A stretch of DNA of 32,000 nucleotides from Sulfolobus acidocaldarius DSM 639 (lineage in GTDB: Archaea; Thermoproteota; Thermoprotei_A; Sulfolobales; Sulfolobaceae): assembly GCF_000012285.1 (NCBI RefSeq), contig NC_007181.1, positions 2,190,001 through 2,222,000 on the forward strand, written 5' to 3'. Each line of letters opens with the position of its first letter. The first letter of the stretch is position 1. This document shows, in pieces, positions 1 through 32,000 of this stretch. The notes under the pieces were generated by a model. It did not search any database, was not told where the DNA came from, and worked only from the letters and a program-made list of their open reading frames with translations. A program made the translations under genes and the position numbers.

Positions 1-807
1 TATATAACTTCCTCCCATTGATAATATGAAGAGAAAACCACTATATTCTGTGGCAGGACCTATAACTAACTCACTCTCAGCCTCTACAATCTCAAACGGA
101 AACCTACCTGTTCCCATGATCATGCCGATAAAGAACACAAATGCAGCTAGTGGGTTAGCTATAGCGCCAGGAATTCCCGTCTCAACAACTTTAGCCATAT
201 CCAAAGTGTGGTACTCAATAGCTATTGCCACAACAGATATAACAATTAACACATCATAGGAGACAGAAAGTAAAGCTTCTCTAACTGCTCCAACTATTGC
301 AAACCTATTATTTGTAACCCAAGCCTGTAAAAGTATGAAGACTGGGACTATGGCTAGGATACCTAAAGCTAAAATCATGTTATAGTTTACAAAGAATCCC
401 ACGAAAACTCCCTTTCCTATTGAAGGATCATAGAATGCATGGAAGTAAGAGGATAGAATTGAGCCTGATGCAGGTATTGCAGAGAATGGTATAACAGCCA
501 ATGGTAATATTGAAAATACTAGAACAGCTATTGGGACTAGACCAAACAATACCGCGTTCACATCTCTGGGCACTATAATCTCTGAGAATGCTAGTCTTAT
601 TGCATCAGCAACCAATTGTAAGATACCACCAACTCTTTTAGATACATATAGTGGACCAACTCTCATCTGCACAATTGCAGCAATCTTCCTCTCAAACCAA
701 ATGGTGAGTAGTAAAATTATCACCGTAAATATCAATCCTGGGAATATTATAACTCCAAAAAATGAAGGGTAAAAGAAATAATATTGGAGAGCTTGTAACA
801 GACTCAT
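1..807 (-). CDS. nuoH: NADH-quinone oxidoreductase subunit H (NuoH/ND1-like), 5' part; continues beyond the window start
   Basis: Not in the ORF track because it is truncated. The ATG at 807..805 overlaps the nuoD stop (TAATG). I hand-checked all 269 minus-strand codons down to position 1 and found no stop. The translation starts [55 protein letters not shown], which carries the conserved NuoH ERK..A..Q.R.GP motif. It sits directly downstream of nuoD as in nuo operons. Confidence 0.85.
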
Positions 808-2018
808 TACCTATCAGCCTCCGGAGGGAAGTAGTCTAAACTACCATAAATCGCAACTAAATCGGCGTATCTAGCTCCTTTGCACAACTCTTTGAAAACA
901 TAGATAAGCCTGTATGAAGGTGTAATCATCCTAAGCCTATAGGGCTTGGGAGAGCCATCACTTATGATATAGTAAGCTAATTCACCTCTTCCAGCTTCGA
1001 CTCTACTAATTGCCTCACCCTTAGGAGGTCTAAAAGAGGCGTAATAACCTGGAAATACCACTCTTCTCTGACCCTCCCACCATTTCTTAAGTCTAACAGG
1101 TGGAATTTGCTTAAAGAATCTATCGCTTAAAATGTTACCATCAGGTATCTGCTTAATAACCTGCTCTAATATCCTCATACTCTGCTCCATTTCTTCGAAC
1201 CTAACCAATGTCCTAGCATATGCATCTCCCTCCTTATACATTGGTATTTCAAAATCCACCTTATCATATGCGCCATAAGGCTCAATCTTCCTGACATCAT
1301 AGTATACTCCAGACGCTCTCAAGTTTGGTCCCACTGCTCCCCATTTTATCGCATTCTCCTTGCTCATCACACCGACATTCTCTAATCTAGCCCTAATATT
1401 AGGGTTGTTCACGAGAATCTTGTACCAGTCCTGTATTTTCTTCCTCTGATACACTATTGCCTTCTCTATCATTTCCTTTATAGCAGGGGTGAGATCTCTT
1501 CTCACACCACCAGGTATTATGTAAGAGTTTGTTACCCTAGCACCTGTAATAGCCTGGAGAATTTCAACCCATACCTCTCTATCTCCAAATCCCCACATGA
1601 AACCTGTTGAATGACCTAAGAATATTGCCAATATACCCATGCCGTAGAGGTGGCTAGCAATTCTATTCACTTCTGCTACCAAAGTCCTTAAATACTGTGC
1701 CCTCTCTGGAACGTCTACGTTTAATATTTTCTCAACAGCCATTATATATCCTAGATTCATATGTATAGAATCCAGTATGGCAGGTCTCTCTATCAAAGGT
1801 ATAAGGTGCATGTAGTTTCTGACTTCACTTAGCTTTTCCACAGACCTGTGGACATATCCCACATCTAAGTCAACATCTTCAATTATATCACCATTAAGTT
1901 TCACGTAAATCCTCATATGTCCGGATCCAGGATGCTGAGGTCCAACATTTAACTCTCCTTCTACAGGGATGATTTCTACTCCAAAAGATGGTTCAAGCTG
2001 GCTTGTCAACAAAGACAC
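807..2018 (-). CDS. nuoD: NADH-quinone oxidoreductase subunit D (49 kDa, NiFe-hydrogenase large-subunit-like)
   Basis: 403-aa ORF with [14 protein letters not shown] near the N-terminus (NuoD GPQHP..HG signature) and a C-terminal DR. It overlaps nuoC by 26 nt. The track start is GTG at 2018, immediately preceded by AGGAGG, so the true start may lie a few codons downstream. Confidence 0.9.
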
Positions 2019-2496
2019 CCTCCTGTTTTAATTTATAACTCTTCCTCAAGGGATATACACCTTCGAAATCTTCGTCTAAAAACATTCTCCGTAATTCAGG
2101 ATGACCCTCAAACACTATGCCTAACATCTCATATGTTTCTCTCTCTCCAGTCCAAACACTCTCCCATACCTTGAAGAGAGATGGAAATACAGGATCCTTA
2201 TAACTTGTCTTCTCTCTCAAGGCTACAATAACCTTTGCCAATGCCAGATCTGAATAGGACGAAATATGGTATACCACTTCAAATTCCTCTGTCTCAGGAT
2301 AATCTATACCTGTTACAGCCTTCACATGGTCAAATCCTATCTGCTTAAGATAATTTGCGATCTCCAATATCTGTGACTTATCAACTATAATTGTAGCCCT
2401 GTTTGTCCCTTCCACCTTTCCATTTACCTTGAACTTAGAATTCAGGTCTTGTATGATCTTTGCAAGATTATCATTAGGAGCACTCATCCCATTCAC
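1993..2496 (-). CDS. nuoC: NADH-quinone oxidoreductase subunit C (30 kDa)
   Basis: 167-aa ORF with NuoC-type motifs (ERE.YEM.G..F.GHP.LRR). The track start is GTG at 2496, overlapping the nuoA stop. An in-frame ATG at 2487 lies 5 nt after a perfect GGAGGTGA Shine-Dalgarno and is the more likely start (164 aa). Confidence 0.85.
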
Positions 2497-2500
2497 CTCC
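2493..2500 (-). promoter_or_regulatory. Shine-Dalgarno GGAGGTGA for nuoC, embedded in the last codons of nuoA
   Basis: The minus strand reads GGAGGTGAATGGGATGAGT. This is an 8-nt match to the Sulfolobales SD consensus, 5 nt upstream of the ATG at 2487. That arrangement is typical of operon-internal genes. Confidence 0.6.
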
Positions 2501-2882
2501 TCACTATCCAGTACTGAATTACGTTAATCTGCTTTATAGCATAGTACAAGACAGGGTAAAGTAATGCTATAGAGACTAATGCTATGATCAGAAGATTAGT
2601 GAAAAGTGTTGTTGAGGTATAATAATATGCTTGAGCTAATGAAAATAATATAACAACTATTGGCTCAATAGATGTGTAAATGAGAAGATAGCCATAGTAT
2701 TGTAGGGGGAACCATAGTCTACCCTCACCAAATGGTATATTTCCCGCCTCGAATCTGCTGACCTTCACAGGATTATATTGTCCCTGTAATGCAATATACA
2801 GTATTCTGTAAGTCCCATACCCTACTACGAATAATAATACTGATGGAAGTCCAAATGCTAGAATTGCTTGAGTGAGAGCCAT
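2493..2882 (-). CDS. nuoA: NADH-quinone oxidoreductase subunit A (ND3-like membrane subunit)
   Basis: 129-aa protein with three predicted TM segments. The loop FEAGNIPFGEG corresponds to the NuoA YECG..P.G motif, followed by the conserved acidic E in TM2 (SIEPIVV). It is the first gene of the operon. Confidence 0.75.
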   Translation of the reverse strand: MALTQAILAFGLPSVLLFVVGYGTYRILYIALQGQYNPVKVSRFEAGNIPFGEGRLWFPLQYYGYLLIYTSIEPIVVILFSLAQAYYYTSTTLFTNLLIIALVSIALLYPVLYYAIKQINVIQYWIVRR

Positions 2883-3123
2883 AAGTAGTATTCATAACAC
2901 TATCCTAAAATAGTTTCCTAATGATAATTAGAATGGAAAAATTGGAATATTCTGCGGTGAAAATGACAATTTATTTACGGATTCTATTGAACAGGATATA
3001 AATTACTAGACGGGGATGCTGATATAGTTTCAATCCAAAAGACTAATAAACTAAAACTATGCACGATTAATGTTTATTACAAAAAATAGTTTAATAAAAA
3101 AAGCATAATAAAACTGTTTAGTA

Positions 3124-3906
3124 TTATTTGCCCATGACTACCCCATCTTCACTAACAAGTATACTTCTTGCATTCTTCACACATTTTGGTATACCCTCTC
3201 TTGTTACTCCCTCTATGCACCTCTGAGAGATGAAAACAGTGTTGTCTATATCGTCTAAGGTAATGGGGTTCTCCCTTATGAAGTTCTCATGTATTATACA
3301 GTTTGGTCCAGCGTATTTGAAGAGCCTAGGGTGCACTCTCTTAACCTCATCTAGCATCTTCCATGCTATGGCTCTGATCTCCCACTGTGCCCTAGAGCAC
3401 AGCCTTAACCCAAAGAAGTTGTATAACTCCCTTGCATTCATTGTGACCACAATGTTAGTGTTCACTCCATTGGGCAACACATACCTAGCGTCTTCTTCTG
3501 GCACACCTTTCTCTAGGAGTTGATAAAAGTAGTTATAAGCGTCTTGATAAGCCTTGTCCACTACTTCTTTCCCCCTCTTCTCTATGCTGGGCGGAGTGAT
3601 GGGCTTATAGTACTTGTCCACAGGCTTAGCAAAACGGTGAGACATCTGAGTGTAAGAGGCAATTCTATGCCTAACTAGTTGATGGGAAGCAACACGTGAT
3701 ATACCCTCAATAGAGAATGTATATACACTGTGCTCCAGCACTGACCAATACCCGTGTGTAATGGAGTCTCTAATCCACGTCTCGATTTCGTCATCAGTCA
3801 TCTCCTTCTCGTGGTAGTCCCAGCCCTTCCTTGACCTACTCATCTTAGCTGCTATCGCTACAATCCTCTCTCCGTCTTTTGAATATGACACAAGCTTAAT
3901 TTTCAT
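3124..3906 (-). CDS. thyX: Flavin-dependent thymidylate synthase ThyX
   Basis: 260-aa ORF containing the ThyX signature RHR..S ([18 protein letters not shown]) and the upstream SVLEH motif. Confidence 0.9.
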
Positions 3907-3926
3907 TTAATATATAATTGTACTTA

Positions 3927-3936
3927 CAAAATAAAA
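3927..3936 (-). promoter_or_regulatory. TATA-like box for a leaderless thyX transcript
   Basis: The minus strand reads TTTTATTTTG, centred about 26 nt upstream of the thyX ATG (3906). This spacing is typical of Sulfolobus leaderless promoters. Confidence 0.4.
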
Positions 3937-4023
3937 TGGCTTTGATGTTTTGATGGGGGAACCATGTAAAGAGATTCAGCTATCAGTATTATAAGTAAAT
4001 ATTTAAAAAATCACTCTATAATT

Positions 4024-4359
4024 TTAACCTAAAACGTTACTCATCTTTTCCACCAGTCTCGTAAATAAAGCGGCATTCTTCTCTGCGTCTTTTTCTGTCT
4101 GATCGAGAACTTTCTTTATCTCCTCATCGTTAACCTTAGATAGCCTCTGCTTATATACAACTATCTTATTAAGCTCGTCTTCAAGAGAGTCTAGAATCAC
4201 TTTCATTACATCTTTATCTACTTTACTGGTGCTAGAAGCTTTTTCCTTAAAACACGTATAATGAACTACTGCCTTGTTTGACATAAAGGTAAATAGTTCG
4301 TCCCAATAGATTGGCTTTCCACATAATCCACAGTTCCACTTGGTCTGAGGTCTGCTCAT
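4024..4359 (-). CDS. Small archaeal Zn-ribbon-like protein (DUF2175-like), function unknown
   Basis: 111-aa ORF. The N-terminus [19 protein letters not shown]...VVHYTCF has a CxxC plus H..C arrangement, followed by a charged helical tail. The family assignment is from memory only. Confidence 0.45.
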
Positions 4360-4940
4360 AATGGAACTTTCTCCCAGAGTAATAAAAGTTTTACCAAAAA
4401 CTCAAATCCAATAATCTATTTGACGCATATACGACCACGAATTATAATAACTAACTTATCGAGGATAGCAGGCTCTCGAAGGGAACACATGAAGGACATA
4501 AAAATTTTGAAGATAGATGTAACGGCTTGGTTTAGAACATAGGTTACTGGATTTAGAGTTAGAGTAGAAGGGTTAAAATTAACGGATCTTAATTAAAGAT
4601 AAATTGTGAACTTCCTGACCTAAAAATCCTGATATTTCTGTCGTAAAAAAGGAGGGTAGAAATATTGCCACTGGAGAAGCTTACAAAGCATTAAACAATT
4701 AAGATGTTAGAGAGTGCCAAAGATATTTACATTAGTTTAGTAAGATTAAGGAGTTGTATACTTTACAATGTACTCAAGGGTATGGTTAGAAAACTAGAAT
4801 TTGACTCAGATTTAACTAGATAATATAATGTAATGTTGTGTATAGAATCGTAAATTTTTATTTTATCCACTGTCGCATCTTCACATAGCTATTCAGATAG
4901 AACGAAAAGACATTAAAGTAAGACGGACATTAAGGTACTT

Positions 4941-6104
4941 ATGATACAAAAGAATATGATTAACGATGCCAAATTTTATGATAAACTTATCGCATTCTTC
5001 TTTGAGACTGAAAACTGTACAAACTGTGAGGATTTATATAATAAAATTTTGAAATTGACAATCTCTCAGAAATATTATTTTTTAAGGGCGAATGCCAATG
5101 AATACCTCTTTTACACAGTTAGATTTAGCAGGGGAGTTGTACCCTCAATAGGTATAATAAATACAAGTGGTGAACTCATAGGTATTATAGAGTCAGAGAA
5201 CATTGACTACATACAAGCTAAGTTAAGAGAGATCTATGACAACAGAAACAAAATAAAGGGATTCAAAATAGATAAAATTACCACAACAAGAGAAATAAAC
5301 ACTGCTGATTTCTATGAGGTTGTCAACTACGCATTAGACGGCGGTCAGTTAGACTTTAGAGGAGCACAGTTTCTAAGGTTTTACGCTAAAATCCACAAAG
5401 AGTATGAGAAAGTGCTTGAAAGAGCCTTACCATTAGACCCATTTGCAGAGTATGTTTTAACTGGAAAGAAACCTGATGTAGAGCATTACTACACATCAAC
5501 TTTAGCAATATCAACAATACTAGGTCTATTCAACGACGATGTGATATCAAAGCTCCTTGAGAGAATAAACAGTGACGGGAGTGTTTACAGAAGTATAAGA
5601 AAAGAGGTAAATGGGCTACTTATAGATCAGGCATTAGTAGGACAAGCTCTACTGAGAGTATATAAGAAGACTTGGGATCAAAAGTACCTTGACTTGGCTA
5701 TGAAAGTTTACACTTACATCAAAGACAATCTGAAAGGCGATTTAGGATTTAGAGACATAAAACCATTGGACGAGGTAACCAAAGAGGAATTCTATGAACC
5801 AATATCCAATTCAGAAACAGCAATATTTCTCTCTCAGCTGTGGTCAGTGAACAATGATGAAACTTACCTCTTAGAGGCAAAAAAGGCTATGGAGGCAAGT
5901 TATACAATAGGCGGAAATGACATTAGAGTAATTCCAAGAGTTGCCATAGCTTATTTGAAGATTAATGAGTTAATAAAGAGCAGAGAGGAGATCAAGGATG
6001 ACATTAGAGTTGAGGTTATGAAGGAGATAAGTTGCGAGGATAAGGATGCTGTAGTATATAAGGGAAAGTGCGTGAAAATTGATGAAGTACAGAGTGAACT
6101 ATAA
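4941..6104 (+). CDS. Hypothetical protein with an N-terminal thioredoxin-like CxxC region and an alpha-helical repeat C-terminal part (YyaL/DUF255-like?)
   Basis: 387-aa ORF with CTNC at residues about 26-29 and a C-terminal two-thirds rich in helical repeats. The ORF itself is well supported by length and codon bias. The family call is weak. Confidence 0.5.
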   Translation: MIQKNMINDAKFYDKLIAFFFETENCTNCEDLYNKILKLTISQKYYFLRANANEYLFYTVRFSRGVVPSIGIINTSGELIGIIESENIDYIQAKLREIYDNRNKIKGFKIDKITTTREINTADFYEVVNYALDGGQLDFRGAQFLRFYAKIHKEYEKVLERALPLDPFAEYVLTGKKPDVEHYYTSTLAISTILGLFNDDVISKLLERINSDGSVYRSIRKEVNGLLIDQALVGQALLRVYKKTWDQKYLDLAMKVYTYIKDNLKGDLGFRDIKPLDEVTKEEFYEPISNSETAIFLSQLWSVNNDETYLLEAKKAMEASYTIGGNDIRVIPRVAIAYLKINELIKSREEIKDDIRVEVMKEISCEDKDAVVYKGKCVKIDEVQSEL

Positions 6105-6150
6105 GTAGTGCGAGTTCTCAGTGGGTACAGACGACTCTGCTGATTAGAGC

Positions 6151-6858
6151 CTATAACTTCACGTAAATTTTCTTAGTAAATCTAGACAGATGCTTTGCTA
6201 GTCCTCCTTCGCACACTACTCTTAGTGCCTTTATCTTGTCCACAGCGATCACTTTTCCGATATAGTCAAATCCGTATTTCTTCAGGGTAATAGGGGCGTA
6301 GACAGATGATATACCACTTAAGATGAGATGATCAGTTGATATGGAGGCTAAAATCTTCTCAATATTTCCCGCTACAAGAGCTGAACCGAATATTACAGTA
6401 CTATCACATGTCTCTGAGGTAAATGACGAGAAGGGCTTCACTGTAACATTATCAAAGGATCTCTGGGGAGGATTCCAGAAGTCATATATAGTTACGGATA
6501 CAAACCTATTTGTAACTGTTCCTGGCGAGTAGCCAAACACACAGAGCTTATTCCCTTCTAATACATCTATAGGATCACCATTCTCATAGCCTTCAATATT
6601 TCCCACACTGTTCAGTATTGCAACAGACACTGACCTCTCTATAGGTGAGTTCTTTAAGCTTTCAACTAAGCTTACTGCGTCGTTACCAAAAACCTCACCA
6701 CAGAGCGAGTTTTCACCTTCAGTAATAGTGTGGGAAATTCCTAAAGAACCATCACTTAGCATAACTGAAGTGTAAGCCACACCAATGCAATTATTTACAA
6801 CTTTCTTACCTTTTAATGAATGCCTTAACTCATCAATCATTTCATCTAATAGCATCAT
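6151..6858 (-). CDS. DUF4213/DUF364 (Rossmann-like, putative heavy-metal chelation) domain protein
   Basis: 235-aa ORF. The N-terminal IGVAYTSVMLSDGSLGISHT resembles the DUF4213 signature, followed by a Rossmann-like C-terminal half. Confidence 0.6.
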   Translation of the reverse strand: MMLLDEMIDELRHSLKGKKVVNNCIGVAYTSVMLSDGSLGISHTITEGENSLCGEVFGNDAVSLVESLKNSPIERSVSVAILNSVGNIEGYENGDPIDVLEGNKLCVFGYSPGTVTNRFVSVTIYDFWNPPQRSFDNVTVKPFSSFTSETCDSTVIFGSALVAGNIEKILASISTDHLILSGISSVYAPITLKKYGFDYIGKVIAVDKIKALRVVCEGGLAKHLSRFTKKIYVKL

Positions 6859-6894
6859 TAAATATTTAGATAGGGGAAATTAAAATTAAAGTGA

Positions 6895-6943
6895 ATGAAG
6901 ACGTTCCACCCGAGCGAGTGATGAGCGAAACGGTTAATACTGA
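6895..6943 (+). ncRNA. Candidate C/D-box sRNA unit 1 (weakest of three tandem units)
   Basis: C AUGAAGA 6895-6901; 12-nt guide 6902-6913; D' GCGA 6914-6917; C' GUGAUGA 6918-6924; 15-nt guide 6925-6939; D CUGA 6940-6943. The C box has one mismatch, there is no D'-C' spacer, and the second spacer is long. Confidence 0.3.
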
Positions 6944-6992
6944 TGATGATGTGGGAAGAGCCAGATTAAGATGAAGACCTCTCCTATTCTGA
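6943..6992 (+). ncRNA. Candidate C/D-box sRNA unit 2
   Basis: C AUGAUGA 6943-6949; 12-nt guide 6950-6961; D' CAGA 6962-6965; C' AAGAUGA 6968-6974; 14-nt guide 6975-6988; D CUGA 6989-6992. Confidence 0.35.
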
Positions 6993-7040
6993 TGATGACG
7001 CCGAGCACTAACGATTAGGTGAGTTCAGGACCACAGCTGA
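6992..7040 (+). ncRNA. Candidate C/D-box sRNA unit 3 (best formed)
   Basis: C AUGAUGA 6992-6998; exactly 12-nt guide CGCCGAGCACUA 6999-7010; D' ACGA 7011-7014; 3-nt spacer; C' GGUGAGU 7018-7024; exactly 12-nt guide UCAGGACCACAG 7025-7036; D CUGA 7037-7040. It has the canonical archaeal 12/12 architecture, is about 49 nt long, and is G+C-rich relative to its flanks. Confidence 0.5.
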
Positions 7041-7178
7041 AAGTATATTTGCTCTTCACCAGACTATCATCTAAATGACAAGGCTAAAATCGTTTTTAAT
7101 ATTTAATTTCAATTTAGGATAGTTATATCGTTTAATTGAAAAGACAGTTTTTAAATCTAAAGTGGTAAATTAACAAAT

Positions 7179-7658
7179 ATGAGTATGAAAAAGATAGTAT
7201 CAGATAGGGTAAGAAGAGGAACACTAAGGCTTTTAGTTTTAAGTTCATTAGCTGAAAAACCCATGTACCTATACGAGATCATAAAGAGTATAGAGACTAA
7301 GGCAGAAGGATTTTACAGACCTAGTACTGGCTCAATTTATCCTGTACTCAGGAGTCTAGCAAGGGATGGATACATAATAATACAAGAGAGGGACGGTAAA
7401 AAGATATACAGCCTCACAGATAAAGGAGTAAAAAAAGTTGAGGAAATTAAGATAGAGATCGAGTCCCTCTTTACAAGAGATCCTCTGAAGAGGAGAGTTA
7501 TTGATCTACTATTCAATATTGGACTAACTGTGCATATCAACAGGAAAAAGATTGATGATAAAGTTTTAAACCAACTTATTACTGATCTCGAGAAATGCAT
7601 GGCTTTAGTGGAAGAGGCTATAAAAAGTAAAGGAGAGAAAACAGTTACCCAGGTTTGA
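7179..7658 (+). CDS. PadR-family winged-helix transcriptional regulator
   Basis: 159-aa ORF with LLVLSSLAEKPMYLYEIIKSIE....STGSIYPVLRSLARDGYI, the typical PadR HTH/wing pattern. Confidence 0.85.
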   Translation: MSMKKIVSDRVRRGTLRLLVLSSLAEKPMYLYEIIKSIETKAEGFYRPSTGSIYPVLRSLARDGYIIIQERDGKKIYSLTDKGVKKVEEIKIEIESLFTRDPLKRRVIDLLFNIGLTVHINRKKIDDKVLNQLITDLEKCMALVEEAIKSKGEKTVTQV

Positions 7659-7661
7659 AAT

Positions 7662-8216
7662 CTAGTTGTTCAAGAAGTCCAGTAGCTTTAGGCTTTTCTC
7701 TACTACTTTCATAGGATCATTATCTATTACGAAAATTCCTGGCTCTTTGCCGAAATCACCCAGATCAACAATGTAATTAGGTATCCTCTTTAGCGTATTA
7801 AAAGCCAATTCAACCATATAGTTCATTGTTTTCCTCTCCTTCGTCTTCTGTTCTGCAGGTTCCTCTCTCCTGCTAAAAATGAAAACCTGATCATTAGGTA
7901 AATTATCCACAATCTCTCTGTAGTATTTCAGGTTTATGGCACTCCTCTTCTCGCTATCGTACTTCATAGACGTTAATATCACTCTTGCTATATGGTCAGA
8001 GGCACCAAAGGATGGAGGTAAACAATAGATTACCCTGTTAAATGCCACTGTAAGTCTTCCAGGAATAGCTGCCACATCGCTTATGTCCTTAGCATTTGAA
8101 AGTGAATAACCCAAATTAGTCTTAACCTCTGGTATTAATAGGTAAGATTTCTCATTAGATGCAAACTTGTCTACTGCTTCTTTCAACTTAACTAAGATCT
8201 CGTCTCTTTCATCCAT
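7662..8216 (-). CDS. thiN: ThiN-domain protein (archaeal thiamine-phosphate synthase family)
   Basis: 184-aa ORF. PEVKTNLGYSL.NAK...DVAAIPGRL......GASDHIARVILT resembles the ThiN domain of archaeal ThiDN proteins. It is convergent with padR, with only 3 nt between the stop codons. Confidence 0.6.
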   Translation of the reverse strand: MDERDEILVKLKEAVDKFASNEKSYLLIPEVKTNLGYSLSNAKDISDVAAIPGRLTVAFNRVIYCLPPSFGASDHIARVILTSMKYDSEKRSAINLKYYREIVDNLPNDQVFIFSRREEPAEQKTKERKTMNYMVELAFNTLKRIPNYIVDLGDFGKEPGIFVIDNDPMKVVEKSLKLLDFLNN

Positions 8217-8358
8217 AAGTATAGTTTACTATCATAACCTATATTGTTTTTCAATTAGAAAGTAAAGTGATAAGAGTCTTACTCGCAGAAATTAAAACGA
8301 GCATTTTACCTGACAGAAATGATTTACGACCTAAAATATGCGACTTGAGAAAAATCAC

Positions 8359-8388
8359 AAAAAATAAAAAAAGTAATACGTAAAAAAA
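8359..8388 (-). terminator. Oligo-T termination tracts downstream of slaB
   Basis: After the slaB stop (8401..8399) the minus strand carries T7 (8388-8382), T7 (8372-8366) and T6 (8364-8359). Archaeal RNAP terminates at oligo-T runs. Confidence 0.6.
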
Positions 8389-8398
8389 TAATATCTTT

Positions 8399-9826
8399 TT
8401 AACTTATCTTCCTATAAACCAAAACTATTGCAACTATTGCAACTATCAAGCCTATTATACCAGCTATGATACCGCCGTACACTAATGGTGTTAAACTATT
8501 TACTTTACTCTGTAGGCTGTTTAACTGACCACTCAAATTGGTTATACTACTATTTAAGCTACTGATCTTACCTTGTAATGCATTTAACTGACTACTTAAT
8601 GAACTAGCAGTACCACTCAAGGAGCTTATAGTTGAATTTAGTGAGGCTAAGGTGTTCTGCAAACTGGTGATCCTTTGCGATAATGAGCTTAGAGAGCTGT
8701 TAAGAGTTGATATCTGAGTCTGTAAGTTGTTTACCGTCTTCTCTAGGTTAGTTATATTTTGCACTAAACTACTTATCTCCTTATTCACCAAAGCCTGGAG
8801 GTTCTGGTTAGCTTGTACACTCATTAAATACTTTGTAGATAATGTTTGACCGGAAGAAGTTGTATAGTTGGCAACAATCAAGAGCTGGAACACATAGTTC
8901 TGAACAGACTCTGTTGGAGGCATAATTGTTATATTATACATACCGGCATACTTACCAGAGGTAATTACTGAGGCTTTCACTGTTTGTGTTCCATTAGGAT
9001 AGTACACCTGAGCTGAGACTGGAGCAGTTGTAACTCGCTGACCTGCAAAGGATACCTGAGCTAATATATACGCTGGGAGACCTTGATATACCACAATACT
9101 AGATAAGGACGGACCACTGCCAATTACAGTACCATTCTGTATCACATACATTGGAGCTATAGTTACTACGGCAGGAACAAGTGTAATTGTCACACTAGCA
9201 TTTTGCTGACCAGTTATACTCACTGAAGCAGTACTAGCAGCATACCCTTGAAGCGAAGCTACTAACTTAAATGTCTGGGTAACTCCTGGGAACGATAATA
9301 CAGTAAAAGTAGCAACACCTTGCGAGTTAGTAGTCTGAGTAGCTACTAGAGTATTTGAACCTGAAGTCGTATTGTAGAGCTGTACTGTTGCCCCAGCTAA
9401 TGGGGAGCCTTCCTGATTTACTACTGTTGCTGTTATCGTCGAGGTTAATGGCACATATTGCACATTCACAGATGCGCTCTCAGATGTTGTTCCCTGAACG
9501 GACAAGCTGACGGTATAAGTTCCTACGGTAGTAAATCCAGGAGTAGATCCGAATGTGGCAATAGTAGCCGTTAAACCTCCACTTGAGTTAGTTTGATAAA
9601 CGTTGTTGTATACTACATTGCCCTTAGGGTCATATACGTATAGTGTAACTAAGGCATTAGGTTGTGACTGTATGCTAAGCACTAATTGTTGACCATATTT
9701 GTAAGTCTGGTTGGGCACTGGACTGTAAAAAGTTATTCCATTTATAGTTACAGCTGAAATTGCTATTGGAGCTAAAACTAAGCTCAATAATACAATGGGA
9801 GTTAATATAGCTAAGTTCTTATTCAT
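8399..9826 (-). CDS. slaB: S-layer membrane-anchor (stalk) protein SlaB
   Basis: Signal peptide, Thr/Ser-rich beta domains, a long Ser-rich coiled coil (..SLNSSLSSLSQRITSLQNTLASLNSTISSL..) and a single C-terminal TM helix. It sits immediately downstream of slaA. I chose the ATG at 9826 (475 aa, MNKNLAIL) over the track start at 9832 because GGGTG lies 7 nt upstream of it and the length matches my recall of S. acidocaldarius SlaB. Confidence 0.9.
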   Translation of the reverse strand: MNKNLAILTPIVLLSLVLAPIAISAVTINGITFYSPVPNQTYKYGQQLVLSIQSQPNALVTLYVYDPKGNVVYNNVYQTNSSGGLTATIATFGSTPGFTTVGTYTVSLSVQGTTSESASVNVQYVPLTSTITATVVNQEGSPLAGATVQLYNTTSGSNTLVATQTTNSQGVATFTVLSFPGVTQTFKLVASLQGYAASTASVSITGQQNASVTITLVPAVVTIAPMYVIQNGTVIGSGPSLSSIVVYQGLPAYILAQVSFAGQRVTTAPVSAQVYYPNGTQTVKASVITSGKYAGMYNITIMPPTESVQNYVFQLLIVANYTTSSGQTLSTKYLMSVQANQNLQALVNKEISSLVQNITNLEKTVNNLQTQISTLNSSLSSLSQRITSLQNTLASLNSTISSLSGTASSLSSQLNALQGKISSLNSSITNLSGQLNSLQSKVNSLTPLVYGGIIAGIIGLIVAIVAIVLVYRKIS

Positions 9827-9896
9827 ACACATACACCCGATATGTTATAAATTGAGAAAAATTTAAAAAAGGATTTACTTAAAAACATTTTTCCCA

Positions 9897-12800
9897 TCAT
9901 TGAGTTAATGTTACGTTTGTGAATATTAATTGTGCTGGATATTCAGATAGCACTGGACCGCCTGCAAATGGTACTGCGCTTAATACTATAACATATTTAC
10001 CAGCAGGTAAGTTAGATATTCCCTGTAATTGTACATACACTAGTAAGTTTGGTACACTAGTGCCTATACCTAATGCTGGATAGGCTCTTACAGCAGAGTA
10101 AGAGAAGTACACTGGTGCAGCAGTTGGACTTCCAGTATGTACATTGAACTGGGAGGCTTCATAGACGAAAGCCTGTATCTGGAATTCTTGTGGATATGGT
10201 AATATGCTAGTTACATATATCTTCAAAACTTGCTGCTGTGGAGTAATTACTATAGAGCCATTATACTCATACTTCAGCTTTGGAGCATTTGGTAGTGGAA
10301 CTTGAGCAGGAACCTGGAATGGAGCTAACCTAATTGGAGTGAAGTTCTCAGCAGTTATTGGAACTTGAGTAGTTGAAGTTCCTACACCGTCAGAGACAGT
10401 TATAATTGCAGTAGCATTAGCACCTATAGCCGAACCAGTATAGGTTACAAATGGTAATAGGAACAAGCCAGCTGGTCCTAAAGAGTATGCCTTACCGTTC
10501 AAAACAATTGCTAAACTACCATTGGTGTAAACTGCAAATGAAGTCTTAGTTAACGAACTAGGTATTTGGACAACAGTATTGTTTGGAACTATAGTAAATT
10601 GTAAACTTCCAGTAAATGTGCCATTACCCGCAGCTAGTTCAGTTAATGTGGGCAATACGTTTCCAGATAATGTTGCAACAGTCTGTCCATATATGTTAGT
10701 TATTACAGTCTGTCCACTGGTGGAATTATAGTAAACAGAGGCTTTTCCACCTAATCCAACTACAGTAATATTCACTGTACTTAATGATAATATAGCGCTT
10801 GGATTAGTTTTAGCAAACTGTAAATCACTGTAGGTCATGAAAGGCTGCTTTACGACATTTTCAGCTATGAACCATGGTGGGGCAAAAGTTATGTTACCTG
10901 TGTATGGATAAGCAGTTAGTAAGAACTCTACGACACCAGCACCCTTGGCTACTAAGCTTAATGTCGATAGAGCAACCAACTTTGTTGTTGCTGTTAGAGT
11001 TTCGCCAGTTACGTAATCATGGTAAGTTACACTTAATATGCTATTATTCAACTGCTGTACATTTAGATTTAGTAATTTCTCTAATCCGGTTATACTTATT
11101 CCAAACTGGAATGTACCATTGCATGCCTGCAATTCTTGTCCAACTAGCTGTGGGAATAAAGTCTGCATATTGCTGGTCGTTAGAGGTATAACTACAGTAG
11201 TACCATTACTCAATGTTACTGAGATACTCTTTATGAAACCTAGGTACTGCTGGACTGCAGATACACCAAATAACACGTAGTTGGGTGAATTCCATAGTGA
11301 AGTACCATTTGTGCCTAGTCCTATATAGGTTGGTAATGGGCTACCGTAGTAGGGTTCACTCAAGTACAGTGGTACACTTAGCTGGTATAATGGAGTTGTG
11401 GAAGATGGGAAGTATAAGTTTGCAGTTACATTAGGTACACTAACTGTTTTGAATACTTTATACTGTCCTGTTGAGTAGAAGTAATGTAAAACAGCGTAGT
11501 CTGTTGTTGTATATGTCAATTTGATATTTGAACCGACAAAGCTTCCATTTGGAACTACATATATTAGAGTGTTCTGAGACGCGACATATAATCCATTAAT
11601 CATATTATTACCTACCGTAGCACCATCTATTTTGTAAGTAATGTATATGTTCAAATTATAGTTAGGAGTTGCCATACCTGGTAAAGGTGATGGTACTTGA
11701 GCTGCACTTGGTAATAGATACATAAATCCAGGGCTTGAAGTAGATGATGGTAATGAAGCAGAAACTGGGGAGGCAACTATTGATAAACCACCCATCAATA
11801 CGGGCATTCCATTAACAGTCTGTATGAAGTAATAATTATCAGTTGGGTTATTATCAGCGTACTGGGATAGATAGTTGGTATTGCCTGTCAATGCTACAGG
11901 AGAGAATGGACCGGATTGGGCAGTATAAGTGAACGTTGTCACTGCAGCACCCTTATTGAAGTTGCTATAACCAAACACACCAGATGGGTTATATACACTG
12001 CTTCCTGGGAATATTACAGCACCTGTTATATTCATATTACCATACTTTAATGGCAATGAGGATGTAGTAAAGCTTCCAGATGGATATGGATCTAAGACTG
12101 CATCAGGATCATATATTGTCACGGTAACATAGTTGTTTGGACAGATGAAGTTCTGATAATTATATGGTGCTGTCGAAATACTTGGAGGTATAACGATTCC
12201 ATAGAAGTAACCTAGATTTACACTTAATTTATTGTTGACGGTGTCGTAAGCAGACACTGTTACGCTAGTTAAGTTACCCCACAATCCAAAGTCAACTAAG
12301 GCTATATAAGATGTGGATGGAACAGTGAAGAATTCTAACTGTAGTGGTGATGTACCAGTCTCTGTCGCTGGTACTGATGGCGCTAATAAAGTTAAACCAA
12401 ACGGAGCTAGTGTGGTAACCTCGGTCAAATTATTATTCATGACTTGCATTGGCTCCTGAGAACCAGCAAAGGATAATACGTAGTCAGAAGTCTTGTTATA
12501 AAGTGCGCCTATCACATAAGCCATAGCTGTAGTACCATTTATTGCAGCATAACCTGGAGTTACAATAATTCCATTAAAACTATATTGTGTTAGAGGTATA
12601 TTCTCATAAGTTAAGGTTGCATTAGTTAATAGATTTACTGTGGCAGATGCAGAAGTTGCAGTTAATTTTCCTTGGGCAGTTATAGTCGAAGAACCAGTTA
12701 TACTAATCTCAGATGGTGGTGTACTTAATATTGCAGTGGAATAATAAGGCGACTGTGTAGTTGAGACATTAATACCTTCATATGCAACGGCTTTCAATAA

Positions 12801-14171
12801 TATCTGAGATACGTAATTGGTTAAAGTCGGGGTAGAGCCAACAGTTATTTGGACAGTGTAAGGAGTACTGTACCAATTACCTGTTAGTGTAATTGTTGTT
12901 CCAGCTGGACCACCTATCTCATATACTGGTAAGGTATATTTGTTAGAACTTGTAGTAACAGTTACACCCTGTGGTAAGAAATTAGTAGAGCTTGGATATT
13001 CGACTACTAATTTAGTGACATATTCAACTGGAGTTGTTGAGTTTGTACTCCCTACTACTAGTAAGTATACGTAGAACTTCTTGCCATTTATAGTGAAATT
13101 ACCTGATGGATTTATAGTTAGTGCACCTGCAGTTAATTGAGTGCTGTTAGATATTATACCTAAGAAACTCTCGTAACCATTAGAGAATTTATATGATAAG
13201 TAGGTAAAGCTTGTAGGTAAATTGTTTATAGATGCAATCCATGCTAATTGAGCCATATTTATTGTTAGTGGACCAGGTACTGAGTAGTTCAGCTGGAATG
13301 TGAATGGAACTGAACCAGACGCATATGTATCAATTAATGTTGTATTGATTAGAGCTCTTCCCCATATTACAGGATGATAGTATGCTTCAGATGATAATGA
13401 ACCTAAGTTACCATTTACTTGCATTGGGTTATATAATCCAGCCTGGTATGGACTGTTAGAGAATATGAATGGTGCATATAATATTACAGGTACTGTAGAA
13501 CCACTGAAGCTTTGACCACCTAGTGTAAAGGAAGTCAATGTCCCAGAAACTACTCCTTCTTGCATGTTTGTATTAGCTTGTGTTGTATAACTGTTATAAC
13601 TTGTCAAGACTGGATTGGTTCCTAAAATTTGTTGACCAGTAGAAGTGTCAATTAAACTACCAAAAGGAGTTGAGCTAACTGAAGTAACTTGCGCACCAGT
13701 CTCGTCATATGGTTGAGCAGTTAGTAGACCTGGTAAATATTTAGATAGGTAGCTTAATGGTATATTAACAGAGGTCGTAGTATATGGATATAGGAAACTA
13801 ACTACAACAAACACTACTTTATCTACAGAATCATAATATGCGTTGTAACCACTGGTTGGGAATCTAACCGTCACTGAACCCGTTGTAGCACCTGTCTGAG
13901 CGTTTTCTGTTTTAGCATTTATTTGAATGTTGGATACTACTGTGGATATTACGTTTGTGACATTTGAACTAGAGACTTGGATGTTGGACACATTTACTAC
14001 AAATAATACTAATCCGGAAGCTGGAGCTCCGGAACCTGTTAATAGGTAAGCCTGTATTCCGCCTGCAGACACTGGTGGAGTTAGTGCTGTCGTTGTTATT
14101 GCTGGAGCTATTCCAATTAATATTGAAGCTAGGAATAGAGAGGATACAAGAAGACCTACGAGTTTATTCAT
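9897..14171 (-). CDS. slaA: S-layer lattice glycoprotein SlaA
   Basis: Very large secreted protein rich in Thr/Ser/Asn/Val with many N-x-S/T sequons, an N-terminal signal peptide and no TM anchor. The sequence matches my recall of S. acidocaldarius SlaA. The track start at 14186 is a TTG. The ATG at 14171 (MNKLVGLLVSS) gives 1424 aa, the length I recall for SlaA. Confidence 0.92.
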   Translation of the reverse strand: MNKLVGLLVSSLFLASILIGIAPAITTTALTPPVSAGGIQAYLLTGSGAPASGLVLFVVNVSNIQVSSSNVTNVISTVVSNIQINAKTENAQTGATTGSVTVRFPTSGYNAYYDSVDKVVFVVVSFLYPYTTTSVNIPLSYLSKYLPGLLTAQPYDETGAQVTSVSSTPFGSLIDTSTGQQILGTNPVLTSYNSYTTQANTNMQEGVVSGTLTSFTLGGQSFSGSTVPVILYAPFIFSNSPYQAGLYNPMQVNGNLGSLSSEAYYHPVIWGRALINTTLIDTYASGSVPFTFQLNYSVPGPLTINMAQLAWIASINNLPTSFTYLSYKFSNGYESFLGIISNSTQLTAGALTINPSGNFTINGKKFYVYLLVVGSTNSTTPVEYVTKLVVEYPSSTNFLPQGVTVTTSSNKYTLPVYEIGGPAGTTITLTGNWYSTPYTVQITVGSTPTLTNYVSQILLKAVAYEGINVSTTQSPYYSTAILSTPPSEISITGSSTITAQGKLTATSASATVNLLTNATLTYENIPLTQYSFNGIIVTPGYAAINGTTAMAYVIGALYNKTSDYVLSFAGSQEPMQVMNNNLTEVTTLAPFGLTLLAPSVPATETGTSPLQLEFFTVPSTSYIALVDFGLWGNLTSVTVSAYDTVNNKLSVNLGYFYGIVIPPSISTAPYNYQNFICPNNYVTVTIYDPDAVLDPYPSGSFTTSSLPLKYGNMNITGAVIFPGSSVYNPSGVFGYSNFNKGAAVTTFTYTAQSGPFSPVALTGNTNYLSQYADNNPTDNYYFIQTVNGMPVLMGGLSIVASPVSASLPSSTSSPGFMYLLPSAAQVPSPLPGMATPNYNLNIYITYKIDGATVGNNMINGLYVASQNTLIYVVPNGSFVGSNIKLTYTTTDYAVLHYFYSTGQYKVFKTVSVPNVTANLYFPSSTTPLYQLSVPLYLSEPYYGSPLPTYIGLGTNGTSLWNSPNYVLFGVSAVQQYLGFIKSISVTLSNGTTVVIPLTTSNMQTLFPQLVGQELQACNGTFQFGISITGLEKLLNLNVQQLNNSILSVTYHDYVTGETLTATTKLVALSTLSLVAKGAGVVEFLLTAYPYTGNITFAPPWFIAENVVKQPFMTYSDLQFAKTNPSAILSLSTVNITVVGLGGKASVYYNSTSGQTVITNIYGQTVATLSGNVLPTLTELAAGNGTFTGSLQFTIVPNNTVVQIPSSLTKTSFAVYTNGSLAIVLNGKAYSLGPAGLFLLPFVTYTGSAIGANATAIITVSDGVGTSTTQVPITAENFTPIRLAPFQVPAQVPLPNAPKLKYEYNGSIVITPQQQVLKIYVTSILPYPQEFQIQAFVYEASQFNVHTGSPTAAPVYFSYSAVRAYPALGIGTSVPNLLVYVQLQGISNLPAGKYVIVLSAVPFAGGPVLSEYPAQLIFTNVTLTQ

Positions 14172-14891
14172 ACTTTTCACTTTCAAGGAAAAACATCAGG
14201 GAAAATAGTTTAAAAACTCTTTTATACACATGTATACAATAGTATATGTGTTAAAATCTATGTTATAATTATTTTAAATCTATTTTAGAAGAGTTATAAA
14301 TTCTATGTTATAAGCGTCCACTTAGGGTAAGCTAGATAATTCAGAAACCAAGTGAAAGAACACCCTTTAGACTTCCAAATTCCCTTCGAAATTGATTAAC
14401 CATATAGCTAATAGGGCATATAAAGAAGAGGCTTAGATTCCTTAGACATTTACCGATATTTAAAATAGATAAAATATTCAGTCAAGTCTATTATATCACT
14501 ATATTCCTAATCAACGTTAACTTTTCCATTAGAAAATATTTTTAGTTGTGTAATTTCCACAGCCAAAAGAGAATTAAGTACAGACGGAGTGTAAAATTTA
14601 TGGTGGAACTGACTACATAATGGATAAATGAAATCCACTAGTAAATACCTCGGCGAGATAAAGTACTATTAGTTTGCTGTATATTTCAGTTTTTTATAAC
14701 ACCTTTTATTTTATAAATTTCTAGCTATCTTCTATAACCTTAGCTAAATCCCTTTATAAATATCAAGGACTATAACATTCTTTTGTAACTACATACTAAA
14801 TTTACTCTAGTATATCGAAACTCATGTTTTCATATACCAATGTAGTCATCGGAGAAATTTTATTTACTCAGTTTGTTACTGTAGTGTCAAC

Positions 14892-16832
14892 ATGAAAACC
14901 GTAAAAAGTGTAAGTATTGTAGGTCTAATACTCCTCTCCTTATGCCTGAATACATTCCTATTCACCTCACAGACTACTGCTGGTAATCAGACAACGAATT
15001 CTAACGCGGGAGTCTATATTGCACCAAATAATCTGTTAAACCCATTAGCCTCCTCTCCACCCACTATTCCAGTGTTTACCACAACAAACCAGGCAACATT
15101 TACTTTTTATGTAATAAATAGTAGAAGTACTCAAGCTACCATTCCAGTCTATGTAGATTCCTCCCTTTATACAACTCTCACTCTACCACCATACTCGTAC
15201 AAACCAATTTCACTTCAACTAAGCACCGGTTTGCACACAATTTCTGCTAATAGCGAGACAGTTAATGTAAATGTCACAACTGTTCAGAACGCGATTAATG
15301 GTATTATGTACTTAAATGGCACACCAACTTTAATTACTATCAACGCTAATCCTGGAAAGGTCTACAGTCTCTTCTATTCCTACTCACCACAAGTCCAAAA
15401 CCTTAGCTTGATCTCTCAAGGGTTCATAACCAACTTAGCAAATAACTACTGGGAGACCTCTTACGTTTTTCCAAGCCCAGGTAATAAGTTGTTAATAATA
15501 GTACCACAGAATATATCTCAGGGGCTTTACTACGCATATTATTACTCTGTCTTCGCAGGGTTTGTAAACGGTACAGAAATTCCTAACTCTTATGTCTACG
15601 GTATAGTACTTATTAACGTGAGTTATGGCATACCTTCTTCATTACCATCTCCAGTTAAATACTTTGGACAAGGAGGAATAAGCGCATTTGTTGAGAATAT
15701 ATCAGGAAATACTTATCTACAAATAAACTATCCGTTCTCTTTCCAGAATGTATATAACGTAACTGTATTGACTAACGGAAAAGAACAGACATACATACTC
15801 ACTAACACCTCAGGAGGTAATTATGTAATTTTAGGAACCCCCTACAGTCCCTCAGTCTATGGTACAAATACTCAGTGGAGCTATTCCAACAGCTCAATAA
15901 TGCTAAAATTACCTCAGTTCAGTAGTGGAATAGTTAAAGTCACAGGACCTTATGGTAATGCCGTAGTTAACTTGAGTGAATCTAGTAAGATTAGCTTGGT
16001 TACTACTACCCTTAAAGTGGTCTCCGTGAATGGCTCTCCAATTCAAGGGGCTACAATAGATGTATATAACATGACCACCAAGTCCCTTATTACTACTTTG
16101 CAGACAAATTCAACAGGTTTAACTGCTCTTCAATTACCGCAGGGTACTCAAGTGGAAATATATGTTAAAGCAAACGGCTATTTATCAAATTCAACAGTAC
16201 TCAACGTTACACAACAGGGAGAACTGACAATATACTTAAAGCCCATAGTCGTGAGCATTACTCCATCAGTGGTTTTAGTTAATGGCACACAAACCTCACT
16301 GGTCTTAACCAAAACAGGTTATGAGTTGGCAAAGAACATTACAGTTGGTTCAACAATAGAGTTTAACTTTACTGTAAAAGTTAGCGGAATGGTTATGAAC
16401 AACGTCTCAGTAACTGCGTATATTAATGGTAATATGGTAACAGTTGAGTCATTAGGTAATGGTAACTACTCTGTAGTATTCAAACCTACCAACACGGGAA
16501 CATATAATTTAACATTAGTTGCAAACTATAATGGAGTGAGCAACAGAACAATGATAGAATTTTACACACATCAATTGCCTGTAACCACTGGAACCAGTAC
16601 ATCAACTAGTACAACAACTAGTACGACGACTTCTACTACAACTAGCTCAACCAGTAGTACAACAACTAGCAGTGCCACAACAACAACTTCCACTTCAACT
16701 ATTACTACTACTCCACAGAGTAGTTCCACAAAACCTTCAACGAGTTCAGGATTTCCCGTGATTCCAGTAATAATAGTGGTAATAATAGTAATTGTAATTG
16801 TAGCAATCATACTCTTGATAAGGAGAAGATAA
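14892..16832 (+). CDS. Secreted, C-terminally membrane-anchored glycoprotein with a SlaB-like beta-sandwich (carboxypeptidase-regulatory-like) domain and a Ser/Thr linker
   Basis: 646-aa ORF with a signal peptide (MKTVKSVSIVGLILLSLCLNTFLF), many N-x-S/T sequons, a roughly 55-residue poly-Thr/Ser linker and a terminal TM helix plus RRR. Residues 371-451 align by eye with SlaB track residues 133-220 (VV...GSP..GAT...YN.T..S...T..TNS.G). Confidence 0.85.
   Translation: MKTVKSVSIVGLILLSLCLNTFLFTSQTTAGNQTTNSNAGVYIAPNNLLNPLASSPPTIPVFTTTNQATFTFYVINSRSTQATIPVYVDSSLYTTLTLPPYSYKPISLQLSTGLHTISANSETVNVNVTTVQNAINGIMYLNGTPTLITINANPGKVYSLFYSYSPQVQNLSLISQGFITNLANNYWETSYVFPSPGNKLLIIVPQNISQGLYYAYYYSVFAGFVNGTEIPNSYVYGIVLINVSYGIPSSLPSPVKYFGQGGISAFVENISGNTYLQINYPFSFQNVYNVTVLTNGKEQTYILTNTSGGNYVILGTPYSPSVYGTNTQWSYSNSSIMLKLPQFSSGIVKVTGPYGNAVVNLSESSKISLVTTTLKVVSVNGSPIQGATIDVYNMTTKSLITTLQTNSTGLTALQLPQGTQVEIYVKANGYLSNSTVLNVTQQGELTIYLKPIVVSITPSVVLVNGTQTSLVLTKTGYELAKNITVGSTIEFNFTVKVSGMVMNNVSVTAYINGNMVTVESLGNGNYSVVFKPTNTGTYNLTLVANYNGVSNRTMIEFYTHQLPVTTGTSTSTSTTTSTTTSTTTSSTSSTTTSSATTTTSTSTITTTPQSSSTKPSTSSGFPVIPVIIVVIIVIVIVAIILLIRRR
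16584..16748 (+). repeat. Low-complexity ACN/AGY codon repeat encoding the Thr/Ser linker
   Basis: The DNA reads act agt aca aca act agt acg acg act tct act aca act agc ... and encodes TTGTSTSTSTTTSTTTSTTTSSTSSTTTSSATTTTSTSTITTT. The complementary strand gives the spurious Val-rich ORF 16571..16810. Confidence 0.8.
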
Positions 16833-16857
16833 GGGAAGGACAGGTATTAATAAAAAA

Positions 16858-16878
16858 TTTTTTATCGATTGTATTTTT
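16858..16878 (+). terminator. Oligo-T tracts after the 646-aa gene
   Basis: T6 at 16858-16863 (part of an A6T6 palindrome) and T5 at 16874-16878, 26-46 nt after the stop codon. Confidence 0.5.
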
Positions 16879-17062
16879 ATGTTCAGAAGTTTTCCTTATC
16901 AGCTTTACTTGTGGACTAACTTCAGATATCAGCTCAACTAGAAACAGCTTGCAGTGGACTCGACATGTTTAGCTATTCATATAGGTTTAACAGGATAAGA
17001 TACTAGTTATGGATAACTTTGTATGTTGTAAGTAATGAACAATTTTGTATACACTTGGTGGT

Positions 17063-17497
17063 TTAATCAGTAGCTATTATTCTACTTAGTTTTTTAACGT
17101 GATTAACATAGAACAATAATTCATGCCTATTTAATCTGGTTTCATGAAACCCTTCCACATGAAGTATCCAGGCGGATTTCCAGATGTCACTCAAATCTTT
17201 ATAGTATAACGAAAGCTGCTTTACAGCTAAGAAGAGTAAATCCGCCCTCCACCTGTCAATCTTTCTAAGGTCTTTGAGAACAGGAATTTGATGTTTTATC
17301 GCTAGAAGTTTTATTGCCTCCTCAGCAGCCTTATAATACTTCTCAGAAGCCTGAACCAAATCACCCAAACCTAAAAACTCATCCCCTTCCCTCAAATACA
17401 CTTCAGCAGCAGTTTCTACTAGCATCAAGTTATCATATTCAAATGAAAATTTAGGAACATTATAAGAAAGCCCTAAAGAGGACAAGCCCATTTTCAA
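17063..17497 (-). CDS. PaREP1-family (HEPN-like four-helix) protein
   Basis: 144-aa all-helical ORF. The motifs ASEKYYKAAEEAIKLLA and ILHVEGFHE resemble the PaREP1 family pattern. The assignment is from memory. Confidence 0.5.
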   Translation of the reverse strand: MKMGLSSLGLSYNVPKFSFEYDNLMLVETAAEVYLREGDEFLGLGDLVQASEKYYKAAEEAIKLLAIKHQIPVLKDLRKIDRWRADLLFLAVKQLSLYYKDLSDIWKSAWILHVEGFHETRLNRHELLFYVNHVKKLSRIIATD

Positions 17498-17778
17498 CCT
17501 TTATCGATGTGAGTACATAAATTACACGACTAATTAGAACTAACTTCTTACCTAAAAACCAAACCTTAGTAAGTCTCTGTAACTGAACACTAGGATAAGG
17601 AGGGAGAGTTCTTTTTCAGAACTTCAAAAGTTGGTAAAATCAAGAGATGACTTTTTACGTTGTAATATTCTAGATATTATGCGAATATACTTTTCAATTA
17701 TTTGGAAGCTAATTGCCATTATCGCTATACGTCTAATACGAAAAAATTAAATTGGGTAGGAGTCATATTAGATTTCAT

Positions 17779-17852
<74 letters not shown>

Positions 17853-18177
17853 CATTTATTAAATGTGTGTATTGAAACCTACATGTATACCTTTTCTATG
17901 ATAATAAGGAATAATTTAATATTGCAGAATGCGTAAATAGAGTTACTAATTTAATAAGATGTATAAATATGGATTCTTAATTTTATTTAGAATTTATTAA
18001 GTTTATTATCTAGTATATCACAGATTTCCAATTTTTCATATTATACATTTCATTGTAGAATGGAAAACACACTAAGTTGTTTATTGGTACTTTGGGTAAA
18101 AAGATGCTTATCATGCTAATCTAAGTGAGGTCTGTTTCTATCCAAAATAGTAACTTTGTTTACTCTAAATTCCCTCC

Positions 18178-18876
18178 TCATTTATTTAACCTCCTTATTC
18201 TTTCCTTTAGATCCTCTACGTTCTTTAGCGTAGATATTATTATGGTTATGTTGTCTCTCTCAGCTAACATCAGCGATAGTGGATCTATTCTCACGGGTCT
18301 ATGAAAAACAACTATGGATGGCTTAATAGGGGCAATTTTAAGTGCGATCATCGGTGATCTTCCAGTACTTACACTGGTGAAAATTACCACTCTACCTATC
18401 ATGAAATTAAGTAGTTGATAAAATTCAAGTCCCTTTAGGCTTGTTATTGCCTTTATACTATCTGTGATTAACCAGCCGAAGACACTGGTCTCAGGGATTG
18501 AGGAGTTGGGTAATATGCCATCGACTGCCATTACAATGTCGTCTATAGACACAGGAGAATTATAATCTCCTAAATCGTCTATGAAAGGAAGCATTAAGGT
18601 GTAACCTTTAATTAACTCGTTTATTACATTGTAACCTCTTTCAATATCTATATTAACAAGAGCTAAAACGAACCTTTTAACAAATTCAACTCCGGGTTTT
18701 CTTCGACCCTTCTCGTAATCGGCTATTACTGATTGGGATATACCTAGATATCTAGCCAACTCACCCTGAGAAACATGAAAAATATCTCTCCATTTTCTCA
18801 TTGAGGAACCTGGATTATCACTGAATCCAATATCCCCTACGATCCTCTTTGCCAACGATTCAATAATGTAGTCCAC
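18178..18876 (-). CDS. XRE-type helix-turn-helix transcriptional regulator with an uncharacterised C-terminal domain
   Basis: 232-aa ORF. SQGELARYLGISQSVIADYEKGRRKP is a classic HTH_3 motif. The C-terminal 150 aa or so could not be assigned. Confidence 0.7.
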   Translation of the reverse strand: MDYIIESLAKRIVGDIGFSDNPGSSMRKWRDIFHVSQGELARYLGISQSVIADYEKGRRKPGVEFVKRFVLALVNIDIERGYNVINELIKGYTLMLPFIDDLGDYNSPVSIDDIVMAVDGILPNSSIPETSVFGWLITDSIKAITSLKGLEFYQLLNFMIGRVVIFTSVSTGRSPMIALKIAPIKPSIVVFHRPVRIDPLSLMLAERDNITIIISTLKNVEDLKERIRRLNK

Positions 18877-18912
18877 AGAAAAATCTATTAATTATGTGAA
18901 AAATAAATTAGT

Positions 18913-18988
18913 GGGGCCCGTGGTCTAGCTAGGATTAGGATGCGGCGTTCGGGTCGCCGTGGTCCCGGGTTCAAATCCCGGCGGGCCC
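18913..18988 (+). tRNA. tRNA-Pro (anticodon CGG)
   Basis: Hand-folded cloverleaf: acceptor GGGCCCG/CGGGCCC; D stem GTCT/GGAT (two G-U pairs); anticodon stem CGGCG/CGCCG with loop TTCGGGT; variable loop TGGTC; T arm CCGGG-TTCAAAT-CCCGG; discriminator A. There is no intron and no encoded CCA. Confidence 0.9.
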
Positions 18989-19015
18989 AAACTACAAAGT
19001 CTTAAGTTGATTTTT

Positions 19016-19033
19016 GAACCGTCAAGTGACGGT
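19016..19033. other. Perfect 8+8 palindrome AACCGTCA-AG-TGACGGTT
   Basis: Read directly from the sequence. It lies 28 nt after tRNA-Pro and 137 nt beyond the nac stop, and is followed by further TGAC repeats (TGACGGTTGACGATTCTGACAG). Confidence 0.5.
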
Positions 19034-19169
19034 TGACGATTCTGACAGTTGTAACTAGTTGGATTAGATTTTAGAAAATTTTAGAATTATATGTAAGAAT
19101 GAGCTTCAAGGAATAAACAAAAACTAAAGAGATACTAACCAAATATTAAACGGGCAAATACTAAAATAA

Positions 19170-19520
19170 CTACTTGTTTTCTCCCTCAGTTAACGCAAGG
19201 ATGGCTTTTGCTATATCTCCATTAGATTTCTCCAGTGCTTCCCTAGCCTCCTTCTCACTCTTACCTGTCTGCTCCATTATGAACTTCACGTCCTCCTCCT
19301 TAATCTCAACCTTTTGCTGTTGTTTACTCTCTTCTCTGGCACTCCCCATTACACTAAATACTTCCTGTCCTTGAGCTAACATCTTAACTACTACAGGGTT
19401 ATCTATAACTAGTATCTTATCCTGGAGTTCTATTGTAACCTTTACTGCATTCAATTGCTCGGTTTTCAACCCAAGCATTCTCTCTAAGTCCTTCATCTGC
19501 TTAGGATTGAATTTTGGCAC
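19170..19520 (-). CDS. nac: Nascent polypeptide-associated complex protein (archaeal NAC alpha, with C-terminal UBA domain)
   Basis: 116-aa ORF with N-terminal NPKQMKDLERMLG, a central NAC beta-barrel region and a C-terminal UBA-like EKEAREALEKSNGDIAKAIL. The start codon is GTG. Confidence 0.88.
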   Translation of the reverse strand: MPKFNPKQMKDLERMLGLKTEQLNAVKVTIELQDKILVIDNPVVVKMLAQGQEVFSVMGSAREESKQQQKVEIKEEDVKFIMEQTGKSEKEAREALEKSNGDIAKAILALTEGENK

Positions 19521-19551
19521 ATAATATATTACTTAACTCAAACTTAATAGT

Positions 19552-20835
19552 TTGGCGGTTGAATTAATGCCTATGGATTCAGTGAAGATACTGGGCGGAG
19601 GAAGAGAAGTAGGGAGGGCAGCCATTGAAGTAAGTAAAGGGGACTCAGCCATAATTTTAGATTACGGTGTAAACTTTGATCAGAACGATAATCCTAACCT
19701 CCCTTTGCAGGAAACGCCAAATAGAGTAAAAGGTTTCGTAGTCTCACATTCACATCTTGATCACGTCGGGTCTTTGCCCCTATACCAAATATCGGGCAGT
19801 TATCCAGTGTTTGGAACCATGATGACCAAATTGATCACAGAGTTAATGTTAAAGGACTTCCTCAAACTTTCTGGTGCTAGACTTCCCTTTGAATGGATGG
19901 AAGTAAAGAGAACAATGGATAATTTCAGGACAGTGAACTATTACCAGGAATTTGAGATAGACACTTTTAAGGTGGAACTCGGAAACGCTGGTCATATTCC
20001 GGGAAGTTCCATGATCAAGGTGAAAACAGATAAACATAACATTGTTTACACAGGAGACACAAATGTCATTAACACGAAGTTAGTAGGTCCAGCAGATCTC
20101 AACTTCCTATCAGATGCAGATGTGCTTGTAATCGAGAGCACTTATGGAAAATACAACCACCCGAAGAGGGAAGAAGTGGAGGAGGAGTTTTATAATTCTG
20201 TTAGGGAGGTAGTTGAAGGAGGAGGGGTTGTGCTTGTACCATCATTTAGTCTAGCAAGGAGCCAAGAAATTTTAGCTCTATTAGCAGATAAGAAATTCGA
20301 TTACCCCGTTTATTATGACGGCATGGTTAAGGAAATAACCGAGTTGATGATACAGAACCCTGAGTTTATCAATAATTATGACGCTTTAAAGAGAGCACAT
20401 AAATTCTACCGTTATGTAAATGGGTGGAATGATAGGAACAAGGCAATAAAGGGTGAAGGTGCAATAGTGAGTAGTGCAGGCATGTTGAAGGGTGGTCCAG
20501 CAGTCTACTACTTCAAGAAGATAGCTGAAAGTCCTAGAAATGGGGTATTCTTAGTGAGTTATCAGGCTGAGAACACTCCCGGAAGAAGGTTATTGGAGAC
20601 AGGAAAGTTTGATGAATATTCCCCCATGCTCAAGGCGAGGTTCCAGATCTTTGATTTCTCAAGCCATGCCGGTAAATCCCAATTGTTGGAGATGATTAAA
20701 AGTTCGAAGAAATTAGAGAAAGTTATCCTAGTTCATGGAGACCCCTCTAGCAGTTCAGCACTTGCAAACGAAATAAAGGAGAAGATAGGTGTTGATGTAG
20801 AAGTACCGGAAAACGGTAAGGAGATTAACCTATGA
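19552..20835 (+). CDS. Beta-CASP / metallo-beta-lactamase RNase, archaeal aCPSF2 type (5'-3' exoribonuclease)
   Basis: Carries the MBL motif HSHLDHVG and is about 420 aa without N-terminal KH domains, which fits the aCPSF2 group. The track start is TTG at 19552. The in-frame ATG at 19567 ([12 protein letters not shown]) is the more probable start. Confidence 0.85.
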
Positions 20836-21995
20836 TAATTCTTCTAATTCATGCCTCAAAATTCTCTTTTTCAATAAAAGACAAGGCGATAAGAGAACCT
20901 GAGGAGCCTACAATTCCCTCATTAGAAAAGGAAAATGTATTGGTGGCTTTCACAACAGTTGAAAAAGGTGATGACGAGAAAATAATAGAGAGGGCAGTAA
21001 AAGAAATAGGTAAAGTCTTTAGTGACGTAAAGGCTTCTAGTATAATTATTTACCCATATGCCCATTTATCTGATAACCTGGAGAAACCAGACATAGCTAT
21101 AAAAATACTGAGACAGCTAGAAGAGGAGACAAAGAAAGTCACCATGGAAGTGAGTAGGGCACCTTTTGGTTGGTATAAGCAATTTTACATTAACTGTTAC
21201 GGTCATCCGTTAAGTGAATTAAGTAAGAGAATAAGACATGAAGAGGATTATGAGAAAAGCGAGGAGATAAAGGTTTGTGAAAAATTTGGCTTTCCGAGCT
21301 CTCCACATAGTGTATTTATGAGAAATGCTACCATTGAATACTTAAAGAATCTGGTTAAACCTAATTTTATAACTGAAGGAGATGGAATTCCTGAGGAAGG
21401 AGAGTTCAGGATAATTTACTCTTCCACTCAAGGACGAAGATTACCTTGTGTAAATGAGGAGCCAAAGATTAAGGTAAGGATAAAAAACGGGGTAGATGGT
21501 ATAATAGAAAAATTTGAGGACTCAAAGAACTCATATGTTATAGTAAACAGGACTAAGGATTATGTGGAGATAGATGTTAATTTACTAACCTACTATTTCC
21601 TCTATAACGCTAGTACTAAGGCTCCACCTATGTTGCCTTTATGGATGAACCCAATCCAAGTGAGAATCTTGCCTGTTAAAAGTGATTACCTACAGGACGC
21701 ATTCAAGATAGCTAGCTACATTAAAGCGAGGGTAGATGTTGACGACATAAATGATAACCTTGGCTCAAAAATAGCCAGAGCTGGAAAGGAATGGATACCC
21801 TTCGTAGTTCTACTTGGGGAGAGGGAAGTTAAGACAGGTTCGTTAACAATAAAGCTAAGGGAAAAGAATGAACAGAGAAGTTACACCATAGATGAGTTAA
21901 ATGAGGAGATAAAGAGGGGAGATCCATTAATGTTGCCATCTACACTGCCATTGCAACTCTCGAAGAGAAGTAAGAAAAACGTTACTCTACAGTAA
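20832..21995 (+). CDS. Freestanding threonyl-tRNA synthetase editing subunit (ThrRS-ed: archaeal editing domain plus anticodon-binding domain, no catalytic core)
   Basis: 387-aa ORF. The N-terminal roughly 140 aa look like the archaeal ThrRS/DTD-like editing domain ([17 protein letters not shown]). The C-terminal PIQVRILPV...[17 protein letters not shown] is a class II anticodon-binding domain. No class II synthetase motifs lie between them. Its start overlaps the upstream RNase stop (ATGA). Confidence 0.8.
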
Positions 21996-21996
21996 C
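21981..21996. terminator. Hairpin GTTACT-CTAC-AGTAAC spanning both stop codons of the convergent thrS-ed and glmS genes; candidate bidirectional terminator
   Basis: The 6-bp inverted repeat contains TTA (the glmS stop on the minus strand, 21982-21984) in the left arm and TAA (the thrS-ed stop, 21993-21995) in the right arm. It is flanked by A5 on the left and T4 on the right, so each transcript sees the hairpin followed by an oligo-T run. Confidence 0.4.
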
Positions 21997-23754
21997 AGTT
22001 TTAGCTAAATTTCTAGGTTTATCTGGATTTAGTCCTTTACTTACAGAGGCATAATATGCAATTAACTGAAGTACAACTGAAATTGATAGAGCAGGAAATT
22101 GAATAGAGTCCAAATATATTTCGACATCACTTTCACTTATTTTCTTGTTTGCACTAATCACATAGGCTTTCGCGCCTCTAGCTTTCATCTCTATAACGTT
22201 ATTTCTAAGCAGATCAGTGATTTCACCATCGTTTATTGCCACAATTGGAAAGCCTTTATCTACTAGTGATATGGGACCATGTTTACTCTCACCTGCAGGA
22301 TATGCCTCAGCATGAACATACGCGACTTCCTTTATTTTCAGTGCCCCTTCCATAGCTAATGGTAAAGACATTCCTCTACCTAAGTAGTATATACTAGTCT
22401 TCTTGGATAACTCCTCTCCGATAAGTTTTGCATAACCCTCTACGCTAGATATAACCCTTTCAACCTCCGTGTCTGCTCCCCTGAATTTATTAGTATTGTC
22501 CCTCCTTAATCTAGAGTATATAAAGAGGAGAGAAATCAGCTGTGTTATAAATGTCTTCGTTGCAGCTACACTTATCTCAGGACCTGCCCTCATATAGATT
22601 TTGTAATTACTTTCTCTCGCTAAAGCACTTTCTATAACATTAGTTAGAGATACTATTCTAGCTCCTTCCTCTTTAAACTTTCTAACTGCCTGAAGTAGAT
22701 CTAAAGTTTCTCCGCTCTGACTAATAGCAAATATTAAGTCATCCTTCTTAGCCTTGAAATTATAATACTCTGAGGCTATCAACGGAAAACTATTCATTCC
22801 TTCCCTACTCAATAAGAGGGAAAAATACAATCCTGCGTGATAACTCGTACCAGCGCCTACTACTACAATCCTTCCTGAACTCTTCATTTCTGCTATAATT
22901 TTGTCTATTAAGTCGAGGTCAGAAATTAGACTGTCTACTGTATCTCTGATTGATTTTGGTGATTCGTGTATTTCCTTAATCATGAAATGTGGATATCCTT
23001 CTTTAGAGGCAGTTTCCACATCCCAGTCAATGACCCTTACTCTATCTGATAGATCCACCGGATTACCGTCCTTGTCTTCTATAAAGACATTAGATGTTGT
23101 GATAAAACCGAGTTCTCCATCCTTGATAACTAAAATCCTCTTTGTGTATGAGAGAAAAGCAGGAATGTCACTGGCTATATAATTTTCCTTCTCTCCAAGA
23201 CCAATAACTAATGGATTGTCCCTCTTGGCAAAGAATATTCTCTTTTCTCCATGAATAACAGCTAAAACTGCATAACTTCCCTCTAAAGTCTTAATTGAAT
23301 TCCTGAACGCACTATAAGCATCCATACCTCTTTTCATGAATTCCTCAATTAAGTGGGGAATTATTTCTGTATCCGTATCACTTTTGAATACATGTCCTAG
23401 TGTCTGAAGCTCTTCTCTCAATTCCTTATAATTCTTTATTGTACCATTATGGATTACAGCTATCTTACCTGAACAGTCTACATGAGGATGAGCGTTATAG
23501 TCTGTAGGAGGACCGTGGGTCGCCCATCTCGTGTGACCTAAAAATATGTAACCAGACATCTCACTGACTTTCTTTTTACTAATGACCTCCTCTACAGTTC
23601 CCTTAGCCTTCCTTACCTCCAGCTTATTATTATCAAGCGACGCAACGCCTACACTGTCATATCCTCTATACTCCAGTCTCTTTAATGCGGAGATAACTTT
23701 GTCAGCGATCTTCTTATCTTCCTTTGAGGATACTATTCCGATTATTCCGCACAC
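21982..23754 (-). CDS. glmS: Glutamine--fructose-6-phosphate aminotransferase (isomerising)
   Basis: 590-aa ORF. The N-terminus MCGIIGIV carries the Ntn amidotransferase Cys2. Two SIS domains follow, and the C-terminus ends ...[12 protein letters not shown], the typical GlmS end. Confidence 0.95.
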   Translation of the reverse strand: MCGIIGIVSSKEDKKIADKVISALKRLEYRGYDSVGVASLDNNKLEVRKAKGTVEEVISKKKVSEMSGYIFLGHTRWATHGPPTDYNAHPHVDCSGKIAVIHNGTIKNYKELREELQTLGHVFKSDTDTEIIPHLIEEFMKRGMDAYSAFRNSIKTLEGSYAVLAVIHGEKRIFFAKRDNPLVIGLGEKENYIASDIPAFLSYTKRILVIKDGELGFITTSNVFIEDKDGNPVDLSDRVRVIDWDVETASKEGYPHFMIKEIHESPKSIRDTVDSLISDLDLIDKIIAEMKSSGRIVVVGAGTSYHAGLYFSLLLSREGMNSFPLIASEYYNFKAKKDDLIFAISQSGETLDLLQAVRKFKEEGARIVSLTNVIESALARESNYKIYMRAGPEISVAATKTFITQLISLLFIYSRLRRDNTNKFRGADTEVERVISSVEGYAKLIGEELSKKTSIYYLGRGMSLPLAMEGALKIKEVAYVHAEAYPAGESKHGPISLVDKGFPIVAINDGEITDLLRNNVIEMKARGAKAYVISANKKISESDVEIYLDSIQFPALSISVVLQLIAYYASVSKGLNPDKPRNLAKTVTVE

Positions 23755-23776
23755 AAGAATTTCTCTACGCTAACTA

Positions 23777-24721
23777 CTAAATTAACTTTATCATAACTCC
23801 ATTGAACGAGGGATTGGCGTTTATCAGTTTTCCTCCCATGGCTTTGATCAGAAATTCCGCTTGCTCACTCTTAGTACAGACCACAGCTCCTCCTCCACCA
23901 CCACCACTGACCTTACACCCTTTAACACCTGCTATCCTTGCAGTTGAGACAATTTGATCTATTACGGGGACAGTAATGCCTATTGAAAACAGAAGACCAT
24001 GGTTAATGTACATTAATTCTCCCAATTCGTCTTCATCGTTCTTAGCAATAGCATTTTTTGCCTCAGTGGTAACTTGCTCTATCACATTTAATACAGATTC
24101 GAATAACTGGGGTTTGGATTCCTTGAGTTTTTTAACTCTCTTTAACATGTCTGCAGTGGTTGCTATTCTCCTAAAATAGCCTGAGGAAAAGTTCATGTTT
24201 GCATCTAATTTCTCAACTTCTTTACCCCCTTTCTTAACTAGGATAAACCCGCCAAAAGTCTCTGTATGTGTGTCCATAATGCTAGCCAATCCTTGAACCC
24301 TTAACTCGATCTCATGAGATATTTTAGCTATTTGCTCTCTAGATAGTTTATGACCTAAAAGCGTGGAGTAGGCAGAGACCATACCTACTACTACACCTGC
24401 GCTAGTGCCTAACCCAACAGATGGATCCACTGGTGACTCAATATCAATACTGACTTTTTTCTCTGCACCAAAGTAATTTATAGTCTCAGTTATGTAAGCT
24501 AAAACTCTCTTCACGTTCTCGTTTTCCACTTTATATTCATGCAGATCAACTTTGACACCAGTGAGTTCTAAAGTGTTCGATGTAACATAAAACCTTTCAC
24601 TTTCTTTAATTCTTATCTTCAAATATTCTGATATAGTATACGCTATAGCAGGTCTACCATAAACTACAGCATGCTCTCCAAATAAGGTCAATTTGAGAGG
24701 AACCGATGCTTCAACTATCAT
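23777..24721 (-). CDS. mvk: Mevalonate kinase (GHMP kinase family)
   Basis: 314-aa ORF with N-terminal PLKLTLFGEHAVVYG, the GHMP motif GLGTSAGV, and C-terminal KVSGGGGGG. Confidence 0.8.
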   Translation of the reverse strand: MIVEASVPLKLTLFGEHAVVYGRPAIAYTISEYLKIRIKESERFYVTSNTLELTGVKVDLHEYKVENENVKRVLAYITETINYFGAEKKVSIDIESPVDPSVGLGTSAGVVVGMVSAYSTLLGHKLSREQIAKISHEIELRVQGLASIMDTHTETFGGFILVKKGGKEVEKLDANMNFSSGYFRRIATTADMLKRVKKLKESKPQLFESVLNVIEQVTTEAKNAIAKNDEDELGELMYINHGLLFSIGITVPVIDQIVSTARIAGVKGCKVSGGGGGGAVVCTKSEQAEFLIKAMGGKLINANPSFNGVMIKLI

Positions 24722-24733
24722 TATTTAACCGTA

Positions 24734-25819
24734 ATGAGATTTACTCATATGCAAGCTATAATTCTTGCCGGTGGCAAAGGTGAAGGGTTGCTACCATATA
24801 CTGAGAGAGTGCAAAAGGAAACCATTAATATACTTGGTAAAATGATCCTTTCCTATTCTATTTCAGGCTTGAAAAAAGCGGGAATAAATGATTTCGTTGT
24901 GGTGACTACTGATCGAGGTAAAAAGTTAATTGAAGATGAACTAGAAAAACTAAACGTGAGCTTTGAAGTAATAAATCAACATAGGGAAGGTATCAGTGGA
25001 GCTATAAAGGATGGATTAGAAAAATCAGATGACGATAATATAGTAATAGCTTTTGGAGATATTGTTGCACCAGAAGAATTTTACGTGAATCTAGTTAATG
25101 CGTTTTCCGTTTCAGGTTCCGAGATAGTTATACCGCTAGTACCTGTGAGTAAAGGAATCCAAACCTATGGACTAGCAAAGATAACCACTGAGGGATTAGA
25201 AGTAGTAAAAGAGGGATCAACTTTAGCTCTTGCAGGAGCATACATAATAAAGAATGAGACATTTGAGGATTTCATAGATTACCTTAATCAACGCAAAAGT
25301 AAGATAAAGTACTTTATATGGAGTGGGGATTGGTTTGACATAGGTTACCCTGAAGATATTATCGGTGCTTTGGAAGCCCTATTAAGCAAGCACGAAACTG
25401 TTATATCAAGCTCTAGTGAGATATCAAAAACAGCTATTATAGGAAAGAAGGTTATAATCGATAATAACGCAGTTATAGATGATTATGCTGTTGTTAAGGG
25501 ACCAGCTTACATTGGTGAGAACGCATACATAGGGAACTTTTCACTTGTGAGAGATTACAGCTCGGTGGAGAGAGGTGCAAAAGTAGGAGCCTACTGTGAG
25601 ATAGTTCATTCCTCGATACAACCTGGAGCTGAAATAGGTTCAAAGAGTTACCTTACATACAGTATAATAGGGAGTAATTCTAAGATAGGATCCAATGTTA
25701 TAATGTCAAGCTACCCAGCGAATGTAATAAGAGGGAGAGTTGAAAAGTTAGGTGCTTTAGTATCACCTGATAAGGAGGTTGAGCACGGTAGCATACTACG
25801 ACCTGGAACTAAAATTTAA
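24734..25819 (+). CDS. Sugar-1-phosphate nucleotidyltransferase with a C-terminal left-handed beta-helix (GlmU / ST0452-like)
   Basis: Carries the AIILAGGKGEGL nucleotidyltransferase signature, with hexapeptide repeats in the C-terminal third (IGENAYIGNFSLV, VGAYCEIV, IGSKSYL, IGSNVI). The signature normally sits at the extreme N-terminus, so the ATG at 24749 (MQAIILAGGKG) may be the real start. Confidence 0.8.
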   Translation: MRFTHMQAIILAGGKGEGLLPYTERVQKETINILGKMILSYSISGLKKAGINDFVVVTTDRGKKLIEDELEKLNVSFEVINQHREGISGAIKDGLEKSDDDNIVIAFGDIVAPEEFYVNLVNAFSVSGSEIVIPLVPVSKGIQTYGLAKITTEGLEVVKEGSTLALAGAYIIKNETFEDFIDYLNQRKSKIKYFIWSGDWFDIGYPEDIIGALEALLSKHETVISSSSEISKTAIIGKKVIIDNNAVIDDYAVVKGPAYIGENAYIGNFSLVRDYSSVERGAKVGAYCEIVHSSIQPGAEIGSKSYLTYSIIGSNSKIGSNVIMSSYPANVIRGRVEKLGALVSPDKEVEHGSILRPGTKI

Positions 25820-25837
25820 ACAACTGTAGACCAAAAA

Positions 25838-26185
25838 TCATAACACGTCTGTTATTATTCCCATCCATCTACCTTCTTCATAAAGCATATATTCAACTTC
25901 TAATGTTAGTCTTTTCTCTCCGTGTTTTGTCTTTACTTTGATGGGATAAATGAAGTAATAAACGTCTCCTTCAACTTCCTTTTTAGCTCTCTCCGGAAAT
26001 TCAATCTCGTACCCATAAGATAGTGCTACTTGTTCTAGTTTAGAAGTCAGCCTAGCCAGTATATCCTTTAGGGACTCACCGTATATCGGTTCCATAGAAA
26101 GCGACTTTAATTCTTTCTTAAAGGCTATTATACTCTCTCTACTTACCCTCTTCTTCCTTGTTTTTTGTTGTTTATTCTTCTCCAC
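25838..26185 (-). CDS. Hypothetical protein with a lysine/arginine-rich N-terminus
   Basis: 115-aa ORF with genome-typical codon usage and no recognisable motif. Confidence 0.5.
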   Translation of the reverse strand: MEKNKQQKTRKKRVSRESIIAFKKELKSLSMEPIYGESLKDILARLTSKLEQVALSYGYEIEFPERAKKEVEGDVYYFIYPIKVKTKHGEKRLTLEVEYMLYEEGRWMGIITDVL

Positions 26186-26323
26186 ACTTAATTCATCAAA
26201 AATAATCGTTTAAAAAGGTAATCGCAAAATGTTTCTAATCAGTTTTACCTAATAGATTAAATCTGATTATTTTCTAGATAAAATTAGATATTTTGTTATT
26301 ACTTATTATGTGTTAGATTTATG

Positions 26324-27106
26324 TTAGAAATATGATAATTTCTTTTTCATCTGATCCACTAATTCATTTAGTTGCGATGCTAATTCAGGATCAGGGTTTC
26401 TAATGGAATTTAATGTATTACTTATTCCATTCGAGAGTAACGACCTATCAAAATAGAGGGATCTTGAAGCTAAAAGATAGAGTAGTTTTATCTTTTCAGA
26501 CTCCACAAATTCATCAAACTTATTTTCCAATATCATAGCCTTTAATGCCTTGCCCCTTGAAACAGTCTTAATCCAACTCTTACTACTCTTTAATTTCTCC
26601 ATGAACTCACTATCATATGCTATATCCTCTAGTATGTCCTTAATATCTAAGCTAATCTCTGCCTTCCTCTTATCTACTAAATCGATAATCATGTCCTTGA
26701 GTAGACTATAATTAACTCCCAACTCTTCCTTTTCTGGATAGATAGTTAAACCTAATGATGTAGCCTCCTTTTTTATCTCTGAAAATACGTTATCAATATC
26801 CTGCGAAATTACCCTAGAGTTTAAAGGTAGACCTGTAAGTGACGAGGAAACGGCGTGAAGTATATGAACATCTAATGTAACAAAAAGGGAGATAACCTTG
26901 TCTATCATTTCAGGTTGTGATCTCTGTAACCAAGCCAAAAATGGCTTTCTCACGTACTTCCTAGGCCATGAGTCTAATTCATATAAAATTGGTGATTTTG
27001 CATATGATATACTTACGTAATATCCTCCGTTAATCCTCTTATATGCTTGTATAACTAAATCTCTATCAATACCTGAATTAACAGCTAATGTGATAAAATC
27101 CAACAC
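26324..27106 (-). CDS. Hypothetical protein, predominantly alpha-helical
   Basis: 260-aa ORF with no recognisable motif. It has the same orientation as the Asd-family reductase upstream. Confidence 0.55.
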   Translation of the reverse strand: MLDFITLAVNSGIDRDLVIQAYKRINGGYYVSISYAKSPILYELDSWPRKYVRKPFLAWLQRSQPEMIDKVISLFVTLDVHILHAVSSSLTGLPLNSRVISQDIDNVFSEIKKEATSLGLTIYPEKEELGVNYSLLKDMIIDLVDKRKAEISLDIKDILEDIAYDSEFMEKLKSSKSWIKTVSRGKALKAMILENKFDEFVESEKIKLLYLLASRSLYFDRSLLSNGISNTLNSIRNPDPELASQLNELVDQMKKKLSYF

Positions 27107-27233
27107 TTATCTACCTCAGACCTGGCCACTTTCTTCATTAAATCAGAAAAGAATGTGCTCATCAACATATAAAAGGATTCATATATCCAATAAAAAATTA
27201 TTACTACTTTGATTTGAGGTATATAAGACGAAA

Positions 27234-28313
<1,080 letters not shown>

Positions 28314-28320
28314 TTAATAT

Positions 28321-28328
28321 AATATAAA
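28321..28328 (-). promoter_or_regulatory. TATA-like box for a leaderless mcr transcript
   Basis: The minus strand reads TTTATATT, centred about 26 nt upstream of the ATG at 28298. Confidence 0.4.
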
Positions 28329-28617
28329 CTTTTTGAACAATGCTGACATATAGAGTGATTAATTAACGTATTATAATGATAAATTACAATAATGATAAAC
28401 TTATTAGAAAATTTATAAAATATTTAGAGAAATAAAGTGGAGGTATTTGAAATCTGTTGAGATATCTCATGTTAATTCTTGATATAGATTATTGTGTTTA
28501 TGCTGTATGTTCAGTAAAATTAGGGATAGTTCAAGATATATCTCTACCTCTAGAAATTAGATTCAATCATTAAGACAAATGAGAGATAATGCATTAACAA
28601 TAAAATATAATTAGAAA

Positions 28618-29355
28618 TTAAATTGGCTTTGCGATTATTGCCATTTGTGGATCAGTAACTTCGAATCTCTTCCATGAATATCCACTTAAAACCTCCAGTA
28701 TTTCAAATCCAGACTTTGTTAATAATCTAACTATTTCATGTAAACTGTAAAGTCTCTGCGAAAATGTTATTCTCTCTATCTCTTTTCCATCCTTTAAATA
28801 AGACCTGGTGACTTTCAACCTTGAGGAGAAAGGATCAAAATCATTTTTATCAATAATCACATAGGGCGGAACGTAAGAGTGTACTACCTCTGGTTTGTTA
28901 TAAATAGCATAGTCCCTATTCTCCAAGTTAACAATAAGTAGACCACCCTGTTTTAAAACTGCTCTGAATTCATTCAATATCCTTAAATCGTCTTCCTCCT
29001 CATAATAACCCAGACTATTGAAAATATTTAGAATAATGTCGAATTTATCTCTTATTAAAGTTGAGAGATGTCTCATGTCCCCCTTGATAAAGTTACCTTT
29101 TTTAACTCTCTCCTTCGCCGTGTTAATCATCTTTTCTGATATATCAATTCCGCTTACGTTGTAGTTCAATTTAGTGAGATAGTAACTGACTCTACCAATT
29201 CCACAAGGTACATCAAGAATATTTCTCGCATCAATCTTATATTTCTTAACTACTTCGTCTATCCATTTAGCCCACTTTTCTCCTTCTTCCCATATCTTCA
29301 GCATCTCGTTAATGTAAAGATCAGACTCAAATATCTTAATCCAATAATCTTCCAT
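28618..29355 (-). CDS. Class I SAM-dependent methyltransferase
   Basis: 245-aa ORF with motif I ILDVPCGIGRVS, post-I DISEKM, and later motifs ending in LLIVNL. Confidence 0.8.
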   Translation of the reverse strand: MEDYWIKIFESDLYINEMLKIWEEGEKWAKWIDEVVKKYKIDARNILDVPCGIGRVSYYLTKLNYNVSGIDISEKMINTAKERVKKGNFIKGDMRHLSTLIRDKFDIILNIFNSLGYYEEEDDLRILNEFRAVLKQGGLLIVNLENRDYAIYNKPEVVHSYVPPYVIIDKNDFDPFSSRLKVTRSYLKDGKEIERITFSQRLYSLHEIVRLLTKSGFEILEVLSGYSWKRFEVTDPQMAIIAKPI

Positions 29356-29467
29356 TAGATATTCATATGGCTGAATGAAAAAATAAAACTACCTATCTTA
29401 CGCTAAACGATTTCCAATAAACTTGAGGTAATATTTAATATATTTGTAGAATAATCAAGTATCAACA

Positions 29468-30394
29468 ATGCTCGTACTGAATAAAACTCAGTTAGAGGAA
29501 ATTCTTGACGCCGAAACAGCAGTAAATGCAGTCAAAGAAGCTTTTTCACTATATTCATCAAGGAGAGTGGTCCAACCACAAAGACAAGTACTGAGCGTTA
29601 AGGGAAACTGGTGGGGAATCATGCCGTCTTACACTGATCTCTCTCTTGCAGTAAAGATAGTCAACGTAATACCATCAAATAAGGAAAGAAATATACCGAG
29701 TGTGCAAGGAGTAGTTATATTAATGTCCCCAGATACAGGCGAGACATTAGCCATACTAGATGGTTTAGTCCTTACAGCAATTAGGACTTCGTCCGCGAGT
29801 ATTTTATCAGCAGAGCTAGCCATGAACACAAGAACAATAGGAACTTTAGGTATAATAGGAGCCGGTACCGAAGCCCGTTACCACCTAAAATTAGGCTTAA
29901 GTTATTTCAAAGTTGGTAGGGTGTTGATTTCAGCAAGGAGAAATCATTATTTATTAGCTAAAGAATTCGGTGCTGAGGCTGTAGAGCTAGAAAAAGTGCT
30001 AAGGGAAGCCGATGTTATATTTTCCACAACTTCTTCATCCTCACCCGTGATTTTAGGTAAATACTTGAGAGACGATTTCCACATCTCCAGTATAGGTGCA
30101 CATACACCTGAGTCAAGGGAAATAGATGATGATACTATAAGAAAGATTGAGACATATATGGTGGATTCTGTTGAGGCTGTAGCGAATGAAACAGGAGATT
30201 ATATTCAGCCTGTAAATAGTGGCGTTCTCAGGAAGGAAAAGGTTATTGAAATTGGTGAGGTAATCAATAGAGGTTTAAATGTCAAAAGACCATCATTGTT
30301 CAAGACCGTAGGAATAGCCTCTGAAGACAATTTAACCGCATATATGGCATATAAGGTTGCCCTAAAAAAGGGAATAGGGATTAATGTCGAATAG
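29468..30394 (+). CDS. Ornithine cyclodeaminase / mu-crystallin family protein (possibly an archaeal-type alanine dehydrogenase)
   Basis: 308-aa ORF with [10 protein letters not shown] and the [13 protein letters not shown] Rossmann motif characteristic of the OCD/mu-crystallin family. Confidence 0.8.
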
Positions 30395-30905
30395 ACTTTC
30401 TCCATAAAACGTTTGGATTATTGGTTTTCTTGTTGACATAAAGAGCTAATATAAACAGCAACGTCGAGAGTCTATTCAGGTATTTTTCATGAATCTGCTT
30501 GGCTCTGTTAGTCTTCAATAACCTTACTATACTTCGTTCTGCCCTCCTACAGATAGCCCTTGAGAGATGAAGAGATGATGAGGCAATATGACCACCAGGA
30601 AGAACAAAGTTCTTTATAGGCTCTAAGGTTTTGGAGTACTCTTCAATTAATTTTTCCACATGTTTCACTTTTTCCTCGTCAAAGTTCATCTCAAATCCAG
30701 CGATTTCAGATGAAAGCTCAAAGATATCAAACTGTACAGCCTCCAATACTTCTTTAATATCTGGATATAAACTTATAACAACTCCTAAAGAGGAGTTCAA
30801 TTCGTCTAAATCACCCAAAGCCACAACTAAGTCCTCGTCTTTCCATACTTCGCCCCCTGAAGGTAGTCTAGTTTTACCACTATCACCACTCCCAGTATAC
30901 CACAT
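30381..30905 (-). CDS. PduO-type ATP:cob(I)alamin adenosyltransferase
   Basis: [14 protein letters not shown] is the canonical N-terminus of PduO-type adenosyltransferases, followed by LPGG and RAICRRAER motifs. I therefore start at the ATG at 30905 (174 aa). The 28-codon upstream extension in the track is probably not translated. Confidence 0.8.
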
Positions 30906-31038
30906 AATAATTAGATTTACTGTGATAGACTTTATATCATTTGCCTTCCAACCTAAAGCTAACCCTTCTGAGGCAATTTCATAAAACAAAGGAAAAAATT
31001 AAACTTAACTTTCCAGGACTTTTGATTTTCTTAGTGTA

Positions 31039-32000
31039 CTAAATCTTCTTATTTCTCTCGAGGACTAGTAGCACAATCAAAGGAATTAATGAAATAATTG
31101 ATGCTATCGCCTCAATGGTCAAAGCCGAAATACCGGTCTGCGAGCCATTATTCAATGGAGCAGAGGTAAAGGTCACTAAGTTCTGTCCCTGGTATGTGCT
31201 AACATTTGCATATGTAAACACTTTTGAATTTAGAAGAGAAAGGTTGTATACTTCAGTATTTATCAGAACTATAGATGAGTTTATAGCCGTGAGATTCTTC
31301 ACTACTGAATTCATAAGAACAACGTGCTCGTTCTTAAAGAATGCATTTTCTATGTATAGACCTACAGCGTTAGTACCATTAAAGAATTTCACATAAACGT
31401 AGGGCATCACCGTCAACTCCAGTCCACTGGAACTCGGAAAAGCCTCTAATGTGGAGTAGTCAACCGAAGTATTCACAGGGACTACACTCCCATCAGCAGA
31501 TATACCAACTATATATACATACCATAAACCTGATATCAAGTTATATGGAAGACCTGAACTCTGGGATGGAATTGTGAAATCACCTATCCAGTAGCTCCCG
31601 TTAAAATGAAGAGGTACAATGTAGTATATACCAGAAGAGGGGTTACCAATAGAGTATGATGGTGTAAGTATAGCAGAAAATGATCCTAGAGTTACCTTCG
31701 AATCGTTTATGCTATTCTGTATTAAAGCTCTTACTTGTATTGTCTCGTTTTCAAAAGCCACACTATTAACATAACTTAAGACGCTCAGTCCGTTATTGCT
31801 AACATATATTTGTGTATAACCAACTCCAAATGAGCTATAACTCCCGTTACTATACTTGGCTATAGCCTCTACAGTATAATATCCAGATGAGAGGTTTAGA
31901 GGAACTTGTATTTTACTGATATAGTAGGAAGAGGATGATATTGGAACTGCATTAACATTAGTGCTGTAATAGGTTAATCCGTTCTTAATGAAATTAACAG
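31039..32000 (-). CDS. C-terminal part of a larger extracellular, C-terminally TM-anchored, sequon-rich protein; continues beyond the window end
   Basis: The track start at 31761 is a GTG. I hand-checked that the frame stays open from 31762 to 32000 (...VNFIKNGLTYYSTNVNAVPISSSSYYISKIQVPLNLSSGYYTVEAIAKYSNGSYSSFGVGYTQIYVSNNGLSVLSYVNSVAFENETIQ...). It has many N-x-S/T sites and a terminal TM helix IISLIPLIVLLVL plus ERNKKI. Confidence 0.7.
   Translation of the reverse strand, partial: VNFIKNGLTYYSTNVNAVPISSSSYYISKIQVPLNLSSGYYTVEAIAKYSNGSYSSFGVGYTQIYVSNNGLSVLSYVNSVAFENETIQVRALIQNSINDSKVTLGSFSAILTPSYSIGNPSSGIYYIVPLHFNGSYWIGDFTIPSQSSGLPYNLISGLWYVYIVGISADGSVVPVNTSVDYSTLEAFPSSSGLELTVMPYVYVKFFNGTNAVGLYIENAFFKNEHVVLMNSVVKNLTAINSSIVLINTEVYNLSLLNSKVFTYANVSTYQGQNLVTFTSAPLNNGSQTGISALTIEAIASIISLIPLIVLLVLERNKKI

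Follow-up and report, generated by a model that had tools for sequence, protein, structure and literature searches.

A probable tricistronic array of box C/D guide RNAs joined without spacers in Sulfolobus acidocaldarius

Organization of the locus

The window analyzed comprises 32,000 nucleotides of Sulfolobus acidocaldarius DSM 639 (contig NC_007181.1, positions 2,190,001 to 2,222,000), and the window coordinates used throughout are genome coordinates minus 2,190,000. Three box C/D sRNA units lie head to tail on the + strand of an intergenic region whose neighboring genes were assigned using Pfam to DUF4213/DUF364, PadR and ThiN, the same neighbors as in relatives. Unit 1 (6893–6943) is Sac-sR16, as indicated by Rfam, by published RNA-seq and L7Ae RIP-seq and by conservation in nine loci. 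It contains the C box AUGAAGA (6895–6901), the D' box GCGA (6914–6917), the C' box GUGAUGA (6918–6924) and the D box CUGA (6940–6943), with a D' guide at 6902–6913 and a D guide at 6925–6939. Unit 2 (6944–6992) is the RNA published as 'K-turn sRNA', which has so far not been annotated as a C/D box sRNA; it consists of the C box UGAUGA (6944–6949), the D' guide UGUGGGAAGAGC (6950–6961), the D' box CAGA (6962–6965), the C' box AUGAAGA (6971–6977), the D guide CCUCUCCUAUU (6978–6988) and the D box CUGA (6989–6992). Unit 3 (6993–7040) is Sac-sR132, which is present in the published tables and conserved in all nine loci, and has the C box UGAUGA (6993–6998), the D' guide CGCCGAGCACUA (6999–7010), the D' box ACGA (7011–7014), the C' box GGUGAGU (7018–7024), the D guide UCAGGACCACAG (7025–7036) and the D box CUGA (7037–7040).

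The D box of unit 1 directly abuts the C box of unit 2 (junction 1, 6940–6949), and the D box of unit 2 abuts the C box of unit 3 in the same manner (junction 2, 6989–6998), both junctions having the sequence CUGAUGAUGA on the + strand. A6943 is common to the D box of unit 1 and the C box of unit 2, and A6992 to the D box of unit 2 and the C box of unit 3. All three units carry C and D boxes, with CUGA as the D box throughout and AUGAAGA (one mismatch), AUGAUGA and AUGAUGA as the C boxes. The D'/C' pairs GCGA/GUGAUGA, CAGA/AUGAAGA and ACGA/GGUGAGU are 0–5 nt apart and degenerate, with the GA and UGA cores kept. Guide spacers of archaeal C/D sRNAs are about 10–12 nt and can reach about 15 nt; the spacers of units 1, 2 and 3 are 12/15, 12/11 and 12/12 nt, within this range.

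The locus had been singled out by an earlier reading of the DNA letters, and most of that original prediction was exact. The six C-box-like heptamers were located as described (ATGAAGA at 6895, GTGATGA at 6918, ATGATGA at 6943, AAGATGA at 6968, ATGATGA at 6992 and GGTGAGT at 7018), as were the CTGA boxes at 6940, 6989 and 7037, the D' boxes GCGA at 6914, CAGA at 6962 and ACGA at 7011, and the two copies of the 10-mer CTGATGATGA at 6940 and 6989. The six target strings that it listed are the correct reverse complements of its guides, and its parse into three consecutive C-guide-D'-C'-guide-D units agrees with Rfam, the published tables and the conserved boxes. One assignment had to be replaced. 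The C' box of unit 2 had been placed at AAGAUGA (6968) with a 14-nt guide, but comparison with eight homologous loci revealed that it is the AUGAAGA at 6971–6977, which is GUGAAGA or AUGAAGA in the relatives and leaves an 11-nt D guide.

The TATA-like element TTAAATATTTA is present at 6858–6868 (+ strand) as described and overlaps the start codon of the DUF364 gene on the opposite strand. It precedes the published 5' end (6893) by approximately 27 nt, compared to the 25–30 nt upstream of unit 1 given originally, and is the putative promoter of the array. Downstream of unit 3, a fast-evolving 3' trailer identified by strain comparison extends from 7041 to 7097 (+ strand) and ends in a T5 run (7093–7097), a possible termination signal; the published RIP-seq peak ends at 7073. 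The G+C content of 6891–7045 is 47.1%, compared to 26.0% in the following 100 nt (close to the predicted values of approximately 48 and 25%) and 23% in the 100 nt preceding the array. This G+C-rich patch had been interpreted as a mark of structured RNA, an interpretation not borne out by folding of the 156-nt RNA, which gave a z-score of +0.69; the patch does not reflect Watson-Crick structure. The absence of structure beyond chance is expected for guide RNAs.

A C/D scanner with relaxed criteria (at most one mismatch in the C box, 11–13 nt, NNGA, 1–7 nt, a C'-like box containing UGA, 10–16 nt, CUGA) was applied to both strands of the 32 kb window, a check that the original prediction had suggested. 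Exactly three units were returned on the + strand (6895–6943, 6943–6992 and 6992–7040), together with the known sR4 on the - strand and nothing else in the window. In 200 dinucleotide-preserving shuffles the mean was 0.07 units per shuffle, with 0 abutting pairs. With a strict scanner, unit 2 was the only unit of the array to be detected. A match of Rfam SNORD103 to the - strand at 7025–7078 (E = 5.3) was rejected, as it is half-sized and lies in a region poorly conserved between strains. Scans for sigma-70 promoters and intrinsic terminators, which are inapplicable to archaea, were set aside.

Published identity and expression of the RNAs

The Rfam family RF01143 (sR16) matched 6893–6945 with 79.1 bits, above its gathering score of 70. 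Unit 1 is identical to the family consensus, and its genome coordinates agree with the published tables without any difference. Units 2 and 3 gave only 11–18 bits with any Rfam C/D family; because these scores are below every gathering score, the two units belong to no Rfam family.

All three RNAs have been detected previously. Daume et al. (2017) placed the 5' end of Sac-sR16 at 2196893, the K-turn sRNA at 2196939–2196987 and Sac-sR132 at 2196988–2197045, and their Table S1 lists three separate small-RNA species of 56, 49 and 58 nt with read counts, those of the middle RNA being about one third of those of its neighbors. A single L7Ae RIP-seq peak in the same study spans all three RNAs on the + strand (2196873–2197073, log2 enrichment 3.77, q 9.8e-16). 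Small-RNA reads and L7Ae association, which the original prediction had put forward as its tests, are thus both present in these tables. The middle RNA was described as a 'K-turn sRNA' that 'could be C/D box sRNA' and is transcribed together with sR16 and sR132, and the latter two were described as 'linked by a 39 nt RNA' (Daume et al., 2017). Dennis et al. (2015) catalogued 61 sRNAs, among which the middle RNA does not appear; they gave sR132 as a 76-nt region starting at 2196970 (6970), with its read coverage, and predicted an rRNA target for neither sR16 nor sR132.

The K-turn sRNA is the same RNA as unit 2 and was L7Ae-enriched in that study. Its published interval misses its own D box (6989–6992) and takes in the D box of sR16, and its entry gives no guide, target or conservation, whereas here all four of its boxes were identified, together with a conserved core of the guide and 11 bp of complementarity to 23S rRNA. 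Unit 3 matches Sac-sR132 in sequence and coordinates; the published extent of this RNA varies between 76 nt from 2196970 and 58 nt from 2196988. The published 3' end of sR16 (6948/6949) overlaps the middle RNA (6939–6987). Because the published boundaries overlap or disagree, processing may be heterogeneous, with the middle unit less cleanly matured.

Conservation across the Sulfolobaceae

The array was compared in nine loci, from two S. acidocaldarius strains, Sulfurisphaera javensis, strain S-194, Stygiolobus caldivivus and four distinct metagenome loci. These span Sulfolobus, Sulfurisphaera, Stygiolobus and hot-spring metagenomes, and all keep the boxes, spacing, order and guide cores while the flanking intergenic DNA is not alignable. 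Conservation of box positions together with guide variation, as anticipated originally, was observed in the eight other loci, several of which carry a canonical CUGA at D'. Units 1 and 3 are kept in all nine loci and unit 2 in seven, where it has the invariant guide core GUGGGAAGA across three genera. Between S. acidocaldarius DSM 639 and SUSAZ the 146-nt array contains three substitutions, all in guides (98% identity), compared to approximately 60% identity over the next 47 nt (7044–7090).

The units are mostly fused, with 0–3 nt from a D box to the next UGAUGA. Junction 1 is 0–2 nt in seven loci and junction 2 is 0–1 nt in five, with units 2 and 3 separated by 43 or 255 nt in two others (L007 and L008). 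In both of these the dimer of units 1 and 2 ends at its D box and is followed by non-box sequence, and in L007 the detached unit 3 is preceded by the TATA-like ttataaa. Two metagenome loci (L133 and L134) cleanly lack unit 2, exactly one unshifted unit having been deleted. The detachment of unit 3 in L007 and L008 and the absence of unit 2 from L133 and L134 indicate that the units are separable in evolution. On comparative sequence grounds the array is of long standing in the Sulfolobaceae and modular, its units having been fused, detached or lost by lineage.

Predicted targets of the guides

The rRNA of S. acidocaldarius was searched by string search of its rows in published alignments, with Metallosphaera rRNA as a proxy; the proxy consisted of two loci, the only matches of a 35-nt 23S pattern in the contig search. 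Overall the target searches covered rRNA and a few tRNAs rather than the full S. acidocaldarius tRNA set. The clearest result was obtained for the D' guide of unit 2, which forms 11 contiguous Watson-Crick pairs with GCUCUUCCCAC of 23S rRNA in both the S. acidocaldarius alignment row and the Metallosphaera 23S (P ~0.0025 against shuffled guides). This guide is predicted to methylate 23S U2513 (E. coli numbering), beside the peptidyl-transferase center. The site falls in a methylation hot spot described in the literature, where the Sac sR7 site is 4 nt and the Pyrobaculum sR110 site 1 nt away. The D guide of unit 2 is complementary to 23S rRNA in three relatives, a complementarity that is lost in S. 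acidocaldarius.

The D' guide of unit 1 forms 9 bp with GGGUGGAAC of S. acidocaldarius 16S rRNA, and at this single 16S site the pairing reaches 11–12 bp in relatives. The predicted target is 16S G942, with a pairing that is weakened in S. acidocaldarius and strong in the relatives; Sac-sR16 was without an rRNA target in Dennis et al. (2015), whereas this 9-bp pairing was found here. The D' guide of unit 3 forms 10 contiguous pairs, including one G-U pair, with positions 23–32 of tRNA-Ala, the N+5 nucleotide being G26, and 10 bp with tRNA-Ala are kept in every lineage variant. For shuffled guides the probability of this pairing was approximately 0.006, calculated on the two tRNAs of the window. 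The candidate target is tRNA-Ala(CGC) at 17779–17853 (+ strand, identified by ARAGORN), and the proposal that unit 3 is possibly directed at its G26 is new, unproven and tentative. Published mass spectrometry shows m2,2G26 and not m2,2Gm26 in S. acidocaldarius tRNA-Ala(GGC), which gives no support to Gm26 in that tRNA, and an alignment row garbled by OCR, apparently of tRNA-Ala(UGC), seems likewise to have m2,2G26. A joint placement of both unit 3 guides on the anticodon arm of one tRNA was tried with the pattern TAGTGCYCGG-N7-CCGRGTGGTCCT and gave 0 matches in metagenome contigs, intron-containing tRNAs not being covered by the pattern.

For the D guides of units 1, 2 and 3 only chance-level matches and the sRNA genes themselves were found in the window, the Metallosphaera rRNA loci and 850 kb of retrieved loci. 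The guide complementarity that had been expected, at least about 9–10 bp with a Watson-Crick pair at the fifth position upstream of D or D', was found for part of the array: it is strong for the D' guide of unit 2, borderline for that of unit 1 and at candidate level for that of unit 3, and none was found for the three D guides in the sequences searched. A literature search for a RiboMeth-seq map of Sulfolobus found none.

Interpretation of the array

The locus is most probably a tricistronic array of three separate box C/D methylation-guide sRNAs, sR16, an unnamed middle sRNA and sR132, a reading to which we assign a probability of approximately 0.86. The units follow one another on the same strand with 0 nt between them, which leaves no space for an internal promoter, and co-transcription was noted by Daume et al. 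(2017); 0-nt spacers and published co-transcription together identify the locus as a polycistronic C/D cluster. We infer a single transcript that would start approximately 27 nt downstream of the TATA-like element. Published RIP-seq establishes L7Ae binding for RNA of the whole stretch rather than for each box pair; L7Ae would be expected on the k-turn of each C/D pair and the k-loop of each D'/C' pair, with Nop5 and fibrillarin then assembling on each unit. Following the published protect-and-trim model, the RNA would be cut or hydrolyzed at the exposed spacer-free D/C junctions, between CUGA and UGAUGA. Separate species of approximately 50–58 nt do accumulate according to the published small-RNA tables. 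Each sRNP is predicted to pair its guides of about 12 nt with target RNA and to methylate the ribose of one nucleotide there, the one opposite guide position five counted upstream from D or D'.

The status of the middle unit is the main point at which the published record could be read differently. If sR16 and sR132 were simply joined by a linker lacking a guide, the linker would be pulled down with L7Ae through the shared transcript, and this would suit the published 39-nt 'linked by' wording and the cautious 'could be', the threefold lower read counts, the omission from the catalogue of 61 sRNAs and the two metagenome lineages in which unit 2 is missing. A passive sequence would however be expected to drift as the trailer at 7044–7090 does, whereas unit 2 is kept in seven of nine loci and three genera with its invariant core, possesses four boxes with 12- and 11-nt spacers, is the sole unit found by the strict scanner, and matches 23S rRNA perfectly over 11 bp at a site within a known methylation hot spot, and a linker is accordingly quite unlikely. 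The clustering of the boxes could also be ascribed to chance, given that the boxes are short and that repeats of the type GAUGAUGA give several overlapping matches in UGA-rich intergenic DNA. That explanation is already refuted by the shuffled sequences, none of which contained an abutting pair, and by the full-score Rfam match, the published expression and L7Ae binding and the conservation across genera.

Two further readings accept the boxes and differ in how the RNA is divided. The original prediction considered that the array might act as one multi-k-turn RNP. In this reading the RNA of approximately 150 nt would remain unprocessed as a particle with six k-turns or k-loops and could serve as a chaperone joining several rRNA and tRNA sites. 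In its favor, exonucleases would have no spacer to trim between the units, a single RIP-seq peak extends over the entire stretch, the RNA ends given in the literature overlap at the junction, and double guides have been proposed to act as chaperones. This particle is nevertheless very unlikely in view of the separate 49–58 nt species tabulated for each unit, the detachment of unit 3 by 43 or 255 nt and the loss of unit 2 in other lineages, and predicted or candidate targets that are distributed over three RNAs (16S, 23S and tRNA). Since a box recurs about every 24 nt, either of two registers can be read as C-guide-D, and the sRNAs might instead extend from each C' box as far as the following D' box, for example 6918–6965; weak Rfam sR12 matches at 6916–6966 and 6969–7023 would agree with such a shift, as would the 76-nt sR132 that starts at 6970, inside unit 2. 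The alternative parse into two sRNAs offered originally (6918–6965 and 6992–7040) is rejected by the comparative register. A shift by half a unit is barely credible, given that the unshifted register contains the canonical CUGA boxes and the best C boxes and also fits the Rfam sR16 model and the published ends of sR16, that the dimer of L007 and L008 runs from the C box of unit 1 to the D box of unit 2, with non-box sequence beyond, and that what L133 and L134 have lost is exactly one unshifted unit.

With three separate sRNAs as the preferred reading, the locus is real and largely known, and the new detail is modest. Units 1 and 3 were catalogued before, while unit 2 was only suspected in print and is here identified, from its sequence, as a conserved guide with a predicted target in 23S rRNA. 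S. acidocaldarius probably has one working C/D box sRNA beyond the published list of 61, and the predicted modification of U2513 in the peptidyl-transferase region does not appear in the prediction table published for this organism. The pairing with G26 of tRNA-Ala gives sR132, so far without a predicted rRNA target, a concrete and testable lead. S. acidocaldarius tRNAs carry ribose methylations for which no guide or enzyme is known. The spacer-free array with its conserved junction also offers a clean natural substrate with which to study how archaeal C/D sRNAs become separated, because protection by the RNP and trimming of the ends alone does not explain separation where there is nothing to trim.

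The spacer-free D/C junction, long kept in three genera, may represent a distinct organization and maturation of guide RNAs rather than an accident of compaction, although we consider this unlikely. Canonical L7Ae/Nop5/fibrillarin guides would then be laid out like a miniature TIGR array and released by a precise endonucleolytic cut between CUGA and UGAUGA, or alternatively neighboring sRNAs claiming the same junction would mature in a mutually exclusive manner, at which the overlapping published ends (sR16 extending to 6948/6949, the middle RNA beginning at 6939) hint. In that case the locus would represent a natural intermediate between solitary C/D sRNAs and tandem Nop-domain guide arrays, and would offer a way to find the nuclease responsible for maturation of archaeal C/D sRNAs.

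Comparison with known systems

The original prediction regarded archaeal C/D sRNAs as normally solitary and the array as unusual, a view that needs correction. Archaeal C/D sRNA genes in groups of two or three have been described (Tripp et al., 2017, as summarized in Breuer et al., 2021). In Pyrobaculum, sR34 and sR40 are co-transcribed with a spacing of 10 or -4 nt, the D box of sR34 lying inside the C box of sR40 in P. neutrophilum, and sR21, sR100 and sR101 form a polycistron (Lui et al., 2018). Because clusters and overlapping D/C boxes have already been published, the arrangement in S. acidocaldarius is not unprecedented and the general picture is unchanged. The array and the Pyrobaculum genes share co-transcription of C/D sRNAs on the same strand, zero spacers or overlapping D and C boxes, fluid spacing and the loss of members between relatives. 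They differ in that Pyrobaculum belongs to the Thermoproteales and its guides are unrelated, and the Pyrobaculum overlap joins a pair while the Sulfolobaceae array has three units, whose 0–3 nt junction persists across three genera.

As far as that summary describes the archaeal clusters, the array resembles them, and the polycistronic snoRNAs of plants and yeast, in carrying several guides per transcript and in maturing through box motifs and RNP assembly rather than flanking sequence. In eukaryotic snoRNA clusters, however, spacers are cut by RNase III-type enzymes before exonuclease trimming, whereas the Sulfolobus array has no spacer.

The array was also compared with TIGR arrays, which are tandem interspaced guide RNAs found with Tas Nop-domain proteins (Faure et al., 2025). 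Both have alternating 'edge' elements (D plus C, here CUGAUGAUGA) and 'loop' elements (D'...C') with two short spacers per unit, both open with a half edge (C only) and close with a half edge (D only), and guides of both types are bound by a Nop domain. No Tas gene is located next to the array, where the neighbors are DUF364, PadR, ThiN and, as the fourth, a hypothetical protein without a Nop domain by Pfam. Unlike TIGR arrays, the S. acidocaldarius array has only three units, its D'/C' elements differ in each unit and only the D/C junction repeats exactly, twice. Its boxes would form L7Ae-bound k-turns, and the predicted targets are riboses of rRNA and tRNA rather than DNA. The resemblance to TIGR arrays is one of layout only.

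The C/D box array and its published RNAs

The intergenic region between the DUF4213/DUF364 gene (6151-6858, - strand) and the PadR gene (7179-7658, + strand), both assigned by Pfam, contains three complete, conserved C/D units without spacers, one guide of which has a statistically strong rRNA target. The units are unit 1 (Sac-sR16, 6893-6943), unit 2 (the middle sRNA, 6944-6992) and unit 3 (Sac-sR132, 6993-7040), all on the + strand. When the window sequence was re-checked, the boxes and junctions of the original prediction, and its TATA-like element, all lay exactly at their claimed positions. A strict C/D scanner matched only unit 2 and the known sRNA sR4 in the window. A relaxed scanner (D' as NNGA, C' containing UGA) run on the 32-kb window returned, besides sR4, exactly the three consecutive units that had been proposed, abutting at 6895-6943, 6943-6992 and 6992-7040. 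Applied to 200 dinucleotide-preserving shuffles of that sequence, this scanner gave 0.07 units per shuffle and zero abutting pairs, and the three-unit pattern is well above chance expectation. The G+C content was 47.1% at 6891-7045 and 26.0% in the following 100 nt. This had been taken as a mark of structured RNA, an interpretation that failed: the array RNA has no Watson-Crick structure above chance (folding z = +0.69), and its G+C comes from guide and box content, not from helices.

An Rfam search of the window identified two Sulfolobus C/D box families, sR16 (6893-6945, + strand, 79.1 bits for a gathering score of 70, equal to the consensus) and sR4. Sac-sR4 (RF01125, 27111-27166, - strand, genome 2217111-2217166, 84 bits), the second known C/D box sRNA of the window, is solitary and outside any array; its predicted 23S targets are G2116 and G2092 (Dennis et al., 2015, PMC4644070). 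Sac-sR16 is at 2196893 and Sac-sR132 at 2196988-2197045 in the supplements of Dennis et al. (2015, PMC4644070) and Daume et al. (2017, PMC5539422), and the published sR16, sR132 and sR4 sequences match the window exactly. This identifies the window as Sulfolobus acidocaldarius DSM 639, with window coordinates equal to genome coordinates minus 2,190,000. Table S1 of Daume et al. lists three RNAs here, with Sac-sR16 at 2196893-2196948 and Sac-sR132 at 2196988-2197045, and notes of sR16 and sR132 that they "are linked by a 39 nt RNA" (PMC5539422). Small-RNA reads and L7Ae association, both expected of the array under the original prediction, are present in the published tables: reads per million were approximately 900-1600 for sR16, 430-630 for the middle RNA and 1200-1950 for sR132, and a single L7Ae RIP-seq peak spans all three (2196873-2197073, + strand, log2 enrichment 3.77, q 9.8e-16; PMC5539422). 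These data document expression of all three units and L7Ae binding across the stretch that they occupy. By sequence, all three qualify as archaeal box C/D sRNAs.

Conservation and modularity

Relatives were found by a DUF364 protein search and the DNA around the homologs was compared. Homologous sRNAs were present in nine loci, on the strand opposite DUF364 and immediately upstream of its start, with boxes, spacing and order kept, as the original prediction had proposed to establish across species. All three units occur in order, with 0-2 nt at each CUGA/UGAUGA junction, in DSM 639, the second S. acidocaldarius strain SUSAZ, metagenome locus L004 (L005 and L006 being near-identical copies), Sulfurisphaera javensis (L129) and strain S-194 (L130). 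Locus L007 and Stygiolobus caldivivus (L008) have units 1 and 2 fused (0 nt) and unit 3 at 43 or 255 nt downstream, the detached unit 3 of L007 being preceded by a TATA-like ttataaa. Units 1 and 3 lie 3 nt apart without unit 2 in loci L133 and L134. In Sulfolobus sp. A20 (L131) and an Acidianus-like contig (L132) the sRNAs are absent and the gene neighborhood is different.

Conserved guide cores are GUUCCACCC (unit 1 D'), GUGGGAAGA (unit 2 D'), GAGCACU or GGGCACU (unit 3 D') and GGACCAC (unit 3 D). The intergenic DNA around the array is not alignable among relatives. Of the 146 positions of the array, 3 are different between DSM 639 and SUSAZ, every one in a guide; over the next 47 nt identity is only ~60%, with an indel. 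The register of the array is fixed by the fused pair of L007 and L008, which opens at a C box and closes at a D box with no further box motif after it, and by L133 and L134, where the missing segment is exactly one unit of the unshifted parse. The comparison replaced the C' box first assigned to unit 2 with AUGAAGA at 6971-6977, with an 11-nt guide. At the level of sequence comparison the units show themselves to be evolutionarily separable modules, and the spacer-free array is old and modular within Sulfolobaceae.

Predicted guide targets

Targets were scanned on Metallosphaera rRNA and matches verified in the S. acidocaldarius rows of published alignments. The proposed guide complementarity was found for unit 2, whose D' guide UGUGGGAAGAGC is complementary to 23S GCUCUUCCCAC over 11 uninterrupted Watson-Crick pairs in Metallosphaera as well as in S. 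acidocaldarius, a match equalled by 1 of 400 shuffled guides (P ~0.0025, or ~0.015 allowing for six guides). The N+5 nucleotide, paired to the fifth guide position upstream of D' and the predicted methylation site, is the second U of the 23S site, column 2787 of the published alignment, which corresponds to E. coli 2513 by a count that takes A2451 as its anchor and so is just 3' of G2505/U2506. Published predictions do not include this position. It falls in a hot spot, in which G2783 is the target of Sac sR7 and U2788 that of Pyrobaculum sR110. The D' guides of the relatives form 9-11 pairs at the same site.

Complementarity was borderline or at candidate level for units 1 and 3, and methylation is predicted throughout. 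Both guides of sR16 and of sR132 are listed with "no prediction" in rRNA (Dennis et al., 2015, PMC4644070). The unit 1 D' guide forms 9 pairs with S. acidocaldarius 16S GGGUGGAAC, with G942 (E. coli numbering) at N+5; this match alone is not significant (P ~0.12), and the relatives' guides form 11-12 pairs at the same place. The unit 2 D guides of L004, L007 and L008 form 9-10 pairs, including G-U, with 23S CUAAGGAGUGC in the GTPase-associated region, to which those of S. acidocaldarius and Sulfurisphaera have no match. The rRNA and tRNA sequences searched yielded no target for the unit 1 D and unit 3 D guides.

The window contains two tRNA genes, tRNA-Ala(CGC) at 17779-17853 and tRNA-Pro(CGG) at 18914-18989, both on the + strand. 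The unit 3 D' guide forms 10 contiguous pairs, one of them G-U, with tRNA-Ala(CGC), placing G26 at N+5 (P ~0.006 for shuffled guides against these two tRNAs). A metagenome scan by tRNA shape gave Sulfolobales-type tRNA-Ala(GGC/UGC/CGC) genes that share the backbone and also have GAGUGCUCGGUU. With this segment 10 pairs are retained by the guide in each of its lineage variants, which are distinguished by transitions only, opposite U28, G31 and U32, where wobble pairing keeps the duplex. Predicted C/D guides for G26 are known from Pyrococcus, and m2,2Gm26 is present in some published S. acidocaldarius tRNAs. Against this target, published mass spectrometry gives m2,2G26 and not the ribose-methylated form in S. 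acidocaldarius tRNA-Ala(GGC), although the sequence of that tRNA (UGCG) mismatches the guide anyway; an apparent tRNA-Ala(UGC) row, badly garbled by OCR, seems likewise to be m2,2G26. G26 of tRNA-Ala is a tentative candidate for the sR132 D' guide, with the odds somewhat against it. A pattern search for both unit 3 guides flanking the anticodon arm of one tRNA gave no match. On hot-spring metagenome contigs L026, L027 and L040 tRNA-Pro(CGG) lies near tRNA-Ala(GGC), with tRNA-Ala(CGC) also on L027 and L040, which suggests a conserved tRNA neighborhood.

Transcription, maturation and neighboring genes

L7Ae-associated small RNAs of ~50-58 nt, one per unit, have been shown in the literature for this region. 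The whole array would be transcribed from one putative promoter, the TATA-like TTAAATATTTA at 6858-6868, ~27 nt upstream of the reported 5' end at 6893, with termination ahead of or at the T5 run at 7093-7097 (+ strand), a putative termination signal. An sRNP would assemble on each unit before separation at the exposed CUGA/UGAUGA junctions, a scheme that fits the published protect-and-trim model.

For the three RNAs, the boundaries given in print (genome 2196939-2197045, window 6939-7045) conflict with one another. sR16 ends at 6948/6949. The middle RNA spans 6939-6987, without its own D box (PMC5539422), and sR132 starts at 6988 in Daume et al. (PMC5539422) but at 6970, inside unit 2, as a 76-nt "sR132" in Dennis et al. 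(PMC4644070). These conflicts point to partitioned coverage instead of mapped ends, or to heterogeneous processing. As published ends overlap at junction 1 (units 1/2) and the 76-nt sR132 starts inside unit 2, maturation may be untidy or in part mutually exclusive, which is the most interesting point of the locus.

A second AT-rich block, AAATTAAAATTAAA at 6877-6890, separates the putative sRNA TATA element from the sR16 C box. On the - strand its center is ~27 nt upstream of the DUF364 start codon (6858), so that it would be well placed as a promoter for this probably leaderless gene. Two divergent promoters may be interdigitated here, their transcripts overlapping by ~30 nt at the 5' ends.

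A Pyr_redox_2 gene (~375-380 aa) lies between padR and the array in most relatives (L004-L008, L129, L130, L134) and is missing at this position in S. acidocaldarius and L133. The poorly conserved 7044-7090, within 7041-7178, may be a remnant of its loss. At L004 1898-1914, as in L005 and L006, the 3' end of the unit 3 homolog overlaps that of Pyr_redox_2 by ~17 nt in antisense, and the unit 3 D guide would therefore be partly constrained by coding sequence in this lineage. Such antisense overlap is common among archaeal C/D sRNAs. A weak antisense C/D-like pattern (GUGAAGA ... CUGA) at 7025-7078 on the - strand, matching Rfam SNORD103 (E = 5.3), is half the size of an sRNA, lies partly in strain-divergent DNA and is probably due to chance. 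The 477-aa ORF at 8399-9832 (- strand) has an N-terminal hydrophobic segment, a Ser/Thr/Val-rich body, long heptad-like repeats (…SLxSxLxSL…) and a C-terminal hydrophobic anchor, and its product looks like a secreted or surface protein. The precomputed Pfam matches of its SUSAZ homolog are mostly weak or faint, except for CarboxypepD_reg and Baculo_PEP_C.

Comparison with known systems

In layout the array has a formal resemblance to TIGR arrays: edge elements alternate with loop elements, each unit has two spacers, and both ends are half-edges. It lacks two features that define such systems, an adjacent Tas gene (from the Pfam assignments of the neighbors) and a long regular repeat array. The arrangement itself is already known. 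A sizeable fraction of archaeal C/D sRNA genes are grouped in twos or threes, which points to polycistronic transcription (Tripp et al., 2017, as reviewed in PMC7994747), and the co-transcribed Pyrobaculum sR34 and sR40 overlap, the D box of the first falling within the C box of the second (Lui et al., 2018, PMC6009581). Of the three RNAs at this locus, two are already catalogued and the third is flagged in a supplementary table. New here are the evidence for the middle RNA as a conserved C/D sRNA with a predicted target, the predicted 23S methylation site, the candidate tRNA target for sR132, and the age and modularity of the spacer-free array in Sulfolobaceae.
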